A stretch of 64,000 nucleotides of DNA from a phage: sequence record PZ583742.1, one strand, 5' to 3'. The notes beneath the pieces were generated by a model, which did not search any database, was not told where the DNA came from, and saw only the letters and a list, made by a program, of their open reading frames with translations. The translations under genes and the position numbers were made by a program. Of the stretch, positions 1 to 64,000 are shown one piece after another. Numbering within the stretch: the first letter of the stretch is position 1; each line of letters opens with the position of its first letter.

Positions 1-372
1 AAGTTATATGACTCATTAACTCCAGAGCAACAAAAATATGCAAAAGACCTGGGAGCTGCGTTAACTCGTGAGATTGAACAAATAGACCCTGCAACGCACT
101 GGATGGCGGAAGCAGCAACATTGGAAGAAGCAATTAAGCGAAATGAATGGATTGTGGATACCAAGATTGGCGCTGATGGTTGCTCTGTTGAGGTGTCAGC
201 TGTAGTTAAAGGTACTCATGGTGAAAAATCATGGGGTTGGCATAATGAGGTAAACAAATATATTGTTCTCTCAACGTCAAAAACTTATGGTCAAAAGGTT
301 CCTGTATCCAAAGCTATTATTAAGCAAGCTCAATGGGAAGCCAATGAAATCTGCCTCGCAAAAATGAAATAA
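1..372 (+). CDS. hypothetical protein, probably 5'-truncated at window edge
   Basis: Frame is open from nt 1 to stop at 372; first in-frame ATG at 103 has no RBS, so gene likely begins upstream. Confidence 0.4.
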   Translation, partial: KLYDSLTPEQQKYAKDLGAALTREIEQIDPATHWMAEAATLEEAIKRNEWIVDTKIGADGCSVEVSAVVKGTHGEKSWGWHNEVNKYIVLSTSKTYGQKVPVSKAIIKQAQWEANEICLAKMK

Positions 373-375
373 AAT

Positions 376-405
376 GTTTACATACCTCTGGGAACATGAT
401 AGTAT
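376..405 (+). promoter_or_regulatory. early promoter-like element (GTTTAC -35, TAGTAT -10) overlapping an inverted repeat
   Basis: GTTTAC at 376-381, TAGTAT about 18 nt downstream; 8-bp inverted repeat gggaacat/atgttccc flanks the -10. Confidence 0.45.
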
Positions 406-447
406 GTTCCCTGGATAATAAAACTTTAACCATCTGAAGGAAATACC

Positions 448-1041
448 ATGAATACTTTAAAGAAAATTGTTGAATTCATCCGCTCCAAACTGGGTACTGC
501 AATGGCAAAAAACCTGTCTATTGAAGACCAATATACTCAAGCGGCTTCTACCCTAATTGACAAGATTACTGAGCTCCAGACTGCCCATGTTAAGTCTGTT
601 AATGAAGAAAAACGCATCCGCGAGTTAGCGAATGAAAAAGACCAGCTTGCTTCTTCTAAAGAACGTGAAATTCGTAAACTGATTGCTGATGGTGCTGATG
701 TTCAAGTTCATGCTAAACTAGGTCTCCTGTATCGTCGCACTGCTAAACAACTTCGTAAGAAGGCAGATGATTATGTTGAAATGCGTAATGAAATTAAATT
801 GAAAGTTAAAGAGCTGGATGACTCTCGTCAGGAACTAGCTGTTAAACTGGAATACATCCGCGAAACCCGTAAGGTGTCTGCACTGGGTATTGCAACCGCA
901 GATGATGTTGTTGAAATCGCTGCATTGACTAAGATTGATATTGAAGACACTCTGATGCGTGTTGAAACCTTCAAAGGTCCACAGGTTGGTGTGGATACCA
1001 CATCCGCTGACATTGAAGAATACATCAATTCACTTAAGTAA
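448..1041 (+). CDS. coiled-coil protein (long amphipathic helices, PspA/IM30-like in character)
   Basis: 197 aa ORF, charged heptad-rich sequence; preceded by early-promoter-like GTTTAC..TAGTAT and RBS GAAGGAAA. Confidence 0.5.
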
Positions 1042-1083
1042 GATAAAGGGGGCTTTGCCCCCTAATTGGGAGAGGAGAATATT

Positions 1084-1638
1084 ATGAGCTTATATAATGA
1101 CCTTATATCAAATGTAGAATGGTTTGGCGGTAGTGGTCTTGCTACTGAAACTAATACAGTTCTTTATAGAATCCGTGGTGACTTGGGTTATTCCAATGAT
1201 TTCTTAAGAAGAACAACAAGTCGCGGCGATACTACCAAATTGCCTTTTATTTTTGCTTTAGCTGAAGACCTTTCTTTCGCAGATGCCTTGGAAATTATTG
1301 ATGTAAATCTGGGTATTCAACGAGTGGAATTCGGTGGGCTGAGTTATTCCGTGTATGCGTTAAATGACCCAGATGATTATAGGCAACTTATTAATGCGAA
1401 CGATGATGACCATTTGGTGTGTTATTTGATGTTGGAAAATGGTGACCACTTTGGAATGGTTGACCGCCGACCAACTTATACTGATATTAAAAATTATGAT
1501 AAAGATGAGCTTCTTGATTTGGCGGCTGAGTATACATTAGAGAGTCGTAAACGGAAACGGAAGCTTAATCGTTTTATTGCTGAATGTCGTGAATACGCTA
1601 AAGGGGTTCAAAATGCGAACGTTATATCTGCCAAGTAA
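1084..1638 (+). CDS. hypothetical protein
   Basis: ORF with RBS GGAGAGGAG 6 nt before ATG 1084; C-terminal FIAEC motif shared with neighbouring genes. Confidence 0.5.
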   Translation: MSLYNDLISNVEWFGGSGLATETNTVLYRIRGDLGYSNDFLRRTTSRGDTTKLPFIFALAEDLSFADALEIIDVNLGIQRVEFGGLSYSVYALNDPDDYRQLINANDDDHLVCYLMLENGDHFGMVDRRPTYTDIKNYDKDELLDLAAEYTLESRKRKRKLNRFIAECREYAKGVQNANVISAK

Positions 1639-1972
1639 ACCAGAAAAATTTGTATACGCAGACAAGATTGATAAAGACCTTATGCCTGCATTTGCAGGCC
1701 TGGTACTGTGTATCGTTGGAATTATAATGATGGTGGTTTGTGGGGATATGAATATTGTTAGTGTTAACATTGCATGGACACTAACAATTTTATCTCCTTT
1801 TATTACAGTCCTGATTATGCTATTGATAAATGTGTGGCATCAAAATCATAAGAATAAAGGATATCGCGGGCGAGTTAAAAAGTGGGAACAAAAATGTGTT
1901 TCCCTGCAAGAAGAGCACAAAATTAAATGTGCTGAAGAATTTATTAAGGAGGTTCGTAATGGAACGGCCTAG
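1613..1972 (+). CDS. small membrane protein
   Basis: ATG 1613 after AAAGGGG; hydrophobic core LVLCIVGIIMMVV..ILSPFITVLIMLLI; C-terminal EEFIKEV tail. Confidence 0.45.
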   Translation: MRTLYLPSKPEKFVYADKIDKDLMPAFAGLVLCIVGIIMMVVCGDMNIVSVNIAWTLTILSPFITVLIMLLINVWHQNHKNKGYRGRVKKWEQKCVSLQEEHKIKCAEEFIKEVRNGTA

Positions 1973-2312
1973 TCTTGCATCACATGTTTATCAATTGGCT
2001 GAATATGATATTGGTGCCAATTTATTATTAGGGATTGTCACCGCCATGCTTGGTGGTTTGGTTGGTCTGGTAATGACCACGGTTATGGCTGCAATCGAGG
2101 GAGTCATGCCTATTGAGATGGGTTTCTTTATGATAATCGCTCCGGCCGTTGTGTCTTATTTTATCCCGGTTGTGTATGATATCTGTCACACAAATGCCGT
2201 GAATGCTCCCAGCCGTAAGAGATATGCTTTGGCAATGGCTGAGTATAATAAGTTCCTAGACAAAACAAAACGTAATGACCTTGAAACCTTTATTAAGGAA
2301 TGTAAATCATGA
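1959..2312 (+). CDS. small membrane protein
   Basis: ATG 1959 after TAAGGAGG; two hydrophobic segments; C-terminal ETFIKEC tail. Confidence 0.45.
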   Translation: MERPSLASHVYQLAEYDIGANLLLGIVTAMLGGLVGLVMTTVMAAIEGVMPIEMGFFMIIAPAVVSYFIPVVYDICHTNAVNAPSRKRYALAMAEYNKFLDKTKRNDLETFIKECKS

Positions 2313-2599
2313 ATAAAATTGAAATTGCTATCCCCAAGTATTATGATGAGAAATCTGCAGAAAAAGCCATCTATTCTCTTCTAAATAAGACCTCTGAAAT
2401 TGAAAAACACTGTGAAGAAATCGCAGATGAATATGGCATCGAATTCAGCACTGGTGATTACGGCAGCGGCCGTACATATCACCCAGTCGGTTATGAATGT
2501 TCCGAATGGTTCGCTCACCATATTGAAAACAACGGCGGGCAAGTTGAAAACGGCATTGTTACTGTTGGTGCCTGGGTTTCATCTTCTGAGGTGTGCTAA
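2309..2599 (+). CDS. small protein, tandem paralogue family member 1 (C-terminal WVSSSEVC)
   Basis: ORF overlapping upstream stop (ATGA); conserved C-terminal G-W-V-S-S-S-x-C tail. Confidence 0.5.
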   Translation: MNKIEIAIPKYYDEKSAEKAIYSLLNKTSEIEKHCEEIADEYGIEFSTGDYGSGRTYHPVGYECSEWFAHHIENNGGQVENGIVTVGAWVSSSEVC

Positions 2600-2600
2600 T

Positions 2601-2882
2601 ATGATGAATGATTACCGTAAAAATAAAGAACTGGCTAACGCAGTAAATGATATCCATAAAGCTATTCGTCGTGCTGAGGAAATTGCAAACAAATATGAGA
2701 CTCATTTTAATATATACCCTGCTCGCGGTATGGGCGGTGACTATTATTCTCCTGGCGCCCTGAAAGCCGACCTTGCTCATTGGGAAGAACATGGCCATCC
2801 TGAATGGGCTATTGTTAATACTCATGACTATACAACTGACCTGGAAAAAGGCGGTTGGGTGTCCTCCTCTTCTGAATGTTAA
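2601..2882 (+). CDS. small protein, tandem paralogue family member 2 (C-terminal WVSSSSEC)
   Basis: ATG 2601 immediately after stop of previous gene; same C-terminal motif. Confidence 0.5.
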   Translation: MMNDYRKNKELANAVNDIHKAIRRAEEIANKYETHFNIYPARGMGGDYYSPGALKADLAHWEEHGHPEWAIVNTHDYTTDLEKGGWVSSSSEC

Positions 2883-2890
2883 GGAATTAT

Positions 2891-3088
2891 ATGTCTCGTG
2901 AATTAGATTGTGCAATCCGTACTGCCGCAGCAGCTATTGAAAACGTTATCCAGATTTGCAAAGAAGAACGCGAAGAAGCTGATATCTATATCGATGGTGT
3001 TCGTGACCTAGACCGACATATTACGCTTTATAATGGTTGTATTACTATTAGTGGTACCTCTTGGGTGTCCTCCTCTTACGAATGCTAA
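2891..3088 (+). CDS. small protein, tandem paralogue family member 3 (C-terminal WVSSSYEC)
   Basis: ATG 2891 preceded by AAGGAA; same C-terminal motif. Confidence 0.45.
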   Translation: MSRELDCAIRTAAAAIENVIQICKEEREEADIYIDGVRDLDRHITLYNGCITISGTSWVSSSYEC

Positions 3089-3097
3089 GGTTATAAA

Positions 3098-3316
3098 ATG
3101 ACTGCTAAAACTGTTAAAGAAATTGAAAAACAAATCCGTGCACTAATCTGTGAAGGTCTGACTGCGGCGGATGAAACCGGCGAACACTTCCACGCTGGCG
3201 GCGAAGAATATATTCCAGCTTCTAGTCCGGAATATAACGATTATGAATGGGTTCGTGACGAATATTGTATTCCAGAAGGTGAAGGTTTCTGGTTTAACTC
3301 CTCTATGTCTTGCTAA
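3098..3316 (+). CDS. small protein, tandem paralogue family member 4 (C-terminal WFNSSMSC)
   Basis: ORF with AAGG RBS; related C-terminal motif. Confidence 0.45.
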   Translation: MTAKTVKEIEKQIRALICEGLTAADETGEHFHAGGEEYIPASSPEYNDYEWVRDEYCIPEGEGFWFNSSMSC

Positions 3317-3325
3317 GGTGATAAA

Positions 3326-3559
3326 ATGACTACTACTGTTGAACATGGTGAATTAGAAAAAGCTGCCCTTGAACTGGCTGCATTGTATAAGAAAGTAAAA
3401 GATATGGCTAACGCTCAAGATTTCGGTATTGAGCTTGACGAATATGATGGCGAGGTTCGTCTCGAAGACTGGTTGTACAGCTCTTGCTACGGTGAAGACG
3501 CTGGTCGCACCTTTGTTGCTCAACCTGACGGTAAAATCTGGTACCCGAGTAGCTGCTAA
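3326..3559 (+). CDS. small protein, tandem paralogue family member 5 (C-terminal WYPSSC)
   Basis: ORF with AAGG RBS; related C-terminal motif. Confidence 0.45.
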   Translation: MTTTVEHGELEKAALELAALYKKVKDMANAQDFGIELDEYDGEVRLEDWLYSSCYGEDAGRTFVAQPDGKIWYPSSC

Positions 3560-3603
3560 AATTATCACAAGGATGTGATAGGAAAACTTATGTGCAGAAA
3601 TTT

Positions 3604-3635
3604 AGTGTACAAGTCTAAAGAAACGGAGTATCATT
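3604..3635 (+). promoter_or_regulatory. early promoter-like element TGTACA-N17-TATCAT
   Basis: One of at least 10 copies of the recurring motif (a)GTGTACA-N16/17-(T/C)AT(A/C/G)AT upstream of gene starts. Confidence 0.45.
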
Positions 3636-3662
3636 ATCTCGTCAACTAATGAGGAAAATATT

Positions 3663-3830
3663 ATGTATAATGTTCTTATTGTTTTTGTCACTCACCCGCA
3701 AGGTGGAGTAAGACAGAATACTTCTCAAGTGGTTCAATTTTCTTCACTAGAGGCCGCCAATCTTGCTGCTTCACGAATTGAAGCGAAAAAATCGGCACTT
3801 GGAAAATATGAAGTAACTCGTCTTTACTAA
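3663..3830 (+). CDS. small hypothetical protein (55 aa)
   Basis: Short ORF flanked by repeated RBS module AATGAGGAAAATATTATG; below ORF-track size cutoff. Confidence 0.3.
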   Translation: MYNVLIVFVTHPQGGVRQNTSQVVQFSSLEAANLAASRIEAKKSALGKYEVTRLY

Positions 3831-3843
3831 TGAGGAAAATATT

Positions 3844-4803
3844 ATGATGTTAGTTATTGGTTCTCGTGCATTACATAACGCTGGTCTGATTGAAAGTCAG
3901 AAAATTGAAAACTCTGATTGGGACTTCATCGCTGACCAGGTCTCATGGAACCACTTTAAAGCACGTATGTTCGGTGCTCATGTTCCTGTGGATAACCCTG
4001 ATGTCCAAGCTTTTAAATGTATGTACAATGGCAAAGAAACCTATTTTGAAGCTTATATTGTCCGTGCCCTGACCAACGTACGAGAAATTACTGGCGAGCT
4101 TCAAGACGAAGATTTCACCTCAAGTTATCGTCTCCTGAAATATGCTGAAAATCATATTAAAAAAGATCGTCTTACAGGTTTTTACTGGGCGACTCCTGAT
4201 ATTTGTCTGGCAATTAAATTGTCTCATCGTTACCTGAAGAACAATCCATTCTTCTTGAAGACCATGAGTCATATTAATTACCTTCGCAATAAGGGTGTTG
4301 TTCTTAATGATGAACTACAAAAAATCATGCTGCAACGTCAGGCAGAAACACTGTCATACAGTCACCCTAAACTAGACGTGGGCAAGAAAACTTTCTTTAA
4401 TGATACAATCTATACCCTTGACCATGACTCCATCCACGAGGCTGTGGCGCTTGCTGATAAGCCTGCATATAAGTTCTATATGAAGGATGATTCAGAAGTC
4501 ATGACCTCGCGTGAAAAATTTGAAGCGCTCCCTGATGTTATTAAACTGGCAGGGGTTTATGAAGAAGCATGTGTGCTCGCTCTGGAGCGTTCGCAGGTTC
4601 CTAATGAGTTCAATATCTCTCCATCTGTGAGCTTCCATATTGCGCTGGAAAAAGTCTGCACCTCCATTACTTCTGGATGGTTCCGTGCCTTCGCATATGA
4701 AAATTACGGCAAAATTATAAGTATGTATAATGCTTTAGGTCATGACGATTATATTAAACGTTTTAAGGCTAACCAACATTTAATTCGTCCTTTCACAAAA
4801 TAA
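3844..4803 (+). CDS. hypothetical protein (319 aa), no T4 counterpart recognised
   Basis: Long ORF with RBS TGAGGAAAA before ATG. Confidence 0.55.
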   Translation: MMLVIGSRALHNAGLIESQKIENSDWDFIADQVSWNHFKARMFGAHVPVDNPDVQAFKCMYNGKETYFEAYIVRALTNVREITGELQDEDFTSSYRLLKYAENHIKKDRLTGFYWATPDICLAIKLSHRYLKNNPFFLKTMSHINYLRNKGVVLNDELQKIMLQRQAETLSYSHPKLDVGKKTFFNDTIYTLDHDSIHEAVALADKPAYKFYMKDDSEVMTSREKFEALPDVIKLAGVYEEACVLALERSQVPNEFNISPSVSFHIALEKVCTSITSGWFRAFAYENYGKIISMYNALGHDDYIKRFKANQHLIRPFTK

Positions 4804-4862
4804 GTGTGTACATCCAAATGAGGCTATGACATAATGGTCCCACAATCAATGAGGAAAATATC

Positions 4863-5549
4863 ATGAATAGTTCTAAAGTGTTTAATAGCCGAGCTCGTGC
4901 CGTAAGTGGTTTTGCTCACGATGTTCAAAACGATCAAATCAAAAATGAACCGATGTTCTTTAACTGTGATTTGAGTTTTGCTTGGGATAAAGGCGGCCCA
5001 ATCACTCGTAGTTTTATTGCCAATCTTCCGATTGATTGGACTAATGAAAATGTCGTATTCGATTCTCGTGTACATATGTTAATGCCTGGTTGGTATCCTG
5101 CTATCCCTGGGTATCACCATGATGATGTACCGCGCCCGGATATTCCGGTTGGTCAACACTTTATTACTGCAGGGCAACCTGATTATGATAATCCTCGTTA
5201 CCATTCTGAACATATTCTCGGTCTTGTTAACGCTGATGTGTGTCCTACTTATTTTGCAACCGGAACTGCCCAATTTAGTCAGATTCCTGAAGGCGAACTT
5301 ATCTATCGCCAGTGGCATAAAGAAGTTCTGGAAAAAATTGAGTCCAATGAATTAACCAAGTGGGATGCTCCTGACCGCACGTTGCTCCAGTTTGATTGGC
5401 AGACATGGCATACAGGTTCTCGTGCAGTAAGTAACGGTTGGCGCTGGTTTGGTCGTGTGTCTCGTAATACCGACCGTGTTAAAAAGATTACAAATGAAAT
5501 CCGCGTTAATGCTCAAGTATATCTGGAATTCCCTATGGAGGGCTGGTAA
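4863..5549 (+). CDS. hypothetical protein (228 aa)
   Basis: Long ORF with RBS TGAGGAAAA; no recognised motif. Confidence 0.55.
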   Translation: MNSSKVFNSRARAVSGFAHDVQNDQIKNEPMFFNCDLSFAWDKGGPITRSFIANLPIDWTNENVVFDSRVHMLMPGWYPAIPGYHHDDVPRPDIPVGQHFITAGQPDYDNPRYHSEHILGLVNADVCPTYFATGTAQFSQIPEGELIYRQWHKEVLEKIESNELTKWDAPDRTLLQFDWQTWHTGSRAVSNGWRWFGRVSRNTDRVKKITNEIRVNAQVYLEFPMEGW

Positions 5550-6136
5550 TGGCCCTTTATGAACCCGGGTGCATGGGTGTTGATGTAAACTTCATCCGCC
5601 GGGCAGAAAATGCGGGTATAATTGTATCAAGAGACGAATTTATGATTACCAAAAAATATTGGGCGAACCTTGATGATGGTGATGAAGGAATCAAGGTGGA
5701 AAATGTTGATTGGTCGCGATGCAATCGTCATGTGAAAGAGCTTTTAATTAAGGAATATAAAATGGGATACATCATTAATGGGCATCAACCAGAACCACTC
5801 AAAGAACAGACACCCGACCCATTAATTTCTTATAGCAAGAAATATGGATTTCGTACCTGGAGTGATGAATTTGATAAATTAATTTGTTCCAGGTTTTATG
5901 CCTGGGCTGGAATCTTATTTTTACCATTCCTGTGGTTTTTCCTGACAGGTAAAAATGAAGCACCTGTAGCTGTAATGGGCGCGTGCTTTTCTACTGCTCT
6001 TGCTGGACTTATTGCATCATTTTTATGGACTATGGTTATTGAAGTGCCTTTTCGTATTTCTAAAGTTAAAAAGGTGTACGACGATATCACTAAGAAAAAT
6101 ACATTGAACTCTTTTATTGAGGAATGCCGTAAATGA
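5549..6136 (+). CDS. membrane protein
   Basis: ATG overlaps upstream stop (TAATG); C-terminal hydrophobic segments; C-terminal SFIEEC tail. Confidence 0.5.
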   Translation: MALYEPGCMGVDVNFIRRAENAGIIVSRDEFMITKKYWANLDDGDEGIKVENVDWSRCNRHVKELLIKEYKMGYIINGHQPEPLKEQTPDPLISYSKKYGFRTWSDEFDKLICSRFYAWAGILFLPFLWFFLTGKNEAPVAVMGACFSTALAGLIASFLWTMVIEVPFRISKVKKVYDDITKKNTLNSFIEECRK

Positions 6137-6369
6137 GTATTGCGATTTATATTAAATCTGAGTCATGTGATTCTTATCTGTATTCCTATGATACAGGCAC
6201 ATCAGAAGAGAAAATCAAAGAAGATTTAGAAAGTGATTTGGATATGTTCCGACCGATTTCTGAATACAGAATTCAAACTTCTGATAGTGAAAGCCCTTCA
6301 TTGGAAAATAGACTTGAATTTTTAATGAGTGATATTTTTAACCAATCATGGAAACGTGACGATGAGTAA
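6133..6369 (+). CDS. small acidic protein
   Basis: ORF overlapping upstream stop; RBS GAGGAA. Confidence 0.4.
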   Translation: MSIAIYIKSESCDSYLYSYDTGTSEEKIKEDLESDLDMFRPISEYRIQTSDSESPSLENRLEFLMSDIFNQSWKRDDE

Positions 6370-6820
6370 GAAAAACAAGGTGAAAGAATTATCGGCTGGC
6401 ATTATTTTCATGACTGAAGATAAAGAGTTATTCATGGGTCGTGTGACCGGTTCTCGTAAACCAGGTATGCCAGCACACAAATGGGACATCCCTAAGGGTC
6501 ATGTGGAAGCTGGTGAATCCCCAATTGAAGCGGCTATTCGTGAAACCGAAGAAGAAACTGGGTTTACCCAATACGACCCGGCATTCTTAAAAGACCTCGG
6601 TGAGTTCCGTTATTCAGATAACAAAAACCTTCACCTGTTTTTGTATACGGTTCCTGTCGAGCATGAGCAATTCAGACACAGTAAATGCTCTGCCTATCAT
6701 ACCTTCCCGGATGGCAGTTCGGTCCCAGAGTTTGATGCATTTGCTCTGATTAAACCGAGCCAATGGCAGTACGTGATGGGCAAATCGATGTACAAGGTAA
6801 TGACTCAAATTTTCGGATAA
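6362..6820 (+). CDS. nudE: Nudix hydrolase
   Basis: Nudix box G-x5-E-x7-RETEEETG (GHVEAGESPIEAAIRETEEETG); position immediately upstream of lysozyme gene as in T4. Confidence 0.8.
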   Translation: MSKKNKVKELSAGIIFMTEDKELFMGRVTGSRKPGMPAHKWDIPKGHVEAGESPIEAAIRETEEETGFTQYDPAFLKDLGEFRYSDNKNLHLFLYTVPVEHEQFRHSKCSAYHTFPDGSSVPEFDAFALIKPSQWQYVMGKSMYKVMTQIFG

Positions 6821-6846
6821 TAAATACTCCTATATAAGGGGGTATT

Positions 6847-7341
6847 ATGAATATATTCGAAATGTTACGTATAGATGAAGGTTGTAAGTTGGATTTGTAT
6901 AAAGATACTGAAGGCTATTGGACCATTGGTATCGGGCAACTGATAACTAAGAACCCATCGAAAGATGTTGCTCGCGCCGAGCTCGACAAGCTTATGGGTC
7001 GCGTCTGTAATGGTCGCATAACCCAGCACGAAGCTGAAACATTGTTTAATCGTTCGGTCGAAAAAGCTAAAGCCGGAATCTTGAGGCATCCTGTCTTAAA
7101 ACCTGTTTATGATGTACTGGATGAAGTTCGTCGTTGTGCGCTCATTAATATGGTATTCCAGATGGGTGTTGCCGGGGTAGCTGGTTTTCCTAAGGGTATG
7201 CGACTGCTGAAGGCTAAATCATGGGAAGCTGCTGCTAAGGAACTGGCTGACTCAAGATGGTATAAAGTCCAGACTCCGAATAGGGCAAAACGAGTTATCG
7301 AAACTTTCCGTACTGGAACTTTTGACGCATACAAAAGGTAA
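6847..7341 (+). CDS. e: T4-type lysozyme (endolysin)
   Basis: [51 protein letters not shown] matches T4 lysozyme along its length. Confidence 0.95.
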
Positions 7342-7344
7342 AAT

Positions 7345-7614
7345 ATGAAAACGTATCAAGAATTTTTGGCTGAATCTGTATTAAATGAATCAGATGAAAG
7401 CCGCATGGCATTTTTAGCTAAGAAAGAAGGCTTTGAGTTTACTTCTATTAAAAAAGTTAATGGAACTTCATTTAAAGTTGGTGATTGGACCTTTGGTAAC
7501 AAAGGAAGTGGCCAGTGGCAAATTGTAGATAAATCTGGTAAAGAAGTGGATTATTTGTTTAATCAGAAATTGGGTGATATCGCTAAACTTATGGGTCAAT
7601 ACTCTAAGAAATGA
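7345..7614 (+). CDS. internal protein (IP) with capsid-targeting sequence
   Basis: N-terminus MKTYQEFLAE matches T4 internal-protein capsid-targeting sequence with L-x-E protease site; sits between e and denV where T4 has ipIII/ipII. Confidence 0.65.
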   Translation: MKTYQEFLAESVLNESDESRMAFLAKKEGFEFTSIKKVNGTSFKVGDWTFGNKGSGQWQIVDKSGKEVDYLFNQKLGDIAKLMGQYSKK

Positions 7615-7645
7615 TGTACATCTCCAAATGATAGGGTTATAATGA
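7613..7645 (+). promoter_or_regulatory. early promoter-like element TGTACA-N17-TATAAT with hairpin around -10, upstream of denV
   Basis: TGTACA 7615-7620, TATAAT 7638-7643; inverted repeat tagggt/acccta brackets the -10. Confidence 0.5.
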
Positions 7646-7669
7646 CCCTATCAACTATGGAGAACAAAC

Positions 7670-8086
7670 ATGACACGTATTAACTTAACCCTGGTATCTG
7701 AACTTGCTGACCAACACCTTATGGCTGAATATCGTGAGCTTCCTCGCGTGTTTGGTGCGGTTCGCAAACATGTACAAAATGGTAAAAAGGTTTCTGACTT
7801 TAAAATCCCATCATCTTTTCTTTTAGGGACTGGTCATGTCACCTTCTTTTATGATAAACTTTTGTTCCTTAAAAACCGCCATCAAGAACTTATTGCGGAA
7901 TGTTTAAAGCGAGGGTTTAACATAAAAGATATTTCTACCCAAGATTTAAATGATATTCCTGATGAATGGAAGAATGATTATCAACCATCAATCTGGTCAA
8001 TTGAAATCAGTCAAGCCAGACTGAATGAGAAAATTTCTCAAAAGCCTACCTGGTACAAATACTATGGGAAAGCAGTGTACGCTTAA
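7670..8086 (+). CDS. denV: endonuclease V (pyrimidine dimer DNA glycosylase)
   Basis: [45 protein letters not shown] matches T4 DenV. Confidence 0.95.
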
Positions 8087-8135
8087 CTAAAAAAGGTTGT
8101 ATACTGATTTTATCAACCAAACAATAGAATATAAA

Positions 8136-8435
8136 ATGTTAACTTATAAAGAATTTATCACAGAAGCTAAAGCTCCTAAAGCATTTCAAATCGGAGTCCA
8201 AGGTAATTTAGACCAACAATATGTTGATGCTATTGTAGCAAGCCTCGGTAAACAGGGCGTGCAAGTGGATTCGGTTGATTTTACTAAAGGCAATACTTTT
8301 AATATTGTTACATCTAAAGGTTCTTTAGCTAAAGTTAAAAAGGCCTTTGGCGTAGCACAAGCATATGAAATTGACCATTCTGAATTAGAAAATAAAGGTC
8401 GCCAGAACACAATTAAAGGTTCTGGTTCTTTCTAA
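8136..8435 (+). CDS. internal-protein-like protein with capsid-targeting-like N-terminus
   Basis: From ATG 8136 the N-terminus is MLTYKEFITEA (CTS-like, I-T-E cleavage motif); the ORF-track start at 8097 is TTG. Confidence 0.5.
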   Translation: MLTYKEFITEAKAPKAFQIGVQGNLDQQYVDAIVASLGKQGVQVDSVDFTKGNTFNIVTSKGSLAKVKKAFGVAQAYEIDHSELENKGRQNTIKGSGSF

Positions 8436-8599
8436 TAAAGGCAAGCCGACCCTCTCCTCATGAACGTCGCGTCCTCTGAGTGATGGACCTTTCCCTACCT
8501 GTAATAAGGTCGAGCCCAAGTGCGGTAAAGGGTTTACATACGGATACATGGACGAATTATGTGCCAAGGAATGGCCCCACCACTTAAAAAGAGACAATT

Positions 8600-9145
8600 A
8601 TGAAAACGTTTTTAACCGGTAGTTACCTATCCCTGATGAATGCTTTTGCAAACCATTCTGATGCTAGAGTAGAACACATTTGTAATAGTGGGTTTTATGT
8701 ACCCGATTCACAAACCTTGTTTAAAGAATGCTGCACCTTAAAACTTGATGGTGGGCGCCAATCTGGTAAAACTAAAGCAGTATCCATTTTTGCTACGGAA
8801 TGGTTAGCTGATGGCGGCTCTATTGTTATTTTGTCTAATAACACGGCATATGCTAATGTTTCGGCTACTGCAATCCGAAAGGAATATTTTAATAACCACA
8901 CAGAAAGTATTAAGCACCGTTTGTACACTGATTCTGTTCGTAGTTTTATTGGTAACACTGCATGCAAATTCCGTGGATTATCACTTTCACGGGTTCTGTA
9001 TATAATTGATGAGCCTGTTAAAACACCTGATATGGATAAGATTTATGATGCCCACATAAAGGTTGTGCATTATTGCTGTCGTGCATCATGTGAAGAAACC
9101 AATCAAACCACACGTCCTCTGTTCTTTGTGATAGGAATGCAATGA
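8600..9145 (+). CDS. hypothetical protein with P-loop-like motif
   Basis: Walker A-like GGRQSGKT and Walker B-like VLYIIDE. Confidence 0.4.
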   Translation: MKTFLTGSYLSLMNAFANHSDARVEHICNSGFYVPDSQTLFKECCTLKLDGGRQSGKTKAVSIFATEWLADGGSIVILSNNTAYANVSATAIRKEYFNNHTESIKHRLYTDSVRSFIGNTACKFRGLSLSRVLYIIDEPVKTPDMDKIYDAHIKVVHYCCRASCEETNQTTRPLFFVIGMQ

Positions 9146-9438
9146 TGACTGATGAAGAACTTTTTGAGTTCTGTTATTTCTCACGTAAGGTCCGAAGAGA
9201 GGACCTTACTACAAATTTCGAATATGCTTATTTCTATCCATTAGAATATGTATTCATGACAGGGCCCTTTAAGGGCTCTCGTTTTAGATGTCATGCACCA
9301 AGCATCCGATTAATGAAACAGGTTCCTTACTTTACTCTGGAATTTATTTCTGGACCGTGTAAGGGTATTATCACTCGCAGTCTCTTAACTTATGACCAAG
9401 AGATTCATATGATTTCTGACTGGAAGAAATATGTCTAA
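9142..9438 (+). CDS. hypothetical protein
   Basis: ORF overlapping upstream stop in the denV-regB interval (T4 vs.3-vs.8 position). Confidence 0.4.
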   Translation: MMTDEELFEFCYFSRKVRREDLTTNFEYAYFYPLEYVFMTGPFKGSRFRCHAPSIRLMKQVPYFTLEFISGPCKGIITRSLLTYDQEIHMISDWKKYV

Positions 9439-9645
9439 ATTGACAATTGAGGGCTCTGATGAAGCTCTGAAGATGTTTGTTGACTGGTTCCACGAACAGG
9501 GCGAACAAGGCTTTATAGAATGTTGGGATGGTGGGCAATGGAACGGTAAAGAAATTGTTTATCCGAGCACATATATCTCTGTTCGTGGTGGATATGATGG
9601 CCTTCGTTTGGTAGAATATGATACTGCATCTGATGAGGAAGTAAA

Positions 9646-9649
<4 letters not shown>
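9431..9649 (+). CDS. hypothetical protein
   Basis: ORF with overlapping start/stop. Confidence 0.4.
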
Positions 9650-10229
<580 letters not shown>

Positions 10230-10285
10230 TGTACAAGCAGGTTGAAATGAGTTATGATTATCCCATCAAACAAAAGGAGATAATC

Positions 10286-10744
10286 ATGACTACTATCGAT
10301 TCAAGTGTTTACATTCGCCGCAATAAACTTCGTCGCATTTTTGAAACGGAGTTCCTCAAAATTAATAATGCTATCAACAAGGCTTGTAAAGAAGCAGGCC
10401 TTGAGGCATTCTTCATTAAGTACAGTCCGCACCTGTTGGACCGTGCAATCCAACGTGAAATTGATGAACAATATGTTTTTGACTTGTTTGGAAAAATCAC
10501 ACCACATGTAAAAGAAATCGTTGAATTCCTGGAGATGAAACCGCTCCCGGAAGTTGAAGCACAAATTGACCCGAATGTGAACTATCGTCCACTTCGTCTG
10601 GAAATCACAGACAAGAACCTATGGTTAGGAATGACAGTTAACCCAGCTCTTCCTGGGAAGTCTCCGACCATGTGTTGTCGTATGGCGTTTGTTAACTCTA
10701 ATCGTCTGGAAGGAAAAATTAGCACAAAAGTGATTTATATCTAA
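10286..10744 (+). CDS. regB: RegB endoribonuclease
   Basis: YIRRNKLRR.FE.EF..HLLDRAIQREIDE.YVF..RP.RLEITD.NLWLG matches T4 RegB; RBS AAAAGGAGA. Confidence 0.85.
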   Translation: MTTIDSSVYIRRNKLRRIFETEFLKINNAINKACKEAGLEAFFIKYSPHLLDRAIQREIDEQYVFDLFGKITPHVKEIVEFLEMKPLPEVEAQIDPNVNYRPLRLEITDKNLWLGMTVNPALPGKSPTMCCRMAFVNSNRLEGKISTKVIYI

Positions 10745-10754
10745 TGGGGAATTC

Positions 10755-11297
10755 ATGAAAAAAGTAATCGCCACCTTACTATTGACAGTTAGTATGTCTG
10801 CCCATAGCGTAGAGCCTACTTTCAGTAATGAACAAATGGGGAACCTCCAATATGCTTATGCGTTTGGAGAACAGTTCCAGAAAAATGGTAAGTACAAAGA
10901 AAATCCGCACCAACATAATGGTTTGGGATATATCATGGCTGGTTTAGCCTGGCAGGAAAGTTCTGCTGGGATTAATACTGGATTAAATAAAGATAAGCAT
11001 CATGCATATGGTATATTCCAAAATTATCTTCCAACCGTGCGCGAACGCGTGAAACAGGTTGGGTGGACAATGACAGATAAAGAAATAATCAAGATGATAA
11101 GCAAGAGAGAGAACAGCGCACGCTGGGCTTATATTGAGCTTTCATACTGGTTGAATATTCATAAGGGGGATATAAGGAAAACACTATCATCATATAACGC
11201 AGGGTGGAATGTGAAAGCTGGTAATACGTATGCTTCACAGGTCCTAGAAAAAGCTAACTACTTAAAATCACGAGGCCTATTAAAAACGGTGGATTAA
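10755..11297 (+). CDS. secreted lytic transglycosylase-like protein (vs.1-like)
   Basis: Signal peptide MKKVIATLLLTVSMSAHS; SLT-like motifs AWQESS and YGIFQ, YNAG; position next to regB as T4 vs.1. Confidence 0.7.
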   Translation: MKKVIATLLLTVSMSAHSVEPTFSNEQMGNLQYAYAFGEQFQKNGKYKENPHQHNGLGYIMAGLAWQESSAGINTGLNKDKHHAYGIFQNYLPTVRERVKQVGWTMTDKEIIKMISKRENSARWAYIELSYWLNIHKGDIRKTLSSYNAGWNVKAGNTYASQVLEKANYLKSRGLLKTVD

Positions 11298-11299
11298 AA

Positions 11300-11659
11300 A
11301 TGGTAAGAGTTATCACTTTAGCCATAGGGTTAGTATTCAGCATGGGAGGAATAGCTTCAGTACAGAGCGATGACAACAACAGCATCATAGAATATGCAAC
11401 GAGGACGGCTAAAGATTATTGCGCAGCAAGCAATGTGGATTGTGTAATCCAGTTCAGTGCCAAGCTCACCGCAGCCTATAAAGATGGCCAAAATGATGTT
11501 GAACATACGCTTTTGAAAAAGAATGTATTATCCAACAAATATGAAAAGAAATTATTTGAAATGGATTGCATTCTATCAAGTGCAAAATATAAGGCGGCCT
11601 GCACCAGTATGGTTGACAGGTTAGTGGATTCATATAATAGAGGATTGAACTCTAAATGA
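11300..11659 (+). CDS. secreted hypothetical protein
   Basis: N-terminal signal-like hydrophobic segment; ORF abuts upstream stop. Confidence 0.4.
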   Translation: MVRVITLAIGLVFSMGGIASVQSDDNNSIIEYATRTAKDYCAASNVDCVIQFSAKLTAAYKDGQNDVEHTLLKKNVLSNKYEKKLFEMDCILSSAKYKAACTSMVDRLVDSYNRGLNSK

Positions 11660-12129
11660 TTACCCAGTATATTAAGGGCGATATCGTCGCCCTCTTTCTT
11701 AGTGGTAAAAACATTGCACATGGTTGCAATTGCTTCCATACAATGGGTTCAGGCGTAGCTGGTCAGTTGGCGAAGGCTTATCCAAGGATTTTAGAAATAG
11801 ACAAAACCTCAACCGACTATGGTTACAGAGGAAAACTCGGTGATATGTCTATTGTTTTTAAACATAAACCTACTGGGTTTGGTATGTGCTATAATTTGTA
11901 CACCCAATATGAACCGGGCCCTAATCTTGATTATGGCGCTTTAGTAAATTGTATGATAGAATTAAATCTACAGGCAGAAATCCTTTTGTTTAAACCGGTA
12001 ATTTATATTCCTCGTATTGGTTGTGGTATTGCTGGCGGCGATTGGGATAAGGTTTCTAAATTAATCGACATGTTTACTCCTGATATTGATTTAATAGTGG
12101 TGGATTATGAGCCAAGCCCGAATTCTTAA
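11656..12129 (+). CDS. macro-domain protein (ADP-ribose binding/processing)
   Basis: Macro-domain-like N-terminal pattern IKGDIV..HGCNCFHTMGSGVAGQL and G-rich loop CGIAGGDW. Confidence 0.6.
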   Translation: MITQYIKGDIVALFLSGKNIAHGCNCFHTMGSGVAGQLAKAYPRILEIDKTSTDYGYRGKLGDMSIVFKHKPTGFGMCYNLYTQYEPGPNLDYGALVNCMIELNLQAEILLFKPVIYIPRIGCGIAGGDWDKVSKLIDMFTPDIDLIVVDYEPSPNS

Positions 12130-12313
12130 AACGGCCAAATGTGAAAAATGTGAATGGCCAGTAATCGCAGCTTTATGCAATGATGAAATGAATTGCGAAT
12201 ATGATTACTGGTGGTACTGTTCTAATAAAGGATGTTCTAATCATAAGGGTGAAGGTTTTCATTCTGGTTATTGCGAACATCCTAAATTTGTGCGATATGG
12301 TGAACCGAAATGA
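12107..12313 (+). CDS. Cys-rich small protein
   Basis: Multiple CxxC-like pairs (CEKCEW, CSNKGC, CEH). Confidence 0.4.
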   Translation: MSQARILKTAKCEKCEWPVIAALCNDEMNCEYDYWWYCSNKGCSNHKGEGFHSGYCEHPKFVRYGEPK

Positions 12314-12495
12314 GTTTAAGCATTAGTCAGAAAAGTAGATTATTTGAGCTTATCCATGAGCTTTTGGATGAGCATACGGAAGCAAACGCCTTTTATGATG
12401 AATATGGTCCGATAGATGCCGAACATCAGGAAGAATTTGCTAATCGATTTGATGCGAAAGAAAACGAATTAATAGCTTATGTGAATACGCTTTAA
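12310..12495 (+). CDS. hypothetical protein
   Basis: ORF overlapping upstream stop. Confidence 0.4.
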   Translation: MSLSISQKSRLFELIHELLDEHTEANAFYDEYGPIDAEHQEEFANRFDAKENELIAYVNTL

Positions 12496-12504
12496 GAAGG
12501 TGAT

Positions 12505-13077
12505 ATGGCGAGTTTAATTTATCATTACGCAGCAATGAATGCAGGCAAAACAGCTTCATTGCTGACTGCAGCTTATTCCTATAAAGAGCGTGGAATGAGT
12601 GTGCTTTTGCTAAAACCTGTTATTGATAATCGGGACTCGGAATCTGAAATCAAATCACGTATTGGTATTAGCCAGGAAGCAAACCTGGTAACGGCCGACA
12701 TGAACCTGTTTGAATTCTATAAATGGGCCGAGTCTCAAAAGGATATCCATTGTGTCCTGGTCGATGAAGCTCAATTTTTGTTACCAGAGCAAATTGACCA
12801 GTTAGCTCAAGTGGTTGATAATTACAATATCCCCGTTATGTGTTACGGGTTAAGAACAGATTTTCGGGGTCAATTATTTCCCGGTTCAGCCAGACTTCTG
12901 GCTATTTCGGATAAACTGGTTGAATTAAAGGGCGTCTGTCATTGCGGCCGGAAAGCAACCATGACCGCGCGAGTAATCGACGGTGCTGCTGTAAAGGACG
13001 GCGAGCAAGTGTTAGTCGGTGGGAATGAATCGTACGTATCTTTATGCAGGAAACATTGGCTCGAATTAACAAGCTGA
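12505..13077 (+). CDS. tk: thymidine kinase
   Basis: P-loop NAGKTASLL, VDEAQF, C-terminal zinc motif CHCGRKA..C; typical TK1-family layout. Confidence 0.9.
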   Translation: MASLIYHYAAMNAGKTASLLTAAYSYKERGMSVLLLKPVIDNRDSESEIKSRIGISQEANLVTADMNLFEFYKWAESQKDIHCVLVDEAQFLLPEQIDQLAQVVDNYNIPVMCYGLRTDFRGQLFPGSARLLAISDKLVELKGVCHCGRKATMTARVIDGAAVKDGEQVLVGGNESYVSLCRKHWLELTS

Positions 13078-13084
13078 GGTTCGC

Positions 13085-13360
13085 ATGATATACAAGGTTT
13101 GGACGTATATCTCTATTTTTGTTATTGCTGGGATTGCATTTATCCCCACACAAACAGATAGCGAGAGATATGAAAGGGAAATTGAAATAGTAGCAAGTAC
13201 GTACCATTCTGTTAATAAAGAATGCCCGAATAAAAATGGAATAAATTTACAAAAATCACATTATATGCTGACTGTTACTAGTCCAGTGCAAAGAATATGG
13301 GTTGATAGACATTTTTCTGATTTATTTGCAATGTATTGTTTCAAATTTAAAAGATTATAA
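13085..13360 (+). CDS. small membrane protein
   Basis: N-terminal TM segment ISIFVIAGIAFIP. Confidence 0.4.
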   Translation: MIYKVWTYISIFVIAGIAFIPTQTDSERYEREIEIVASTYHSVNKECPNKNGINLQKSHYMLTVTSPVQRIWVDRHFSDLFAMYCFKFKRL

Positions 13361-13363
13361 ATA
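13356..13363 (+). promoter_or_regulatory. T4-type late promoter TATAAATA upstream of rI
   Basis: Exact TATAAATA 72 nt upstream of rI ATG. Confidence 0.55.
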
Positions 13364-13434
13364 CAGTTACTAACTAGTATTCCGCTATGTTAAGGCTGCA
13401 AAGCGTAATCATGACCAACAATAAGGAGTCCTTT

Positions 13435-13728
13435 ATGGACCTTATTCGAGGACTTTCTCTAAGTCTATTACTAATGGGCTGTTTAGGCCCAAATATGTCC
13501 TCTGCTACAGATGGTAAATTTACCCAGTATGCAGATAGTGCGATGCAAATCTATTCGCAATTCAAAGAACCCAGCGTCGAGCAGTCCGAACAATTTTGGG
13601 CTTTTATTAAAACTGAATGGAACAATAAGAGTCAATGTGTAAATGAAATCACATGTCAAATTGATGGCCGTGCTGCTGCAGTCGAATACGCTAAATTAAT
13701 GAAGGTAAAATTGGAAGATGAAATTTGA
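13435..13728 (+). CDS. rI: lysis-inhibition regulator RI (antiholin)
   Basis: 97 aa; C-terminal half SVEQSEQFWAFIKTEW..C..AVEYAKLMKVKLEDE resembles T4 RI; exact late promoter TATAAATA at 13356-13363; RBS AAGGAG. Confidence 0.7.
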   Translation: MDLIRGLSLSLLLMGCLGPNMSSATDGKFTQYADSAMQIYSQFKEPSVEQSEQFWAFIKTEWNNKSQCVNEITCQIDGRAAAVEYAKLMKVKLEDEI

Positions 13729-14101
13729 TGATTTCGTAACGGGTCGTGGGTCTGAGGTGGATTCATATATTGGGTGGTTGTTAGTCTCTTTGGCTTATTT
13801 TAAATCCGCCCATCTTGAAACCAAAAGTTACGCCCGCCATAAAGCTTATGATTTCTACTTCACAGAAATCCAAGGTCCACTCGACCAGTTCAGTGAGCAA
13901 TGGTTAGGTTACAGCGGGAAACAATACAAAGCTGCATTACCGTCCGCCTCGGACTTGCCGAAAGATACAATTTTGTTTTTAGATGAAATGATTAAAAGCT
14001 CGGAAAGAGTCTATAAAGTTGTACCTAAGGCTATTCAATCGACTCTGGACGATATCGTTGGAGTTTTCTTTCAGACTAAGTATCTGTTAACACTAGAGTA
14101 A
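13718..14101 (+). CDS. hypothetical protein
   Basis: ORF overlapping rI stop; followed by terminator hairpin. Confidence 0.45.
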   Translation: MKFDDFVTGRGSEVDSYIGWLLVSLAYFKSAHLETKSYARHKAYDFYFTEIQGPLDQFSEQWLGYSGKQYKAALPSASDLPKDTILFLDEMIKSSERVYKVVPKAIQSTLDDIVGVFFQTKYLLTLE

Positions 14102-14107
14102 TTCAAA

Positions 14108-14134
14108 AGGTCTGCCTTCGGGTGGACCTTTTTT
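14108..14134 (+). terminator. rho-independent terminator (UUCG tetraloop hairpin plus T-run)
   Basis: aggtctgcc-ttcg-ggtggacct followed by TTTTTT. Confidence 0.6.
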
Positions 14135-14135
14135 C

Positions 14136-14205
14136 ATTTAGGGGGTTTACATCCTTATAAAAAGGGTGTACTATTATCCCATCAACTACTGAGGAGAATA
14201 CAATG
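14136..14205 (+). repeat. promoter plus RBS-hairpin cassette, copy 1 (PeSL-like)
   Basis: catttagggggtttacatccttataaaaagggtgtactattatcccatcaactactgaggagaatacaatg; about 85% identical to 47341-47412. Confidence 0.6.
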
Positions 14206-14406
14206 AGAATTAAAAATATCAAGATTGATGCAGTTAATACTGGTGATGAGGTTGTTATCTATCTTAATGATTATGCAATCTTTATGGACAGTGCCACTGA
14301 TGAAGAAGTGGTTGAACTCTTGCAGAAAGCTCCATTTGAACTGTGCGAAGAAGATGCTACTCATCTTTCATCAGCAATTTTCTCATTATCATATGTGGTG
14401 GAATAA
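14203..14406 (+). CDS. hypothetical protein
   Basis: First gene after terminator/promoter/RBS cassette; RBS GAGGAGAA. Confidence 0.45.
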   Translation: MRIKNIKIDAVNTGDEVVIYLNDYAIFMDSATDEEVVELLQKAPFELCEEDATHLSSAIFSLSYVVE

Positions 14407-14600
14407 TGATTACTTTAGAACAAGCAAAGAGAATCTCTGCATTAGTTGCAGCAATTCGTGAAGCAGATGATGAAATGGCAGCTTATGCTTGGGCAGCCCC
14501 ATCTGTATCTGGCGGTAAAGAATTAGAAGCAAAAGTTGGCAATGCTCTGGAAGCATTGGATATGTTCCTTGACGAAATTATTGATTACAGGACTGCATAA
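14406..14600 (+). CDS. hypothetical protein
   Basis: ATG overlaps upstream stop (TAATG). Confidence 0.4.
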   Translation: MITLEQAKRISALVAAIREADDEMAAYAWAAPSVSGGKELEAKVGNALEALDMFLDEIIDYRTA

Positions 14601-14782
14601 TGTTAACTACTGAACAGATTGAGAAAATTATCAAACTCGCTTGGCACATTGAAAATGCATCCAATGACCTGGCTGTTGAATATTGTGAAGGTTATTCATA
14701 TTCTGGAATAGAACAGTGTAAGCGTGATTTGAATAGTTCTAAAGAAGAATTAATTGCTTATCTGAATGGGTTGAAAGAATAA
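14600..14782 (+). CDS. hypothetical protein
   Basis: ATG overlaps upstream stop. Confidence 0.4.
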   Translation: MLTTEQIEKIIKLAWHIENASNDLAVEYCEGYSYSGIEQCKRDLNSSKEELIAYLNGLKE

Positions 14783-15039
14783 TGGCTGTTGGATTTGCAA
14801 AAGATGGTGCTGAACAGTTAGAGATGGAAGCGGTTGTACAGGCCGCTATCACCCATGCGAGAGCACAGGTTGCAGTTGAAAGGGAGTCTGCTGAATTCTG
14901 TTTTGACTGCGACGAAAAAATTCCTGAAGCGCGGAGACAAGCGATTAAAGGTGTGATATATTGTGTTGGTTGTCAATCAATGCATGATGAAATTTTTAAA
15001 CGTGAACCAAGAAATTGTTGGCACAGGAGCATGAGATGA
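14782..15039 (+). CDS. DksA/TraR-type C4 zinc-finger protein
   Basis: CFDCDEKIPEARRQAIKGVIYCVGCQ: CxxC-x17-CxxC with IPxxR, characteristic of TraR/DksA family. Confidence 0.5.
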   Translation: MAVGFAKDGAEQLEMEAVVQAAITHARAQVAVERESAEFCFDCDEKIPEARRQAIKGVIYCVGCQSMHDEIFKREPRNCWHRSMR

Positions 15040-15130
15040 TTTATTACTTAGAACCCTGGGCTTGGTCGACAATGATTATAGGTCCTATTTTAATCGGTTT
15101 ATTCTTTTCGTGGTTAGTGAGGAAAATGTA

Positions 15131-15346
15131 ATGTTATATGACCCAAGCGGCAATTCTGAAAATGGTGTGATTGTTCTGGAGCCTGAGCATCCAGTTGGTG
15201 ACGTATACCGCCCAGTTGAAGTATGCGAATGTAATTTTGTTAAAGGTAATACCGGTGGGATTTCCATTGAGCAAGATGATGATGTTATTTACCTGGATGC
15301 AAGCCAAGTAGAAGCACTTTATAGTATTTTAAAACATAACCGTTGA
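15131..15346 (+). CDS. hypothetical protein
   Basis: ATG 15131 after GAGGAAAA. Confidence 0.4.
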   Translation: MLYDPSGNSENGVIVLEPEHPVGDVYRPVEVCECNFVKGNTGGISIEQDDDVIYLDASQVEALYSILKHNR

Positions 15347-15356
15347 GGAACAGAAA

Positions 15357-15917
15357 ATGATTATTGAAACAACTGAATTGTTTGGCGAACTGACCGCTGA
15401 AGTAGTTAATAATGCAATTGAGCTTTGTCAAGAAGACGATAAAATCGTACTGACTATCCAAGATATTAAACCACTTTATGATTTAAAGGTTTTGGATAAA
15501 GACGAATATCTTAGTGGTAGTTTTAGTGGTGTATTTGATATTAACGATGATGTATGTGCTCGCATTTATAAGCACGATGGTGGGTTTAATATTGAAACAG
15601 ATGAAAAATGTCTGAGCATTAGCGATTCTGATAAATTCTTTGATTGTATTTTCAAACTGTTCCAGGAAGAATGTAAGCCAGAAGTTGAATGGAAAGTCCC
15701 AGGTCAAGATGCAGTGATTCGCTCTAGTGAAACCTTTGACGGTGACGAAGAGGAATTGAATTATAATACTGAACTGACTGTTGTTCAGCATGATGGTCGT
15801 GACCAACTATGTATTACCCAAGTACACGATGGTTTTAATGAAGTGGTATTTACTAAGGACGAGCTAAAAGTTTTAGTCTCTTATCTGAACTCTGTTATCC
15901 CAACTATGAACTCTTAA
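15357..15917 (+). CDS. acidic hypothetical protein
   Basis: 186 aa ORF with RBS GAGGAA. Confidence 0.45.
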   Translation: MIIETTELFGELTAEVVNNAIELCQEDDKIVLTIQDIKPLYDLKVLDKDEYLSGSFSGVFDINDDVCARIYKHDGGFNIETDEKCLSISDSDKFFDCIFKLFQEECKPEVEWKVPGQDAVIRSSETFDGDEEELNYNTELTVVQHDGRDQLCITQVHDGFNEVVFTKDELKVLVSYLNSVIPTMNS

Positions 15918-15927
15918 GGAAAATATT

Positions 15928-16380
15928 ATGATTATCAATGCAAACTCTTGGCACGTTAAATTACACGACCGTTTTTATGACCGTCATTCTCGACCACACT
16001 CTTTGTGTGCTTACTTCTGGAAAATGGTTTGGGCTTGTTTTGCTTGTGCTGTTGTTGCAGGTAGTATGCTTTTTGGATTAACTGTTGCAGGAGCTGGTGT
16101 ATTAGAGCATTTCTTTGTATTAAGTACTCCTGTTCTGTTGAGTCTAGGGTTTGTTTTAGGGTTGATTGCAATAGCTCTTATTATTGCGCTATCCATTGGT
16201 TTGGCATTAGGTGCGATGAATTTGCACGCATGGTATGATTTACGTAAAGAAGAAAAGGAATGGCAACGTATTCTAGCCAAACGTGAAGGAAAGGAAACTA
16301 AAGAAAACATCGTTATTCAATACATTAAAGCTCGTAAATCTAAGATGTGTCCTGTAATCCACTTCGAGGGCAAAAAATGA
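15928..16380 (+). CDS. membrane protein (2-3 TM helices, charged C-terminal tail)
   Basis: Hydrophobic segments ACFACAVVAGSMLFGLTVAGAGVL and LSLGFVLGLIAIALIIALSIGLALGA; stop overlaps start of downstream nucleotidyltransferase (ATGA). Confidence 0.5.
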   Translation: MIINANSWHVKLHDRFYDRHSRPHSLCAYFWKMVWACFACAVVAGSMLFGLTVAGAGVLEHFFVLSTPVLLSLGFVLGLIAIALIIALSIGLALGAMNLHAWYDLRKEEKEWQRILAKREGKETKENIVIQYIKARKSKMCPVIHFEGKK

Positions 16381-17387
16381 GAACAGTTATGAAAGGCTAC
16401 TTCGGTAGCCATCTTTATGGAACAAGCACTCCGGAATCTGATGTTGATTTTAAAGAAATCTTTGTTCCTCATCCGCGAGATATCCTGCTCGGAACCGCGA
16501 TGAACCATACAAACCTGAACACGAATAACACGGCTACCAAAAATACAAAAGACGATATTGACCATGAACTTTATAGCCTGAAATATTTCTTTAAACTGGC
16601 AGCCGAAGGCGAAACCGTTGCTCTGGACATGATTCACACCCCGGCTAACCTGGTTGTCAAATCCGATTTACCAGATGTATGGAAGTTTATTCAAGACAAC
16701 CGTTCGCGGTTCTATACAACTAACATGAAAGCCTATTTGGGGTACGTCCGTAAGCAAGCTTCCAAATATGGTGTTAAAGGTTCTCGATTGGCTGCACTGC
16801 GTGGTGTACTGGCAATTGTTAACCAGATTCCTGAACAGTGGGTCGATTATCAAGAAGGAATCCCTGATAGACTTCGTCGTACTAAGGTAGAAGATATCAA
16901 ACACAGACTCCCTGAAAACGAGTTCTGTGAATGGGTATTCCATAACCATGAGAAAACAGGTCCACAAACGTTCTATACTGTTCTCGGACGTAAGTACCAA
17001 ACTACTCTGTCATTAATCGAGCTCAAGCAATCTCTGAATAAACTCGACGCCGAATATGGTGAACGTGCTCGTAAAGCAGAAGCTAACGAAGGTATTGATT
17101 GGAAAGCACTGAGCCATGCTTATCGTGCAGGGTATCAATTGATGGAAATCTACCAAACAGGTGACTTGGTATTCCCATTGCGTGAAGCCTCTATCATTAA
17201 GCTGATTAAAGCTGGTGAATTACCATTTAAAGAAGTTCAAGAACTTCTTGAAGATACTGTCGATTTAGTTGAAGTTCTGGCCATCCAGGCTGCTAAGAAT
17301 GGTATGCCTGATAAGGTAGACATGAAGTTCTGGGACAAGTTTGTTGAAGAGGTATACCTTGACAACCACAATTCCTATTATCGTTAA
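16377..17387 (+). CDS. putative nucleotidyltransferase (Pol-beta superfamily fold)
   Basis: N-terminal GS-x10-DVD signature (GYFGSHLYGTSTPESDVDF) plus downstream DDIDHE; 336 aa. Confidence 0.5.
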   Translation: MRTVMKGYFGSHLYGTSTPESDVDFKEIFVPHPRDILLGTAMNHTNLNTNNTATKNTKDDIDHELYSLKYFFKLAAEGETVALDMIHTPANLVVKSDLPDVWKFIQDNRSRFYTTNMKAYLGYVRKQASKYGVKGSRLAALRGVLAIVNQIPEQWVDYQEGIPDRLRRTKVEDIKHRLPENEFCEWVFHNHEKTGPQTFYTVLGRKYQTTLSLIELKQSLNKLDAEYGERARKAEANEGIDWKALSHAYRAGYQLMEIYQTGDLVFPLREASIIKLIKAGELPFKEVQELLEDTVDLVEVLAIQAAKNGMPDKVDMKFWDKFVEEVYLDNHNSYYR

Positions 17388-17394
17388 TGAAGAA

Positions 17395-17583
17395 ATGAAG
17401 GTCTTCTTATCATACGGAAGACCTAATAAAGGTCGGCGCTGGTATCTCGAAGCAGTCTGTCGGGAAACTGGCAGACGAATCAACAATAAGTACATATGTA
17501 AACCAACTCCCAAACAAACTCGCAGGTTTGTTAACTGGGCTATCAATACTATAAGATTCCATAATTTTTGGAGTGCAATCTAA
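17395..17583 (+). CDS. small basic protein
   Basis: 62 aa ORF rich in R/K; followed by terminator. Confidence 0.35.
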   Translation: MKVFLSYGRPNKGRRWYLEAVCRETGRRINNKYICKPTPKQTRRFVNWAINTIRFHNFWSAI

Positions 17584-17603
17584 GGGCCGGATGGCCCTTT
17601 TTT
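17584..17603 (+). terminator. rho-independent terminator between convergent + genes and minus-strand collagen-like gene
   Basis: gggcc-ggat-ggccc followed by TTTTTT. Confidence 0.6.
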
Positions 17604-17605
17604 GT

Positions 17606-18352
17606 TTATGAAGTCACTGTTTGTTCGGCTACTAACAATGCGGAGGTTATTGTAAAGTTGCCGCCATTTGGCATAACAGTTATAGCTGTACCATTGGTTG
17701 CCATTGCCTCATCTTTATCAATGCTAAAGAACGTTGTAAAAGACAAAATATCTGTAGCATTTTCCGGACGATTCTGTATATAAGTGTTTCCGTTGGTTCC
17801 AACGAAATTTAATGTTATACTTCGAGCTTGCGAGGCTCCTGCAAAATTACCAATAAGGTTGAGTTTAAACATTAGGCTTCTGTCTTGGTTATATGGCCAC
17901 AACTTATCATCAGTGGTTCTAAAAAACGGAGATAGAGTCCCTGCAGTCGGTGGAATCCCCTTTAAAACACTAATTATGTTTGAAGTCGTACCATTAGTTA
18001 ATAGAACGTTTATACCACTCCAAAACACCTCGGATTTTTCCCTCTTTCCTGCTGTATCAGTTAAAAAATCATCAACAGTTCCTGTATTTCCCAAGTCAAG
18101 CCATATCTGATAAGAAGATTTTCCATCCCCACCCGGTTCTCCTTTTGGTCCGGGTACACCCGGTTCTCCTTTGGGACCAGGCGGACCCGGTATCTGAGTT
18201 TCCGAGCTGGACATAGTTTGGAAAAAACGCTCTTTGCTATCTGTAGGGGTATTCGGCAACACCATAGTAGAACCAAACAAATACCAATTATCAGCCAAGG
18301 CAGCCTGGACTTTTTCATTGAGTTCATCAACAGTTCTTCCGGATAAAATCAT
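17606..18352 (-). CDS. collagen-like repeat protein with tail-fibre-type motif and beta-rich C-terminal domain
   Basis: Minus-strand 248 aa ORF with RBS AAAGGAG 8 nt before ATG; seven G-X-Y triplets (GPPGPKGEPGVPGPKGEPGGDG) followed by KSSYQIWLDLGNTGTVDDFL, then N/T/S/G-rich C-terminal domain. Confidence 0.7.
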   Translation of the reverse strand: MILSGRTVDELNEKVQAALADNWYLFGSTMVLPNTPTDSKERFFQTMSSSETQIPGPPGPKGEPGVPGPKGEPGGDGKSSYQIWLDLGNTGTVDDFLTDTAGKREKSEVFWSGINVLLTNGTTSNIISVLKGIPPTAGTLSPFFRTTDDKLWPYNQDRSLMFKLNLIGNFAGASQARSITLNFVGTNGNTYIQNRPENATDILSFTTFFSIDKDEAMATNGTAITVMPNGGNFTITSALLVAEQTVTS

Positions 18353-18397
18353 AAACTTTCTCCTTTATGGTTTTATTAAGTATTTTTATTTAGTATA

Positions 18398-18429
18398 TGT
18401 GTACAACCAGATGGTCATGATGCATAATG
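18398..18429 (+). promoter_or_regulatory. early promoter-like element TGTACA-N17-CATAAT
   Basis: TGTACA 18400-18405, CATAAT 18423-18428; lies in the divergent region between minus-strand collagen-like gene and + strand genes. Confidence 0.45.
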
Positions 18430-18469
18430 ATTCCATACTGAGTTACCAAATAAACAAACGGAGAATAAA

Positions 18470-18676
18470 ATGTTAGAATTAATCAAAGCTGCTGGTGAAA
18501 AAGGTCTGATGGTTAACACTCGTGACCCTGAACAACGTCAAGCATTTGGTGAGTTAAAAGCCAAAGGTCTGGTTAAAGCATCCCTTGGTATTGGTAATGC
18601 TTTGCGTGTGACTTTGACCCCTGCAGGTAAAGCAATGTTCTTCCCTAAACCATTACCAAAACGTCGTCGCAAGTGA
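18470..18676 (+). CDS. small basic protein
   Basis: ORF downstream of TGTACA-N17-CATAAT promoter; RBS GGAGAA. Confidence 0.45.
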   Translation: MLELIKAAGEKGLMVNTRDPEQRQAFGELKAKGLVKASLGIGNALRVTLTPAGKAMFFPKPLPKRRRK

Positions 18677-18682
18677 GGAATT

Positions 18683-18985
18683 ATGAAAAAGTATGAACTT
18701 GACATGATTGAGGCATGTCTGAAATCTGCTGACCATTTTAAGTTGAAAATGCACAAGTTAAGAGGAATGGTCAAAACCCCAGAAGAGAAGAAGCGATATG
18801 CTCTGAAGGAGAAATGTAAAGCTCTTATCATGATGGATAAGTTGCAAATAGTCGCCGCAGAAGCTCACAGGGCACGTAAAGCTGAGGCCCTTGGTGTTTA
18901 TATGGCAGAGCAGCTCCATCGCGCCCAGCAAGCCGTTAAGAGCGTCTGGTTCAGTGGTGAAAATACTGAAAGAACTTTTAATTAA
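18683..18985 (+). CDS. hypothetical protein
   Basis: ORF with RBS GAGGAA. Confidence 0.45.
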   Translation: MKKYELDMIEACLKSADHFKLKMHKLRGMVKTPEEKKRYALKEKCKALIMMDKLQIVAAEAHRARKAEALGVYMAEQLHRAQQAVKSVWFSGENTERTFN

Positions 18986-18986
18986 A

Positions 18987-19018
18987 TGTGTACATGGTAT
19001 GGGGATAGACGTATAATG
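18987..19018 (+). promoter_or_regulatory. early promoter-like element TGTACA-N17-TATAAT
   Basis: TGTACA 18989-18994, TATAAT 19012-19017. Confidence 0.5.
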
Positions 19019-19053
19019 TTCCCATACTGAGTTACCAAATACTGGAGAATAAA

Positions 19054-19578
19054 ATGGAAGCCAAATCAATCTTTAATCTGATTAATTACAATAATGGTAA
19101 TTTTAAATCAGAAGCACAAAGCAAGTTCTTTAATGATGTTGCTTGTGCTGGTGAGATTACAGTATCAGGTGGTCAAACTTATAAAAACACCTGGAACTGG
19201 ATTGTGACTGTTGATTCAGTTGGTATTGTTGATGTGTATAAAAACACCAATAAAAACCGCTCCTTGTTCTGGTCAAGAGAGACTAATGCTGAGTATCAGG
19301 CGACAAGAGCAAAGAAAAATATGCCTACTGAATCTGATGTACAAAACATCAAATCAGATATCCAATATTATGATGGTCTGATTGCTGAACAACAAGTGGT
19401 GCTTGATAAGTTCAATGAAATCAAAGCATGTAAAGAGATTCCTGAATTCATGCGGGAATCAGTTAATGAACAATACAATCTCACTTCAGAGCGTATTGAA
19501 ACCTATACCAAACAAAGAGCAGAGCGCCAGGTACTCCTTCAGAAGTTTGAAGAGCGTTTAAAGACGGTTCTCGCATAA
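19054..19578 (+). CDS. hypothetical protein with C-terminal helical region
   Basis: ORF downstream of TGTACA-N17-TATAAT promoter; RBS TGGAGAA. Confidence 0.5.
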   Translation: MEAKSIFNLINYNNGNFKSEAQSKFFNDVACAGEITVSGGQTYKNTWNWIVTVDSVGIVDVYKNTNKNRSLFWSRETNAEYQATRAKKNMPTESDVQNIKSDIQYYDGLIAEQQVVLDKFNEIKACKEIPEFMRESVNEQYNLTSERIETYTKQRAERQVLLQKFEERLKTVLA

Positions 19579-19641
19579 ACGCTTTATACCAAGGATGGTA
19601 TAATGGTTCTGACCTTTGATTAATCTATTGAGGAAATTATT

Positions 19642-20490
19642 ATGTCACAAGCAATTAATGAAATTCGTTCTGAAGTTAAAAAAGTTGTTAAATTTAACAG
19701 TATTCCAAGCACTAAAGATGTGGTTTTAAATGTTTTATATATGATGTGGAATAAGTTCAATGTTTGTACTAATTCCGCTGAATTCACTAAAATCTTTGAA
19801 AAGACCACTGGTCTTCTTACATTAGAAGACCGAGTCATGAAATCTCTTCATCGTTCAGGTATGTTGTCTCGTGCTAATGCCAAAATTCTACTTAAAAATT
19901 ATAATAAAGGCTATGACCTTTATGGTCGTGCGATTAGCACCATGACGTTTGATGAAGTGGTTAAAGACCTTTGGAAAAACCAGCGCCGTTTATTGGCATT
20001 AGGCGCTCGTTTAGCAAGCGGTCAAGATAAACAAATGACCTTTAAAACCAATAATTCTTTAGATTATAAACTATTTAATGTTATTAAAGGTCAAAAAGAA
20101 GGTGAATACAGTATTTCTTCTTTTAGTGGATGTCAATATGATAATTGGAAATTCCATCTTCGTTTGGCATTGTCTGTACTGGAATGTCACGGCATTCTTA
20201 CCTTTTATGATGTTAAAACTGGAGGCGTCCAGCGTATTAAACTATGTCAAATTAAAGACCAAGTTGAAGTCGAGAGCCCCATTGAACAAGCTCCTAAAAT
20301 GGAACCTGTTCCAGTGCGAAGCAATGAAAAATATTCAGAGCAAATTGAGCTTTTCACTAAACAGATTGAAGAGCTTAACATCACCATCCAGCAGCAAGAT
20401 GATGAAATTTTCCGTCTGTCAGGACTGAATAGCGCAGCGAAAGCCGAACGTCAGAAACTGATGAACGTTATTGAATTGCTTAAGGATTAA
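19642..20490 (+). CDS. hypothetical protein (282 aa) with C-terminal coiled coil
   Basis: ORF with RBS GAGGAAA; C-terminal 50 aa heptad-like. Confidence 0.5.
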   Translation: MSQAINEIRSEVKKVVKFNSIPSTKDVVLNVLYMMWNKFNVCTNSAEFTKIFEKTTGLLTLEDRVMKSLHRSGMLSRANAKILLKNYNKGYDLYGRAISTMTFDEVVKDLWKNQRRLLALGARLASGQDKQMTFKTNNSLDYKLFNVIKGQKEGEYSISSFSGCQYDNWKFHLRLALSVLECHGILTFYDVKTGGVQRIKLCQIKDQVEVESPIEQAPKMEPVPVRSNEKYSEQIELFTKQIEELNITIQQQDDEIFRLSGLNSAAKAERQKLMNVIELLKD

Positions 20491-20574
20491 TTATGGAATG
20501 GCTTGCTGTTCTTGGTTATGCAATCGTTGCCACAGGTATTCTGTGGCTGATATTCTCAAATATTGTAGGTTAAT

Positions 20575-20790
20575 ATGGAAATTGTAGGTTTTATTCTCCT
20601 TTACTTTGTGCTAGGATTCATGACGACCATTATCATTCATAAATCGGGTGATTGGAATCCAATCGAAATTGAATCAAGCTATGATGCAGTATTCATTACA
20701 CTAGTATGGCCTCTGCTTTGGTTTGTTTTGGCAATTATGATGGTGTGTTGGCCTATTGCTAAATTCTATGAAAAATTATTTGGACTATGA
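20575..20790 (+). CDS. small membrane protein
   Basis: Two hydrophobic segments. Confidence 0.4.
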   Translation: MEIVGFILLYFVLGFMTTIIIHKSGDWNPIEIESSYDAVFITLVWPLLWFVLAIMMVCWPIAKFYEKLFGL

Positions 20791-20791
20791 T

Positions 20792-21691
20792 ATGAAAATT
20801 AAAACACGTAAAGAATACGCTAGTAGTTATGAACCACATGACGGTCGTGTGACTCGTCTTATCGCAATGAATTCTTTGGTTAACTTTGGCAAAATCAAAT
20901 CAGGTTCTGCTACCCAGGGGTATGGTCAACGTATTGTAAGAATTAACTCTCTGAATGATTACTGCCGTCGCCCAGCGTTTTTGTTTGGTGCCACGGTTCG
21001 TAAGAGTATCAAGGAAATTCTGGCCGGCGGATTTCGTATTCGCAAAGCTCCGGTTAACATCAAGAACTATAATTTTAACTCTGACAACTTGATTATCAAT
21101 ATTAAGAATGATGGTGTACAGATTAAGTTCAAACCAACTACCAAGGGCGATGTTGCTCTTTGTCATAACTTTAAAGAGGTTATGGGTATTGCGCTGTTTT
21201 ATATGCGCCATGCTGTTGAATCGTACACGTTTGATGAAGATACAAATTATATCCACCAAACGGAAAAATTCCTCAAAACTATAGCCATTGATATTAAATT
21301 GACTAAAGAATATCTTTTATCTTATGCTCCTTATCAAGAGAAAAATGAACCAGAAGATAAAAAGGAACCAGAAATGGAACGTATCCCTACCGCATCATAT
21401 GGCCCAGCATTTGCAGGTCAGTTTAAATCTTACGACCAGACTAAAATTTCACCACTGGAAGTTAAAAATATGTATCAATGGAAAATCCAGCCAAACAGCT
21501 CTCTTGAAATCTTTAACCCACCAATGAAGCCTATTGAGAGCTATCATGCTGATGCTATCCGGGAATCAGTTAACCGCTTAAATGGTCTGATTGAAGATGA
21601 GAAAAAGGGTATCCAGGATGTTCTGAATCGCATCAAGAATATGGAAAAACAACGCAATAAATTGCAAGCGGCAATCAAAGCATTAAAATAA
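20792..21691 (+). CDS. hypothetical protein (300 aa) with C-terminal coiled coil
   Basis: ATG 20792 overlapping upstream stop; ORF-track frame. Confidence 0.5.
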   Translation: MKIKTRKEYASSYEPHDGRVTRLIAMNSLVNFGKIKSGSATQGYGQRIVRINSLNDYCRRPAFLFGATVRKSIKEILAGGFRIRKAPVNIKNYNFNSDNLIINIKNDGVQIKFKPTTKGDVALCHNFKEVMGIALFYMRHAVESYTFDEDTNYIHQTEKFLKTIAIDIKLTKEYLLSYAPYQEKNEPEDKKEPEMERIPTASYGPAFAGQFKSYDQTKISPLEVKNMYQWKIQPNSSLEIFNPPMKPIESYHADAIRESVNRLNGLIEDEKKGIQDVLNRIKNMEKQRNKLQAAIKALK

Positions 21692-21749
21692 TGTTTACTT
21701 CCAGGGATGGAGGGAGTATAATGAATTCCTACTTTATGAGGAGAACACT

Positions 21750-22742
21750 ATGACACGTAACGAATATATCCGGGCCTTTAACACCACTATCGATGCAAAA
21801 GTAAAACCATTAACAGGTGAATCGGCTATCCTTTCGATTATCAATTCCTGGTTAAATCAGATTGATTCGACTATTGTTGCATCTGGTCGCTTTGAAAAAG
21901 ACATCGCGACTATTGCGAGTCGTGCAGGTAAAGATGATATCAAGAAAACTTTTAAAGGTTCCCGAGTCCTGGCATACCTGGTTAATAAAGACCTTCTTAA
22001 TAAGTTTGGCGTTGAATCCAGACATGGTAAAGGTACAATTGGATATCATTGGTTTGGTGATGTTGAAAAATACTACCTTGATAAACAAGGCTATACTGTT
22101 TCTGAATTCGCAAATTGCTGGGCTCGTGAATTCAGAGATAACAAAATGTCTATCATCAAATCAGCGACAAAATTGATGGGTAGCGATTATCGCACTATCT
22201 CCCATTTGGCTGAGCACATGATAAATGTTAAAGAGTCTGGTGAAAACCAGGTAATTATTACAGTTAAGTATGAATTCTTTACGCCGGTAGCTACTCCAGA
22301 AAATGTCAAAAAGTATCTTGATGTCGCGAGCACGCTTACTTCACAGATGCAGTGTGCCCTTAATTATATGCGTACTGTTGAAAAAATTAAAGTAGACCCT
22401 ATCACCAGTACTCATGGTTGGAAAGGTTGGAAAATTGTGGTGACATTGCGTGAAGTTAAATGCGCAAAACAACCAACTGATGCAGAAATTTATAAAAAGA
22501 AAAGTGAGGAAATTATGAATGCTCCGCATGAAGTTACCACCCTTGAAGACCTGATTGATAATCTGAATAATGAGCCAGTGAAACAAAAAGCGCCTGAAAT
22601 TGTTGCCCTGGAAACAGCGTATAATGAAGCTCTTGCTATTAATAAAAAGGCAACTGAAGACTATACCAAAGCCAAGCGACTTTGGGAAGAATCAACTAAT
22701 CGTCTGGATAAACTGGAACAGGCTCTGGAGCTGCTGAAATGA
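21750..22742 (+). CDS. hypothetical protein (330 aa) with C-terminal coiled coil
   Basis: ORF with RBS GAGGAGAA. Confidence 0.5.
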   Translation: MTRNEYIRAFNTTIDAKVKPLTGESAILSIINSWLNQIDSTIVASGRFEKDIATIASRAGKDDIKKTFKGSRVLAYLVNKDLLNKFGVESRHGKGTIGYHWFGDVEKYYLDKQGYTVSEFANCWAREFRDNKMSIIKSATKLMGSDYRTISHLAEHMINVKESGENQVIITVKYEFFTPVATPENVKKYLDVASTLTSQMQCALNYMRTVEKIKVDPITSTHGWKGWKIVVTLREVKCAKQPTDAEIYKKKSEEIMNAPHEVTTLEDLIDNLNNEPVKQKAPEIVALETAYNEALAINKKATEDYTKAKRLWEESTNRLDKLEQALELLK

Positions 22743-23077
22743 AACAACGTTTAGCTGAAGATATTGCAGAAACTGCATTTCCAGAATGGACCCCCGACGC
22801 GGGGCTTAATAAAGGTCTTTTAAAATTTATTGAAAACGCCGAAGGCGAAGACCTTGTGCAATTGGGGAAGATTCATGGGTTTGATGATTATAGTCATGTT
22901 CCTGATTGGGATACGGTAATGGCTATAGTTCGTCGCCGTGAACGTGCTTCTAAACGTGTTCCTAACTGTCCAGAATGTGGAACTGAACAGGTCCAGTTGG
23001 TCCATTGGCAGACTAGTAATCTTCGTTATAAATGCAGACATTGTAAACATAAATTTGAGCGAGAAGAAAATGATTAA
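22739..23077 (+). CDS. zinc-ribbon protein
   Basis: C-terminal CPECG..x17..CRHCKH four-Cys motif. Confidence 0.45.
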   Translation: MKQRLAEDIAETAFPEWTPDAGLNKGLLKFIENAEGEDLVQLGKIHGFDDYSHVPDWDTVMAIVRRRERASKRVPNCPECGTEQVQLVHWQTSNLRYKCRHCKHKFEREEND

Positions 23078-23249
23078 TTTAGATGAATTAAAAAGGCTTA
23101 AAGAAAAGTGTGCTCTTGGTATCGATGACTTTGCAAAACAAATTTGTGAAGTCCAGCCCATGCCAGATAATTTAGTGTCAGACATCCTGGAAGCACTTGA
23201 TGGTAAATCACTTGTAATCAGTCCGCGAGACGAAAATGGCAAAGCGTAA
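23070..23249 (+). CDS. hypothetical protein
   Basis: ATG 23070 overlapping upstream stop. Confidence 0.35.
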
Positions 23250-23481
23250 AGAATATGTTGAGACCGCCGAAAGAGTGGTCCGTGAATTAACTCTGGCCTA
23301 TTATAAAGAACACGGTAAATTTCCGGATAGTTATTCGGTATTGAAATCCGCTTTAACTCGTTCGTATAATAATATCCTTACTGAAGTGCATGATATCAGA
23401 AATGCACACCTTAAAGAAACCGGGACAGAGCTAGACCGCTCTGAAGTATTCAAACAAGTATTAGGAATTCAAGATGTTTAA
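23236..23481 (+). CDS. hypothetical protein
   Basis: ORF overlapping neighbours. Confidence 0.4.
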
Positions 23482-23737
23482 AGTATATGGTTACGATTCA
23501 AACATTCATCGTTGCGTTTTCTGTGACAATGCAAAACGTTTACTTGACGTTAAAAAACAACCTTACGAGTTCATCAATGTTATGCCGGAAAAAGGTGTAT
23601 TTGATGATGAGAAGATTGCTCAACTCCTGGCTGCGCTTGGTCGCGAATCTCAAATTGGTTTGACCATGCCACAGGTATTTGCCCCAGACGGAAGTCATAT
23701 TGGTGGCTTCGACCAACTGCGAGAATATTTTAAATGA
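23474..23737 (+). CDS. nrdC: glutaredoxin/thioredoxin (NrdC)
   Basis: [47 protein letters not shown] is near-identical to T4 NrdC; CxxC active site. Confidence 0.92.
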
Positions 23738-23901
23738 TTGAATTATCGTTGGGTGTTTTGTATCTTATCATCGGTATTGGTTATGCTAAGACCCTAGCTA
23801 AATTAGATGATTTCGGTGCAGGTGACTTTTGTTGGTGGCTGACGTCTATGATTTGTTGGCCTTTATTTCTGGTTGGTGCTTCATTCTGGAACTTTAAATG
23901 A
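23734..23901 (+). CDS. small membrane protein (55 aa)
   Basis: ATG overlaps nrdC stop (ATGA); hydrophobic; below ORF-track size cutoff. Confidence 0.35.
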   Translation: MIELSLGVLYLIIGIGYAKTLAKLDDFGAGDFCWWLTSMICWPLFLVGASFWNFK

Positions 23902-23923
23902 TTGACGAATTTATGGTGGAATT

Positions 23924-24232
23924 ATGAGTGAATTAGACGGACAAACAATTTATCTGGGTGACGGTAAAGAAGACGACCTGGAATATAAACTATACGAATA
24001 CATGGTCGCCCTGGCGAAAGCAGAAGGTATTGACTTTGCTGTGGCTAACCCGTATGGTGAGAACACTGTTGTAATTGGTGGCACTGCTTATGAAGTCCAA
24101 TGGCAATACGTTGGGCTTGAATCTGAAGTATATGAAGAAGATAAGCATGGCGATTGGCATCCGGTTGGTCCTTGGTACTGGGATGACGGCGAGCCCGATT
24201 TTGAAGTAAGTTGTTATTGGTGTGACCGTTAA
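23924..24232 (+). CDS. hypothetical protein
   Basis: ORF-track ORF. Confidence 0.45.
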   Translation: MSELDGQTIYLGDGKEDDLEYKLYEYMVALAKAEGIDFAVANPYGENTVVIGGTAYEVQWQYVGLESEVYEEDKHGDWHPVGPWYWDDGEPDFEVSCYWCDR

Positions 24233-24348
24233 GCCATGGTATACCGCTCGATGGGAAACTGTCGAGCCAGAGGAACCTGTTTACAACGATTCCGAAATAG
24301 ATTATAATGAACCTTCAAACAATGATTTAATTGATATGGAGTTTGGAT

Positions 24349-24522
24349 ATGAGTACCAAAATTGAAGTTGGCCGTCATAAAGGCCGTCTGATTGAGCATT
24401 CGCTTTACGAATTGTCGGATTCTCGTAAGTTACCCGATGAAGAATCTGCTTTAATTTTTGCTGCAGCTGACTACATTCATTGGCTTGAAGCTCAACTCCG
24501 CTTTTCTGATGAGGCCTTTTAA
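24349..24522 (+). CDS. hypothetical protein
   Basis: ATG 24349 in ORF-track frame. Confidence 0.35.
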   Translation: MSTKIEVGRHKGRLIEHSLYELSDSRKLPDEESALIFAAADYIHWLEAQLRFSDEAF

Positions 24523-24794
24523 TGTTTTTAGAAATTGTTAATATTCATGCTGCTGCTCAATCAGGTTTTATGAAAGAGCTTCAAGACGCAGGATTTAAAA
24601 ATGGCGATGTTATCCAGGCGTTAAGACAACGTTTTGACCCTGATGTTGAATGTAATGTTTGGGACGTTGTTGAAACAGATGAATACCTTTTTGATACCAT
24701 AGAAATTGAAGGGTCATGGGCCTGTATCACTGAGTATATGATAATTGATAATGGTAACGTTGACTGCCATTATCCTTGTTTTAGGATTGTTTAA
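24522..24794 (+). CDS. hypothetical protein
   Basis: ORF overlapping upstream stop. Confidence 0.4.
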   Translation: MFLEIVNIHAAAQSGFMKELQDAGFKNGDVIQALRQRFDPDVECNVWDVVETDEYLFDTIEIEGSWACITEYMIIDNGNVDCHYPCFRIV

Positions 24795-24970
24795 TGAAAA
24801 CTGCATTAGTCTATACCGAAAAGTTAAACGGTGGCAAGGTCTGGAAACTCCTTATCAAAGGAAGTCCTACTGACCAGTTTATGGCCACCTGTGTGGGATT
24901 GTATACTCGTCCTACCAAAAAGATGATTCGTCAATTTAAACGGTTACACCGTTCGTTCTATGGGGTCTGA
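24794..24970 (+). CDS. small hypothetical protein (58 aa)
   Basis: ATG overlaps upstream stop; below ORF-track size cutoff. Confidence 0.3.
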   Translation: MKTALVYTEKLNGGKVWKLLIKGSPTDQFMATCVGLYTRPTKKMIRQFKRLHRSFYGV

Positions 24971-25062
24971 TATGGATGCTCTTATTACGGTATTTTGGGC
25001 CGGAGTTGCTTTATTCGGATTGTTGTTAGTGCTAAGTTGCACTGCTAAACTATTAGGATATT

Positions 25063-25096
25063 AATAAATACCCTTATCTAATAATGGTAAGGGTTT
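25063..25096 (+). promoter_or_regulatory. RBS-sequestering hairpin with late-promoter-like AATAAATA upstream of gene 49
   Basis: Inverted repeat accctta (25070-25076) / taagggt (25088-25094) pairs the AAGGG RBS of gene 49; AATAAATA (7/8 of TATAAATA) at 25063-25070. Confidence 0.45.
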
Positions 25097-25099
25097 ATT

Positions 25100-25573
25100 A
25101 TGTTGTTGACTGGCAAATTATACAAAGAAGAAAAACAAAAACTTTATGATGCACAAGCTGGTAAGTGTCCAATTTGCCACCGTGATTTGGACTCTGATGT
25201 TCAGGCTAACCATCTTGACCATGACCACGAATTGAACGGACCAAAAGCCGGTAAGGTTCGCGGGTTACTATGCAATCTGTGCAATGGAACAGAAGGACAA
25301 ATGAAGCATAAGTTCAGCCGTTCGGGTCTAAAAAGTCGCGATGTTGACTACCTGGAATGGTTAGAGAGTTTGCTTGTCTATCTGAAATCTGATTATACCG
25401 AAAACAATATCCACCCTAATTTTGTAACAGACAAAGCCAAAGAGTTTGGTCGTCTGGGGAAAGAAGAAATGATTCGGGAAATGCTTTTGAATGGTATGAC
25501 TTATAATGAATCTGACACCAAAACACAATTAATGGCTTCATTTAAGAAGCAGCTTAGAAAGAGTTTAAAATGA
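25100..25573 (+). CDS. 49: endonuclease VII (Holliday junction resolvase)
   Basis: MLLTGKLYKEEKQK..GKCPICHRDL..HLDHDHELNGPKAGKVRGLLCNLCN..KKQLRKSLK is near-identical to T4 gp49. Confidence 0.95.
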   Translation: MLLTGKLYKEEKQKLYDAQAGKCPICHRDLDSDVQANHLDHDHELNGPKAGKVRGLLCNLCNGTEGQMKHKFSRSGLKSRDVDYLEWLESLLVYLKSDYTENNIHPNFVTDKAKEFGRLGKEEMIREMLLNGMTYNESDTKTQLMASFKKQLRKSLK

Positions 25574-27387
25574 CAATTGAAAACGAAATTGAAGGATTGA
25601 TTCATAAAACTAATAAAGACCTTTTAAACGAGAATGCTAATAAAGATTCTCGTGTTTTTCCAACTCAACGGGACCTTATGGCTGGTATTGTATCTAAACA
25701 CATTGCCAAAAATATGGTCGCGTCTTTTATTATGAAAGCACATGAAAGCGGAATTATTCATTTCCATGATATTGATTATTCCCCTGCTCTTCCATTTACT
25801 AATTGTTGTTTAGTAGATTTAAAAGGAATGCTTGAGAACGGGTTTAAGCTCGGTAACGCACAGATTGAAACTCCTAAATCAATCAGTGTTGCTACTGCAA
25901 TTATGGCACAAATTACTGCGCAGGTTGCTTCCCATCAATATGGCGGAACGACTTTTGCGAATGTGGATAAAGTACTTTCTCCTTATGTTAAACGTACCTA
26001 TGCGAAACATATTGAAGATGCAGAAAAATGGCAAATCACTGATGCATTGAATTATGCCCAATCTAAAACAGAAAAAGACGTATATGATGCATTCCAAGCT
26101 TATGAATATGAAGTAAATACTCTCTTTAGTTCAAACGGACAAACGCCTTTTGTGACAATTACATTTGGCACGGGAACTGACTGGACCGAACGAATGATTC
26201 AGAAAGCAATTCTGAAAAATCGTATTAAAGGTCTTGGTCGTGATGGGATAACTCCTATTTTCCCTAAACTTGTTATGTTTGTTGAAGAAGGTGTTAATCT
26301 TTATAAAGACGACCCGAACTATGATATTAAGCAGCTTGCTTTAGAGTGTGCAAGCAAAAGAATGTATCCTGACATCATTTCGGCTAAGAACAATAAAGCT
26401 ATCACCGGTTCATCTATTCCTGTTTCTCCAATGGGTTGCCGTAGTTTCTTGAGCGTATGGAAAGATTCGACTGGTAATGAAATTCTTGATGGACGTAATA
26501 ATCTTGGTGTTGTAACACTGAATCTTCCTCGCATTGCATTAGATTCTTATATTGGAACACAATTCAATGAACAGAAATTTGATGAATTATTCAATGAGCG
26601 AATGGATTTATGTTTTGAAGCTTTGATGTGTAGAATTAGTTCCTTAAAAGGAGTTAAAGCGACTGTTGCTCCTATTCTTTACCAAGAAGGTGCATTTGGG
26701 GTTCGTCTTAAACCTGATGACGATATAATTGAGTTATTTAAAAATGGCAGAAGTTCAGTGTCTTTAGGATACATCGGTATTCACGAATTGAATATTCTTG
26801 TCGGTCGTGATATTGGACAGGAAATTTTGACTAAAATGAATGCTCGTCTTAAGCAGTGGACCGAAAGAACCGGATTTGCTTTTAGCTTGTATTCTACTCC
26901 TGCTGAAAACCTGTGTTATCGCTTCTGTAAACTCGATGCCGAAAAATATGGAAGTGTAAAAGATGTTACCGATAAAGGCTGGTACACTAACAGTTTCCAC
27001 GTTTCAGTAGAAGAAAATATTACCCCGTTTGAAAAGATTTCTCGTGAAGCCCCATATCATTTCATTGCGACAGGTGGTCACATTTCTTATGTTGAACTTC
27101 CTGATATGAAAAATAACCTAAAAGGTCTTGAGGCTGCATGGGATTATGCTGCACAACATTTAGATTATTTTGGTGTTAATATGCCAGTAGATAAATGTTT
27201 TACGTGTGGAAGTACTCATGAAATGACTCCTACTGAAAACGGATTTGTTTGTTCCATTTGTGGAGAAACTGACCCTAAAAAGATGAACACAATAAGAAGA
27301 ACATGTGGCTATTTGGGAAATCCGAACGAACGCGGGTTTAATCTTGGCAAAAATAAAGAAATCATGCATAGGGTTAAACATCAATGA
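25570..27387 (+). CDS. nrdD: anaerobic ribonucleoside-triphosphate reductase (class III)
   Basis: 605 aa; C-terminal zinc site CFTCGS..CSICG and glycyl-radical motif RRTCGYLG; uninterrupted (no intron). Confidence 0.92.
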   Translation: MTIENEIEGLIHKTNKDLLNENANKDSRVFPTQRDLMAGIVSKHIAKNMVASFIMKAHESGIIHFHDIDYSPALPFTNCCLVDLKGMLENGFKLGNAQIETPKSISVATAIMAQITAQVASHQYGGTTFANVDKVLSPYVKRTYAKHIEDAEKWQITDALNYAQSKTEKDVYDAFQAYEYEVNTLFSSNGQTPFVTITFGTGTDWTERMIQKAILKNRIKGLGRDGITPIFPKLVMFVEEGVNLYKDDPNYDIKQLALECASKRMYPDIISAKNNKAITGSSIPVSPMGCRSFLSVWKDSTGNEILDGRNNLGVVTLNLPRIALDSYIGTQFNEQKFDELFNERMDLCFEALMCRISSLKGVKATVAPILYQEGAFGVRLKPDDDIIELFKNGRSSVSLGYIGIHELNILVGRDIGQEILTKMNARLKQWTERTGFAFSLYSTPAENLCYRFCKLDAEKYGSVKDVTDKGWYTNSFHVSVEENITPFEKISREAPYHFIATGGHISYVELPDMKNNLKGLEAAWDYAAQHLDYFGVNMPVDKCFTCGSTHEMTPTENGFVCSICGETDPKKMNTIRRTCGYLGNPNERGFNLGKNKEIMHRVKHQ

Positions 27388-27854
27388 ATTATGATAGAAT
27401 TTATCCTTGCGATTTTGTGAATGGCCCTGGTTGTAGGGTCGTTCTTTTCGTTACAGGTTGTTTGCATAAATGCGAAGGGTGTTATAATAAATCAACATGG
27501 AATGCTAGAAATGGCGTTCCATTCACTGGTGAAACACTAGAACAATTAATTGAATGTTTGAATAATGATTATATAGAAGGATTAACTATAACTGGAGGAG
27601 ACCCTCTCTATCCTGATAACCGAGATGTTATTCACTCTGTGGTTCAAACTATTAAAAATCTTTATCCCAATAAAAGCATTTGGATGTGGACAGGATATAA
27701 GTTTGAAGATATTAAACAACTAGAAATGCTTAAATATGTTGATGTTATTATTGATGGGAAGTATGAGAAAAATCTTCCGACCAAAAAACTGTGGCGAGGG
27801 TCAGATAATCAGCGACTTTGGTCAAATACCGATGGGGTGTGGAAACATGATTAA
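27384..27854 (+). CDS. nrdG: anaerobic RNR activating enzyme (radical SAM)
   Basis: N-terminal CDFVNGPGCRVVLFVTGCLHKCEGCYN radical-SAM cysteine cluster; start overlaps nrdD stop. Confidence 0.9.
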   Translation: MNYDRIYPCDFVNGPGCRVVLFVTGCLHKCEGCYNKSTWNARNGVPFTGETLEQLIECLNNDYIEGLTITGGDPLYPDNRDVIHSVVQTIKNLYPNKSIWMWTGYKFEDIKQLEMLKYVDVIIDGKYEKNLPTKKLWRGSDNQRLWSNTDGVWKHD

Positions 27855-27968
27855 ATTGAATTACATTATGGGTACTATAAATGATATGATTTTTCATTTT
27901 GGTCCAGAATTTTATTCGCAGTATAGTTTAGTGCTTATCAATGCTTGGTTAATCAATTAAGGGTAAAT

Positions 27969-28184
27969 ATGGATAAATTTAGAAATGCTGCAGCAGATAT
28001 TCTGGCAAACATAACGCTTGTGTTGTTCATCGTTTGTCTGCTTATTCTGGCTATCCCGTTTGGTTTGCTGTTTGTTATCATCGGTTGGTTAAGCACCAAT
28101 CCTGGCCTCGAAAGCTCTGAATTCAACAAACGAATCCAGGCTATCCATAGTACCATTGCAAAAATGATGAAGGTGAAAGAATGA
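27969..28184 (+). CDS. small membrane protein
   Basis: ATG 27969; TM segment LVLFIVCLLILAIPFGLLFVIIGWL. Confidence 0.4.
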   Translation: MDKFRNAAADILANITLVLFIVCLLILAIPFGLLFVIIGWLSTNPGLESSEFNKRIQAIHSTIAKMMKVKE

Positions 28185-28480
28185 AACGTTTTGAAGAATA
28201 TGTAACTACTAATTGGACCGCATGGGACAAGTTCGGTGATGAATGGTACTTCCATGACTGCGACCTGAACCCGGAATTCTTTGTCGGTAAGGAAGAAGAC
28301 CTTAAAGACATCTATGCTCTATCAGAGATTCATGGAATCAAACCGACGGTTTATTTCTCTTTCGATGACACGGGTTTCCTGGTACAGGTTTATGTCCCGT
28401 ACGCAACTGCCAGCGATGAAGAAGTTATTAAAACCTGGAACTACCAAGGAGTGATTTCCTGTGGGCCAAAACTCGACTAA
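28181..28480 (+). CDS. hypothetical protein
   Basis: ORF overlapping upstream stop. Confidence 0.4.
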   Translation: MKRFEEYVTTNWTAWDKFGDEWYFHDCDLNPEFFVGKEEDLKDIYALSEIHGIKPTVYFSFDDTGFLVQVYVPYATASDEEVIKTWNYQGVISCGPKLD

Positions 28481-28778
28481 GATTGAAATCTATGGTATCC
28501 CCGAAGAAGTCGGTCGATGCCCCGGTTGTATGCACGTCAGGAGCCTTCTGGGCTCCTTAAACCTTCCTTATACATTCTATTCAGTCCTTAACAAACAAGG
28601 CTCTGAAATCGCTTATGACAGGCCTTTAATCGTGTCTCTTGCTAAGCGTGCTGGATATCCTACCCTTAACATTCGTTACCCGGTGATTTTTGTCAATGAT
28701 GAAAAAATGACCAATATTCCTGCCTTTAAAACAAAACTGATATCCCTGGGGTATGACCAGGACTTAATTGAAGATTAA
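28461..28778 (+). CDS. glutaredoxin-like redoxin (NrdH-like)
   Basis: GTG start after AAGGAG; KIEIYGIPEEVGRCPGCMHV thioredoxin-fold N-terminus with CPGC motif. Confidence 0.5.
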   Translation: MGQNSTKIEIYGIPEEVGRCPGCMHVRSLLGSLNLPYTFYSVLNKQGSEIAYDRPLIVSLAKRAGYPTLNIRYPVIFVNDEKMTNIPAFKTKLISLGYDQDLIED

Positions 28779-28846
28779 AAAAGGGGTGTACAAGCTCCTT
28801 TGAATGATGTATCATTATCCCATCAACCACTGATGAGGAAAACATA

Positions 28847-29029
28847 ATGACTATTAACGGTAAAGAAATTAAAGTTAACCAGTATTATTCGGTAAATGGC
28901 CATGTGGTCCAAGTAACTCAATTATCAAGTCTGGATGTATGGTATCGCATTTTGGGTTGGCCTGATGCACCCTTGATGGTATGTGACCGTGGTGTATTTT
29001 GTGCAGTGGCAAAGGAAGGTAAAAAATGA
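28847..29029 (+). CDS. hypothetical protein
   Basis: Downstream of promoter/RBS-hairpin module; RBS GAGGAAAA. Confidence 0.4.
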   Translation: MTINGKEIKVNQYYSVNGHVVQVTQLSSLDVWYRILGWPDAPLMVCDRGVFCAVAKEGKK

Positions 29030-29280
29030 GCCTGAAATTACATTCAATGAAAAATGTCGCCACCCTTAATCTTGATGATGAACGTTTGATTTTTATCACC
29101 GTCACTGATAAGAATATTGAAATTGCAAATGGTCCTAAGACTTATTGTTGCCCAGTGAAGAATTGGAAACATGTAACCTTTTTGACCCTGGGTGACCGTC
29201 TGAAAGACCTTAAGTTGGATTTGGATGTCAAAGATATCCAGTACATTAAAAATCTTATTGGATACAAACTGCTGAGGTAA
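29026..29280 (+). CDS. hypothetical protein
   Basis: ORF overlapping upstream stop. Confidence 0.4.
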   Translation: MSLKLHSMKNVATLNLDDERLIFITVTDKNIEIANGPKTYCCPVKNWKHVTFLTLGDRLKDLKLDLDVKDIQYIKNLIGYKLLR

Positions 29281-29282
29281 CT

Positions 29283-29576
29283 ATGGGTAAAACTATTCGT
29301 CGCAAAGAATTGTCTGTAAAAGATTTTTATTATTCAGGGCGTCGTCAGGCACCTGATGGGGTAAGTCAGGAACAAGTTGAAGAAAATATCTTCCGTTCAG
29401 ACAAATGGAAGCGTATGCGTGGTGTTGATTCAGAAGTCAAGAATGAGATGAATCGTCAACTGCGTAAAGAAGTTCGTCAGTTGAAAAAAGATGTATACGT
29501 TGAGGATGATTTTGATTATAATACTTCTCATCGTGTTGCAAAACGTAAATCAAACGAGTGTTATCGTTACAGCTGA
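29283..29576 (+). CDS. basic hypothetical protein
   Basis: ORF-track ORF. Confidence 0.4.
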   Translation: MGKTIRRKELSVKDFYYSGRRQAPDGVSQEQVEENIFRSDKWKRMRGVDSEVKNEMNRQLRKEVRQLKKDVYVEDDFDYNTSHRVAKRKSNECYRYS

Positions 29577-29583
29577 GGAAAAT

Positions 29584-29781
29584 ATGAATCCTGAATCTAA
29601 ATTATCACAGCGAATTGCTGAATCTCGCCGTCAGTTCTTTGAAAATATGATAGCTCAAGGTATTGATGACGAAGTTTTTCTAAACTGGTTTTGGAATCAC
29701 AAATATTCAAGTTGCTCGGGTGCTTTGTTAATTTCCGCCGCAATGATGTATGAAGGTTGGAAAGGCGCTAAAGCGCAGTAA
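29584..29781 (+). CDS. hypothetical protein
   Basis: ATG 29584 after GAGGAAAA. Confidence 0.4.
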   Translation: MNPESKLSQRIAESRRQFFENMIAQGIDDEVFLNWFWNHKYSSCSGALLISAAMMYEGWKGAKAQ

Positions 29782-29853
29782 AAACCAACGGGGTCATGGT
29801 ATAATGACCCCAGGATAATAAAATTTTAATTTAATGAGACTGAGGAATATATC

Positions 29854-30180
29854 ATGACTGCATCTATCACTAACATCATCGCTAATTTCGCATTTGCTAA
29901 AGTCAACACTCTGATGAAATCTGGTTTCGTTACCCCTGAGATTCTGGACCAGTGGGAAGGCGATGTACAGAAGTTGATTATTGCAGAAGGTCAGACAATG
30001 GGTAAAGCGCGTATTCGTGAAAGCCTTGTCCAGTATATCCTGAATGAATTCGATGTAGTAGCGTTTGGTCTGCCGCTTCCACGTGAAAACAAAGAAGTTT
30101 CTGACAAAGCCATCAAGCGTATGAAGTCCCAACGCAAGAAAGGTTTTGTTGACCTGAAAATTGTTAAGGGTGCGAAATGA
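29854..30180 (+). CDS. hypothetical protein
   Basis: ORF downstream of hairpin-embedded TATAAT promoter; RBS GAGGAA. Confidence 0.45.
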   Translation: MTASITNIIANFAFAKVNTLMKSGFVTPEILDQWEGDVQKLIIAEGQTMGKARIRESLVQYILNEFDVVAFGLPLPRENKEVSDKAIKRMKSQRKKGFVDLKIVKGAK

Positions 30181-30425
30181 TTAATTTACCAGAAGGTGTA
30201 GCAGCCATAATTGTCTTTAAAGGTTTATTCGGTTTCCAACGTACAACTATAATGGTTAAAAGCGAAACTATTATAAAAGCTGCAACAAGCCTTGATGTAA
30301 TCAATCGTGATTTCAGAATATTTCCTATAAGCTCTGAGACCACTTATATGGAAATGCCTGAGCCGAAAACAGCATGGAATGAAGGCATGACATTAAATGA
30401 ATTTGAGGATTATCTTAATGATTAA
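30177..30425 (+). CDS. hypothetical protein
   Basis: ORF overlapping upstream stop. Confidence 0.4.
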   Translation: MINLPEGVAAIIVFKGLFGFQRTTIMVKSETIIKAATSLDVINRDFRIFPISSETTYMEMPEPKTAWNEGMTLNEFEDYLND

Positions 30426-30684
30426 AATAAAACTCTCTAATTACGATAAAAACTTGGAAATGATTACTATGAAAGAAGAACTCCTGAATGATGTTCGCTT
30501 TACTGGTTATGCGGTTCAATTTAATGATGTTGGGGTCCTCCAGATTGAAGGTGACCACTTTATTATTGAATATGAATTCCACCAGTATTGGTTGTATGCT
30601 AAAGATGAAGTTGGTGGGATTGATTATGTTGACCAGTTTGATAAGCTTGACGATGTTTTAGAAGCTGCCCAATTGGTGCACTGA
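30418..30684 (+). CDS. hypothetical protein
   Basis: ATG 30418 overlapping upstream stop. Confidence 0.4.
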   Translation: MIKIKLSNYDKNLEMITMKEELLNDVRFTGYAVQFNDVGVLQIEGDHFIIEYEFHQYWLYAKDEVGGIDYVDQFDKLDDVLEAAQLVH

Positions 30685-30950
30685 TGCACATCAATCATAC
30701 AATGATATCCATCCAGGACCTGGGAACGTTTTGGGTGGATGAATTCATGAAAATAACATTCTTCCCACACGCTGAAGGGTATGGCTCTTGGGAGTCCCAT
30801 ATCAGTATGTTGAATGAAGGACAATACCGCAACGAGCATGACCGTCTGATGGAATTCATTAGTGATGCCGAGGTTATCCCTTATATTGACATCCATGAAT
30901 TTAAGGCAATTATGGAGAAGGTCTTCCAGGCTTACTGTTTACTTCGCTAA
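30684..30950 (+). CDS. hypothetical protein
   Basis: ORF overlapping upstream stop. Confidence 0.4.
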   Translation: MHINHTMISIQDLGTFWVDEFMKITFFPHAEGYGSWESHISMLNEGQYRNEHDRLMEFISDAEVIPYIDIHEFKAIMEKVFQAYCLLR

Positions 30951-30976
30951 TGCTTTGTATTAAGGATGATATAATA
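30948..30976 (+). promoter_or_regulatory. middle-promoter-like element (MotA-box-like TGCTTTG plus TATAAT) upstream of gene 55
   Basis: aaTGCTTTg 30949-30957 followed 12-13 nt later by TATAAT 30970-30975. Confidence 0.4.
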
Positions 30977-30998
30977 TTCATATACTAAGTGAGGCGAT

Positions 30999-31556
30999 AT
31001 GAACGAAATTAAATTAACCAAGAATAACTATGTAAATAATAAAGAGCTTTTGAAAGCTATTTCGGAGTGGAAACAGAAGCTGAATGCGAACACCGACCCG
31101 AACAAAATTATTCGCCAGAACGATGTTATTGGTCTGGCGATTATGCTTATAGCCGAAGGTCTTAGCAAACGTTTCAACTTCTCCGGATATACCCAATCCT
31201 GGAAGCAAGAAATGATAGCGGATGGAATTGAGGCCGCAATAAAAGGTCTTCACAACTTCGACGAAACAAAATACGATAATCCACATGCTTACATAACAAT
31301 GGCTTGCTTCAATGCTTTCGTTCAGCGTATCAAAAAAGAACGTAAAGAAATGGCAAAGAAATATAGCTACTTCGTCCATAACGTATATGATTCACGTGAC
31401 GACGATATGGTGGCTCTGGCTGATGAAACATTTATCCAGGACATCTATGACAAAATGACACAGTACGAATCCTCTTTAGTTAAAGCGCCAGGGTCTGATA
31501 AGAGCGCCAAAGATAAAGAAGGTGATTTGGATTTTTTATATGGAACATCAATTTGA
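30999..31556 (+). CDS. 55: late-transcription sigma factor gp55
   Basis: [101 protein letters not shown] is near-identical to T4 gp55. Confidence 0.95.
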
Positions 31557-31773
31557 TATTACCGATTTTTTAGATAAAATCGAGGAAGACTTTACTGCGC
31601 TCCCATATTTCATTAAACTTTATCTGCGAGACATAAAAGGTCTTCCAATTGATATCGACCCTTTAAACGTCCGGAATCTGGAATTTACTTCACCGGATAA
31701 TAACGTTGATTACCGTTATCATGTGGATAATGCTAATCTATATTTTACAATTGAGTTAACTCCCAAGGATTAA
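31540..31773 (+). CDS. hypothetical protein
   Basis: ATG 31540 overlapping end of gene 55. Confidence 0.35.
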
Positions 31774-31774
31774 T

Positions 31775-32086
31775 ATGCAAGCTCCAGATATTTCTCAACT
31801 GACCGATAAGCAGATTGAAGAAGCACAGGAACGTCTCGAAGAAGCGAACGCACTCGAAGCAACCAGTCAAGCAGCGAAGATTCTGAAAAAGAATGCTCGT
31901 GAAATTGCACGACTGAATAAGCATGCTCAAGGCGCAGTGCTGGAAAACAATTTTGAAGCATACAAATATGCTTTAGTTAAACTGCGTGGGATTTACCGCC
32001 AACCCGTTACGGAAGACCTGATTAAGTTGATGTGGGATTCTACTCGCAAACAAATTTGGGAAATCGTAAATGGCATTAGTAAATAA
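31775..32086 (+). CDS. hypothetical protein
   Basis: ORF-track ORF, helical/charged. Confidence 0.4.
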   Translation: MQAPDISQLTDKQIEEAQERLEEANALEATSQAAKILKKNAREIARLNKHAQGAVLENNFEAYKYALVKLRGIYRQPVTEDLIKLMWDSTRKQIWEIVNGISK

Positions 32087-32270
32087 ACCCTTTAAACGGC
32101 TTCTTATTGGAGCCGCTTTCAGACTTCGCTCATATGGTAATATCTGTATCAAACAGACCGAAACCGAATACAAAATGATGGGCCAATATTCTGATGGTAT
32201 TTTTAAGATTGAGCCTGTAGCCAAGGTTTGGGTCGATTCTCATCAACTTAAGAAATGGTGGCAACGATGA
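32070..32270 (+). CDS. hypothetical protein
   Basis: ORF-track ORF. Confidence 0.35.
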   Translation: MALVNKPFKRLLIGAAFRLRSYGNICIKQTETEYKMMGQYSDGIFKIEPVAKVWVDSHQLKKWWQR

Positions 32271-32328
32271 TAACATGGACAGGTGGCTAATGAACGACGA
32301 ACATCCAGATTTTTAAGAGGCTATATGA

Positions 32329-32502
32329 ATGACGAATTCGACGGATTTTGATAAGATTAAATCTGACAAAAATGAGATGATACTTCAATTTGAAGCCGCT
32401 CGCATTAAAGCAGAAAATGAAGGTACTATTACCTATAAGCCTATCAAGTTCAGGTCTTCTCATGAACCTCTGTATGGTGTATTAATTGAAAAGGAAGCCT
32501 AG
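32329..32502 (+). CDS. small hypothetical protein (57 aa)
   Basis: ORF ending inside terminator hairpin; below ORF-track size cutoff. Confidence 0.3.
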   Translation: MTNSTDFDKIKSDKNEMILQFEAARIKAENEGTITYKPIKFRSSHEPLYGVLIEKEA

Positions 32503-32515
32503 TGCTTCCTTTTTT
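32492..32515 (+). terminator. rho-independent terminator
   Basis: aggaagc-ctagt-gcttcct followed by TTTTT. Confidence 0.6.
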
Positions 32516-32539
32516 GCTTTATATTCGGGATGATAAAAT
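32513..32539 (+). promoter_or_regulatory. middle-promoter-like element (MotA box TTTGCTTTA plus TAAAAT) upstream of gene 47
   Basis: TTTGCTTTA 32513-32521, -10 TAAAAT 32534-32539; directly after terminator hairpin. Confidence 0.45.
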
Positions 32540-32559
32540 GAACCAACTGAGGAGAGTAT

Positions 32560-32703
32560 ATGGAATTATTTTTAGGATATGTCGTGCTATTCATGGCATT
32601 CTACACATTCACAAGAGCTTGTTGGATAGGATTCTTTTCTACTCCTGACGGGTTCATTTCAGTAATTTTATTTTGCATTGCGATAACGGTGCTTGGCTTA
32701 TGA
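32560..32703 (+). CDS. small membrane peptide (47 aa)
   Basis: RBS GGAGAG; hydrophobic; overlaps gene 47 start. Confidence 0.3.
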   Translation: MELFLGYVVLFMAFYTFTRACWIGFFSTPDGFISVILFCIAITVLGL

Positions 32704-33719
32704 AAATTTTAAATTTAGGTGATTGGCACTTAGGTGTCAAAGCTGACGACCCATGGGCTCAAAACATTCAACGCGATGGTATTTTACAGGCGATTGCATA
32801 TTCCAAAGCGAATGGGATTAAAGTCTGGATTCAATATGGGGATATTTTTGACGTCCGTAAGGCCGTAACGCATAAGACGATGGAATTCAGCCGTGAGATT
32901 ATGGAACTCCTTCGTGAAGCAGGAATTACTATGCACACGATAGTCGGGAACCATGACATGAATCTGAAGAATAAGATTCATCCTAATGCTATCACTGAAC
33001 TCCTGAATAAGTATGACCATGTTAAAATCTACGATAAGCCAACGACTGTTGATTTTGACGGTTGTCAGATTGATATGATTCCATGGATGTGTGACGAGAA
33101 CGCAACTGACATTCACCAACATATCAAAACTTCTGGGGCTGAATATTGCATCGGTCACTGGGAATTAACCGGGTTTTATTTCTATAAAGGATTGAAATCC
33201 CACGGACTTGAGCCTGATTTCCTTAAGAAGTACAAGCAAGTTTGGTCTGGTCACTTCCACACAATTTCAGAAGCTGCAAACGTTAAGTACATCGGGACAC
33301 CATGGACATTAACAGCAGGTGACGAGAACGACCCACGCGGGTTCTGGGAATTTGATACCGAAACCGAAGAGATGAAATTTATTCCGAATGAAACCACCTG
33401 GCATCGGAAGATTTTCTATCCAAACGAAACTATTAACTACGACGACTTCAAAGACTTATCAGTCCGTGTTATTGTAGAAAAAGTCGATAAAGACCTGACC
33501 AAGTTCGAATCTGAATTAGAAAAGCGTGTGCATGAATTGCGTGTTGTCAATAAGGTTGATAACAGTGTTGACACATCAGACTCTGATGAAGAGTTAGACA
33601 TAAAACGCTTAACAGATATGATGGCAGAATATATCGATGCATTACCTGACGCTAATGAGAAAGAATCAAAAGCTCTCAAAGCATTGGCCAATAAATTATA
33701 TCTTGAGGTGCAACCGTGA
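32700..33719 (+). CDS. 47: recombination endonuclease subunit gp47 (Mre11-like)
   Basis: MKILNLGDWHLGVKADDPW..IQYGDIFD..IVGNHD..GHFH phosphoesterase motifs; adjacent to gene 46 as in T4. Confidence 0.9.
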   Translation: MKILNLGDWHLGVKADDPWAQNIQRDGILQAIAYSKANGIKVWIQYGDIFDVRKAVTHKTMEFSREIMELLREAGITMHTIVGNHDMNLKNKIHPNAITELLNKYDHVKIYDKPTTVDFDGCQIDMIPWMCDENATDIHQHIKTSGAEYCIGHWELTGFYFYKGLKSHGLEPDFLKKYKQVWSGHFHTISEAANVKYIGTPWTLTAGDENDPRGFWEFDTETEEMKFIPNETTWHRKIFYPNETINYDDFKDLSVRVIVEKVDKDLTKFESELEKRVHELRVVNKVDNSVDTSDSDEELDIKRLTDMMAEYIDALPDANEKESKALKALANKLYLEVQP

Positions 33720-33979
33720 GACTTTATGATTTTAATGAAGCGGGTCTTGAACATATCCGCGAATGTGCTGTGGTTGACGACGATAATCAACCGAATACTA
33801 TTAAGTATTGGTTTGAAGCTATCACTGACCGGGAAACTGGTCAACTTATCAAAGTCTATGTAGTCACCGATTGGGCCGTGGAATTTAGCTTTAATGTAAT
33901 GGAAGATGATACTCCAGAGACATTAATTCATATGGCTGAATCATGCATCAAGGATGCTTATTATGATGAAGACTTTTGA
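33716..33979 (+). CDS. hypothetical protein
   Basis: ORF overlapping gene 47 stop. Confidence 0.4.
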   Translation: MRLYDFNEAGLEHIRECAVVDDDNQPNTIKYWFEAITDRETGQLIKVYVVTDWAVEFSFNVMEDDTPETLIHMAESCIKDAYYDEDF

Positions 33980-34172
33980 ATTTAATCTTGATGATGAATT
34001 TGTAGCAAATATTGATTATACCGAAGAAGATTCTAGATATGTCGGAATAATTTATATCACATCAAAAACGGCGCAGGGAGTGGTTTGCATGGCTGAATTT
34101 GATGAATGCTTTTTAGATTATGATGATATGATAGAATGGTCTAAAAGATACATTAAAAGGAATCTTTTGTGA
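33963..34172 (+). CDS. hypothetical protein
   Basis: ATG 33963 in ORF-track frame. Confidence 0.4.
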   Translation: MMKTFEFNLDDEFVANIDYTEEDSRYVGIIYITSKTAQGVVCMAEFDECFLDYDDMIEWSKRYIKRNLL

Positions 34173-35851
34173 AGACTTTTAAGCTTAAGAAAGTTATCTA
34201 TAAAAATATTATGTCGGTTGGTGCTCAACCGATTACTGTTGAACTGGATAAAGTCCAAAAAACTCTGGTCACCGGCAAGAATGGTGCGGGTAAATCTACG
34301 TTCCTTGAAGCGGTTACCTTTGCTATGTTCGGTAAGCCTTTCCGTGATGTAAAGAAAGGCCAGTTGATTAACTCGAGCAACAAAAAAGATATGCTCGTTG
34401 AATTGTGGATGGAATATGATGGAAAAGAATACTATATCAAACGCGGGCAAAAACCCAATGTTTTTGAAATCTCTTGTGGCGGTAAACGTCTTGATGAATC
34501 TGCCAGCAGTAAAGACTTCCAAGCGGAATTTGAACAGCTCATCGGAATGTCCTATGCAAGCTTCAAACAGATTGTCGTACTCGGCACAGCTGGATATACC
34601 CCTTTTATGGGCCTATCCACTCCTGCAAGAAGAAAACTTGTCGAAGACCTTTTAGAGGTTTCTGTACTGGCCGATATGGATAAGCTGAACAAATCTCTTA
34701 TCCGCGAAGTCAATAGTCAAATCCAGGTGATGGATGTGCAGCATGACGGGATTGTTCAACAGATTAAAATCTATCAGGACAACGAAGACCGTCAAAGAAA
34801 ATTATCAGGTGATAATCTGTTGCGGCTGCAAACGATGTATGATGAACTTGCCACAGAAGCACGTGGAATCAAGACAACTATCGAAGAAGCAACAACAAGA
34901 CTGACCGAGATAATCTTGGGAGAAGACCCTGAGCATGAACTCACGAAGCTAAAGCAGGAATCATTTCTGATTAAGTCGAAGATAGACGATTACCGAAAGG
35001 TTGTTGGTCTGTACGAGAAAGGTGGTTGTTGTCAGACTTGTGCCAGTCAGTTGCATCCAGGAGACCCTATTGTCGCCAGGATTGAGTCAAAGATTGAAGA
35101 ATGTAATGCATCAGCTGATAAGCATAAAGCTCGCCAGAATGCTGTTCAAGAGCAATTTGATACGTATTCTGCTGCAAGACAAAACCAGCGTACAATAGCC
35201 CAAGACATTCAAACTAAGAAACAAACCTTAATCCAGACTGTTGAAAAGGCTAAAAAGGTTAAAGCATTAATCGAGCAAGCTAAGTCAGAATTCATTGACC
35301 ATGCAGCAGACATTAAAATGCTTCAAGACCAGCTTGATAAAATAGTCAAACAGAAATCTGACCTTGTGATGGAAAAATATCAACGTGGCATCCTAACGGA
35401 TATGTTGAAAGATTCCGGTATCAAAGGCGCGATTATTAAGAAATATATTCCTATCTTTAATAAGCAGATAAACGCTTACCTTAAAGTTATGGAAGCTGAT
35501 TATAGCTTTACGTTAGATGAAGAGTTCAACGAAACTATTAAATCTCGTGGACGTGAAGACTTCAGCTATGCATCATTTAGCCAGGGTGAAAAAGCTCGTA
35601 TCGATATTGCATTGCTGTTTACATGGCGTGATATTGCTGCGAAAGTATCTGGTGTTAATATTAACACCTTGATTCTGGATGAAGTTTTTGACTCGGCCAC
35701 TGATGTAGAGGGTGTTAAAGCAATTGCTACCATCCTGAACAAATTGGAAGACACCAACATCTTTATTATCAGTCACCGAGACCATGACCCGGAAGCATAC
35801 GGGCAACATCTCCAGATGAAAAAAGTTGGTCGATTCACTGTTATGGAATAA
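34169..35851 (+). CDS. 46: recombination endonuclease subunit gp46 (Rad50/SbcC-like ATPase)
   Basis: GTG start; KNIMSVG..GKNGAGKSTFLEA..FGKPFRDVKKGQLINS; zinc-hook CCQTCAS; SFSQGEKARIDIALLFTWRD and LILDEVFD; near-identical to T4 gp46. Confidence 0.95.
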   Translation: MKTFKLKKVIYKNIMSVGAQPITVELDKVQKTLVTGKNGAGKSTFLEAVTFAMFGKPFRDVKKGQLINSSNKKDMLVELWMEYDGKEYYIKRGQKPNVFEISCGGKRLDESASSKDFQAEFEQLIGMSYASFKQIVVLGTAGYTPFMGLSTPARRKLVEDLLEVSVLADMDKLNKSLIREVNSQIQVMDVQHDGIVQQIKIYQDNEDRQRKLSGDNLLRLQTMYDELATEARGIKTTIEEATTRLTEIILGEDPEHELTKLKQESFLIKSKIDDYRKVVGLYEKGGCCQTCASQLHPGDPIVARIESKIEECNASADKHKARQNAVQEQFDTYSAARQNQRTIAQDIQTKKQTLIQTVEKAKKVKALIEQAKSEFIDHAADIKMLQDQLDKIVKQKSDLVMEKYQRGILTDMLKDSGIKGAIIKKYIPIFNKQINAYLKVMEADYSFTLDEEFNETIKSRGREDFSYASFSQGEKARIDIALLFTWRDIAAKVSGVNINTLILDEVFDSATDVEGVKAIATILNKLEDTNIFIISHRDHDPEAYGQHLQMKKVGRFTVME

Positions 35852-35885
35852 TGCTTTAAACAAGGATGTTATAATAGAGGCTATT

Positions 35886-36077
35886 ATGGCTGACTTCTTA
35901 ACCGGGCAGCATTTACTGGCTGTCCCTGAAATTAAACGGTATGTGTTAGTTAATACCTTTTCGAAAGATGAACACCTTGTTACTGAACGTGACTTACAAA
36001 ACGCTTTCGGTGAAGAATATGTTAAAATAATCGCGAACAGACACAATGCCTGGTTTGCATATGAATACTTTGATTAA
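35886..36077 (+). CDS. small protein (45.2-like by position)
   Basis: 63 aa ORF between 46 and rpbA as T4 45.2. Confidence 0.45.
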   Translation: MADFLTGQHLLAVPEIKRYVLVNTFSKDEHLVTERDLQNAFGEEYVKIIANRHNAWFAYEYFD

Positions 36078-36101
36078 TTGATAATGAATAGAGAGAATAT
36101 T

Positions 36102-36509
36102 ATGAACAACGTAACTGCTAAAGATATCCAAGTTAAAACCATCCGCACCGACGCTAACCCACACAACCAAAACCGCATCCGCAAATCCTGGGTCCTGGCA
36201 TGTGATGAAGCATCTGCTGCCCGTCTGCAGTCTCTGCCGCAAGAAATTAAATTCATGCTGTACGGTGTGATTGATACTGATGTATCTGATAAGTGGATTG
36301 AACTGATGCGTAATCACTACAACGATTCACTGGCTGCTGGTGCTAAACTGGTTATCGACCGTGACGGTTCCGAACGTCTCGAAGATGATTACTGTGTTGA
36401 CTTCGACGACCACCTGGTCCAAGCTGGTTCTATTATTGCTGCGCAACTTCCAGAGTATATTGAATCTCTTCCGGAAGCTATCCGCAAACAAATGGCAGTT
36501 GTTGCGTGA
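36102..36509 (+). CDS. rpbA: RNA polymerase-binding protein RpbA
   Basis: 135 aa ORF between 46/45.2 and 45 as in T4; RBS AGAGAGAA. Confidence 0.6.
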   Translation: MNNVTAKDIQVKTIRTDANPHNQNRIRKSWVLACDEASAARLQSLPQEIKFMLYGVIDTDVSDKWIELMRNHYNDSLAAGAKLVIDRDGSERLEDDYCVDFDDHLVQAGSIIAAQLPEYIESLPEAIRKQMAVVA

Positions 36510-37393
36510 ATTTGATTTATAAAATAACCTTTATAACAAGGGAACAAAATAATGAATTCCCTTGTTATTATATTGGTTCAAAGGTTGATACGACATTTAA
36601 TGGCCAAAATATTCTCGATAAAAATAATAAAATTTATACAGGTTCTCCGAATTCAAAATATACTACGCTGTATAATGAATTAATTGATAGCGGTGACTAT
36701 ATTGTTACTATCATTGGGGAAACAAAACAGGACCCAAGGAAAATAGAAAATATTTTTCAAATGTCAGTTAAAGCTGTAACCAATGAGAAATACTTTAATA
36801 AAACGTATGCACACGACAAAAGCCGCTATGATGCTCCTGGATATGCTCCATACCGAAACTTGAAAACGGGTAAAGTTGTTAAATTACATCCATCTGAACT
36901 TACATCTGATTATGTTGGTGTTCGTAAAGATTGTTCAATTTCAGATAAGCACATTCAAGCAATTAAAGACTTCCAAAAAGAATATTGGACTGACGAAGCT
37001 CGACAAGCAAGGTCTGTTGAAGTCAAAAATCGTTATAAAGATGTTGAGTATGCTTTAAAATTCAAAGCTATAATGAATACATCTGAAGTATATGAAAAAT
37101 ATTTAAAATCAATTACTGAATATTGGAATAATTCAGATAATAGAATAAAGGCTTCAAAACGAGCAACCGAACGAAATGCCAACCCTGAATTTAAAGAAAA
37201 ATTTAGGAAATCTAAAGCAAGAGGAACCTGGTTACAGTATGAAGATGAACTTAAAGCATTGTGGAATGCTTTAGGCCAACCAGGGTATATTAAGTTTAGA
37301 AAACACGCCATTGAACATGGGTTTAATGATGAAAACTATCAGGGTGCAATCCGGTCCTGGTCAAATTATTATGTTAATAGGAAAATGAAATGA
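36506..37393 (+). CDS. GIY-YIG-like homing endonuclease (Seg-like), start uncertain
   Basis: From GTG 36506 the N-terminus is NLIYKITFITREQNNEFPCYYIGSK (GIY..YIG-like); basic C-terminal half; inserted between rpbA and 45, which are adjacent in T4; first in-frame ATG is far downstream. Confidence 0.5.
   Translation: MNLIYKITFITREQNNEFPCYYIGSKVDTTFNGQNILDKNNKIYTGSPNSKYTTLYNELIDSGDYIVTIIGETKQDPRKIENIFQMSVKAVTNEKYFNKTYAHDKSRYDAPGYAPYRNLKTGKVVKLHPSELTSDYVGVRKDCSISDKHIQAIKDFQKEYWTDEARQARSVEVKNRYKDVEYALKFKAIMNTSEVYEKYLKSITEYWNNSDNRIKASKRATERNANPEFKEKFRKSKARGTWLQYEDELKALWNALGQPGYIKFRKHAIEHGFNDENYQGAIRSWSNYYVNRKMK
36535..36566 (+). promoter_or_regulatory. perfect 10-bp inverted repeat (hairpin) inside the 5' end of the Seg-like ORF
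   Basis: aacaagggaa (36535-36544) / ttcccttgtt (36557-36566), 12-nt loop. Confidence 0.5.
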
Positions 37394-38085
37394 AATTTAG
37401 TCGTGACACCATCGCAGTTTTGAAAAACTTCACCTCCATCTACTCTGGCATTATGCTTAAACCAGGCAATACCATCCTAACTCGTTCTGTAACTGGAGCG
37501 TCATATGGTGAATCTGAAATCAATGATACAATCGACTTTGAAGCGGCAATTTATGACCTGAACGGCTTCTTAAGTATCCTGGGCCTGGTAACTGACCAAG
37601 CTGAAGTATCTCTGTCTGAAGATGCATCGAATATCATTATCAAAGACCAACGTTCAACGATTCACTGGCCTGCAGCTGACCCGAGCACTATCGTGTTCCC
37701 TGCTAAGAAGATTCCTTTCCCGGTAGCTAAGGTTATCTTCGACCTGAAAGGCAGTGACCTGCAGCAGCTTCTGCGTGTGGCTGGTGGTTTGTCTCTGGAC
37801 ACTTTTGCAATCACCAACAAAGACGGTAAGATTGTTATCCATGGTTATAACCAGCTCGAAGATAAAGAATTAGCGCGTCCATTGTATTCCCTGGTGTGTG
37901 GCGATTACGAAGGCGATGCAGCGTTTAAATTTATCATTAACAAACTGAATATGAAAATGATTCCGGCTGATTACCGTGTTATGCTTTGGGCGAAAGATGA
38001 TAAATTTGCTACGAAGTTTGAAGGCACACAAGCAAGCTATGTGATTGCAATGGAACAAGGCTCTAGCCACGAATTCCAAGATTAA
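37390..38085 (+). CDS. 45: sliding clamp gp45
   Basis: MKFSRDTIAVLKNFTSIYSGIMLK..IHWPAADPSTIVFPAKKIPFPVA..DLQQLLRV..MLWAK matches T4 gp45. Confidence 0.93.
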   Translation: MKFSRDTIAVLKNFTSIYSGIMLKPGNTILTRSVTGASYGESEINDTIDFEAAIYDLNGFLSILGLVTDQAEVSLSEDASNIIIKDQRSTIHWPAADPSTIVFPAKKIPFPVAKVIFDLKGSDLQQLLRVAGGLSLDTFAITNKDGKIVIHGYNQLEDKELARPLYSLVCGDYEGDAAFKFIINKLNMKMIPADYRVMLWAKDDKFATKFEGTQASYVIAMEQGSSHEFQD

Positions 38086-38090
38086 TAAAT

Positions 38091-38104
38091 GGGGCTTCGG
38101 CCCC
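38091..38104 (+). other. UUCG-tetraloop hairpin between genes 45 and 44 (no T-run; possible RNA processing/stability element)
   Basis: ggggc-ttcg-gcccc without following U-tract. Confidence 0.4.
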
Positions 38105-38143
38105 ATGGAGTACAAAGTAGAAACTAATATGAGGAAAATAATA

Positions 38144-39121
38144 ATGGCAACAGTAATTAACGGTTTGACAGTCAATGAATCCGACTTCATGTGGGAACAA
38201 AAATATCGCCCAGGTACATTATCAGAGTGTATTCTCCCGGCCCATGATAAAGAAACATTAGAGGCGATTGTTAAAAAAGGTTTGATTCCTAACTTGATTC
38301 TGGTCAGTAGTTCCCCTGGTACTGGTAAGACAACAGTTGCAAAAGCTATGTGTGCAGATACGAATTCTGATATGCTGTTTGTTAACGGCTCCGATTGCCG
38401 AATTGACTTTGTGCGTAATGAATTGACTCGCTTTGCATCATCCAAATCAATCGAAGGTCGCCGCAAGGTAATCGTTATCGATGAGTTCGACCGTGCAGGT
38501 CTGGCTGAATCACAACGGCACCTCCGTAGCTTTATGGAAGCTTATTCGAGTAACTGTTCAATCATTATGACCGCGAACAATATCGATGGTATCATCACTC
38601 CGTTGCAGTCTCGTTGTCGCGTCATTAAATTCGGTGAAGCAACTCCGGCTGACCAGACTACCATGATGAAAGAGATGATTCATCGTGCAGTCGCGGTATG
38701 TAAAAACGAAGGCGTTGAAATCGAAGACCTGAAAGTTGTTGCTGCTCTGGTTAAGCATAACTTCCCGGACCTGCGTAAGACAATTAACGAGCTTGACCGT
38801 TACTCTGCAAAGGGTGTTATCGATTCTGGTATTCTGAGTATCGTGACAAACAATCGCACACCAATTGATGATGTGATTGATGCCCTTAAGGACCGTAACT
38901 TTAAAGTTCTCCGTGGCTTGGCTCCTAAGCATGCAAATGATTATTCAAGCTTCATTGCAAAGCTGGCTGATGAAATGTATGGCAAACTGACTGGTGCAAG
39001 TATCATCCGCATGTATGAGATTGTAGGTGAGAATAATCAGTATCATGGCATTGCGGCCAATACCGAAGTACACTTGACTTATCTGTTTGCTCAACTGGCT
39101 GGGGAAATGAAATGGCTGTAA
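38144..39121 (+). CDS. 44: clamp loader large subunit gp44 (AAA+ ATPase)
   Basis: EQKYRPGTLSECILPA..SPGTGKTTVAKA..VIVIDEFDR..SRCRVIKFG..YEIVGENNQYHGIAANTE matches T4 gp44. Confidence 0.93.
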   Translation: MATVINGLTVNESDFMWEQKYRPGTLSECILPAHDKETLEAIVKKGLIPNLILVSSSPGTGKTTVAKAMCADTNSDMLFVNGSDCRIDFVRNELTRFASSKSIEGRRKVIVIDEFDRAGLAESQRHLRSFMEAYSSNCSIIMTANNIDGIITPLQSRCRVIKFGEATPADQTTMMKEMIHRAVAVCKNEGVEIEDLKVVAALVKHNFPDLRKTINELDRYSAKGVIDSGILSIVTNNRTPIDDVIDALKDRNFKVLRGLAPKHANDYSSFIAKLADEMYGKLTGASIIRMYEIVGENNQYHGIAANTEVHLTYLFAQLAGEMKWL

Positions 39122-39690
39122 GTCTCTTTGATGATGACGTTCAATTAAACGAACATGAGGTTGCGTGGAAATCACGCGACTTTAACAAAATTCAGGAATT
39201 GTCCGATTCATACAAAGAGAAAGCAGAAAATGAATTGTTCGCGATTCTTAACGACATAACCGTTAGCAAAAAACCACGGAACCTTATTCAATCAGAAAAC
39301 TACAATAAATTCTGGCTGGATAACGCATTGAGTCAACATGTTGATTGCATCATGCAGGTGAACGTGATGAACTTAATCGGTTCCGGGTTAACAGACCAGC
39401 AGCATTATAATTATTTGTTGCATGCAGTTCCACAAGGCAAGCGTTATGGCAAATGGGCCAAGGCTGAACCGGATGTAGTCAACGTCCAGCTTGTGTTAAA
39501 GCTTTTGATGAAATATTATACAATTAATGCAGATGATGCTTTGATGTATATGGAAACATTGAAAGTCAAAGGTAGTCTTAAAGATGTTTTGAAAAAGACA
39601 AAAGGTCTGGTAACGGATGAATTCTTAAAGACCGTTACCAGTAATGTGAAAGAACAAAAAGAAATTAAAAAACAAATATTGGAATGGTAA
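39112..39690 (+). CDS. 62: clamp loader small subunit gp62
   Basis: 192 aa ORF overlapping gene 44 stop, position between 44 and regA as in T4. Confidence 0.75.
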   Translation: MAVSLFDDDVQLNEHEVAWKSRDFNKIQELSDSYKEKAENELFAILNDITVSKKPRNLIQSENYNKFWLDNALSQHVDCIMQVNVMNLIGSGLTDQQHYNYLLHAVPQGKRYGKWAKAEPDVVNVQLVLKLLMKYYTINADDALMYMETLKVKGSLKDVLKKTKGLVTDEFLKTVTSNVKEQKEIKKQILEW

Positions 39691-39691
39691 A

Positions 39692-40060
39692 ATGATTGAA
39701 ATTACATTAAAGCAACCTGAAGACTTCCTGAAAGTTAAAGAAACTCTGACCCGTATGGGCATCGCAAATAATAAAGACCGTGTACTGTACCAGAGCTGCC
39801 ACATCCTCCAAAAGCAAGGTCGTTACTATATTGTTCACTTCAAAGAAATGCTGCGCATGGATGGTCGTCAGGTGGATATTGACGGCGAAGACTATCAGCG
39901 CCGTGATTCCATTGCTCAACTGCTCGAAGACTGGGGCTTAATTGCTATCAAAGAAGAAGAGCATAATGAATTGTTCGCAGTAACAAACAACTTCCGTGTT
40001 ATCTCATTCAAACAAAAAGACGACTGGAAGCTCGTAGCCAAATATACAATTGGTAATTGA
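39692..40060 (+). CDS. regA: translational repressor RegA
   Basis: MIEITLKQPEDFLKVKETLTRMGIANNKDR.LYQSCHILQK.G.YYIVHFKEML matches T4 RegA. Confidence 0.92.
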   Translation: MIEITLKQPEDFLKVKETLTRMGIANNKDRVLYQSCHILQKQGRYYIVHFKEMLRMDGRQVDIDGEDYQRRDSIAQLLEDWGLIAIKEEEHNELFAVTNNFRVISFKQKDDWKLVAKYTIGN

Positions 40061-40277
40061 TATGAAGCATGAAATTGAAACATGTGAACGCCTTAAAGAA
40101 GTATACGGACTTTCCCCAACTCAAACTATTTTTGACCTTTCCGAAGAACTTCAAATAGAATTTCAAAAGGAACTCAATAAATTATTGCATCCTGGTCAGA
40201 GAGTCTTCCAGGCTATGGTTAGAACTAAAGATGAAAATGGTAATCCGACTATCGAACGTCGTACAATAGAAATTTAA
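40050..40277 (+). CDS. small hypothetical protein
   Basis: 75 aa ORF between regA and 43; followed by UUCG-loop terminator. Confidence 0.4.
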   Translation: MVIDMKHEIETCERLKEVYGLSPTQTIFDLSEELQIEFQKELNKLLHPGQRVFQAMVRTKDENGNPTIERRTIEI

Positions 40278-40282
40278 AGCAA

Positions 40283-40301
40283 AGGGACTTCGGTCCCTTT
40301 T
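40283..40301 (+). terminator. rho-independent terminator upstream of gene 43
   Basis: agggac-ttcg-gtccct followed by TTTT. Confidence 0.6.
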
Positions 40302-40362
40302 GTAGTATAATAGCGTCAAGTCATAAAACAAAAGTCAATCACTCGACTATAAAGGAAACCAA

Positions 40363-43077
40363 ATGCAAGAATTTTATTTAACTATCGAACAAATCGGTGA
40401 CAATCTGCTTGAACGATACATTGACAAGAACGGTCATGAACGTGTTCGTGAAATCCCTTATGCTCCATGCTTGTTTATGCACGCCCGGGAAGGCCAGGCT
40501 GCAAAGTATACAGACATCTATAATAAAGGTTGTGTGAAAAAAGAATTCGATTCCATGCGTGATGCATCCCAGTGGATGAAGCGAATGAATGACATGGGCC
40601 TCGAAGTTATGGGTATGGATGACTTTAAACTCGCATACTTGTCCGACCGTTACCCACACGAAATCAAATATGATTCAAGTAAAATCCGTGTTGCTAACTT
40701 CGATATCGAGGTGACATCTCCTGATGGGTTCCCTGAACCGTCTGAAGCACGTCACCCTATTGATGCCCTGACGCACTATGATTCGGTAGACGATAAATTC
40801 TATGTCTTTGACCTTTTGGGCTCACCATACGCCACTGTGGAGCAATGGTCTATTGATATTGCTGCTAAGCTGCAGGAAGACGGTGGTGATGAAGTCCCTG
40901 AAGAAATCCTGGAAAAAATTGTTTATATGGCTTTCGATTCAGAAGAAGAAATGCTCCAGCAGTATTTGGTATTCTGGAACGAGAAAACTCCGGTTATGTT
41001 AACCGGTTGGAACATCGAGAAGTTTGATATTCCATATATCTACAACCGTCTTAAAAATGTATTTGGTGAAGCTACGGCAAAACGTCTGAGCCCACATCGT
41101 CGTACAAAAGTTAAGGTCATTAACAACGGCTTTGGTGAAGAACAAGAAATCATTCAGATTCTGGGTATCTCTGTTCTGGATTATCTGGACCTGTATAAAA
41201 AGTTCAGCTTCACAAACCAACCGTCTTATTCGTTGGATTATGTTGCGGAATCTGAACTGGGTGTTGGTAAACTCCCGTATGATGGTCCGATTTCTAAACT
41301 GCGTGAATCAAATCACCAGCGGTATATTTCTTATAACATCATCGACGTTTATCGTGTTGTGCAGATTGACCGTAAGCGGCAGTTTATTAACCTGAGTCAG
41401 TCAATGGGTTATTACGCAAAAATGCAGATTCAGTCTGTATTCAGCCCAATCAAAACTTGGGATGCGATTATCTTTAACAGCCTGAAGACTCAAAACAAAG
41501 TCATTCCGGAAACCAAATCGCATGTTCGTCAATCGTTCCCTGGTGCATTTGTTAAGGAACCTATTCCGAACGCGTACAAATATGTGATGAGCTGTGACTT
41601 AACATCTCTGTATCCAAGCATCATCCGACAGATTAATATCAGTCCAGAAACGATTGCCGGTTCATTTGCCCCAGCGCCGATGTATGAATACATCGCAGGA
41701 ACTGCTGACCGTCCATCTGATACATTTAGTTGTGCTCCAAATGGTATGATGTATTTTAAAGATGTTGCGGGTATTATTCCGACAGAAGTCACCAAGGTGT
41801 TTAATCAGCGTAAAGAGCACAAAGGCTATATGCTTGCGGCTCAACGTAATGGTGAACTGATTAAGGAAGCTCTGCGTAATCCAGGAACTGGCACAACCGA
41901 ACCAGAAGTTGATTATCGTCATGACTTTGATGACAATATGAAAACGGCCCTGCATGGTCTGAATCAAACAGTCCTGAATGGTATGTTGTACAAAGCGCAG
42001 ATGGAAGAAGTTGCAGGCATGACCGCACAGATTAACCGTAAACTGCTTATCAACAGTTGTTATGGCGCTCTGGGCAATATCTGGTTCCGTTACTTTGACC
42101 TGCGAAATGCAACCGCGATTACATCTTTCGGACAACTTGCATTGCAGTGGATTGAGCGTAAAGTTAACGAATACTTCGATAGTGTCTGTGGGACAAGCGG
42201 CGAAACTTATGTGTTCTATGGCGATACTGACTCCATTTATATCCAGTGCGATAACCTGATTAAAAAGGTTGGTGGCGAATCTAAATTCCGTGATACAAAC
42301 CACCTGGTTGACTTCATGGACAAGTTTGCGAAAGACCGTCTGGAACCGGCAATCGATAAAGCTTTCCGTGAGCTGGCTGAATACATGAACAACAAACAGC
42401 ACCTTATGTTTATGGACCGTGAAGCGATTGCATGTCCTCCGCTGGGTTCTAAGGGTGTGGGTGGATTCTGGACGGCGAAGAAGCGTTATGCACTGAACGT
42501 GTACGATATGGAAGGCACACGATATGCTGTTCCGAAATTGAAAATCATGGGTCTGGAAACTCAAAAGTCGAGTACTCCAAAGGCATGTCAGAAAGCTCTG
42601 AAAGAATGTATCCGCCGTATGCTGCAAGAAGGTGAAGAATCTCTGCAGACATACTTCAAGGAATTCAATAAGGAATTTAATGAGCTTAACTACATGACCA
42701 TCGCAGGTGTATCATCGGTTAACAACATCCAGAAATATAATGAAGGCGGTTTCCCTGGATTTAAGTGCCCGGCTCATATCAAAGGTGTGCTTGCATATAT
42801 GCGTGCAACTAAAGGTCTGAAGACTGTTCCACAAATCATGGAAGGGGAAAAGGTGTATGTACTTCCTCTTAAAGTCGGTAACCCGTTTGGTGAAACCGTG
42901 ATTGCATGGCCATCTGGGATTGAACTCCCGATTGAAATCCGTGACCAGGTTCTGCAGTGGATGGACTACAACATACTGTTCCAGAAGACTTTTGTTAAGC
43001 CATTAACAGGTTTCTCTGAAGCTGCAAAGGTTGATTACGAAAAGAAAGCAACTCTTTTTGATATGTTTGACTTTTAA
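40363..43077 (+). CDS. 43: DNA polymerase gp43 (family B)
   Basis: 904 aa; N-terminal EFY..IE..G.N..ERYID.NG.ER.RE; exo motifs VANFDIEVT, YNIIDV; polymerase motifs SLYPSII, KLLINSCYGALG, YGDTDS. Confidence 0.97.
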   Translation: MQEFYLTIEQIGDNLLERYIDKNGHERVREIPYAPCLFMHAREGQAAKYTDIYNKGCVKKEFDSMRDASQWMKRMNDMGLEVMGMDDFKLAYLSDRYPHEIKYDSSKIRVANFDIEVTSPDGFPEPSEARHPIDALTHYDSVDDKFYVFDLLGSPYATVEQWSIDIAAKLQEDGGDEVPEEILEKIVYMAFDSEEEMLQQYLVFWNEKTPVMLTGWNIEKFDIPYIYNRLKNVFGEATAKRLSPHRRTKVKVINNGFGEEQEIIQILGISVLDYLDLYKKFSFTNQPSYSLDYVAESELGVGKLPYDGPISKLRESNHQRYISYNIIDVYRVVQIDRKRQFINLSQSMGYYAKMQIQSVFSPIKTWDAIIFNSLKTQNKVIPETKSHVRQSFPGAFVKEPIPNAYKYVMSCDLTSLYPSIIRQINISPETIAGSFAPAPMYEYIAGTADRPSDTFSCAPNGMMYFKDVAGIIPTEVTKVFNQRKEHKGYMLAAQRNGELIKEALRNPGTGTTEPEVDYRHDFDDNMKTALHGLNQTVLNGMLYKAQMEEVAGMTAQINRKLLINSCYGALGNIWFRYFDLRNATAITSFGQLALQWIERKVNEYFDSVCGTSGETYVFYGDTDSIYIQCDNLIKKVGGESKFRDTNHLVDFMDKFAKDRLEPAIDKAFRELAEYMNNKQHLMFMDREAIACPPLGSKGVGGFWTAKKRYALNVYDMEGTRYAVPKLKIMGLETQKSSTPKACQKALKECIRRMLQEGEESLQTYFKEFNKEFNELNYMTIAGVSSVNNIQKYNEGGFPGFKCPAHIKGVLAYMRATKGLKTVPQIMEGEKVYVLPLKVGNPFGETVIAWPSGIELPIEIRDQVLQWMDYNILFQKTFVKPLTGFSEAAKVDYEKKATLFDMFDF

Positions 43078-43146
43078 GTGTTTACAACGGCAATGGATTG
43101 CCGTATGATTACCTCATCAACTGATGAATAACTTAAGGATATTAAA

Positions 43147-43389
43147 ATGGAAACATTAATTGCGGGTACTGTTGTTCTTGGTGCGGGTTCTTTCTTCCTG
43201 GCTGCACTGGCATATTTTCTGCCGTGGATTATCGCGCTGCTGCGTGGTACCAAAAGTAATTGTGGAATCTTCTTTGTTAACCTCCTGTTAGGTTGGACAA
43301 TGGTCGGATGGTTTATTGCATTTATCTGGGCACTCGTTGCTGAACGTAAATCAAACGCACAAGTAATTATCATCAAGGAAGCAAAATGA
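43147..43389 (+). CDS. imm: Imm-like small membrane protein
   Basis: 80 aa, two TM helices; immediately downstream of gene 43 as T4 imm. Confidence 0.5.
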   Translation: METLIAGTVVLGAGSFFLAALAYFLPWIIALLRGTKSNCGIFFVNLLLGWTMVGWFIAFIWALVAERKSNAQVIIIKEAK

Positions 43390-43529
43390 AGATAATTACA
43401 ATTATTGTACTGATTGCATTTTTTAGTATGTCAATCTATTGGGCAATAATGACTCCGCATATGATTCCAACTTTAATTTTGGGTTGGGTATTTTTGGGGC
43501 TCCAAGCCCGCTATGAATGTTTTAATTGA
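43386..43529 (+). CDS. small membrane peptide (47 aa)
   Basis: ATG overlaps upstream stop; hydrophobic. Confidence 0.3.
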   Translation: MKIITIIVLIAFFSMSIYWAIMTPHMIPTLILGWVFLGLQARYECFN

Positions 43530-43539
43530 GGAAAATACA

Positions 43540-44043
43540 ATGAAAAAGTTAGCTATCGCAGCTGTTATGCTGCTATCTGGTTGTGCTTACCAGGGTGATG
43601 TTGTTAATGCCAACGAGATTGGTAAAGCGCGAATTGCTGCAGACCGTCAGGTGCATAATGGTTCCTTTGATTTCAAAGGCGGTACTGGACTTATCTACAA
43701 ACGCGACAACAATCAATGTGGAAACAACTGCGCGAAATATGCTCAACAAGAAATTGAGTACAAACGCGAGCAAGCTGCGAAGCATGACGAAATCATTGCC
43801 AAGCTGGAAGCAGAAACTAAGCGACAAAATGACCTGGATACTGTTAACCAGATTTCACAGGTCTGCATGTCATATATCAATATGCAGATAAACATCATGC
43901 GCGCAGAAGCTTATCAGGCAGCGGAGACGGGTTCTCCAAAAGCTAATGAGTACCGCGATATGTATCAGCGTTCTGCTCAAAACCGTCTGAGCTATATTAA
44001 TAAATGTGTGGCTAAAGAGAAAGCACGCCAAGGTATTAACTGA
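43540..44043 (+). CDS. lipoprotein with coiled-coil region
   Basis: ATG 43540 after GAGGAAAA; signal peptide plus lipobox MKKLAIAAVMLLSGC; occupies the T4 42/beta-gt slot. Confidence 0.6.
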   Translation: MKKLAIAAVMLLSGCAYQGDVVNANEIGKARIAADRQVHNGSFDFKGGTGLIYKRDNNQCGNNCAKYAQQEIEYKREQAAKHDEIIAKLEAETKRQNDLDTVNQISQVCMSYINMQINIMRAEAYQAAETGSPKANEYRDMYQRSAQNRLSYINKCVAKEKARQGIN

Positions 44044-44150
44044 TGTTATTATTACTTCTGATTGTTGTAACAGTAATTGGTTTGTTGCTATTAGAAAAGC
44101 GTAATAAGCATTTGAATGAAGAAAACTGGAAACGTGGTAACGTTTACTAA
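44043..44150 (+). CDS. small membrane peptide (35 aa)
   Basis: ATG overlaps lipoprotein stop (TGATG); hydrophobic N-terminus. Confidence 0.25.
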   Translation: MLLLLLIVVTVIGLLLLEKRNKHLNEENWKRGNVY

Positions 44151-44177
44151 ATTGCTCTGAACTGCGAGAAGAATATT

Positions 44178-44306
44178 ATGATTGGTATGTTATTGATTAG
44201 CCTATGGCTGTTGTCTGCATTTGGTATTGGGTTTATGTACTGGTGGGACAAACGTCAGACCCGGAAGATTGTTGAACGTGCAATTAATCGTGGATTCAAT
44301 CGTTAA
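44178..44306 (+). CDS. small membrane peptide (42 aa)
   Basis: ATG 44178; TM segment LLISLWLLSAFGIGFMYWW. Confidence 0.3.
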   Translation: MIGMLLISLWLLSAFGIGFMYWWDKRQTRKIVERAINRGFNR

Positions 44307-44385
44307 TTGCTCTAAAAATACAGTGATATAATTATCCTATCTTAAACCTGTGAGAAAAATATAATGGTGCCTATGGAAAAAATGA

Positions 44386-45564
44386 ATGTCTATTGCAGAT
44401 TTGAAATCCCGTTTGATTAAAGCTTCTACATCCAAAATGACCGCGACTCTTACCAAGTCCAAGTTTTTTAATGATAAAGATGTAGTTCGTACAAAAATCC
44501 CGATGCTGAACATTGCAATCAGCGGTGCACTAGATGGTGGTATGCAGTCAGGTTTGACTATTTTTGCTGGTCCGTCAAAACACTTTAAATCCAATATGGG
44601 TTTAACGATGGTCTCTGCATATATGAACAAATACCCCGATGCAATCTGTTTGTTCTATGATTCAGAATTTGGTATCACAGAAGCCTATCTTCGTGCAATG
44701 AAAGTTGACCCGGAACGTGTTATCCACACACCAATCCAGTCGGTTGAACAATTGAAAGTTGATATGGTTAACCAGCTTGAAGCAATTGAGCGTGGTGAAA
44801 AAGTCATTATCTTTATTGACTCAATCGGTAACATGGCATCGAAAAAAGAAACAGAAGATGCGATGAACGAAAAAGTCGTTGGCGATATGACTCGTGCTAA
44901 ATCCCTGAAATCTCTGTTCCGTATTGTTACCCCGTATTTTAGTATCAAGGATATTCCTTGTGTCGCGGTTAACCATACAATCGAGACGATTGAGATGTAT
45001 AGCAAAACCGTTATGACCGGTGGCACAGGTGTTATGTATTCCGCGGACACCGTATTCATTATCGGCAAACGTCAGATTAAAGAAACTGGTAAAGAACTTG
45101 AAGGCTTCCAATTTGTTCTGAACGCCGAAAAATCTCGTATGGTCAAAGAGAAAAGTAAATTCTTCATTGATGTAAAATTCGATGGCGGTATTGACCCGTA
45201 TTCTGGCCTGCTTGATATGGCAATGGAAATCGGATTTGTGGTGAAACCAAAAGTTGGTTGGTATAACCGTGAATATCTTGATGTTGAGACCGGTGAAATG
45301 GTCCGCGAAGAAAAATCATGGCGCGCAAAAGATACTAACTGCACCGAATTCTGGGGCCCATTGTTCAAACACGAACCTTTCCGTGACGCAATCAAACGCC
45401 ATTACCAACTGGGTGCAATCGATAGCAATGCTGTTGTTGATGCCGAAGTTGATGCGCTTATTGCCTCCAAGGTTGAAAAATACACTGCTCCTGAAGGTAA
45501 GACAAAACCGTCTGCTGCAGATATTGAAAACGATTTAGATATGATGGAAGACCTTGATGAATGA
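44386..45564 (+). CDS. uvsX: recombinase UvsX (RecA-like)
   Basis: DLKSRLIKASTSK.TA.LT.SKFFN.KDVVRTKIPM.NIA.SG..GGMQSGL..AGPSK.FKSN.GLTMVS.YM..YPDA.CLFYDSEFGIT is near-identical to T4 UvsX. Confidence 0.96.
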   Translation: MSIADLKSRLIKASTSKMTATLTKSKFFNDKDVVRTKIPMLNIAISGALDGGMQSGLTIFAGPSKHFKSNMGLTMVSAYMNKYPDAICLFYDSEFGITEAYLRAMKVDPERVIHTPIQSVEQLKVDMVNQLEAIERGEKVIIFIDSIGNMASKKETEDAMNEKVVGDMTRAKSLKSLFRIVTPYFSIKDIPCVAVNHTIETIEMYSKTVMTGGTGVMYSADTVFIIGKRQIKETGKELEGFQFVLNAEKSRMVKEKSKFFIDVKFDGGIDPYSGLLDMAMEIGFVVKPKVGWYNREYLDVETGEMVREEKSWRAKDTNCTEFWGPLFKHEPFRDAIKRHYQLGAIDSNAVVDAEVDALIASKVEKYTAPEGKTKPSAADIENDLDMMEDLDE

Positions 45565-45898
45565 TATCGATTTATCTGATTTAGATAATTTCGAGAAAGA
45601 TGCGGAGGGAGCTAAGGCTCCTTCTGTACCTTACTACGAAAAAAGTTTGGAGATTATCCGGCAATCCATGGGAACTGTACGACAGGAAATTCTGTTATCA
45701 CTCCCTGATGGGTCCAGTCACATTGTGTACGTAACCGGAATTAAAATTGAACCATCTGGAAAAGTTTCAGTTGATTTCGGCACCCCTTCTGAAGACCGCA
45801 AAGCGGAGCTTGCAGTGCATGTAGAAAAGTGTGTTACAATGCAAATACAAGATGAAATTGATAAGATTAAAATGAAAAAGAGGTGGTGGAAGTGGTAG
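45554..45898 (+). CDS. 40: gp40-like protein
   Basis: 114 aa ORF between uvsX and 41 as T4 gene 40; overlaps both neighbours. Confidence 0.55.
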   Translation: MMNDIDLSDLDNFEKDAEGAKAPSVPYYEKSLEIIRQSMGTVRQEILLSLPDGSSHIVYVTGIKIEPSGKVSVDFGTPSEDRKAELAVHVEKCVTMQIQDEIDKIKMKKRWWKW

Positions 45899-47322
45899 AA
45901 ACTATTTTATCCCAGCTACTCTTTAACAAGGAATATTTTGTTAAAGTCTGGCCATATCTGAATAATACATATTTTGAAAAGGGTCCTGCAAAGACCCTTT
46001 TTAATACGATTAACGAACACGTAAAAGAATATCAAGCGGTACCAACTAAGACTGCACTTGATATCGCGCTCGACAGTTCTGACCTTTCTGAAGTCGAATA
46101 TGAAGGCACAAAGAAACTCTTAGGAGTCCTGGCCGATACTCCAGAAGACCAGGAATGGTTGGTTAAAGAAACCGAGAAGTATGTACAGAAGTCTGCGATG
46201 TTCAATGCCACATCCAGGATTATCGAAATCCAGAGTAATGCCGAACTTCCGAAAGATAAACGTGATAAACGAATCCCGGATATTGGTGCTATCACCGACA
46301 TCATGCGCGATGCATTGTCTATCTGTTTTGACTCTGCTCTGGGCCATGACTGGTTAAACGATTACGAAGCTCGATTCCAGACTTATCTGAACAAATCGAA
46401 GAAGGTTCCGTTCCGTATTAACATCCTGAATAAAATCACAAAGGGTGGGGTTGAGTACGGTACAGAGAACGTTTTACTGGCTGGGACAAACGTCGGCAAA
46501 TCCCTTGGACTTTGTTCGTTAGCGGCTGACTATCTTCAGACTGGTCATAACGTGCTTTATATAAGCATGGAAATGGCTGAAGAAGTATGTGCCAAACGTA
46601 TTGATGCCAACTTGCTGGATGTATCTCTGGATGATATTGATGAAGGTCATGTGTCATGGGCAGAATACAAAAGTAAGATGGAAAAATGGCGCGCAGCCGG
46701 GACTCTTGGGACTCTGAAGATAAAACAATATCCAACTGGTGGTGCTCATGCGGATACCTTCCGTGCATTATTGAATGAATACAAACTGAAACAAGGGTTT
46801 GTGCCGGATGTGATTATTGTTGACTACCTGGCAATCTGTGCAAGCTCAAGATTGAAAACGTTTACCGAAAACAGTTACGGCCTGATTAAAATGGTTGCAG
46901 AAGAACTTCGTGGCCTGGCGGTCGAGAAAAATGTGGTCCTGTGGACTGCAGCACAGACAACCAGGGGCGCGAACGTTGCAGCTGAGATTGATATGGCTGA
47001 CATTGCAGAATCCTTTGGTATTGCTCACACGGCCGATTTTATGTTGGGTGTTGTTGAGACTGAAGAATTCGCTCAAATGGGTCTGCAGTTAATCAAACAG
47101 CTTAAGTCTCGTTATGGTGATAAGAACTACTATAATAAATTCAAGATGGGTGTTAAGAAAGGTAATCAGCGCTGGTATGAGGTTGATGATGATTCGGCTC
47201 CTAAACAAGGCCCTACGGTTAAAGAAGCCACTGGTGAGATGAATCGCCAGGCTGAAATGAATAGACAAACCAGGGTCAACAGGAGCGACCTGGACGACCT
47301 TGCTGCTCAAATGAAATTCTAA
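45892..47322 (+). CDS. 41: replicative DNA helicase gp41 (DnaB-like)
   Basis: From GTG 45892 the N-terminus is MVETILSQLLFNKEYFVKVWPYL (T4 MVEIILSHLIFDQAYFSKVWPYM); Walker A GTNVGKSLG; HNVLYISMEMAEEVCAKRIDAN; ORF-track start is 45883. Confidence 0.95.
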   Translation: MVETILSQLLFNKEYFVKVWPYLNNTYFEKGPAKTLFNTINEHVKEYQAVPTKTALDIALDSSDLSEVEYEGTKKLLGVLADTPEDQEWLVKETEKYVQKSAMFNATSRIIEIQSNAELPKDKRDKRIPDIGAITDIMRDALSICFDSALGHDWLNDYEARFQTYLNKSKKVPFRINILNKITKGGVEYGTENVLLAGTNVGKSLGLCSLAADYLQTGHNVLYISMEMAEEVCAKRIDANLLDVSLDDIDEGHVSWAEYKSKMEKWRAAGTLGTLKIKQYPTGGAHADTFRALLNEYKLKQGFVPDVIIVDYLAICASSRLKTFTENSYGLIKMVAEELRGLAVEKNVVLWTAAQTTRGANVAAEIDMADIAESFGIAHTADFMLGVVETEEFAQMGLQLIKQLKSRYGDKNYYNKFKMGVKKGNQRWYEVDDDSAPKQGPTVKEATGEMNRQAEMNRQTRVNRSDLDDLAAQMKF

Positions 47323-47340
47323 AGACCTTCGGGTCTTTTT
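47323..47340 (+). terminator. rho-independent terminator after gene 41
   Basis: agacc-ttcg-ggtct followed by TTTTT. Confidence 0.6.
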
Positions 47341-47412
47341 CATTTAGAGGTTTACAACACCATAAAAGGGGTGTACCATTATCCCATCAACTACTGATGA
47401 GGATAATAAAAT
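47341..47412 (+). repeat. promoter plus RBS-hairpin cassette, copy 2 (PeSL-like)
   Basis: catttagaggtttacaacaccataaaaggggtgtaccattatcccatcaactactgatgaggataataaaatg. Confidence 0.6.
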
Positions 47413-47659
47413 GTTATTAGTTAATGTGCATTACCAGTTCAAATCTGAAGAAGCTCTCCAAAAGTATGCTGATATTTGTGAGCATAATAAAAGAACAGCT
47501 GCCATTGTTGGTCTGAAGCCTTTTAAAATTTTGGATTGCACCTTGAACAGAGCAAGGCGCTGGTGTAGTGTTGCCTGTCATGCTTCAGTTGAAGGGAATG
47601 ATTATTTTTTCATTACTTTCAATGCACAAGATTTTCATTTAATTAATGAATTAAAATAG
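47411..47659 (+). CDS. hypothetical protein
   Basis: First gene after terminator/promoter/RBS cassette. Confidence 0.45.
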   Translation: MLLVNVHYQFKSEEALQKYADICEHNKRTAAIVGLKPFKILDCTLNRARRWCSVACHASVEGNDYFFITFNAQDFHLINELK

Positions 47660-47689
47660 TGTACAAGCCCCTTGACTTAGGACATAATG
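47658..47689 (+). promoter_or_regulatory. early promoter-like element TGTACA-N17-CATAAT
   Basis: TGTACA 47660-47665, CATAAT 47683-47688. Confidence 0.45.
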
Positions 47690-47738
47690 ATTCCACACTG
47701 AGTTACACAATAAACCAACTGTTAAAAAGGAAAACCAT

Positions 47739-48041
47739 ATGTTTAATCAAACCGACATGAATCGTTACTATTTTGGACAATTCGCTCGCCGTGATGAAAA
47801 CTGTGCCGCTCTTATCGCATCAGGCATTCAAACTGGTAAATTAATAAAGCTCAAAAGCGATGTTCAACCTTCATCTGTTCGCAGCTCTCTTCGTGAGTAT
47901 CTGCTTGCAGGCGGTGAAGTGTACGTCATCGCCGAACCTTTTGTTAACGTGTGTGATGATTACACAATTAGTGTGACTGTTATGCACCCAACTACCGGGA
48001 AAATTCGTTGTCTGACTATGCGCAACTATGAGTTGGTGTAA
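47739..48041 (+). CDS. hypothetical protein
   Basis: Downstream of TGTACA-N17-CATAAT promoter; followed by terminator. Confidence 0.45.
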   Translation: MFNQTDMNRYYFGQFARRDENCAALIASGIQTGKLIKLKSDVQPSSVRSSLREYLLAGGEVYVIAEPFVNVCDDYTISVTVMHPTTGKIRCLTMRNYELV

Positions 48042-48050
48042 GTGAATAAA

Positions 48051-48070
48051 GGGGCTTACAGCCCCTTTTT
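48051..48070 (+). terminator. rho-independent terminator
   Basis: ggggc-ttaca-gcccc followed by TTTTT. Confidence 0.6.
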
Positions 48071-48109
48071 CTTATGTTATAATGACTCTATCAACTACTG
48101 GAGAATAAA

Positions 48110-48427
48110 ATGAAAACCATTGATTGCAAGGCAGAATACAAAGTTTATTATCATGGGTCAAGCTCTAATGCTGGAATCCAAAATATGCTTTGCCCTCCTG
48201 ATGCAACTGGTGTTCTGTCAGAAGTTGGACGTAAGAAAAACCTGAATCGTGTGTTCTTTACTGAAGATATCGGTTTGGCTAAGATTTATGCTGGACGTGC
48301 AGCTCGTTCAGTGGGAGGAGAACCTCGTCTTTATCGTGTAATTGCTCCGGTAGATGTGGTTTGTTTAAATGATACTAAAGGCGCCACGGTTTATCATGCT
48401 GAATGGGCCTTCTGCGAGGAAATCTAA
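48110..48427 (+). CDS. hypothetical protein
   Basis: RBS GGAGAA. Confidence 0.45.
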   Translation: MKTIDCKAEYKVYYHGSSSNAGIQNMLCPPDATGVLSEVGRKKNLNRVFFTEDIGLAKIYAGRAARSVGGEPRLYRVIAPVDVVCLNDTKGATVYHAEWAFCEEI

Positions 48428-48637
48428 ATGGAAGAGTTTGCTAAAGTAGTTTTTATCGGTTGGTTTGAAAATGATAGCATGTTTACCAAAGAAATCCGCA
48501 TGGATATATCAGACAAAGAGCATATCATGTGGGCGACCATGAGTTTTGCTGAAGTAAATAAAGCATTGGTAAAAGCCTTTGTCAACGATGTGAAAGTGTT
48601 TGAATGTGATTGGCGCAACAAGCCTGAGGAAATCTAA
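48428..48637 (+). CDS. hypothetical protein
   Basis: ORF abutting upstream stop; its last 19 nt (ggaaatctaaatg junction) repeat the end of the previous gene. Confidence 0.4.
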   Translation: MEEFAKVVFIGWFENDSMFTKEIRMDISDKEHIMWATMSFAEVNKALVKAFVNDVKVFECDWRNKPEEI

Positions 48638-48877
48638 ATGAATATTACCTTAATGAAACCAACTCCCGGTTCTTTTTGGAACAAATCTTTTGGTAAGCAT
48701 AATATGTTTATCCAACGCACTGTAAGCAACTGGGAACTAGTTCTTTCAGTCGGCCACAACGATTATGAACAAGAATACGTAGAGTTCTTCGATTTTCCTG
48801 TGAAGCCTACTAAGCGTCAGATTCGTCAGACAAAACGTAAATTCCGTAAAATTTATTTGGAAGACGCATTAAAATAG
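48638..48877 (+). CDS. hypothetical protein
   Basis: ORF abutting upstream stop. Confidence 0.4.
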   Translation: MNITLMKPTPGSFWNKSFGKHNMFIQRTVSNWELVLSVGHNDYEQEYVEFFDFPVKPTKRQIRQTKRKFRKIYLEDALK

Positions 48878-48934
48878 TGTACAACAAAGGGATAATGCAG
48901 TATATTATCCCTATCAACTACTGAGGAGATTGAA

Positions 48935-49228
48935 ATGAAAAAGTTATTAATCGCAGCAATTCTTACCGTAGCATCATGTGGTACAGCTCCAGTTACTGCT
49001 GGACTTGATAAAGACCTTTGTGAGTGGTCTATGACTGCGGACCAGACTGATGTTGAACATCAGATTTATGCCGATATCATGAATATTACTAAACGTGACC
49101 GCCCAGATATGGTTAAAGAAGTATCTGACCAATTGACTTCTGGTGACGTTATGCAGTATAACTATGTTCTGTATTGCGATGCTTCATTTGACAACAGCAA
49201 GATTGTTCAATGGGTTACAGGTGAATAA
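48935..49228 (+). CDS. lipoprotein
   Basis: Signal peptide plus lipobox MKKLLIAAILTVASCG; RBS GAGGAGA. Confidence 0.5.
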   Translation: MKKLLIAAILTVASCGTAPVTAGLDKDLCEWSMTADQTDVEHQIYADIMNITKRDRPDMVKEVSDQLTSGDVMQYNYVLYCDASFDNSKIVQWVTGE

Positions 49229-49229
49229 A

Positions 49230-49667
49230 ATGATTAACAGAAATTTAGTTATCAAAAAACTTCGTTGTAAAAATCCAAATGCACAAGCATACAGGGCGTT
49301 TTGGAGCGACGACCATCAATACCTGGGTTATTTTCTTGTTGATAGTGATGATAGAATTACGTTTGCTCATAAACTTCTTAACAAAGAATTAAACCATTGG
49401 AAAGAACTTATTGCGGTCAAGTCCAAATTATTTTCTTGCAATACAATGCACCAATTGGTTTATTTTTTCGCTGATGGTATTCCTGACAAGGTTGAGTTTG
49501 ACGGGTTTGAATTTAAAGACATCAACCCTGATAATGAATTGAATGACAGTATTGTTAATATGGGTATCCCTGGCAAGTACATCAAAAACAGTCTTTTGAA
49601 AATTCTGGAAACCCCTGTTTATTCAGTTGACGACCAGATTTTTAATGCTTTCATGAAGCGAGATTAA
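49230..49667 (+). CDS. hypothetical protein
   Basis: ATG 49230; C-terminal 13 residues identical to next gene (SVDDQIFNAFMKR). Confidence 0.45.
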   Translation: MINRNLVIKKLRCKNPNAQAYRAFWSDDHQYLGYFLVDSDDRITFAHKLLNKELNHWKELIAVKSKLFSCNTMHQLVYFFADGIPDKVEFDGFEFKDINPDNELNDSIVNMGIPGKYIKNSLLKILETPVYSVDDQIFNAFMKRD

Positions 49668-49671
49668 TATG
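49629..49671 (+). repeat. 43-bp direct repeat, copy A (gene 3' end plus next start)
   Basis: gacgaccagatttttaatgcTttcatgaagcgagAttaatatg; 41/43 identical to copy B. Confidence 0.8.
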
Positions 49672-50019
49672 AATGATTACAATTTTCTGAATTTTGAACT
49701 GGCGAGCAATAATGATGGTAATGCTCATTATGAATTCCGCGACCCTCGGTTTAATCAGGCGATTGGTTATATTATCGTTAAAGATGATATTATCATAAAG
49801 GCTCGCTCATTCCTGGTAATGAAAGGACCTTATGAAGATACTCGCGGTTATCCGTTTGATAAAAAGAATGTGCGTGATTGCGCCGCCTGGATAACGGGAA
49901 ATCCCAAAATTGGAGTCATGTTATCTGATGAAGCGAACGACATTTTGAATGGGGTAGGCAAAGCTCAAGAACAGTCTGTCGACGACCAGATTTTTAATGC
50001 CTTCATGAAGCGAGGTTAA
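49669..50019 (+). CDS. hypothetical protein flanked by 43-bp direct repeats
   Basis: ORF whose start and stop each sit inside a copy of a 43-bp direct repeat. Confidence 0.45.
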   Translation: MNDYNFLNFELASNNDGNAHYEFRDPRFNQAIGYIIVKDDIIIKARSFLVMKGPYEDTRGYPFDKKNVRDCAAWITGNPKIGVMLSDEANDILNGVGKAQEQSVDDQIFNAFMKRG

Positions 50020-50023
50020 TATG
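49981..50023 (+). repeat. 43-bp direct repeat, copy B
   Basis: gacgaccagatttttaatgcCttcatgaagcgagGttaatatg; 352 bp downstream of copy A. Confidence 0.8.
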
Positions 50024-50242
50024 TTTGTTTTGACCCAATTCTCTAAAGCAATATATAGTTACTCTTGTCAATGGGAAGTCTTTATTGACACTCCGTCTCC
50101 CAAGTACGGAGTTTTTGGACGAGTAACTACTCAAGCTTACGTTGCTCGACCAACTAAACGCCAGATTCGTAAACTTAAAAAGGCACATCGTCAACTGATT
50201 AAAAGAAGGGAACAATATGAGTGCAATGTGTACGGGCTCTAA
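50021..50242 (+). CDS. hypothetical protein
   Basis: ORF-track ORF. Confidence 0.4.
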   Translation: MFVLTQFSKAIYSYSCQWEVFIDTPSPKYGVFGRVTTQAYVARPTKRQIRKLKKAHRQLIKRREQYECNVYGL

Positions 50243-50408
50243 GATTTCTGTCTTCCAGATTTTTGAAGAATATGAAATCGTATCGCAAGACCAAGAAGCA
50301 ATCCATGTTATCGCTGATGATGGTGTTACCTGGATTATTCCGTTGTATCATGAAGACACTTATGAAGTGACTGATGCAAATGGTGATAAAGCTATCTTCG
50401 TTGTATAA
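50217..50408 (+). CDS. hypothetical protein
   Basis: ORF overlapping upstream end. Confidence 0.4.
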   Translation: MSAMCTGSKISVFQIFEEYEIVSQDQEAIHVIADDGVTWIIPLYHEDTYEVTDANGDKAIFVV

Positions 50409-50411
50409 ATA
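50404..50411 (+). promoter_or_regulatory. T4-type late promoter TATAAATA upstream of CTS-bearing small gene
   Basis: Exact TATAAATA 17 nt upstream of ATG 50428. Confidence 0.55.
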
Positions 50412-50427
50412 GCGGAAAGGGGGTGTT

Positions 50428-50595
50428 ATGAAAACATTCAAAGATTTTATCAACGAAAATATGGTTGCCGGTGATGCGGGTGGAAACCCAACTAATATCG
50501 CAACAGGTACCACTTCCGGGGCAGTTGTCAATAAAGGCCCTGAACAAATCCCATCAAAAAAGCGTAAGAACAAAGACGATAAACCTACAGTATAA
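50428..50595 (+). CDS. small internal-protein-like protein with capsid-targeting sequence (55 aa)
   Basis: N-terminus MKTFKDFINE (CTS-like, I-N-E protease site); exact late promoter TATAAATA at 50404-50411; RBS AAAGGGGG; below ORF-track size cutoff. Confidence 0.55.
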   Translation: MKTFKDFINENMVAGDAGGNPTNIATGTTSGAVVNKGPEQIPSKKRKNKDDKPTV

Positions 50596-50627
50596 TGGTC
50601 CTTCGGGGCCATTGAAATGAGGAAACT

Positions 50628-51656
50628 ATGTCATATATTGATAAAGAATTTGCAGTCAGAGCTTTATCGTATCAACCACGTTATAGAGAAGTCACCGGGA
50701 GCACATTTAAAGCAAACTGTCGTTGCAAGGTTTGTGGGGACTCCCAGAAAGATTCACACAAGGCTCGATTCTGGGCGTATACTAATCCGACTGATGGCGC
50801 GGTTTACGTGAAATGTTTTAACTGTGACTACTCCACGCATATAAGCAAATACATAAAAGAGTTTGAGCCGGATTTACACCGGGAATATATGGTTGAGAAG
50901 TATAAGGAGAATGCATTTGGGCGACAACGCACTGAAGTTGCAGAAGCTCCGAAAGAACCAGAAAAAACTCCGGTTATTGAGCAGCTTGCTTTTTGTGAAA
51001 GACTCGATACTTTACCAGAAGCACATCCGATAATTAAGTATGTAAAAAGTCGGTGTATTCCGAGCAATGTTTGGAACCGGTTATGGTTTACAAACAAATG
51101 GCCTGCATTAGTTAACTCCGTTAATCCTGGGACGTATAAGAATGAAACGAATGAACCACGCTTGGTTATTCCTATCTTCAACGGCAAAAAAGAAATCGAA
51201 TCTTTCCAAGGACGAGCTCTTCGCAAAGATGCACCACAAAAATATATCACAATCAAAGCTCACCCAGAAGCTTCCAAAGTCTATGGCGTAGACAAGATTG
51301 ATGAGCGTAAACGCGTATGGGTAATGGAAGGTCCAATTGATAGTTTGTTTATCCCTAACAGCATTGCGATAACCGGTGGAACATTAGCATTGGAAGCTGT
51401 TCCTTACCCAGAAACCAGAGTATGGGTGATGGATTCAGAAGCAAGACATCCTGATACGATTAAACGTATGAAGAAATTAGTCGATGCAGGAGAAGCTGTT
51501 ATGTTCTGGGACAACGCACCGTGGCATACGAAAGATATAAATGAAATGATTAAATCGGAAGGAGCAACGCCTGAGCAAATTGAAGCCTATATGAATGATA
51601 ATATTGCACAAGGTTTAATGGCAAAACTTCGATTATCCAAATATGCAAAAATATGA
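50628..51656 (+). CDS. 61: DNA primase gp61
   Basis: N-terminal zinc ribbon CRCKVCGDS..x..CFNCDYS; TOPRIM-like VWVMEGPIDSLF; size and neighbourhood as T4 gp61. Confidence 0.9.
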   Translation: MSYIDKEFAVRALSYQPRYREVTGSTFKANCRCKVCGDSQKDSHKARFWAYTNPTDGAVYVKCFNCDYSTHISKYIKEFEPDLHREYMVEKYKENAFGRQRTEVAEAPKEPEKTPVIEQLAFCERLDTLPEAHPIIKYVKSRCIPSNVWNRLWFTNKWPALVNSVNPGTYKNETNEPRLVIPIFNGKKEIESFQGRALRKDAPQKYITIKAHPEASKVYGVDKIDERKRVWVMEGPIDSLFIPNSIAITGGTLALEAVPYPETRVWVMDSEARHPDTIKRMKKLVDAGEAVMFWDNAPWHTKDINEMIKSEGATPEQIEAYMNDNIAQGLMAKLRLSKYAKI

Positions 51657-52420
51657 ATTATCTAAAATTATATAATAAATTAATAGACAAAGGCCTCGCA
51701 AGGGGCCTAAACAAAAAGAATATCCCATTTTATACGGAGTCCCATCATATACTACCAAGGTGTTTGGGTGGACCTGACACCGAAGATAATTTGGTATTGT
51801 TATCAGCAAGAGAACATTTTATTGCACATTTGTTACTTTTTAAAATTTATCGACTTTCTAAATTAATGTTTGCTATACACCGGATGTGCGGTGACAAATT
51901 TGATAGCGCAAAATATGAATGGATGCGAAAAGAACATAGTAAAGCCGTTAGTGAACATATGTCAAACTTATGGAGTCAATCCGAGTTTAAAGACAAAATG
52001 TTAATTGCTTTACACAAGCGACATAACGACCACCCTGTGTCTGATAAAACCAAAAGTAAAATAGCTAACTCATTAAAATTGTATTATCAAAATAATCCAG
52101 TTACTGATGAACAACGGCAAAAGAATCGCGATGCACAAATGAGAAGATTTAAAGAAAATCCGCAAACCGAAGAAACGAAAAAGTTGCGGCGAGAAGCATG
52201 CCGAAAGGCAACTGGAACACCGGTTTGTAGATGCGATGAATTTGGTAATATACTTGAAAAGTATAATTCGGGAGCTGAGGCAAAGGAATTATTACAATTG
52301 GCGGGCAATACTCAAAATATATACACAGCTTGTAAAAGAAATAAAAAGACAGGCCGAATGTATAGGTCAAACGGCCATTTTTGGAAGTATCAAGACGAGG
52401 AAGGGATTCCGGTAAAGTAA
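51653..52420 (+). CDS. HNH homing endonuclease (Mob-like)
   Basis: HNH motif ESHHILPRCLGGPDTEDNLVLLSAREHFIAH; start overlaps gene 61 stop (ATGA); basic repeat-containing C-terminal half. Confidence 0.75.
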   Translation: MNYLKLYNKLIDKGLARGLNKKNIPFYTESHHILPRCLGGPDTEDNLVLLSAREHFIAHLLLFKIYRLSKLMFAIHRMCGDKFDSAKYEWMRKEHSKAVSEHMSNLWSQSEFKDKMLIALHKRHNDHPVSDKTKSKIANSLKLYYQNNPVTDEQRQKNRDAQMRRFKENPQTEETKKLRREACRKATGTPVCRCDEFGNILEKYNSGAEAKELLQLAGNTQNIYTACKRNKKTGRMYRSNGHFWKYQDEEGIPVK

Positions 52421-52596
52421 CCGATGATGGAATGGATATGTTCCATTGTGACCTGGGGTAAGTGTACCCCTTGTGTTGCAGCGATAGGCACAACCAGTAA
52501 GTTCCACAGGAAAACATCAAGAGCTAAAAAGCCCATGATGAGCTTCTTGTCTTTCTTACTGGTTAATTTCCAAATCTGATAGAATAATGTTCCCAT
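52390..52596 (-). CDS. small membrane protein, minus strand (paralogue of 52605..52802)
   Basis: Minus-strand ORF with RBS AGGTGG 7 nt before ATG; TM segment similar to neighbour (FLWNLLVVPIAATQGVHLP vs LLWNFIVAPVAMAHGVILP). Confidence 0.5.
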   Translation of the reverse strand: MGTLFYQIWKLTSKKDKKLIMGFLALDVFLWNLLVVPIAATQGVHLPQVTMEHIHSIIGYFTGIPSSS

Positions 52597-52604
52597 AGTT
52601 CCAC

Positions 52605-52802
52605 CTATATAAGGCCGATTAATGCCAGTGAAACATCTACAACTGATTCGAGCGCGACGACTGGTAATATAACACCATGTGCCATTGCAACTGGAGCAAC
52701 AATGAAGTTCCAGAGTAGAACTAAACAGAGTACCGAAAGGACCAGAATCGTTCGCTTACGACTGCCTTTGATGGCTTGAATTAGACTAGATAGTTTTAGC
52801 AT
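52605..52802 (-). CDS. small membrane protein, minus strand
   Basis: Minus-strand ORF with RBS AAGAAAGGGGG before ATG; late-promoter-like CATAAATA upstream on minus strand. Confidence 0.5.
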   Translation of the reverse strand: MLKLSSLIQAIKGSRKRTILVLSVLCLVLLWNFIVAPVAMAHGVILPVVALESVVDVSLALIGLI

Positions 52803-52886
52803 ACATCCCCCTTTCTTGTATTTATGCTTTAAACCAATACGATATAATTAACATACAAACAACATGAATTGATAAGGAAAAATATA

Positions 52887-53405
52887 ATGGCTCATTTTAA
52901 TGAATGTTCTCAACTGATTGCTGGTGTTGATAAAGCTCAGGGCGCTTATGATAATGCAATTTTTGAAGGCACTGACCCACTGCAAGTTATGCTTGATATG
53001 CAGAAATCATTGCAGGTTCGTCTGGCTAAAGAAAAACCAGAATATAACGAACATCCTGATAACCTGGCGACTGCTGGTGAAGTTGTTACCTGGCTCCGCA
53101 ACCAGAAAGATTATATTGATGATGAATTCCGTGAACTGATTACTGCATTAGGTGGCATGTCCAATGGCGAGAAAGCTGCCTCGGCCGTATGGAAACCATG
53201 GAAAGCACAACATGGCGAAATGCAGCAAACCCTGATTAATGATTTATCTCCTGAAGACCAGCTCGAAATTAAATTTGAGATGATTGATATCCTGCACTTT
53301 GTCCTGAACATGTTCCACGGTCTTGGACTGACTGCAGAAGAAATCTTTAAATTGTATTATCTGAAAAATGCCGAAAACTTTGCTCGTCAAGACCGAGGTT
53401 ATTAA
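52887..53405 (+). CDS. 56: dCTPase/dUTPase gp56
   Basis: MAHFNEC..L..GVDKAQ; DPLQVMLDMQ; IDDEFRELI; SPEDQLEIKFE..D..HFVLNMF.GLG..AEEIFKLYYLKN.ENFARQDRGY is near-identical to T4 gp56. Confidence 0.93.
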   Translation: MAHFNECSQLIAGVDKAQGAYDNAIFEGTDPLQVMLDMQKSLQVRLAKEKPEYNEHPDNLATAGEVVTWLRNQKDYIDDEFRELITALGGMSNGEKAASAVWKPWKAQHGEMQQTLINDLSPEDQLEIKFEMIDILHFVLNMFHGLGLTAEEIFKLYYLKNAENFARQDRGY

Positions 53406-53686
53406 TGGCTCGATTAAATAAACGTCAGCTTAAGAAAGCTCGCAAGAAATATATTAACGATATAATTGAAAATGTTAATACCGAAATCTTCGTAGAACTC
53501 TTATCTAATCAACTAAAACATTTATCTAAACATGAAATTGATACGAATACTGAAAATGCTAAAAATGTAATTGAAACTCATAATGCTTTTGCTAATGCAA
53601 CAGCAGAATGGATGGCGAATCCTACTGCTGAAAATCTAGCTAAAATGACTGAAGCCAATAAAGCAGTTCAAGCCATCAAATTGTAA
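53405..53686 (+). CDS. hypothetical protein
   Basis: ORF abutting gene 56 stop. Confidence 0.4.
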   Translation: MARLNKRQLKKARKKYINDIIENVNTEIFVELLSNQLKHLSKHEIDTNTENAKNVIETHNAFANATAEWMANPTAENLAKMTEANKAVQAIKL

Positions 53687-53688
53687 GT

Positions 53689-53696
53689 TATAAATA
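53689..53696 (+). promoter_or_regulatory. T4-type late promoter TATAAATA upstream of soc
   Basis: Exact TATAAATA 32 nt upstream of soc ATG; soc is a late gene in T4. Confidence 0.6.
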
Positions 53697-53727
53697 CGCC
53701 TGTAATTAAACAACAAAGGAGTTAATT

Positions 53728-53961
53728 ATGGGTGGTTTCGTTAATATCAAAACCTTCACGCATCCAGCTGGTGAAGGTAAAGAAGTTAAAGGTGTTGAAG
53801 TATCTGTTCCGTTTGAAATCTATTCGAACGAGCACCGTATTGCTAATGCACACTATCAGACTTTTCCTTCCGAAAAGGCCGCTTATGTCACCGTAGCGTC
53901 TAGTGCAGCTGATTGGCGAACTAAGAACGCGGCGATGTTTACGCCTACCCCAGTAGTTTAA
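53728..53961 (+). CDS. soc: small outer capsid protein Soc
   Basis: VNIKTF; SGAHYQTFPSEKAAY-type core (ours ANAHYQTFPSEKAAYVTV) matches T4 Soc; exact late promoter TATAAATA at 53689-53696; RBS AAGGAG. Confidence 0.85.
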   Translation: MGGFVNIKTFTHPAGEGKEVKGVEVSVPFEIYSNEHRIANAHYQTFPSEKAAYVTVASSAADWRTKNAAMFTPTPVV

Positions 53962-53966
53962 TTATA

Positions 53967-53989
53967 GGGAACCTTCGGGTTCCCTTTTT
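53967..53989 (+). terminator. rho-independent terminator after soc
   Basis: gggaacc-ttcg-ggttccc followed by TTTTT. Confidence 0.65.
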
Positions 53990-54013
53990 GCTTTTAATAG
54001 AAGCGGTATAATT
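53987..54013 (+). promoter_or_regulatory. middle-promoter-like element (MotA-box-like TTGCTTTTA plus TATAAT)
   Basis: TTGCTTTTA 53988-53996, TATAAT 54007-54012; directly after terminator hairpin. Confidence 0.45.
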
Positions 54014-54037
54014 ATTTCAATTACAGAGGAGAATACT

Positions 54038-54235
54038 ATGTTAAACCGTTGGATTAAACCGAACAAAGTTTTAGATGAAGTTATTGCTCATGATGTCCAT
54101 TTTAAGTATGGATTGGGTGTGTTTGATGAGGTTATCGTACATTCATTCATGATGCATGACGATGACTCTTTAGAATTCAATATTGAAATCCGTTGTGATG
54201 ATGGTAAAGTTGAATTTAAACGAGGTTTCCTATGA
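54038..54235 (+). CDS. hypothetical protein
   Basis: Downstream of terminator plus MotA-box-like promoter; RBS AGAGGAGAA. Confidence 0.45.
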   Translation: MLNRWIKPNKVLDEVIAHDVHFKYGLGVFDEVIVHSFMMHDDDSLEFNIEIRCDDGKVEFKRGFL

Positions 54236-54570
54236 TTAGTTGGCTCAAGAATTTATTCAAGACTAAACCGGGTGAAGGTGTGGTTCCTGTTAGCCTACCA
54301 GATGTTAAACTAAGAGAATATGTTTACATGGGTGATGGTATGATGGAAGAAGTTCGTCGACGACCAGAAAAAGCCGGTAATGTCGGACCAGGCGCATTAC
54401 CATTGAATTCGAAACAGTTAAAAGAGCATCTGGATTCAAGACGTTCTACAAGCCATGTCGATATGACTCCGATTGTAGTCGCTGCTGCCGTCAGTTCGTG
54501 GACTGGTGATTCGTCTTATTCCTCCTATGATTCAGGAAGCTGCGATTCGTCTTCCAGCTCGTGTGATTAA
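54232..54570 (+). CDS. hypothetical protein with Ser-rich C-terminus
   Basis: ORF overlapping upstream stop. Confidence 0.4.
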   Translation: MISWLKNLFKTKPGEGVVPVSLPDVKLREYVYMGDGMMEEVRRRPEKAGNVGPGALPLNSKQLKEHLDSRRSTSHVDMTPIVVAAAVSSWTGDSSYSSYDSGSCDSSSSSCD

Positions 54571-54765
54571 ATGAGAATTACAAGTTGGCTTAAAGATTGG
54601 TTGGTTACCCCAGGGATTGATGATTCCTGGGTGGCCAGAGCCGAGGAAGAAATGCAGCGCGAAGCTGAAGAATGGGCTGCTACAGGGCTTAAAGCCATGC
54701 AGGAAAAGAAGACCGAACGAGCTGCGCTTAAACTGCTGCGTGATATCTACGGGGATAAATCATGA
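54571..54765 (+). CDS. hypothetical protein
   Basis: ORF abutting upstream stop. Confidence 0.4.
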
Positions 54766-54911
54766 CACAAGAAGAAGCCGAACGCCAGGCAAAAGAAGCA
54801 CTGGATTTGCTTTTGAAAATTGGCAGTAAAATGATGGAAGAAAATGAAAAGTACATCAAGGAAAATAAAGTTCCTGATGGTCCATTAGTTGGTAAGAGGA
54901 AATCATTATGA
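54762..54911 (+). CDS. small hypothetical protein (49 aa)
   Basis: ATG overlaps upstream stop; below ORF-track size cutoff. Confidence 0.3.
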
Positions 54912-55390
54912 AAGTATACGAATTAGAATTCTATGTCCGTGATTCGGCTGGGCAAACACGACCTTACTATGCAACAGCCTGTCTTATCTTTGCATATAAT
55001 GGCATGGATTCGGTTACTGAGTTGGAAACAAAATTAATGAACCTGACGATGCCAGAAAACGTTATGCTGAAGGTATTTCATAGAAAAAACGTTAATGTGG
55101 CTGAAGGGTGTCCATTTACTGTTTCCGAAGCTCTGCATATCAAAGGCTATCGCCACCCGGACCTTTATGGCGAAGATACCATTTTCTATAAAGATAGAGA
55201 TAAAATGGCCACTGAACGTCTTCAAGGTCGCACATATCTGATTTCCACTACCGACGACCTTGCTGAAGTTGAACGTCAGATTTGGAAGCACTTTGATATC
55301 GGCTTGCGCTTTACTTTAACAGAAGAAGCTATTCAAGATACTAAAATGCGTGCTCGTATGTATGGTTACGGTCCTATCGGTGGCTACTAA
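54908..55390 (+). CDS. hypothetical protein
   Basis: 160 aa ORF with RBS AGAGGAAA. Confidence 0.45.
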
Positions 55391-55569
55391 TGGATTTATT
55401 TGAACTTTTTGAAGAGCCTAAAGCTCCTACGGAAGCCCGTGTGGACCTAGTTGACGAACTTGATGCGATTATACAGAAGCATGGTTTTAGTCTCCCAATA
55501 GAAGTTCTGCGCGACCTGGCCTCATATTACGACGACCCACCTCCATGGGCACCATGGGTGAAACGATGA
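55390..55569 (+). CDS. small acidic protein (59 aa)
   Basis: ATG overlaps upstream stop; below ORF-track size cutoff. Confidence 0.3.
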   Translation: MDLFELFEEPKAPTEARVDLVDELDAIIQKHGFSLPIEVLRDLASYYDDPPPWAPWVKR

Positions 55570-55799
55570 ACTGGTTAACAAATATTCCCACATCGGCGCT
55601 GGATATCGACCGTAAACAGGCTCATAAGGAAATTGAGCAACAAAAAATTAATCGCTTACAAAGGCTTAAGACTGAATCCGAGACAATTAAAGTCAAACGC
55701 CCGACAGAATCGAAAAGTTCTTACTCATCATATCAATCTCCGATTGGCATGGCCGTAGACATTGCAGTCTTTGGCGTCCCACTTGGAGTATTTAAGTAG
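55566..55799 (+). CDS. hypothetical protein
   Basis: ATG 55566 overlaps upstream stop (ATGA). Confidence 0.4.
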   Translation: MNWLTNIPTSALDIDRKQAHKEIEQQKINRLQRLKTESETIKVKRPTESKSSYSSYQSPIGMAVDIAVFGVPLGVFK

Positions 55800-55855
55800 T
55801 TTACTTACTCCCCTCCTAATGACATAATGGCCTTTCTTACAACAGAGAGGCCATT

Positions 55856-56416
55856 ATGAACATCATCAAATCTGATACCGAACCCAACCAGTTAAAATTT
55901 AGTGAAATGGAGATAGCTTCATTATTTGAGTGTCGCACATCAAAGGTTGATAAGACCTTGCATTCAAACGTTAACTCAATCATCAAGTCAAGGTTATCTG
56001 TACCTGATACAGTCTTGTATCGTGGGGTTACCCAGCAAGAGATTGATTTGTTAGATGAAGCAAAAGAATCAATGCAACCTTTTGAATTTGGAAGGATAAC
56101 CTCCTTTACAGAAGACTATGGTATTGCCAGGGATTTTGCTGCAATGGAATATGTGTCAAGGACTATCATCAGATTGAATCATACAAAAGCTTTTTGTTAC
56201 CATGATGCGATGCGCAAAATCGCGCTTGACGTTCCACTGGAATTCTTCAATACTGCTTCTGGTTCCGAACAGGCAGCAACGTTAAGACGTGAAGAATACA
56301 TGGACATGATTGATTCTGAGCTTGAATGGTTTGTTCCAGTTGACCAGAAATTCGTGGTGGTTGATGCTGGATTTGTTGGTGATTATTATGTTCTTGACTG
56401 TGTACAAGAGCAATAA
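55856..56416 (+). CDS. ADP-ribosyltransferase-like protein (ModB-like by position)
   Basis: R-S-E pattern: LYRGV, SFTEDYGIARDFA, ELEWFVP; paralogue of next gene; sits between 56/soc and dda where T4 has modA/modB. Confidence 0.5.
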   Translation: MNIIKSDTEPNQLKFSEMEIASLFECRTSKVDKTLHSNVNSIIKSRLSVPDTVLYRGVTQQEIDLLDEAKESMQPFEFGRITSFTEDYGIARDFAAMEYVSRTIIRLNHTKAFCYHDAMRKIALDVPLEFFNTASGSEQAATLRREEYMDMIDSELEWFVPVDQKFVVVDAGFVGDYYVLDCVQEQ

Positions 56417-56460
56417 GACACGTTAAGATGTTCCTATCAACTACTGATGAGGATAATAAA

Positions 56461-57075
56461 ATGCTGTACACAAGTCACCAATTAGCAGAGTACATCAATG
56501 CAGTTAAATGTGAATATTTTCGTGAAAATACCCAGATTGAAATTGATGAAATTTACTCTGAGTTGGAACAGAGTACACTCTGGCAGTGTATGGAAAATAA
56601 GCCAGACACTATCCAGGAAACTTTGAACAAAATTATTCGTAAGAATTTGACTTCTGCTGTGCCTGGTAAGTTATATCGCGGGATTTCTAAGAAAACTTTG
56701 GCATATCTTGAAACCGTAGGATGTGTTGGTGCTACGATTGAGTTTGACCGTGTAATGAGTTTCTCCAAAGATTTCAGTGTTGCGCGTAACTTTGCTTCCT
56801 TTAGCTTCTATGGAACCAAAAATATTTTCTGTATTAATGATGCACCATTCGCATTTGATTATCAGGAAGCGATTTTTAAAATGATTTGTGCGGCACCTCC
56901 TGAAGAGTTCAACGGACTATATCCTGAAATAACTCGTTCTTCAAACTTGCAATTAGTAAATGATGAAGATGAGATGATGTTCCCTGCGGGAACTACGCTA
57001 CGCGTGGACTCTATTGAGAGCATTTATAGATGGGAAGACTATAAATTATGGAATCTTTCTGTTCTTTCTTACTGA
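56461..57075 (+). CDS. ADP-ribosyltransferase-like protein (ModA-like by position)
   Basis: LYRGIS, SFSKDFSVARNFA, EDEMMFPAG; paralogue of 55856..56416. Confidence 0.5.
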   Translation: MLYTSHQLAEYINAVKCEYFRENTQIEIDEIYSELEQSTLWQCMENKPDTIQETLNKIIRKNLTSAVPGKLYRGISKKTLAYLETVGCVGATIEFDRVMSFSKDFSVARNFASFSFYGTKNIFCINDAPFAFDYQEAIFKMICAAPPEEFNGLYPEITRSSNLQLVNDEDEMMFPAGTTLRVDSIESIYRWEDYKLWNLSVLSY

Positions 57076-57155
57076 AGTATTCTGGGTTAACAAAAGGCCA
57101 AAAACCTTAGAACCATTATACACAGTAAAAATAAAAGCGTTAAAGGTGAAAAAGT

Positions 57156-57186
57156 AGTGTACATAAAAGATGAATAGTGTATAATG
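57156..57186 (+). promoter_or_regulatory. early promoter-like element TGTACA-N16-TATAAT
   Basis: TGTACA 57158-57163, TATAAT 57180-57185. Confidence 0.5.
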
Positions 57187-57231
57187 ATTTCATACTGAGT
57201 TTTCAATCGTCCGTAAGATGAGAAAAATATC

Positions 57232-57978
57232 ATGACTTTATCAAAAACCAAAACGCTGAAAGTTAAACGTCGTCTGGAACACACTCAAGCTTCCGCTAAA
57301 CGTCGCGGTAAAGACTTTAACCTGGATTTTAATTATCTGGTTAACATTCTTGACCAAAAAGTTTGTGCTTATTCTGGTGAAGCATTTAACAACTCTATTG
57401 AAGGTGAGAAGTTATCATTAGAGCGTTTTAACAATGATATTGGTTATATCAAGGGTAATGTTATTCCTGTTAAAAAGAAATACAATACCATGCGTTCTGA
57501 TTGGTCCCTGGATGAGCTTAAACAACGTCGCGATGATGTTGCTGTAAAAATTGCTCGCCCGTCCGTCAAGAAGATTGAAAAGTTAAATCTGACAGCAGAG
57601 AAATGGGAACAGATTAAAAAGTCGTATACCCATATTAAGAACATCCAACACAAACGTGATAATCGCGTTAAGCATTATGCTCAAATGAGTAAATCAGAGC
57701 AGTCCAAAGAAAACCAATTAAAAATGATTGCTCTGAAGGCTCGCATTGATGGTTCCCGTGTTGCAGAAGGTCATGAGCTTACTAAATTGAATGTCCTGCT
57801 CAAAGGTAATGACTGGAAGGTTACCAAGAAATTAACTAATGCTGAAACGCTTTTTGATTGCTATGATAAAATCATTCAAGGTCTTGAGCGTTTTGAGAAG
57901 ATTGGTTTTATTGGTAAATTAAAACTGAAACGTGGTCTACCTTTGAACGCGTCAATTTTTAAACTGATTAGAGGTTAA
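57232..57978 (+). CDS. Srd-like protein (assigned by synteny and size only)
   Basis: 248 aa ORF between mod-like genes and dda; downstream of TGTACA-N16-TATAAT promoter. Confidence 0.35.
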   Translation: MTLSKTKTLKVKRRLEHTQASAKRRGKDFNLDFNYLVNILDQKVCAYSGEAFNNSIEGEKLSLERFNNDIGYIKGNVIPVKKKYNTMRSDWSLDELKQRRDDVAVKIARPSVKKIEKLNLTAEKWEQIKKSYTHIKNIQHKRDNRVKHYAQMSKSEQSKENQLKMIALKARIDGSRVAEGHELTKLNVLLKGNDWKVTKKLTNAETLFDCYDKIIQGLERFEKIGFIGKLKLKRGLPLNASIFKLIRG

Positions 57979-57982
57979 TGTG

Positions 57983-58279
57983 ATGTACTACGCATATGTG
58001 CTGGTTCACAAAGATAAAGATGGTTTTGAACGCCCATTGGAATACAATGGAAAGGTTACCTTATACACCACAAAAGCGGGTGCAGAATATGAACTTGCCA
58101 ACTATTCATATACCACAAACCGATATTTAAGTATGGGGCGTATTGAAACCATTTACATTCCTAGGAAGTGGTGGTTTGATAAGCGTGAAACAAAAACAGT
58201 TTTTCCTACTGAAGAACACGCACGAGAATTGAAACAGGTTTTATATACTTTATATGTTAAGCGAGTAAAATTGGCATGA
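57983..58279 (+). CDS. hypothetical protein
   Basis: ATG 57983 (GTG 57980 also possible). Confidence 0.4.
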   Translation: MYYAYVLVHKDKDGFERPLEYNGKVTLYTTKAGAEYELANYSYTTNRYLSMGRIETIYIPRKWWFDKRETKTVFPTEEHARELKQVLYTLYVKRVKLA

Positions 58280-59604
58280 TTAAATTTGAAGACTTGAACA
58301 CAGGACAAAAAGAAGCTTTTGATTATATCACCGAAGCTATTCAACGACGTTCAGGGGAATGTATTACTCTGAATGGTCCAGCTGGTACAGGTAAAACTAC
58401 TCTGACAAAATTTGTCATTGACCATCTGGTGCGTAATGGAGTTATGGGAATTGTGCTTGCCGCACCAACTCACCAGGCAAAAAAAGTTCTATCTAAATTG
58501 TCTGGTCAAACGGCGAATACAATCCATAGTATTCTGAAGATTAACCCGACCACATATGAAGACCAAAACGTTTTTGAACAGCGCGAAATGCCTGACATGT
58601 CAAAATGTAATGTTCTGGTTTGTGATGAAGCAAGTATGTATGACGGGTCTCTGTTTAAGATTATTCTTAACTCTGTTCCTGAATGGTGTACTATTCTTGG
58701 GATTGGTGATATGCACCAGCTGCAGCCAGTTGACCCAGGAAGCACACAACAAAAGATAAGCCCATTCTTTACGCATCCTAAGTTCAAACAGATTCATCTG
58801 ACTGAGGTTATGCGAAGCAATGCTCCTATCATTGAAGTAGCGACAGAAATTCGTAACGGGGGTTGGTTCCGCGACTGTATGTATGATGGTCATGGTGTAC
58901 AGGGTTTCACCTCACAAACCGCTTTAAAGGATTTCATGATAAACTATTTTGGTATTGTAAAAGATGCTGATATGTTGATGGAAAACAGGATGTATGCGTA
59001 CACGAATAAATCAGTTGAAAAACTGAACAATATTATTCGTCGCAAGCTCTATGAAACGGATAAAGCATTTTTACCGTATGAAGTCCTAGTTATGCAAGAG
59101 CCACACATGAAAGAGCTGGAATTTGAAGGCAAGAAATTCAGCGAAACCATTTTTAATAATGGTCAGTTGGTTCGCATCAAGGATTGCAAATACACTTCCA
59201 CAATTCTCCGTTGTAAAGGTGAATCACACCAGTTAGTGATTAATTACTGGGACCTGGAAGTTGAGTCAATTGATGAAGATGAAGAATATCAGGTTGACCG
59301 CATCAAAGTTTTACCTGAAGACCAGCAACCAAAATTCCAGGCATATCTGGCTAAAGTTGCTGACACATACAAACAGATGAAAGCCGCTGGTAAACGTCCA
59401 GAGTGGAAAGACTTCTGGAAAGCCCGCCGGACCTTCTTGAAAGTTCGTGCTCTTCCGGTTAGTACAATCCACAAGGCCCAGGGCGTTTCAGTAGACAAGG
59501 CATTCATCTATACTCCATGCATCCATATGGCCGAAGCTTCATTAGCGAGCCAGTTGGCTTATGTAGGAATCACACGAGCGAGGTACGACGCATATTATGT
59601 ATAA
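58276..59604 (+). CDS. dda: DNA helicase Dda (SF1B)
   Basis: GQK.AF; INGPAGTGKTTLTKF; ILAAPTH.AKK.LSKLSG..A.TIHSILKINP; TEV.RSNAPII; STIHKAQG.SVD.AFIYTPCIH matches T4 Dda. Confidence 0.95.
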   Translation: MIKFEDLNTGQKEAFDYITEAIQRRSGECITLNGPAGTGKTTLTKFVIDHLVRNGVMGIVLAAPTHQAKKVLSKLSGQTANTIHSILKINPTTYEDQNVFEQREMPDMSKCNVLVCDEASMYDGSLFKIILNSVPEWCTILGIGDMHQLQPVDPGSTQQKISPFFTHPKFKQIHLTEVMRSNAPIIEVATEIRNGGWFRDCMYDGHGVQGFTSQTALKDFMINYFGIVKDADMLMENRMYAYTNKSVEKLNNIIRRKLYETDKAFLPYEVLVMQEPHMKELEFEGKKFSETIFNNGQLVRIKDCKYTSTILRCKGESHQLVINYWDLEVESIDEDEEYQVDRIKVLPEDQQPKFQAYLAKVADTYKQMKAAGKRPEWKDFWKARRTFLKVRALPVSTIHKAQGVSVDKAFIYTPCIHMAEASLASQLAYVGITRARYDAYYV

Positions 59605-59836
59605 AGTACATAAAGAAGATTTAGATACTCTTATCTATGGTATTCAGGACGCGGTTGAATTTTTCGAAGATAATCCGACTATCGTCCAACAGGGTAATTA
59701 CGTTTTACTGGAACTGAGTCTTATTCAGAAACGTATGGCCGCGATTGAATATTTTAACAATGAAGAGCCAGGAATTTTTATCTCCGACTATGTTGCTGGT
59801 GAAATTCAGAAATTAAAAGAGATGTGCGATGATTGA
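59597..59836 (+). CDS. hypothetical protein (dda.1 position)
   Basis: ORF overlapping dda stop. Confidence 0.4.
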   Translation: MYKVHKEDLDTLIYGIQDAVEFFEDNPTIVQQGNYVLLELSLIQKRMAAIEYFNNEEPGIFISDYVAGEIQKLKEMCDD

Positions 59837-60548
59837 TGCTATTATTGACTTTGAAACTCTGGGAAACGGCTCGAAGGGAGCCGTTATTGACTTGGCCCTG
59901 ATTACATTCGAATCTGACCCTGCTATTGTGGAATCATTCGAAACCCTGGTTAATCGCGGCAAACGTATTAAGTTCAGTCTCGAATACCAAAAAGGAAAAC
60001 GTCTGTTTGACACAACAACCATGGGTTGGTGGAAAAAACAATCAGCAGAAGCACGTGTTAACCTGGCCCCTTCTGCACATGATGTTGATACTCTGACCGG
60101 TATCCAACAGGCGATTGACTATCTGAATGGCAATGGAATTAACAAATACGAAAGCCTTATGTGGTGCCGTGGAATGTCTTTTGACTTCCCGTTGTTTGTT
60201 GACCTTATCCGTGACCTGCAGCGCAATGAGGGTATCCCTGAGCGTGAATTGAATACCTATGACCTGGAGCCGGTTGTATTCTGGAACCAGCGAGATATCA
60301 GGACGGCAATCGAAGCCTTGTCACTCGTCCGTAAGATGTGTGAAACCCCATTACCGAAAGGGACTTTAGATGGATTTGTGGCGCACGATTCAGTGCATGA
60401 CTGCGCGAAAGATATTCTTATGCTGAAGTATGCCCAGCGCTATGCTCTTGGTTTAGATGAAGTTCCTTCCGAAGAAGATGCAGACCCGTTATCTTTACCA
60501 AAAAAAAACGATAAAAGTAGTGTACAAGGCCAATGGAAAGAGACATAA
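59829..60548 (+). CDS. dexA: exonuclease A (DnaQ-like 3'-5' exonuclease)
   Basis: MIDAIIDFETLG exo I motif; position after dda as in T4. Confidence 0.85.
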   Translation: MIDAIIDFETLGNGSKGAVIDLALITFESDPAIVESFETLVNRGKRIKFSLEYQKGKRLFDTTTMGWWKKQSAEARVNLAPSAHDVDTLTGIQQAIDYLNGNGINKYESLMWCRGMSFDFPLFVDLIRDLQRNEGIPERELNTYDLEPVVFWNQRDIRTAIEALSLVRKMCETPLPKGTLDGFVAHDSVHDCAKDILMLKYAQRYALGLDEVPSEEDADPLSLPKKNDKSSVQGQWKET

Positions 60549-60580
60549 TTATCTCATCAACTACTGATGAGGATAACAAA

Positions 60581-60838
60581 ATGATTACTTCTTTTGAAAT
60601 TGGCCAACAATATGAAATGTCCGCTCTTCAAGCTGCTGAAGCAGGTCTGACCGAAGCGTTTGAATGTGCATTTACAAATATTCGTGGTAAAATCTTTACT
60701 GTCAATAAAATTGCGGTATATGATAAAGAAACAGACATGAACAAAGGCATCTACTTGAACGTGTCAAACGCAAAAGGTCGTCGTGAAATTATGGTTGTAC
60801 AACCTAATCAACTGGCGATGTTCAATAAGGTTGCATAA
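60581..60838 (+). CDS. hypothetical protein
   Basis: Preceded by promoter/RBS-hairpin module embedded in dexA 3' end. Confidence 0.45.
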   Translation: MITSFEIGQQYEMSALQAAEAGLTEAFECAFTNIRGKIFTVNKIAVYDKETDMNKGIYLNVSNAKGRREIMVVQPNQLAMFNKVA

Positions 60839-61590
60839 TGAAACCAGAATTTATTGACTTTGATGTTGTAAGTATGTATGTTCGCCCAATTAAACCATTA
60901 AAACTTGAGAAACAAAATATGACTATTGAAATTAACAAAACTTATCAACTGATTGAACCTATTATTCAAAACGCAGCTATGGTTTCTGGGTATAATACTC
61001 TGACTGATGCTTTAGGTGAAGGTGAATTTATTGTTGAAACTTTTGTAAAAAGTAACTGGTTTGATAAAGCATATATTCTACATGCACGTCGCCTTGATAC
61101 AAATAAAGTAGAAAAAATTATGGTTTATGAAGCTGAGATTGAACTCTTCAAAGAAGTTGAAGAAACTCCTATCAAAGTTGACAAAACCTATCAACTTGTT
61201 GGATATGGTGATTTTGATAATACTAATGCATTGAATGCCGGTTGGCGGGTGCTGAAAGGTATTTTTGGATTTGCTCCATTTACCGTTAAAACAGTTAAGT
61301 ACCACAATCACCAAAGCATCTTTGAATTTACTGCGGTCAATGAATCAGGTGACAATCTTGAAGCTATCCTTTATCCACGTGAATCTGTACTGCTGGAAGA
61401 AGTTAGCGAACTGGGTGACCCTATTGACTTGCTGTGTAAACCAGTTCAAATCAAACGCCCATTTAACAGTTCCATTTGTGGTTGGGTAACAGACCAGTGG
61501 ATTGAAGAGAGTGTTGAACTCCTGAACGTTGTCCATGCTGGTGAATTTACTGTTGTACCACGTTCCATGGTTGTTGAAATTTTTAATTAA
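60838..61590 (+). CDS. hypothetical protein with internal repeats; paralogue of 61670..62230
   Basis: Internal repeats INKTYQLIEP / VDKTYQLVGYGDF; C-terminus VTDQWIEESVELLNVVHAGEFTVVPRSMVVE similar to next gene. Confidence 0.5.
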   Translation: MKPEFIDFDVVSMYVRPIKPLKLEKQNMTIEINKTYQLIEPIIQNAAMVSGYNTLTDALGEGEFIVETFVKSNWFDKAYILHARRLDTNKVEKIMVYEAEIELFKEVEETPIKVDKTYQLVGYGDFDNTNALNAGWRVLKGIFGFAPFTVKTVKYHNHQSIFEFTAVNESGDNLEAILYPRESVLLEEVSELGDPIDLLCKPVQIKRPFNSSICGWVTDQWIEESVELLNVVHAGEFTVVPRSMVVEIFN

Positions 61591-61597
61591 ATTTAAA

Positions 61598-61628
61598 GTG
61601 TACAAACTCTTGGGGTCAGAGTATAATG
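61598..61628 (+). promoter_or_regulatory. early promoter-like element TGTACA-N17-TATAAT with hairpin around -10
   Basis: TGTACA 61599-61604, TATAAT 61622-61627; inverted repeat ggggtca/tgacccc brackets the -10. Confidence 0.5.
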
Positions 61629-61669
61629 ACCCCACTGGAGAATAAACTTATTAACCAAGAGAGAAAATT

Positions 61670-62230
61670 ATGAAAGTTGAAGCTGGCGAAATCGTTCGCG
61701 TATCCAAAAAATCTCGTTCAAGAGCCGCTGGACGTTTTGTTGAGGTTGTCAGTATTCGTGCTGATATTTTTGTTGACCATCCTGATAATGAAGTAAAGGT
61801 GCGTATCATTCCCAAAAATGGTCAGACTGAAACTCAATTCGCTTATGTTCGTGCTAAATTCCTGGAATCAACTGCTATTACTGCCGCCAACCTCCCTGTG
61901 GTTGAAGAAGTTGAATCCCATGATGGATATGTGTGCGAAAGCAATGATATCCGTGGCGTAATTGCTCAAGACGTTGAAACCATTGACCAGTCTCATGTTG
62001 GGGTTGATTTTAAATGGAAATTGGGCAAAGGTGTCTTTTTTGTTTCACCTAAACCGTTTGAATATGTTGACGAACCTTTTGGTACTTATGAAACCACTAG
62101 CATGTCTGGTTACATCACAGACCAGTGGGTTGAAGAAGGCGTTAAGCTCTATAACATCGTGTTCCTTGGAACCTTTAAGGTGGTTCCTGAAAGCTTTATC
62201 GTTGAGTATGCTGATATTCATCGTGCCTAA
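61670..62230 (+). CDS. hypothetical protein, paralogue of 60838..61590
   Basis: C-terminus ITDQWVEEGVKLYNIVFLGTFKVVPESFIVE; downstream of TGTACA-N17-TATAAT promoter. Confidence 0.5.
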   Translation: MKVEAGEIVRVSKKSRSRAAGRFVEVVSIRADIFVDHPDNEVKVRIIPKNGQTETQFAYVRAKFLESTAITAANLPVVEEVESHDGYVCESNDIRGVIAQDVETIDQSHVGVDFKWKLGKGVFFVSPKPFEYVDEPFGTYETTSMSGYITDQWVEEGVKLYNIVFLGTFKVVPESFIVEYADIHRA

Positions 62231-62278
62231 ATTATAAAAATGATAGGGTAAAATTACCCTATCAATGAGGAGAATATT

Positions 62279-62509
62279 ATGTTTAATGAAAATTGTGTGA
62301 CCACTTCCCTGACTGCTGAAGAGTTCTGGGACACTGCTGAAAGTGATAAAGTGATTGTGAAGAAAAACATCAATGAATTTCTTTGTACCACTGACATCAT
62401 TTATGTGTACGCAGATAAAGATGCAGAACTACCTAGCTATGCGCTGTTCCGCGAAGAATCAGAAGATGGCACAGATTTTTGGAAGGAGACTTATCATGTT
62501 GAAATTTGA
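62279..62509 (+). CDS. hypothetical protein
   Basis: RBS GAGGAGAA. Confidence 0.4.
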   Translation: MFNENCVTTSLTAEEFWDTAESDKVIVKKNINEFLCTTDIIYVYADKDAELPSYALFREESEDGTDFWKETYHVEI

Positions 62510-62870
62510 AACTGATAAATGGTATTATTTTAAAGATAATGTTGCTGAAAGCAGATTTCGTTTGTTATGCTCTGATAATGATAATATAGCTGATGCTATA
62601 ATCAATGGTGAAGGATTTAGACCAGTCGGAATTGAAGGTGGTGATGTATATCGGATAGAATTTTCGACCGGTGGAATAGAGAGAATATTCATAAAGGAAG
62701 ATGAGCGTCGTTTCTTTGAAGAAGAAAAAGATGACGATACTGAAGATGAATGCGAAGACGCTGATGAAGCATTTGAACCAAGCGAATTCCCTTTGACTAA
62801 AATCACCATTTCTAATAACTCTGAAGCCTGGACCGTTTACCAGATGTTGAAAGCACACTTTAAGGAATAA
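62496..62870 (+). CDS. acidic hypothetical protein
   Basis: ATG 62496 after GGAAGGAGA. Confidence 0.4.
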   Translation: MLKFETDKWYYFKDNVAESRFRLLCSDNDNIADAIINGEGFRPVGIEGGDVYRIEFSTGGIERIFIKEDERRFFEEEKDDDTEDECEDADEAFEPSEFPLTKITISNNSEAWTVYQMLKAHFKE

Positions 62871-62871
62871 C

Positions 62872-63045
62872 ATGCCACTTTATGATTACAAATGTCAATC
62901 CAATGACTGCGCGAAAGAATACGAAAAAATCAAGAAAATCTCTGAAAGAGATAATGATGTTTGTCCTGATTGCCATCGGCTGGCTGTTCGGTTAGTCTCG
63001 GCTCCTAAACATGTTAATGGCGGTTTTTACGACCTTTTGAAGTGA
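62872..63045 (+). CDS. FmdB-like zinc-ribbon protein (57 aa)
   Basis: MPLYDYKCQSNDC..x..CPDCH: N-terminal MP.Y.Y.C..C plus second CxxC, typical of FmdB-family zinc ribbons; below ORF-track size cutoff. Confidence 0.45.
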   Translation: MPLYDYKCQSNDCAKEYEKIKKISERDNDVCPDCHRLAVRLVSAPKHVNGGFYDLLK

Positions 63046-63051
63046 GGATAT

Positions 63052-63312
63052 ATGAAATACATTAATCGTTCTATTGCAGCACTGGTACTGGCGGTTTCAT
63101 TGGCTAGTTGTACTGATGCAGATAATGCCATTCGTGTATTAGATGCAAACGGCTATGAACAAATCCAAATCACCGGTTATAACTGGTTGGGTTGCTCTGA
63201 AGATGATTTCCAACACACAGGCTTTACGGCCGTAGGGCCAACTGGTAAGAAAGTTAAAGGAACTGTTTGTTCTGGATTGCTGTTTAAGAATTCAACCATT
63301 CGATTTGAATAA
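63052..63312 (+). CDS. lipoprotein
   Basis: Signal peptide plus lipobox MKYINRSIAALVLAVSLASC; followed by UUCG-loop terminator. Confidence 0.5.
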   Translation: MKYINRSIAALVLAVSLASCTDADNAIRVLDANGYEQIQITGYNWLGCSEDDFQHTGFTAVGPTGKKVKGTVCSGLLFKNSTIRFE

Positions 63313-63329
63313 GGCCTTCGGGCCTTTTT
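63313..63329 (+). terminator. rho-independent terminator
   Basis: ggcc-ttcg-ggcc followed by TTTTT. Confidence 0.6.
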
Positions 63330-63354
63330 GCTTTAAAATATGTGACTTATAATA
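63327..63354 (+). promoter_or_regulatory. middle-promoter-like element (MotA box TTTGCTTTA plus TATAAT)
   Basis: TTTGCTTTA 63327-63335, TATAAT 63348-63353; directly after terminator hairpin. Confidence 0.45.
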
Positions 63355-63359
63355 CCTCC

Positions 63360-64000
63360 ATGAACTTAAAACAATTTATTGAAGAAAATCTTTTAACTAA
63401 GAACCCGAATCGTCTTAACGGTAATTTGTTCAAAAATGATTTAGAATTTGCCAAGAAATTCTGGGAAAAATATCCAGAAGAAGCAAATGTCTTTAGAACA
63501 GAAGCACTGCATTGTCAAGGAGGTAAAAGAGACCAACATCCGTACAATGAGGTCTGCTACCGTATTTTACATGATATAAAAGGAAAAGTCTTATGTAAGT
63601 GTGGTAAACCTGTTAACTATCATACATTTGCTACTGGCTACCATGAATTTTGTTCCGTTAAATGTCAGGGTGGTGGTATATTTGAAGAAGAGCGTATTTG
63701 TCCTGTTTGCGATACTAAGTATATGGCTACGAATAGGACTCAAAAATATTGTTCAGATTCCTGTGGTAAAGAAGCAAGAGATACTCAATCACTGGACTTG
63801 CCATATAGTCATTCCATAAAGATGAAAAAGCGCGACGTTTTGAAGTTAATTGAGGATACTCCGTATTGTGAAATTTGTAAAATAAAACTAACAAACAATT
63901 CGACTTCTTTATCAAAAAGCACTTGGTTCAATGTAGACCATTGCCACTCGACTGGTAAAGTCCGAGGTATTTTATGTTCAAAATGCAACATAGGCCTAGG
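63360..64000 (+). CDS. zinc-ribbon / endonuclease VII-like His-Me finger protein, 3'-truncated at window edge
   Basis: Frame is open from ATG 63360 to the window end (not in ORF track because no stop); several CxxC pairs; C-terminal VDHCHSTGKVRGILCSKCN parallels the gp49 HLDHDHELNGPKAGKVRGLLCNLCN motif. Confidence 0.55.
   Translation, partial: MNLKQFIEENLLTKNPNRLNGNLFKNDLEFAKKFWEKYPEEANVFRTEALHCQGGKRDQHPYNEVCYRILHDIKGKVLCKCGKPVNYHTFATGYHEFCSVKCQGGGIFEEERICPVCDTKYMATNRTQKYCSDSCGKEARDTQSLDLPYSHSIKMKKRDVLKLIEDTPYCEICKIKLTNNSTSLSKSTWFNVDHCHSTGKVRGILCSKCNIGL

Follow-up and report, generated by a model that had tools for sequence, protein, structure and literature searches.

Translational coupling, in which a gene's Shine–Dalgarno (SD) sequence lies within the last codons of the gene before it and stop and start overlap as ATGA, is common in phage T4 and in bacterial operons. 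Short terminal peptides are known from T4 as well: gp43, gp33 and gp55 carry C-terminal tails that bind the gp45 clamp, and the capsid-targeting sequence MKTYQEFIAE is an N-terminal peptide that the gp21 prohead protease cuts after L/I-x-E. At the DNA level, PeSLs combine an intergenic sigma-70-like promoter with a terminator stem-loop (PMC2839356; PMC4122927), and PeSL-mediated shuffling has been documented in T4-type phages (PMC2839356). Finally, small membrane proteins such as PspB/PspC, LiaI with LiaH, and PspM typically accompany bacterial PspA homologues as partners encoded alongside them, according to a survey that does not mention viruses (PMC11237479). Our literature search on the T4 e.x genes and on phage-encoded PspA found nothing relevant.

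The stretch analyzed here, hereafter the window, is 64 kb of T4-like phage DNA (PZ583742.1). Four of its genes, namely the gene in the e.5 slot, e.4, an e.3-like gene and e.2, encode a recurrent C-terminal tail. These genes and their neighboring elements are:

448..1041, + strand: e.6, putative PspA/Vipp1-like coiled-coil protein; homologue labelled e.6 in the SP18 and T4 records
1047..1063, + strand: G+C-rich hairpin in the interval between e.6 and the e.5-slot gene, from sequence; stem found on the complementary strand by a terminator-like scan
1084..1638, + strand: e.5-slot gene, soluble protein of 184 aa; phrog_8788
1564..1590, + strand: tail L-N-R-F-I-A-E-C-R of the e.5-slot protein; no SD, next start 40 nt from the F codon
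1613..1972, + strand: e.4, membrane protein of 119 aa with two transmembrane segments (2-TM); phrog_2604, PF26873 (precomputed)
1931..1957, + strand: tail A-E-E-F-I-K-E-V-R of e.4 (C replaced by V); AAGGAGG (1946–1952) in the K-E-V codons serves ATG 1959
1959..2312, + strand: e.3-like gene, 2-TM membrane protein of 117 aa, e.4 paralogue; phrog_2330
2280..2306, + strand: tail L-E-T-F-I-K-E-C-K of the e.3-like protein; AAGGA (2295–2299) in the K-E codons, for ATG 2309
5549..6136, + strand: e.2, soluble N-terminal domain, 2-TM hairpin and tail, 195 aa; phrog_2203, PF26896 (precomputed)
6104..6130, + strand: tail L-N-S-F-I-E-E-C-R of e.2; GAGGA (6119–6123) in the E-E codons, for ATG 6133
6133..6369, + strand: small acidic protein of 78 aa, its translation coupled to that of e.2

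The ATG codons at 2309 and 6133 each overlap the preceding stop as ATGA. In several genera, the gene for the small acidic protein is kept just after whichever gene is the last to carry a tail, and the hairpin after e.6 has an equivalent in T4, with a terminator annotated there in the KLB1 record.

The preliminary description of this DNA had four proteins "end with" related peptides. All four peptides are present and in frame, with F codons at 1573 (NRFIAEC), 1940 (EEFIKEV), 2289 (ETFIKEC) and 6113 (NSFIEEC), but the wording was loose: 16 further residues follow in the 1084–1638 protein, five in the 1613–1972 protein, and two each in the 1959–2312 and 5549–6136 proteins. Across all six frames of the window, F-I-x-E-[CV] is unique to these four sites, as against 0.047 matches expected from the window's amino-acid composition over the last 21 residues of ~121 crude genes (Poisson P ~2e-7). 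The recurrent tail is genuine and far above chance. Three of the four carriers are, as had been noticed, membrane proteins, each with two hydrophobic segments; the 1084–1638 protein has none.

How far does the tail extend beyond the window? In T4-like phages, most of the proteins encoded directly 3′ of e.6 have it at their C-terminus or close to it. We assembled 44 copies from 13 phages of different genera, T4 among them (...EKFVKECREY in e.5, ...MKFVKESR in e.4 and ...KEFVIDCRK in e.3); they follow the nine-residue form φ-[E/D]-x-F-[I/V]-x-x-C-[R/K], with φ for a hydrophobic residue, and do not represent 44 independent events, since many are orthologues. Regular-expression matches over 234 kb in six frames fell within the tails of + strand ORFs in 34 of 49 cases. 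In the window, a match at 41348 is spurious, lying off-frame within a 904-aa ORF (40363–43077). At 43 independent IMG/VR e.6 loci, 96 of 415 ORFs downstream of e.6 bear the tail versus 0 of 390 upstream, and the first ORF after e.6 has a canonical tail at 39 of the 42 evaluable loci, e.6 being the conserved upstream neighbor of all tail-bearing genes. IMG/VR scans with single proteins returned close relatives only.

Within the motif, information over the 44 copies is concentrated in F (4.06 bits), I/V (3.59), C (3.20) and R/K (3.44), and 91% of copies have a hydrophobic residue at −3, whereas the two x positions, represented by AAGGAA in the preliminary description, are variable (x1 1.25 bits, x2 1.64). 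The codons of each conserved residue range over the whole synonymous set, with TTT in 27 copies and TTC in 15, TGC in 18 and TGT in 17, and all six codons in use for arginine. Purifying selection acts on the tail at the peptide level, and the shared protein motif that had been offered as one of two alternatives is borne out by this retention of F, I/V, C and R/K through synonymous codon changes. A catalytic or metal-binding role for the cysteine is unlikely, because V, I or M takes its place in e.4-type proteins and in the "MIKT" 2-TM families.

The other alternative was a junction sequence conserved for translational coupling and recombination. In its strictest form, the tail DNA (TTATTAAGGA...) would be kept only as the SD and coupling signal of the next gene, the peptide being a by-product. 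A purine-rich element does lie 5–10 nt upstream of the next start at three of the four window junctions (AAGGAGG 6 nt before ATG 1959, AAGGA 9 nt before 2309 and GAGGA 9 nt before 6133), two of which have the ATGA overlap, and a role as SD for the next gene is plausible there on sequence. The first gene is the exception: its tail contains no SD, and the start that follows (1613) lies 40 nt beyond the F codon, with an AAAGGGG of its own. The DNA string tttattaaggaRtg, attributed to three copies, fits the 2289 copy only; the other two read tttattaaggaggt (1940) and tttattgaggaatg (6113), and all three conform to TTTATTRAGGAR[GT].

Among the 44 copies, an SD-like tetramer occurs in the I-x-x-C codons of 15 of the 19 whose next ATG is 17–23 nt from the F codon, versus two of the 25 with a more distant ATG (Fisher p = 3e-6). 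Of the five copies with the ATG at 26 nt, four use AGG for Arg; as the start moves, the SD shifts with it, onto the Arg or the +1 codon. Whenever the next gene's ATG is at the right distance, its SD is spelled by the two free codons (x-x) or by the one for Arg. The conserved residues, by contrast, are kept in near-start and far-start groups alike, even at 55–106 nt, and the motif is intact in all 25 copies with the start beyond 23 nt, 23 of which have no SD in it. A pure RBS constraint, which would have the SD bases be the conserved bases, is at odds with x1 and x2 being the codons that vary most and with a peptide conserved through all synonymous codons, and we give it very little credence. 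Nor do we see the loss of the motif by which the preliminary description would have recognized such a constraint, because it persists with the next start 32–106 nt away or beyond an intergenic gap. Since selection acts on the peptide and the SD occupies x-x only at 17–23 nt, the ribosome-binding site is written over those positions that the protein motif leaves free. The locus resembles classical translational coupling at three of the four window junctions, on sequence, and in the SD within tail codons at 15 of the 19 close-spaced junctions. It differs in that conservation does not lie with the SD, which takes whichever free codons are at the right distance and is otherwise absent from the motif. 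The coupling half of the junction proposal therefore stands insofar as free codons supply the SD, but does not account for the upkeep of the motif, in which conservation is lowest at the codons that form the SD.

The recombination half fares similarly: two mosaic breakpoints do fall at the junctions, yet tail DNA shows no particular likeness within genomes. In this reading, tail, SD and start would together form a repeated DNA junction at which intact genes are deleted, duplicated or swapped, a coding analogue of the PeSL. Two mosaic breakpoints between the window phage and Dhakaviruses lie exactly at tail junctions (1616 and 6113). Against QL01, identity is 31–53% through the e.2 TM module and rises to 98% from the 45-nt interval starting at 6114, and the QL01 BLAST segment starts at the F codon (6113) in the e.2 tail. 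QL01 and VR5 lack e.4; the left breakpoint of this indel is 1616, and its flanks form an imperfect direct repeat, AARGRGGTTCRWAATG, made by the e.5/e.4 and e.4/e.3 junctions. The entire junction is repeated, because the 2-TM paralogues share an N-terminal M-x-K-P besides the tail, and PeSL shuffling in T4-type phages provides a precedent (PMC2839356).

Against this, most other breakpoints in the region lie away from tails, and breakpoints at gene ends are to be expected anyway, because selection removes gene-breaking recombinants. There is no sign of gene conversion or DNA homogenization among the junctions, which would appear as concerted evolution: non-orthologous tail DNA is 0.520 identical within genomes versus 0.522 between them, third-position agreement of non-orthologous tails is 0.56 in both comparisons, and the longest exact identity between paralogous window junctions is at most 11 nt. 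The likeness to PeSLs is that of short conserved sequences recurring at gene boundaries of hyperplastic regions, with two breakpoints at tail junctions. However, the tail lies in frame inside coding sequence, which takes it out of the PeSL class, is conserved at the amino-acid level, and comes without promoter, terminator or DNA homogenization. A terminator-like scan found no site at 1931–1957, 2280–2306 or 6104–6130. The one promoter-like match overlapping a tail (2281–2310) scores 9/12, in a scan whose total of 20 compares with 21.6 expected from shuffled sequence; early-promoter-like sites are at 377, 3606 and 4807. A recombination junction would also leave amino-acid conservation through codon changes unexplained, and we consider it an unlikely account of the tail.

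The carriers comprise soluble e.5 proteins, 2-TM membrane proteins and small soluble proteins, and their bodies, once stripped of the tail, fall into 22 BLAST clusters. The e.5 proteins are soluble, lie directly after e.6, can be aligned across genera and have a C-terminal F-[IV]-x-x-C. They are very divergent: when 13 e.5-slot proteins are aligned, ranging from that of T4 to those of Aeromonas and Slopekvirus phages, no column is invariant except M1 and, in the tail, F and C, and members match seven different PHROGs. Homology of the e.5 bodies rests on this alignment, because BLASTP of T4 e.5 against the window 1084–1638 protein yields the last 15 residues only, that is, the tail. Non-homologous bodies, exchanged as cassettes with the junction kept, were considered and dropped, internal blocks (e.g., Y-S...N-D) being common to the 13 proteins, and on the alignment we treat e.5 as a single, fast-evolving family. 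Pfam and PDB sequence searches with e.5 gave no match, and a local Pfam search with the four window proteins gave no significant match.

In the 2-TM proteins, a pair of hydrophobic segments precedes a basic C-terminal region that is predicted to be cytoplasmic, and homology can be detected between their families. The window e.3-like protein matches T4 e.3 (BLASTP E = 1e-9) and e.4 (BLASTP E = 5e-5 over 84 residues; hhalign probability 88% over 81 columns); e.3-like and e.2 are linked at 76% hhalign probability over 36 columns; e.4 and e.2 match over the tail alone; and PHROG cross-hits tie together phrog_2604, phrog_2330 and phrog_2203. A profile of e.3/e.4 run against 1.84 billion proteins returned nine hits, seven of them with the tail (two representatives of the query family and five further relatives), the other two being a spurious repeat protein and a 42-residue fragment. 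On this search, the e.3/e.4 family is small and restricted to phages of this kind. The e.4, e.3 and e.2 copies of the tail probably arose by tandem duplication. For the 2-TM paralogues taken by themselves, common descent would account for the tail without any special function.

Might the tail, then, be a relic of tandem duplication that has no function, simply the part of an ancestral 2-TM gene that has changed most slowly? The paralogy of e.4 with the e.3-like protein, the weaker link of the latter to e.2 and the cross-hits that join the three families are what such a relic would predict. It is harder to reconcile with the tail's presence on e.5 and on small soluble proteins otherwise unlike the 2-TM proteins; the likeness of e.5 to e.2 is confined to the 14-column tail, which is the sole invariant feature of e.5 bar M1. 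The TM module of e.2 exists in two unrelated versions, and the tail has stayed unchanged while the module next to it was swapped. A functionless remnant should not outlive the rest of its protein, which makes the duplication relic improbable.

What the conserved residues would do is suggested by their spacing. Hydrophobic residues at i, i+3, i+4 and i+7 predict a two-turn amphipathic helix in the cytoplasm, which in the membrane proteins would end a long basic cytoplasmic helix continuing from TM2. The AF2 model of e.2 (H105–132, H140–194; mean pLDDT 59.7, low confidence) has the tail at the end of a helix continuing TM2. One possibility is that such a helix acts without a separate partner, either binding the inner leaflet, as the C-terminal helices of MinD and FtsA do, or bundling with other tails, and so holds soluble e.5 at the membrane. 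The amphipathic pattern followed by basic residues, and a set of carriers that mixes soluble and membrane proteins, would suit this idea. Acidic residues, however, untypical of such lipid-binding helices, are common in the motif (55% at position −2, 50% at x2), integral membrane proteins have no need of a targeting helix, and two turns offer little length for a stable coiled coil, with no heptad pattern carrying on upstream. Membrane targeting or self-association thus seems decidedly improbable.

We therefore favor, as the probable explanation, a nine-residue protein-level motif, predicted to be a two-turn helix, that would dock its carriers onto one shared partner and that has the SD written over its free codons. 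A docking peptide is the most likely reading because the same helix occurs on bodies between which no relationship is detectable and, in each of them, is conserved better than any other part. It would bring its carriers together at the inner membrane, with the partner on the cytoplasmic side. In principle, this resembles the gp45 clamp-binding tails, where one short C-terminal peptide on unrelated phage proteins addresses a single partner; it differs in sequence, and here the carriers are membrane-associated early proteins whose docking we infer. The capsid-targeting sequence offers a superficial likeness, its EFIAE recalling the RFIAE, TFIKE and SFIEE of the tails, and the window has an example of it at 7345–7614 (MKTYQEFLAE). 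That sequence, however, is N-terminal, with an obligatory Glu and without C and R, whereas the tail is C-terminal, with C and R conserved. A gp21 protease site or capsid-targeting role was rejected because of this C-terminal position and because the Glu is not conserved, being present at x2 in 20 of 44 copies.

Which protein might the docking peptide address? The leading candidate would be e.6, on the grounds of synteny and analogy. It is present in ~1100 phage records and, by its model, looks PspA/Vipp1-like. An AF2 model built without an alignment is a helical hairpin (H2–80/H86–147) with pLDDT >90 over approximately residues 30–130, and its top 12 Foldseek matches in the PDB are all Vipp1/PspA, with modest E-values (7.6e-4 to 0.05) and a fold, the long helical hairpin, that readily draws matches of this kind. 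Of ten e.6 homologues, two match Pfam PspA_IM30, at best with E = 3.7e-4, short of the curated cut-off; an e.6 profile gives collinear but non-significant Vipp1 matches among PDB sequences (E ~0.5); and the KLB1 record carries a third-party HHpred note on e.6 as PspA/Vipp1-like. As with PspA and its partners (PMC11237479), e.6 is followed by small membrane proteins in the same early transcription unit, and these have predicted cytoplasmic C-terminal helices. Unlike those partners, they show no sequence similarity to PspB, PspC or LiaI and are phage-encoded, and the tail is found on soluble proteins too. A more elaborate scheme, which we regard as doubtful, would give T4-like phages a PspA/ESCRT-III-like membrane module of their own, making e.6 a PspA/Vipp1-like polymer and e.5, e.4, e.3, e.2, their paralogues and some small soluble proteins interchangeable adaptors or anchors that dock by the tail onto e.6 or host PspA, the set being reshuffled between phages at tail junctions.

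The tail joins otherwise unrelated early proteins, from T4 to Aeromonas and Slopekvirus phages, beside a putative PspA/Vipp1-like gene, and gives e.2–e.8 of T4, classic genes without known function, a concrete and testable handle of nine residues. It is also a clean case of dual coding, in which a ribosome-binding site occupies codons that a protein motif leaves free and shifts with the next start, and it cautions against taking conserved gene junctions as purely regulatory. If the tail is indeed a docking peptide, its partner could reveal the function of the whole cluster, which probably acts on the host inner membrane.

The C-terminal tail φ-[E/D]-x-F-[I/V]-x-x-C-[R/K] (φ, hydrophobic; F, position 0; x1 and x2, the two free positions before C) is under purifying selection as a peptide and is confined to genes downstream of e.6. 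Judged from its sequence, the window is DNA of a T4-like phage in the Gaprivervirus/Dhakavirus group, with 89–94% identity to phages TH41, VR20 and SP18 over 1000–6400, and its genes are named after their counterparts in the annotated records of SP18 and T4:

448–1041, + strand, e.6
1084–1638, + strand, e.5-slot gene, directly after e.6 (phrog_8788)
1613–1972, + strand, e.4
1959–2312, + strand, e.3-like gene (BLASTP against T4 e.3, E = 1e-9)
2309–3559, + strand, five small paralogues (phrog_899/4882, 65–96 aa)
5549–6136, + strand, e.2
6133–6369, + strand, small gene for an acidic protein of 78 aa ending in SWKRDDE
6362–6820, + strand, nudE
6847–7341, + strand, e (lysozyme)

A hairpin lies directly 3′ of e.6, and a window scan placed T4-type early-promoter-like sites at 377–405, 3606–3634 and 4807–4835. 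The gene for the small acidic protein, another conserved cluster member, stands after the last tail-bearing membrane gene and before nudE, as it does in the comparison genomes QL01, Mineola, LC53, KM16, SonariX and L052. Each of the five tandem paralogues at 2309–3559 closes with W-[VFY]-x-S-S-x-x-C-stop (WVSSSEVC, WVSSSSEC, WVSSSYEC, WFNSSMSC and WYPSSC), as do genes of QL01, KMB38, IME523, LC53, KM16, SonariX and L052. Besides the tail, the cluster has in this ending another recurrent C-terminal motif, with a terminal Cys.

The preliminary description had four window genes ending with related peptides: NRFIAEC (1084–1638), EEFIKEV (1613–1972), ETFIKEC (1959–2312) and NSFIEEC (5549–6136). All four are where it placed them, and a six-frame search of the 64 kb gives no further F-I-x-E-[CV]; four copies within the last 21 residues compare with 0.047 expected (P about 2e-7) from the window's own amino-acid composition over about 121 crude genes. 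The motif is present in each, but 16 residues separate it from the stop codon of the first gene, and 5 from that of the second. Three of the proteins are indeed membrane proteins with two hydrophobic segments each, the e.5-slot protein having none. The DNA string attributed to three cases is exact in one copy only, although TTTATTRAGGAR[GT] matches three, and the proposed Shine-Dalgarno (SD) for the next gene is found at three junctions (spacings of 6, 9 and 9 nt); at the first junction the tail does not supply it, the next gene starting 40 nt farther on with an SD of its own. An xFIxE likeness to the tail in the internal-protein-like gene at 7345–7614, which has the capsid-targeting N-terminus MKTYQEFLAE, was judged superficial.

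The tail extends far beyond these four genes. In T4 it closes e.5 (...EKFVKECREYVKAITIPSK), e.4 (...MKFVKESRCKSQS) and e.3 (...KEFVIDCRKIK), and when the e.6-to-e region was taken from 11 further genera (Dhaka-, Mosig-, Jiaoda-, Kanagawa-, Winkler-, Biquarta-, Moon-, Ceceduo-, Slopek- and Pseudotevenvirus, and the unclassified SonariX), 44 copies were counted among the 13 phages that these make with T4 and the window. The regular expression [FW][IV]..C[RK] gave 49 matches in six frames of 234 kb, 34 of them in + strand ORF tails, one of which (at 41348) is spurious. In an independent set of 43 loci, obtained by scanning IMG/VR with an e.6 profile, the strict tail is carried by 96 of 415 ORFs within 4 kb downstream of e.6 vs 0 of 390 within 4 kb upstream. 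Of the 42 loci in which the ORF immediately 3′ of e.6 could be evaluated, 39 encode the canonical tail there; two Ceceduovirus loci have F-[IV]-N-Y-C-I instead, and one has a frameshifted gene. The e.5 gene is frameshift-split in two IMG/VR genomes (L037, 4636–5251; L062, 4656–5179), which may be assembly error or real decay.

What is conserved in these copies is amino acid rather than nucleotide. Information content is 4.06 bits at F, 3.59 at I/V, 3.20 at C and 3.44 at R/K, and lowest at x1 (1.25) and x2 (1.64), the pair that spells the AAGGAA first noticed; 91% of copies have a hydrophobic residue at -3, and 55% an acidic one at -2. The conserved residues use all synonymous codons (TTT 27, TTC 15; TGC 18, TGT 17), Arg being written as CGT, CGC, CGA, CGG, AGA and AGG. 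The ribosome-binding site is placed in whichever free tail codons stand at the right distance from the next ATG: 15 of 19 copies whose next ATG is 17–23 nt from the F codon have an SD-like tetramer within their I-x-x-C codons, vs 2 of 25 farther away (Fisher p = 3e-6); with the ATG at 26 nt, four of five copies write Arg as AGG, making AGGA, and with it at 28 nt the +1 codon reads GGA. Near and far groups alike conserve F, I/V and R/K, C being commoner in the far group (23/25). Loss of the motif where no downstream gene needs it had been proposed as the mark of a pure RBS constraint; instead, the tail is retained with the next start 55–106 nt away in Mineola 9886, avDM5, Aszh-1, SonariX 8879, KLB1 and Xman. 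Since residues persist through codon changes and with the next start far away, the peptide is the target of selection, as the shared-protein-motif alternative had it, and an RBS constraint by itself is extremely unlikely to explain the tail.

The proteins that carry the tail are diverse, their tail-less bodies falling into 22 BLAST clusters. Both BLASTP (E = 5e-5 over 84 residues) and hhalign (probability 88% over 81 columns) show e.4 and the e.3-like protein to be paralogues, the e.3-like protein matches e.2 at 76% probability over 36 C-terminal columns, and the matches of e.4 and of e.5 to e.2 are limited to the tail. A combined e.3 and e.4 profile matched nine proteins among 1.84 billion: a spurious repeat protein, a short fragment and seven that end in the tail, namely two query-family representatives and five further relatives. 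The e.5-slot proteins (154 to 326 aa, matching seven different PHROGs) are alignable, with M1 and the tail F and C as their only invariant columns, and small soluble proteins (IME523 9838, KM16 9943, SonariX 8879, Mineola 9886) form a third class. The tandem genes for proteins with two transmembrane segments (2-TM) probably acquired the tail by duplication. These paralogues also share an N-terminus, M-x-K-P-(S/D/L)-(L/K), at window 1613–1640 and 1959–1985, in P0049, P0050 and P0053 and in T4 e.3/e.4, so the whole junction of tail, overlapping stop/start and N-terminus is repeated along the array. On e.5 and the small soluble proteins, the tail may reflect descent or 3′-end capture. That it is a functionless relic of duplication is unlikely; in e.2, FI(E/K)ECRK is invariant while the TM module comes in two unrelated versions. 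The T4 reference e.2 (NC_000866, 67491–67960; reverse-complement 6041–6523) has two in-frame stops, TAG then TAA, past which the same frame holds a well-conserved C-terminal part (...IEMPWRLRRQQKIFDEKKYAQNLNNFITECRKLK*) abutting nudE; possible readings are a pseudogene, a strain-specific mutation and read-through. The Tequatrovirus locus L037 has no e.2, its e.3 running directly up to nudE.

The same junctions had also been proposed as sites of recombination, and two breakpoints do coincide with them. The e.2 TM module (window 5790–6112; QL01 12565–12893) has a conserved N-terminal domain on one side and the invariant tail on the other, an arrangement which argues that it was swapped inside e.2; DNA identity to QL01, 31–53% across the module, reaches 98% from the 45-nt window that opens at 6114 onwards, and the BLAST segment begins at 6113, the F codon of the tail. 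QL01 and VR5 lack e.4 exactly between the two copies (window 1600–1616 and 1946–1961) of an imperfect direct repeat of 16 nt, AARGRGGTTCRWAATG, which the e.5/e.4 and e.4/e.3 junctions form. Both cases would suit junctions acting as convenient crossover points, in the manner of the known PeSLs (PMC2839356). However, non-orthologous tail DNA is equally alike within (0.520) and between genomes (0.522), third-position agreement is 0.56 in both, most remaining breakpoints of the region lie elsewhere, and breakpoints at gene ends are expected anyway. A recombination cassette is therefore improbable as the primary cause of the tail, and recombination is possibly a side effect of its junctions.

The tail hydrophobics stand at -3, 0, +1 and +4 (i, i+3, i+4 and i+7) with a basic residue after them, a pattern that predicts a short amphipathic helix of two turns. 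In the 2-TM proteins the inter-TM loop is free of basic residues and a strongly basic stretch comes after TM2, a distribution which by the positive-inside rule would put the tail in the cytoplasm. The AF2 model of e.2, of low confidence (mean pLDDT 59.7; 61–80 over the last 60 residues), continues TM2 as a single helix, 140–194, to the tail. A lipid-binding or self-bundling helix would suit such amphipathicity but is very unlikely; no heptad pattern continues upstream of the tail. More probably, the tail is a docking peptide through which early proteins with unrelated bodies converge on a single partner at the inner membrane.

The best candidate for that partner, a tentative one of low probability suggested by universal synteny and by analogy with bacterial PspA, is e.6 itself, which is found in 1111 phage records. 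Its predicted structure is a long helical hairpin (H2-80/H86-147; pLDDT >90 over about residues 30–130) that looks like the PspA/Vipp1 proteins of the ESCRT-III superfamily: the best 12 Foldseek matches of the model in the PDB are all Vipp1/PspA (E 7.6e-4 to 0.05), PspA_IM30 matches weakly in 2 of 10 homologues, collinear Vipp1 matches of the e.6 profile to PDB sequences are non-significant, and the depositors of KLB1 noted the same resemblance from HHpred. Bacterial PspA systems are alike in arrangement, small membrane partners (PspB/C, LiaI, PspM) being encoded beside the PspA homologues in a broad survey that makes no mention of viruses (PMC11237479).

In the open-access literature we found descriptions of neither the tail motif nor a PspA-like module encoded by phages. 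Short C-terminal docking motifs on paralogous or unrelated proteins, and an SD embedded in a gene end, are familiar in kind; new are this instance of the tail motif and its genomic setting. With its partner and function inferred, the tail offers a solid, testable lead into a T4 gene cluster of unknown function.

Follow-up and report, generated by a model that had tools for sequence, protein, structure and literature searches.

This locus raises the question of why five small genes, packed end to end in a phage genome, should encode proteins that all finish in much the same residues, and what such a shared tail might engage. The genes lie in the window (the whole stretch of phage DNA that was analysed, 64 kb; Table 1) with stop-to-next-start gaps of 1, 8, 9 and 9 nt, and their products, which are small and acidic (pI 4.3–5.6), follow the tail pattern G-x-W-x-S-S-(S)-x0-2-C-stop. 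The array occupies an early-gene variable region between homologues of e.3 and e.2, where accessory genes accumulate.

Table 1. Features of the small-gene locus, with positions in the window
Feature	Position	Strand	Length	Description	C-terminal tail	Family match
Array	2309–3559	+		five small genes with a common C-terminal tail
p1	2309–2599	+	96 aa	pI 4.6	GAWVSSSEVC	PHROG 899, E 7.6e-22
p2	2601–2882	+	93 aa	start ATG 2601	GGWVSSSSEC	PHROG 899, E 8.9e-20
p3	2891–3088	+	65 aa	start ATG 2891; shortest member	TSWVSSSYEC	PHROG 4882, E 1.6e-36
p4	3098–3316	+	72 aa		GFWFNSSMSC	PHROG 899, E 7.4e-10
p5	3326–3559	+	77 aa	short tail	KIWYPSSC	PHROG 899, E 4.6e-9
Partner gene	3844–4803	+	319 aa	putative Pol-beta-type nucleotidyltransferase		DUF7277 (residues 2–101), DUF7275 (residues 120–305), PHROG 2141
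Rejected third component	4863–5549		228 aa

The small proteins and their tail

The four proteins assigned to PHROG 899 aligned with the C-terminal end of its profile (positions about 133–221 of 221). When profiles were compared, the p3 and p5 subfamilies proved related to the other members over the N-terminal helix and body: aligned with hhalign to a p2-like profile, p3 gave a probability of 90% (E 1.5e-6, across the N-terminal helix) and p5 one of 88%. No family in Pfam or NCBIfam matched the small proteins. Together, the open reading frames, PHROG matches and hhalign results confirm a five-gene array of true paralogues with a shared Cys tail, as the preliminary description had it. Each paralogue has recognizable orthologues in Mosigvirus, Moonvirus, Kanagawavirus, Tegunavirus and Klebsiella T4-like phages, with orthologues of p3 found in five other genera and p2 detected by tblastn in 285 phage records. 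Measured against 10 close relatives (Nei-Gojobori), dN/dS was 0.135, 0.19, 0.075, 0.27 and 0.08 for p1 to p5, similar to that of neighbouring genes (0.03–0.13). Since orthologues of each copy occur in other genera, the divergence among paralogues is old, with every copy under purifying selection. Paralogy and protein-level conservation of the tail survive from the earlier interpretation; the proposed rapid diversification does not, being at odds with dN/dS values of about 0.08–0.27 and with the orthologues in other T4-like genera. As judged from sequence comparison, the five genes are ancient, conserved paralogues of a widespread phage small-protein family (65–100 aa, acidic).

Within the window the tail is specific to this array, being carried by five of 1074 open reading frames (stop to stop, at least 30 aa, six frames), all from the array, and a family HMM detected no further members in the 64 kb. 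When the window and 45 related loci were searched, the strict tail was present in 164 of 9,978 open reading frames, 153 of which lie no more than 3.5 kb upstream of a nucleotidyltransferase gene on the same strand; three of the 11 outside that zone are unrelated open reading frames. Recurrence of the tail is not due to chance. An alignment of 106 non-redundant members, drawn from many phage lineages, yielded the consensus G-x-W-[VYFI]-[SPA]-S(100%)-S(95%)-x0-3-C, with W and the first Ser in 100% and an exact Cys terminus in 96%, making the tail the most conserved part of the family, and conserved as protein. Spacing from W to SS is constant, and that from SS to Cys ranges from 0 to 3 residues. 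Exceptions without Cys include a ZZ1 protein ending in EWSASSENS and a marine member ending in EWTSSSQN. In p5, a second copy of the motif (DWLYSSC) occurs inside the protein at residues 48–54, and W49, S52, C54, W72, S75 and C77 are invariant in the alignment of its subfamily; retention of this internal W-x-S-S-C indicates that the motif need not stand at the extreme C-terminus.

Such similarity could arise at the nucleotide level, and the preliminary description had named an overlapping ribosome-binding or start signal of the next gene as what might impose the tail. Genes in the array are tightly packed, and the Shine-Dalgarno of the following gene, TAA-GG(A/T), consists of the stop codon and the next bases, and so begins at the stop directly after the Cys codon (TG[CT]-TAA-GG). 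However, the W and SS codons are located 6–24 nt upstream of the stop, beyond any Shine-Dalgarno, p5 bears the tail although no gene is coupled to it downstream, and distant phages with other gene junctions retain it. Codon usage is mixed as well, as tail Ser residues are drawn from both codon boxes (249 TCN, 72 AGY), Cys may be TGC or TGT, and the genes end in any of the three stop codons. Based on junction anatomy and codon usage, we reject an artefact of this kind, the likelihood of which we consider negligible.

An AlphaFold2 model of p1 (pLDDT 91.8) comprises a helix at residues 14–42 and a small beta-sheet with W89 in the last strand, followed by the tail as a short turn of lower confidence. 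The last six residues have a pLDDT of 78, compared with above 90 for the body, which fits an exposed end. The predicted family fold, in which a small beta-sheet packs against a long helix at the N-terminus, had no counterpart among solved structures. A YGMGG-x-Y-x-P loop, typical of the wider family, is present in p2. Three family members of phage phiR1-RT, g126, g127 and g128, showed no toxicity in E. coli when each was produced by itself (relative CFU 0.94, 0.69 and 1.08) in a toxicity screen that did not include the nucleotidyltransferase (PMC6893735 supplement), and so are not stand-alone growth inhibitors. The two toxic phiR1-RT proteins from the same part of that genome, Gp136 and Gp137, are predicted membrane proteins (PMC6893735).

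The adjoining nucleotidyltransferase

The partner gene starts 285 nt downstream of the array, with a hairpin and a variably present 55-aa open reading frame between them. Its product scored 247.7 bits against DUF7277 and 90.5 bits against DUF7275 (Pfam gathering cut-off 27 for each), and both domains were matched by all 24 aligned enzyme homologues. The best structural matches were MenT1, MenT3 and MenT4, and the predicted bilobed Pol-beta nucleotidyltransferase fold resembles the solved MenT structures. The catalytic motif G-S...D-x-D...E is intact and agrees with the N-terminal motif hG[GS]...D-x-[DE]; G6, S7, D25 and D27 are invariant in the 24 homologues and in nine distant ones, including those of Gram-positive phages, and E69 is invariant in long-form enzymes. 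By predicted fold and catalytic motif, the partner is a MenT/AbiEii-like nucleotidyltransferase. Identity among the aligned homologues is 43–72%, a strong conservation that would be expected of an enzyme recognizing a conserved substrate element. Membership of DUF1814 (PF08843) by sequence was rejected, as none of 24 family members had a match at E values up to 10, and PADLOC returned no match. RlaP (PF10127), a phage RNA-ligase-associated Pol-beta nucleotidyltransferase (PMC7824862), is likewise phage-borne and often found near RNA-repair genes, yet the enzyme here belongs to a different family, with 0 of 24 members matching PF10127 at E values up to 10.

The enzyme gene is present in at least 732 sequenced phage genomes, among them T4-like, Phapecoctavirus, Acinetobacter, Aeromonas and Pseudomonas phages, and in about 2,000 protein clusters from metagenomes. 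A scan of 185,579 species genomes recovered five loci, all on phage-looking MAG contigs and each with tail-bearing open reading frames; in these collections the module appears restricted to phages. Genes for tRNAs or RNA repair often lie near the enzyme: its gene precedes tRNA-Arg and tRNA-Met in Thanatos-1 and a tRNA cluster in Gordonia phage ClubL, while SE_PL, Annadreamy and an Aeromonas-like contig have an RNA ligase gene in its vicinity.

Linkage of the two families was seen from both sides. Among loci found via the small family, each of the 36 with sufficient sequence downstream had an enzyme homologue on the same strand, about 50–1300 nt away, and 19 of 24 enzyme-seeded loci had one to six adjoining tail-bearing small open reading frames, counts that exceed the number of independent observations because many sampled loci are related by descent. 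Linked enzyme-seeded loci were found on marine contigs and MAG-binned contigs, in Otagovirus, Phapecoctavirus and Menderavirus, in a 349-kb jumbo phage, and in Acinetobacter, Shewanella and Variovorax phages; Pseudomonas and Stenotrophomonas phages also carry linked loci. In Stenotrophomonas phage BUCT608 the small genes are downstream of the enzyme, a reversed arrangement implying that adjacency outlasts changes in gene order. All-against-all clustering of 22 diverse loci left the enzyme (22/22) and the small family (at least 20/22) as the sole shared families. The 228-aa gene was rejected as a third component; its place after the enzyme is confined to T4-like enterobacterial phages and is not kept in distant loci. 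The complete T4 genome has neither the small family nor the enzyme. No partner was detectable within 4 kb of the short-form enzymes of Streptomyces, Gordonia and Vibrio RYC phages or of the long form of Bacillus phage G, so the enzyme must be able to function without the small proteins. A comparison of only nine sequences hints that the N-domain insert of the long form (residues about 40–115) and the enzyme residue C272 may go together with the presence of partners. Recurrent adjacency in hundreds of phages points to a phage module of two parts that has not been described before. No paper on it came up when the literature was searched for the DUF names, for cysteine at the C-terminus in T4-like phages, for phage MenT/AbiEii-like nucleotidyltransferases and for protein AMPylation.

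Possible roles of the tail

We propose that the array and the nucleotidyltransferase are two halves of one conserved module. The tail Trp would anchor the last beta-strand, while Ser-Ser(-Ser) and the terminal Cys would protrude as a flexible end and might form a common handle through which all paralogues engage one enzyme. The tail could accept the nucleotide on a hydroxyl or thiol group, or it could lie in the active-site cleft as a docking peptide. Divergence of the bodies could then direct the individual paralogues to different downstream targets or roles. We put the chances of this two-family reading, with the tail as handle, at about even. The earlier suggestion that the tail signals recognition or modification gains weight from the conserved adjacency of the nucleotidyltransferase gene. 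Three points are inferred: physical contact of the small proteins with the enzyme, use of the tail as interaction or acceptor site, and the chemistry of any modification.

Nucleotidyltransferases of the Pol-beta fold include ANT and Lnu, which transfer NMP to hydroxyls of antibiotics, and MntA, GlnD and GlnE, which transfer it to those of protein side chains. MenT, which has the same fold as the enzyme described here, transfers NMP to hydroxyls of RNA 3' ends (PMC10435456). A bolder version of the proposal, which we offer tentatively and regard as rather unlikely, is a protein-tagging system in which the MenT-like enzyme would covalently nucleotidylylate, or otherwise charge, the exposed Ser-Ser(-Ser)/Cys tail of small effectors. 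W-x-S-S-S-x-x-C-COOH would then be a portable acceptor tag, and in the course of infection one enzyme might switch on as many as six paralogues with different targets, or pass a nucleotide via them.

The structural matches to MenT1, MenT3 and MenT4 and the frequent proximity of tRNA or RNA-repair genes would also suit a MenAT-like toxin-antitoxin system, in which the enzyme would modify tRNA 3' ends, as MenT1, MenT3 and MenT4 do, the small proteins would be antitoxin-like inhibitors or timers acting via the N-terminal helix, and the tail would have a different or secondary role. MenA1, a protein of 68 aa encoded upstream of MenT1, binds MenT1 by a long central helix (PMC10435456), and the small proteins are likewise encoded upstream and start with a helix of roughly 29 residues. 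We nonetheless find this unlikely, given that an inhibitor role leaves three to six old, individually conserved paralogues per genome unexplained and does not account for the tail, rather than the helix, being the invariant part; moreover, neither DUF1814 nor any known antitoxin showed similarity at the sequence level, and enzyme homologues without a partner exist. Equally unlikely, in our judgement, is that the small proteins work independently, each on a host target, for example as acidic decoys or anti-defence proteins, with the tail binding a common host factor or a metal or stabilizing the fold and the enzyme being a syntenic, co-regulated accessory. Small size, acidity and the variable early region all agree with independent effectors, the absence of both families from T4 indicates that they are dispensable, and burial of the Trp in the last strand of the model suggests that the motif is partly structural. 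However, in a variable region one would expect plain synteny to break down, whereas this adjacency is kept in phage families with no other neighbourhood gene in common, even when inverted, and T4 has lost both families jointly.

Epidermin-type peptides end in S-x-x-C, resembling the commonest tail, in which a Ser stands three residues before the C-terminal Cys (77 of 102 anchored tails). A RiPP-like conversion of S-x-x-C into a thioether or AviCys-like ring, by way of Ser to dehydroalanine and Cys addition, could in principle follow if the partner enzyme activated the Ser hydroxyl through phosphorylation or nucleotidylation. Against it stand the variable Ser-to-Cys spacing (0–3 residues, with S-S-C in the p5 type), the absence of any dehydratase, cyclase or flavin (HFCD) decarboxylase conserved nearby among the 22 diverse loci, and the prediction that the small proteins are confidently folded domains and not leader-core peptides, and we consider this route very improbable.

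Comparison with described systems

Taking the two-family module as the preferred reading, its closest likeness is MenAT1, one of the MenT/AbiEii (DUF1814) toxin-antitoxin systems, where the nucleotidyltransferase is also encoded right after a small protein (PMC10435456); in the module that place is taken by one or more small proteins starting with a long helix. Unlike MenAT1, the module has an enzyme that is not DUF1814 by sequence, appears phage-restricted, and offers one to six paralogous partners rather than one; these partners are predicted to be helix-plus-sheet proteins with a W-x-S-S-S-x-x-C tail, which MenA1 lacks. In MntA-HepT (a type VII toxin-antitoxin system) and GlnD-PII, a Pol-beta-fold enzyme targets a side-chain hydroxyl in a small partner protein encoded nearby, and GlnD serves several paralogous substrates (GlnB, GlnK). 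The acceptors in those systems are internal Tyr residues, whereas the candidate acceptor here, hypothetically, is a C-terminal Ser/Cys tail; no homology of the module proteins to MNT, HEPN, GlnD or PII was detected. HMM scores make the window proteins clear members of PHROG 899/4882 and of DUF7277 + DUF7275/PHROG 2141, which are catalogue families without an assigned function; neither the tail motif nor the linkage of the two families is recorded in their entry names and descriptions or in the papers found.

No paper was found that describes the Ser/Cys-tailed small family, the constant companion of the enzyme. If the tail were the acceptor or docking site of the enzyme, the module would be a new post-translational or regulatory system of phages, with a MenT-type fold as its basis. 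To our knowledge, this fold has so far been known only from bacterial tRNA-targeting toxins, and we know of no protein-tagging post-translational system of this kind described for phages. On a conservative reading, a small open reading frame ending in W-x-S-S-S-x-x-C beside a DUF7277/DUF7275 gene provides an annotation rule that assigns hundreds of 'hypothetical' genes to one module, and the phages bearing the enzyme include therapeutic-type ones.

Small-protein array and its linkage to the nucleotidyltransferase gene

ORF calls and sequences bore out the preliminary description of five genes sharing a C-terminal tail (p1–p5, together the array; see table), and placed all of them on the plus strand. 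The genes are separated by gaps of 1, 8, 9 and 9 nt and encode acidic proteins (pI 4.3–5.6). The tail closes only these five of the window's 1074 ORFs, and HMM searches found no further family member in the window.

Features in and around the array in the window
Feature	Coordinates (nt)	Strand	Description
e.2/e.3/e.4-like	1066-1638
e.2/e.3/e.4-like	1577-1972
e.2/e.3/e.4-like	1830-2312
p1	2309-2599	+	96 aa, tail AWVSSSEVC
p2	2601-2882	+	93 aa, tail GWVSSSSEC
p3	2891-3088	+	65 aa, tail SWVSSSYEC
p4	3098-3316	+	72 aa, tail FWFNSSMSC
p5	3326-3559	+	77 aa, tail IWYPSSC; motif copies at residues 48-54 and 71-77
Hairpin	3563-3580		TATCACA-AGGA-TGTGATA, perfect 7-bp stem, 4 nt past p5 stop, no T-run
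Small ORF	3663-3830		55 aa, PHROG 20278
Enzyme	3844-4803	+	319 aa, Pol-beta-type nucleotidyltransferase
Downstream gene	4863-5549		228 aa, PHROG 1843, no Pfam match
e.2-like	5549-6136		PHROG 2203 ('membrane protein')

Among loci retrieved via the small proteins with enough downstream DNA, a homologue of the enzyme (MenT/AbiEii-like by fold) followed the array on the same strand in every case (36/36), including contigs of 355–371 kb, Ralstonia phage RSP15, and contigs of 117–185 kb. In the reverse, enzyme-seeded test, 19 of 24 loci had tail-bearing small ORFs next to the enzyme: marine and other metagenome contigs, five MAG-binned contigs, Pseudomonas Otagovirus (4–5 copies), Phapecoctavirus (3), Pseudomonas phage SYP (3–4), a Variovorax phage (2), Stenotrophomonas phage BUCT608 (2–3, downstream of the enzyme; locus L054, 4001-5960), and, with one copy each, jumbo phage SE_PL, Shewanella Thanatos-1, and Acinetobacter ZZ1 (without the Cys). 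BUCT608 was the sole gene-order inversion seen, with small genes after the enzyme rather than before it. One of the five loci without tail-bearing ORFs is a contig with just 1.5 kb of upstream sequence; the others are those of short-form enzymes (250–266 aa) from Streptomyces, Gordonia, and Vibrio RYC phages, and of Bacillus phage G. Strict-tail ORFs numbered 164 among 9,978 examined; of these 164, 153 sat no further than 3.5 kb upstream of the enzyme, and only 3 were unrelated. When every protein from 22 diverse loci was clustered, the small family and the enzyme were the only families in common. The complete T4 genome carries neither. We consider a two-family module of small proteins and enzyme well supported and very probably real. 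T4 nrdC.11 (6436-7446 of its locus), annotated as a nucleotidyltransferase, gave no match to the enzyme HMM.

Both families are known solely from catalogues (PHROG, Pfam DUF) that assign them no function, and the literature searched describes neither the tail motif nor the small family nor their linkage to the enzyme. The closest known kind is a nucleotidyltransferase paired with a small partner protein, as in MenAT, MNT-HEPN, and GlnD-PII; unlike these, the present module is phage-restricted and has several paralogous partners, with a novel fold and a C-terminal Ser/Cys tail. MenT toxins act on tRNA by adding nucleotides to its 3' end, and MenT1 is inhibited by a 68-aa helical antitoxin encoded upstream (PMC10435456).

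Age and conservation of the small-protein family

The preliminary description took the five genes for rapidly diversifying paralogues. Paralogy is supported by matches of four proteins to PHROG 899 and of p3 to PHROG 4882, and by profile-profile comparison, which links the p3 (probability 90%) and p5 (88%) subfamilies to a p2-like profile by way of helix and body rather than the tail alone. Rapid diversification was not borne out: dN/dS against ten close relatives (Nei-Gojobori) was 0.135, 0.19, 0.075, 0.27, and 0.08 for p1–p5, compared with 0.07 for the enzyme gene, 0.09 for lysozyme, and 0.03 for nudE, and orthologues of single paralogues occur in Moonvirus (3 copies), Mosigvirus (3), Kanagawavirus (5), a Klebsiella T4-like phage (5), and Tegunavirus (4). 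The five genes arose by old duplications, and each copy is maintained.

Across 106 non-redundant members, the tail consensus is G-x-W-[VYFI]-[SPA]-S-S-x0-3-C, with W and the first Ser invariant, the second Ser at 95%, and the Cys exactly terminal in 96%. A ribosome-binding or start signal for the next gene might have imposed this similarity, and the Shine-Dalgarno of each next gene is indeed TAA-GG(A/T), formed by the stop codon and the bases that follow. It does not reach the W and Ser-Ser codons, which lie 6–24 nt before the stop, and p5 carries the tail without a coupled gene behind. Tail serines use both codon boxes (TCN 249, AGY 72), so the artefact explanation fails and selection for conservation acts on the protein. 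The p5 subfamily has the motif twice, as an internal D-W-L-x-S-S-C-Y-G-E and a terminal W-x-x-S-S-C, both invariant over nine distant orthologues, and some distant relatives instead end in W-E-x-S-G-G-C-E-W...Y-G-W-N-[IV].

When 1.84 billion representative proteins were searched exhaustively with a profile, 52 matched, about 45 of them 70–120-aa proteins of the same architecture and tail (helix, A-E-x-I-A-D-x-x-G-x-x-F, Y-G-x-G-x-T-Y-x-P, G-x-W-x-S-S-S-x-x-C). Sequence searches of Pfam, NCBIfam, PADLOC, and PDB gave no match to the small proteins. The AlphaFold2 model of p1 (pLDDT 91.8) consists of a helix (14–42) and a small sheet whose last strand holds W89; confidence is lower over the final six residues. 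When screened by expression in E. coli, three phage phiR1-RT homologues were non-toxic (PMC6893735 supplement), which argues against the small proteins being stand-alone growth inhibitors.

The enzyme and possible roles of the tail

The enzyme (Pfam DUF7277 and DUF7275; PHROG 2141) occurs in at least 732 phage records and about 2,000 protein clusters and is essentially absent from bacterial genomes. By sequence, membership of DUF1814 or RlaP/PF10127 was ruled out. Invariant residues in the alignment of homologues are G6, S7, D25, D27, and E69 and, in the C-domain, include K125, H128, R129, K139, H174, D193-H194-D195, H198, and the stretch K-V-C-T-S-I-T-S-G-W-F-R. Its repeated proximity to tRNA or RNA-repair genes hints weakly at RNA as a candidate substrate.

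Among the paralogues, which have otherwise diverged, the tail is the most conserved element and the only universal one; the enzyme gene is single and highly conserved. The most economical reading is thus that the tail is a common handle for the enzyme, an interaction we infer with evenly balanced confidence. Pol-beta nucleotidyltransferases move NMP onto hydroxyl groups, and the exposed Ser-Ser(-Ser) stretch would therefore be a plausible acceptor, although covalent modification of the tail specifically seems rather unlikely; the tail may instead be used for docking or regulation. Counting against the handle reading are the existence of enzyme homologues without a partner, the few tails without Cys, and the internal motif copy in p5. 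Short-form partner-less enzymes lack N-domain residues about 40–115 of the window's enzyme and have Ile instead of C272 in K-V-C-T-S-I-T-S-G-W, a residue kept in all partner-associated enzymes aligned; in this small sample, the alignment hints at the part of the enzyme that may meet the partners.

Genomic setting of the array

The region shares 82–94% DNA identity with T4-like coliphages of the genera Gaprivervirus and Dhakavirus, including TH44, VR26, VR7, and JS98. The annotated VR7 genome places the five genes, all hypothetical, between e.3 and e.2 homologues, upstream of nudE and lysozyme e. A second, e.2/e.3/e.4-like paralogue set lies on both sides of the module and has its own C-terminal motif, [ST]-F-I-x-E-C-[KR] (instances ETFIKECKS, NSFIEECRK, NRFIAECRE..., EEFIKEVRN); PHROGs 2330, 2203, and 2604 of this set cross-match, and in one contig (L048) four tandem ORFs resembling it precede the enzyme. 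The 228-aa gene comes after the enzyme in T4-like enterobacterial phages, except at two Tegunavirus loci, and is placed outside the core module because it was not found in the distant loci (L030–L039 and the diverse set clustered). For the 55-aa ORF between array and enzyme gene, only four of ten close relatives gave an alignment covering at least 80% of the ORF, and the sequences so aligned are near-identical (dS 0.025), which suggests a recent insertion. The hairpin may set the ratio of array to enzyme gene expression; phage Merlin has a terminator annotated at the equivalent place after its array.

Follow-up and report, generated by a model that had tools for sequence, protein, structure and literature searches.

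Two tag-bearing internal-protein genes, an ip7 orthologue and a gene from a family without an Ip number, flank denV in a Gaprivervirus

The stretch of phage DNA analyzed here (sequence record PZ583742.1; 64,000 nucleotides, hereafter the window) belongs to a Gaprivervirus, a T-even phage of the VR7/SP18 type. The locus under study reads e, ORF1, denV, ORF2 and vs.8 on the + strand, the counterpart order in T4 being e, ipIII, ipII, denV and vs.8. Its left anchor is gene e (6847..7341, +), which encodes a T4-type lysozyme (Pfam Phage_lysozyme, E 7e-13; PHROG 7). ORF1 (7345..7614, +; 89 aa) begins with an ATG located 4 nt past the e stop codon and is preceded, 7 nt upstream, by the Shine-Dalgarno motif AAGG. 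The conserved gene denV follows (7670..8086, +), coding for a pyrimidine-dimer DNA glycosylase (Pfam PF03013, Pyr_excise, E 1e-15; PHROG 1183, E 5e-62) and separating the two slots in which cassettes are found. Alignment with the DNA of relatives identifies the next segment (8087..8135, +) as an ip10-type leader fused directly to ip7, and this gene is ORF2 (8136..8435, +; 99 aa from an internal ATG). Both ORFs, which the preliminary description had placed on either side of denV from their openings MKTYQEFLAE and MLTYKEFITEA, are indeed found at these positions on the + strand, and both lie in one of the two variable internal-protein loci, the one beside e/denV, the other being beside 57B.

A late-promoter-like box, AATAAATA (6819..6826, +), lies 20 nt upstream of e and matches the T4 sequence TATAAATA at 7 of 8 positions; late transcripts may arise here and run through e into ORF1. 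Neither the exact T4 late promoter TATAAATA nor TATAAAT occurs in 6300-8700. Upstream of denV, a promoter scan recovered a sigma-70/T4-early-type promoter, TGTACA-17-TATAAT (10/12), embedded in a hairpin (7615..7643, +). The module is identical in VR7, SP18 and UPEC07 and is homologous to the GTTTACATCTCC…TA..AT module before T4 denV. On its right the ORF1 cassette ends at this module, which phages with an empty slot also have; the left edge, as judged from the junctions of UPEC07, 212, CJ20, VR7 and SP18, coincides with the last codons of e (…DAYKR and stop).

ORF1 aligns along its full length (residues 1-89) with the 92-position profile of PHROG 8765, "internal virion protein" (E 2.6e-37). 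This family comprises 43 phage records, has no Ip number and is rarer than the Ip7 family; it already bears the label "internal virion protein" in both PHROGs and RefSeq, and hence ORF1 is not new. In the family alignment the tag is invariant and the body strongly conserved. The 43 records reach beyond Gaprivervirus into several T4-like genera, with hosts including Pectobacterium, Serratia, Enterobacter, Edwardsiella, Erwinia, Kosakonia and Proteus, and within Gaprivervirus the gene occurs in a minority of records (seven matches at 98-99% identity, one partial). Members such as gp132 of Pectobacterium phage PM2, a Mosugukvirus, and gp233 of Enterobacter phage CIP9 are 62-78% identical to ORF1 and are likewise situated directly after gene e. 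The PM2 protein differs, however, in that a second cassette with a tag-like start (MNESFLNE/A) is joined to the domain. An exhaustive HMMER search with the ORF1 body against 1.84 billion representatives retrieved four small phage relatives only and no cellular homologue; the tag is present in all three of these relatives with an intact N-terminus (P0007, P0036 and P0039). A search of the PDB by sequence returned no match. Similarities of the body to repeat proteins (Big_13, WG_beta_rep, SprB) come down to one common beta-hairpin motif, G-x-W-x-I-x-D-x-x-G-K, and represent a motif-level resemblance, not homology.

ORF2 is an orthologue of Ip7, a protein of T-even phages that was reportedly first described by Repoila and colleagues in 1994. 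Residues 1-99 span positions 1-101 of the profile of PHROG 2667, "internal head protein" (E 1.5e-41), and identity amounts to 96% with VR7 Ip7, 97% with SP18 gp122 and 49% with T2 Ip7. The VR7 annotation ties its gene to T2 Ip7, and the T2 record has ip7 at the matching place. ORF2 thus agrees with Ip7 of T2 and VR7 in full-length alignment, length, tag and place downstream of denV; it differs in residue 2, Leu not Lys (as in VR7), in the replacement of Q5 by K, and in lying directly behind the ip10 leader. Since ip7 is an annotated gene family (284 phage records), ORF2 is not new either. A PDB match of ORF2 to 6xi1, "flagellin hook IN motif" (E 3e-4), was dismissed, as a search with the family profile no longer returned it.

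The ORF track starts ORF2 at a TTG (8097-8435), whereas the preliminary description preferred the internal ATG at 8136. The latter is supported, because the PHROG 2667 alignment opens at this residue, the internal Met is the alignment start in all of the 19 homologues compared, VR7 has an in-frame TAG 3 codons upstream of its ip7 ATG (as read from the DNA alignment), and the upstream ATG annotated as the start in UPEC07 (MEYKM) is an ATA in the window. The leader between denV and ORF2 (8087..8135) includes this former ATG together with a -10-like TATACT, which is TATAAT in relatives; as far as …GAATATAAAATG its sequence is the ip10 leader, as in the ip10 cassette of VR7 and SP18.

Both ORFs open with a ten-residue capsid-targeting tag, MKTYQEFLAE in ORF1 (codons 1-10, 7345-7374) and MLTYKEFITE in ORF2 (codons 1-10, 8136-8165), each with a predicted cleavage after E10, by gp21. 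The tag of T4 IPII/IPIII, proteins which are also encoded beside e/denV, reads MKTYQEFIAE. In T4 IPIII, residues 4 and 7 decide targeting and residues 8 and 10 decide processing (PMC9026906). The targeting residues Y4 and F7 are present in both ORFs. Processing by gp21 calls for Leu or Ile as residue 8 and for Glu, as opposed to Asp, as residue 10, and the ORFs have L8/E10 (ORF1) and I8/E10 (ORF2). E10 is invariant across both family alignments, and ORF1 has a second invariant site, L13-x-E15. A loose version of the tag, M.T[YF].[ED][FLY]..E, matches the six-frame translation of the window three times, always at an ORF-opening ATG, and was absent from 100 shuffled controls. The presence of the tag is therefore far beyond chance, and the capsid-targeting-like N-termini that had been noted earlier are borne out. 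The proteins gp21, gp22, gp23, gp67 and gp68 are encoded by VR7 (gp185-189), a phage of the same genus; head genes fall outside the 64 kb of the window. A literature search found no virion proteomics covering Ip7 or ORF1-type proteins.

After the tag the resemblance to T4 Ip1, Ip2 and Ip3 ends. BLASTP of the bodies gave E > 0.1 in every pairing of ORF1 and ORF2 with each other and with T4 Ip2 and Ip3, and profile-profile comparison aligned residues 1-12 only. Similarity to T4 IPII/IPIII is undetectable after residue 12, and hhalign against T4 Ip1 aligned residues 1-9 and nothing beyond. Thus, while the similarity search against known internal proteins assigned ORF2 to Ip7 and ORF1 to PHROG 8765, neither matches the bodies of Ip1-3, and no homology of the mature proteins to Ip1*, Ip2 or Ip3 was found; the earlier statement that the two bodies differ from one another and from T4 IPII/IPIII is thus correct. 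Pfam yielded sub-threshold noise only for the two ORFs (Pex14_N, DUF1694), and NCBIfam no meaningful match. The predicted mature products are of about 8.9 kDa and pI 9.2 (ORF1) and about 9.4 kDa and pI 9.3 (ORF2), similar to T4 IPII in their mass of about 9 kDa and pI of about 9.2-9.3. T4 IPI (Ip1*), the inhibitor of GmrSD-CT596, is of the same size class and has a related propeptide (MKTFKEF start). AlphaFold models ORF1 (pLDDT 83.7) as a helix, five strands and a helix, and ORF2 (pLDDT 70.9) as beta-alpha-beta-beta-alpha-beta; the predicted folds of the two proteins do not indicate a function. The mature IPI* is reported to be built as a helix, small beta-sheets and a helix (Rifat and colleagues, 2008), and the predicted order of elements in ORF1 resembles that description. 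Both ORFs evolve as coding sequences under purifying selection, with more synonymous than non-synonymous changes: relative to close relatives, ORF1 has 4 codons that differ synonymously and 1 that differs non-synonymously, the corresponding numbers for ORF2 being 11-13 and 3-4. The ORF2 family, like that of ORF1, has a strongly conserved body.

The hypervariability of internal-protein loci, invoked in the preliminary description, is evident among Gapriverviruses. VR7 and SP18 have nothing in the slot between e and denV, VR20 has Ip5 there and CJ20 a 94% copy of T4 Ip2, and an ORF1-type gene fills it in the window as well as in at least six further phage records (UPEC07, 212, TH55, TH44, DK-13 and pEC-M719-6WT.2). 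The exchangeable slot of ORF1 is therefore one that, in CJ20, holds a close copy of a proven type IV restriction inhibitor, and the Ip2 and ORF1-type cassettes have a common 5' leader, TACAAATAAGGTAAAATATGAAAACGTAT. Three arrangements occur on the 3' side of denV, namely ip10-127c-ip7, 127c-ip7 and ip7 alone, each with the ip10 leader in front. The window and UPEC07 are missing ip10 and ORF127c (about 650 bp), and it is because of this deletion that ip7 stands directly behind the ip10 leader. In the window the crossover site coincides with the ATG, and in UPEC07 it falls within the tag; the ip10 and ORF127c cassettes were lost here through recombination at the tag-coding repeats. In general, the locus evolves by swaps of whole cassettes, via recombination in the common leader and tag-coding sequence.

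Taken together, the part of the preliminary description that reads the two ORFs as tag-bearing internal-protein genes in a known variable locus stands; the genes are not new, given that ORF2 is Ip7 and the ORF1 family has already been labelled. In effect, they are an ordinary case of the known variable anti-defence locus in a T4-like coliphage, and the conceptual gain is little. The interpretation that we favor, and consider rather probable, is that both are Gaprivervirus internal-protein cassettes (ORF2 as an Ip7 orthologue, ORF1 from an unnamed family) whose products are packaged, injected and most likely directed against a nuclease. During prohead building, the ten-residue capsid-targeting sequence would attach its protein to the core of the scaffold (gp22/gp67/gp68). 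The prohead protease gp21 would then cut after Glu10, at L/I-x-E, freeing a small basic mature protein in the head; in the T4 case, roughly hundreds of copies remain with the packaged DNA. At the next infection the proteins would leave the head together with the DNA and enter the cell ahead of any phage gene expression, where each would most likely bind and block one variant of a host nuclease cutting the incoming, probably modified, DNA. Among possible targets, GmrSD/BrxU-like type IV restriction enzymes are the leading candidates.

The anti-defence role proposed for ORF1 and ORF2 follows the example of T4 Ip1-3 as GmrSD blockers, together with the Ip2 copy in the CJ20 slot. Every one of T4 Ip1, Ip2 and Ip3 has its own single target among the GmrSD type IV restriction enzymes, which it inhibits (PMC12373910); IPII and IPIII, for instance, are injected inhibitors of GmrSD-ECOR21/BrxU and GmrSD-ECOR17, respectively, and the growth of T4 on ECOR17 requires IPIII (PMC9391042). 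It has been proposed that all proteins of both Ip loci target GmrSD variants (PMC12373910). However, T4 has the hmC-glucose pathway, whose genes were not found in the phage studied here. No homologue of T4 gp42, alpha-gt or beta-gt was detected in the window by tblastn, which did find uvsX, imm, 43, 47 and 55, with the syntenic uvsX-imm-43 and 47-55 regions present; glycosylated hmC DNA, the GmrSD substrate, is thus not indicated. Gapriverviruses have also been reported to be without hmC synthase (PMC8056088, PMC12115623). Thus, glucosyl-hmC, the classic GmrSD substrate, is probably absent, although another DNA modification in this phage is possible. Between imm and uvsX, the ORF at 43513-44043 was considered as a base-modification gene in place of 42/beta-gt; it has a lipoprotein signal and is no candidate for an enzyme.

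These observations bear on an alternative scenario, in which the proteins are injected anti-defence factors with a target other than GmrSD, in another first-response system that senses the entering Gaprivervirus DNA or its injection, for example a nuclease for the DNA modification of Gapriverviruses, a component of a BREX or RM system, or an abortive-infection sensor. In its favor are the failure to find hmC and glucosylation genes in the window despite the syntenic regions, and the retention of denB, alc and dCTPase by the genus, a set of genes suggestive of an unidentified base (PMC8056088, PMC12115623). Furthermore, ip4-10, including ip7, produced no reproducible inhibition of 15 synthesized GmrSD groups (PMC12373910, Supplementary Fig. 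9), and members of the ORF1 family occur in several T4-like genera and on diverse hosts. Nevertheless, the 15 groups are drawn from many GmrSD subtypes, and BrxU/GmrSD-ECOR21 also cuts hypomodified DNA (PMC12373910). In addition, CJ20, itself a Gaprivervirus, carries in the same slot its close copy of the BrxU/GmrSD-ECOR21 inhibitor Ip2, which implies that GmrSD-like enzymes do threaten these phages. For the two proteins together we regard a target outside GmrSD as improbable, if worth keeping in mind. For the ORF1-type protein taken singly, we would put forward somewhat more readily, but still tentatively, that it is injected to inhibit a host defence outside the known Ip1-3 targets, either a modification-specific nuclease or a non-GmrSD first-response system.

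A mainly structural role for packaged internal proteins, that is, neutralizing or organizing DNA in the head or assisting prohead core assembly, as T4 IPIII does in part, appears less probable still. The small basic mature products would suit it, and so would the absence of anti-GmrSD activity of Ip7 in the published test (PMC12373910). At low salt, T4 internal proteins bind DNA, and loss of normal IPIII in a mutant slows head assembly and leaves a burst of roughly 40% (PMC9026906). However, viable phages such as VR7 and SP18 leave the slot between e and denV empty and others fill it with unrelated proteins, a pattern that fits a dispensable, host-specific function and not a structural need. 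Moreover, defence targets are now known for all three T4 internal proteins (PMC12373910), and what each family conserves in its body is a folded domain and not merely a basic peptide. That either ORF, or both, is a decaying remnant, no longer packaged, with ORF2 starting at TTG 8097 and its tag buried, is very improbable: it could draw on the lack of a clear Shine-Dalgarno sequence before ORF2, two leader changes relative to related phages (TATAAT to TATACT and GGAAT to AGAAT) and the start chosen by the ORF track, but the tags are intact, codon differences are mostly synonymous, the TTG overlaps the promoter-like -10 element, the loss of the upstream ATG argues against an N-terminal extension, the same Met is the start in homologues with different upstream sequence, and VR7 has its in-frame stop.

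Internal proteins act ahead of phage gene expression and help to set the host range of the T-even phages used for therapy. Targets are known for three of them (T4 Ip1-3), with Ip7 and the ORF1 family among the rest. Why a genus without the hmC-glucose pathway retains a full set of cassettes, Ip2 included, is a pertinent question. In this regard, Gapriverviruses offer a natural experiment, in that close relatives differ by whole cassettes at two slots. The ORF1-type gene is present in some near-identical members and not in VR7 or SP18, so natural isogenic-like pairs exist, and their differential plating could reveal the target.

Two open reading frames flanking denV, ORF1 (7345-7614, +, opening MKTYQEFLAE) and ORF2 (8136-8435, +, opening MLTYKEFITEA at an internal ATG), are present as the preliminary description gave them, and its reading of both as internal proteins (IPs) is reasonable, although they are of an already known kind. 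ORF2 is Ip7, the product of a gene already named and annotated: its identity is 96% to the VR7 ip7 product, 97% to SP18 gp122 and 49% to T2 ip7, its profile match is PHROG 2667 ('internal head protein'; E 1.5e-41), and 284 phage records contain it. ORF1 matches PHROG 8765 ('internal virion protein', E 2.6e-37) and belongs to an IP family that is annotated yet still uncharacterised. This family is much rarer than that of ORF2 (43 records), and none of the records carries an Ip number for it. Seven are 98-99% identical to ORF1 (one partial); the other matches, 37-78% identical, come from phages of Klebsiella, Pectobacterium, Kosakonia, Enterobacter, Edwardsiella, Serratia and Erwinia, and from Escherichia phages UP19 and EcS1 and Proteus and Providencia phages, among others, many of which have the gene directly 3' of the lysozyme gene e.

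The bodies, that is, the proteins minus the N-terminal tag, had been described as unlike each other and unlike T4 IPII and IPIII, and this is what we find. With the first ten residues removed, BLASTP gave E > 0.1 in every pairing of six proteins (ORF1, ORF2, T4 IPII, T4 IPIII, VR7 Ip10 and VR7 ORF127c), and profile-profile comparison of the ORF1 and ORF2 families, and of each with T4 IPI, aligned residues 1-12 only. When the tag-less ORF1 body was run with HMMER exhaustively against 1.84 billion representative proteins, only four small phage relatives were recovered, and the tag is present in all three that have an intact N-terminus. The remaining matches, rejected as relatives, were repeat proteins with a single beta-hairpin motif in common.

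The capsid-targeting sequence (CTS) common to T4 IPII and IPIII is MKTYQEFIAE. Its positions 4 and 7 serve targeting and positions 8 and 10 processing, with cleavage blocked by Asp at position 10 (PMC9026906, a review of L. Black's work). Both ORFs carry Y4, F7, L/I8 and E10, in keeping with the capsid-targeting-like N-termini first ascribed to them. A loose tag motif has three matches in six frames of the 64-kb window, each at an ORF-opening ATG, and no occurrence in 100 shuffles. The internal ATG, rather than TTG 8097 of the ORF track, is the right start of ORF2, because its Met is where the PHROG profile and 19/19 homologues begin to align, the differing sequence ahead of VR7 ip7 has a stop in frame three codons before the start, the upstream in-frame ATG chosen by the UPEC07 annotators (MEYKM…) is ATA in the window, and the TTG overlaps a promoter-like -10 element. 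Relative to close relatives, ORF1 has four synonymous and one non-synonymous differences, and ORF2 11-13 and 3-4, respectively; since the differences are mainly synonymous, both are maintained coding genes.

At the DNA level, identity of the region is 95-96% with Escherichia phages pEC-M719-6WT.2, TH55 and UPEC07, and about 94-95% with VR7 and SP18, which are the type members of Gaprivervirus (a genus of Straboviridae, Tevenvirinae). The order here is nudE (6329-6820, +), e (6847-7341, +), ORF1, denV (7670-8086, +), ORF2 and a vs.8-like P-loop gene (8600-9145, +; Walker-A GGRQSGKT; weak Terminase_6N/AAA matches, E 2e-4); the corresponding T4 series is e, ipIII, ipII, denV, vs.8. The vs.8-like product begins MKTF… without the remainder of the tag, and the label 'IpIII internal head protein' on its UPEC07 homologue looks like a mis-annotation.

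The e/denV locus is a site of cassette exchange. In an alignment of the window, UPEC07, VR7 and SP18, ORF1 forms a clean indel of some 280 bp, with the final codons of e on one side and the promoter module of denV on the other. The slot between e and denV is empty in VR7 and SP18, and is occupied elsewhere by Ip5 (VR20), a protein 94% identical to T4 Ip2 (CJ20) or the ORF1 type (phage 212). Ip2 and ORF1-type cassettes have the leader TACAAATAAGGTAAAATATGAAAACGTAT in common, and their divergence begins inside the tag. On the 3' side of denV, VR7, SP18, VR20 and CJ20 have ip10-ORF127c-ip7, phage 212 has ORF127c-ip7, and the window and UPEC07 have ip7 alone; in all these arrangements the ip10 leader precedes the first remaining gene. 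In the window the crossover point is the ATG, leading into an ip7-type tag; in UPEC07 it falls inside the tag, where the ip10-type ATTACTGAA is joined to the ip7 body. The losses are independent deletions, through recombination between repeated leader/tag sequences. Such recombination was reportedly proposed by Repoila et al. in 1994 for IP polymorphism. The opposite outcome is seen in Pectobacterium phage PM2 (1501-2004 of the retrieved locus), in which one ORF of 167 aa joins an ORF1-family domain, in frame, to a second cassette. The second cassette opens with the tag-like MNESFLNE/A (slash, cut), an internal predicted gp21 site, and the fusion would be a naturally occurring double internal protein. 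The value of the locus lies in its natural cassette variants among near-identical phages.

The ORF1 ATG lies 4 nt 3' of the stop codon of e and is preceded by an AAGG Shine-Dalgarno; the gene lacks a separate promoter. At the end of e (7330-7345), a 2-nt deletion relative to UPEC07 and phage 212 takes out the TAA stop, which lengthens the lysozyme by one residue (ending …DAYKR versus …DAYK) and moves its stop codon to that position. A late-promoter-like AATAAATA (6819-6826, 7/8 match) lies 5' of e and a T4-early-type promoter, TGTACA-17-TATAAT (7615-7643), 5' of denV; no exact TATAAATA occurs in 6300-8700. The ORF2 leader (8087-8135) is the VR7/SP18 ip10 leader, altered at three points: the A-run (8088-8093) is one A longer, the -10-like element is TATACT in place of the TATAAT of relatives, and ATGGAAT has become ATAGAAT, which loses the upstream ATG and the sole purine-rich SD-like stretch. 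Judging from these changes, Ip7 expression may be lower or differently timed.

By analogy with T4 (PMC9026906), the tag of either protein would bind the scaffolding core and then be taken off by gp21; about 300 copies per head would stay with the DNA and be ejected into the cell at infection. Within the genus, VR7 has the head machinery gp67, gp68, gp21, gp22 and gp23. Our literature search found no virion proteomics for the Ip7 or ORF1 families. As to function, the best current guide, again by analogy, is Silas et al. 2025 (PMC12373910), where Ip1, Ip2 and Ip3 (T4 IPI, IPII and IPIII) each inhibit a single GmrSD-type type IV restriction enzyme, a different one for each protein, with no cross-protection; those authors propose GmrSD variants as the targets of all proteins from both Ip loci. 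The same study tried ip4-10, including ip7, on 15 synthesised GmrSD groups, and an apparent ip7/CLS_011 interaction was not reproduced. Growth on ECOR17 needs IPIII, and tag-less IPIII works in trans (Srikant et al. 2022; PMC9391042). The near-identical Ip2 in the CJ20 slot provides positional evidence that the slot carries anti-restriction cargo and that GmrSD/BrxU-like enzymes matter to Gaprivervirus.

No homologues of gp42 (dCMP hydroxymethylase), alpha-gt or beta-gt were found in the window, where uvsX, imm and genes 43, 47 and 55 are present (regions syntenic with T4: 55…47, 30999-33710; 43-imm-uvsX, 40363-45564); the VR7 annotation agrees. The 42/beta-gt position is filled by an ORF (43513-44043) with a lipoprotein signal (…LLSGC). 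Two papers (PMC8056088, PMC12115623) record the absence of hmC synthase from Gapriverviruses and the retention of denB, alc, denA and dCTPase, which suggests an unknown base in their DNA. Therefore, the natural target of their IPs may be a nuclease of different specificity. This raises the question of what IP cassettes target in a genus without glucosyl-hmC.

A third tag-like ORF in the window (50428-50595, +, 55 aa, MKTFKDFINE…) is a homologue of gp61.1, 70% identical to that of T4, and lies just 5' of gene 61 (primase). Its late promoter, TATAAATA (50404-50411), is perfect and its Shine-Dalgarno strong. As a whole, gp61.1 is a small-scale paralogue of residues 57-101 of gp23 (44% identity, E 7e-11), across the gp21 cleavage site: gp23 …FLTE/AEIGGDHGYNATNIAAGQTSGAV… aligns with gp61.1 …FINE NMVAGDAGGNPTNIATGTTSGAV…, and F4, F7, I8 and E10, the CTS-defining positions, with gp23 F59, F62, L63 and E65. 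It occurs in 1459 phage records, where a further match often falls inside the major capsid gene. No description of its function was found in the literature search; gp61.1 might act as a decoy or a regulator, or be a peptide that is packaged.

Directly 3' of ORF2, before the vs.8-like gene, lies a conserved element (8430-8604, +; about 150-175 nt) whose G+C is 49% versus 39% for the window. It has 988 phage records across Tevenvirinae genera, no Rfam match, and no annotation in three of the four examples inspected; it is sometimes duplicated (as on contig L032). In T4 the 5' end of vs.8, as annotated, overlaps the element, and the start given for that gene is probably wrong. A covariance model built on eight copies matched 35/36 searched loci. 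In its alignment 95.4% of cells pair versus at most 46.5% with partners slid, and the covariation score is 0.223 versus 0.080 in shuffles (0/500 reach 0.223). Double changes occur in 5/5 pairs of helix 1 and 8/9 of helix 3. All these numbers lean high, the alignment having been fitted to its own model. Covariation under this model supports a multi-helix fold, making the element a candidate new structured RNA.
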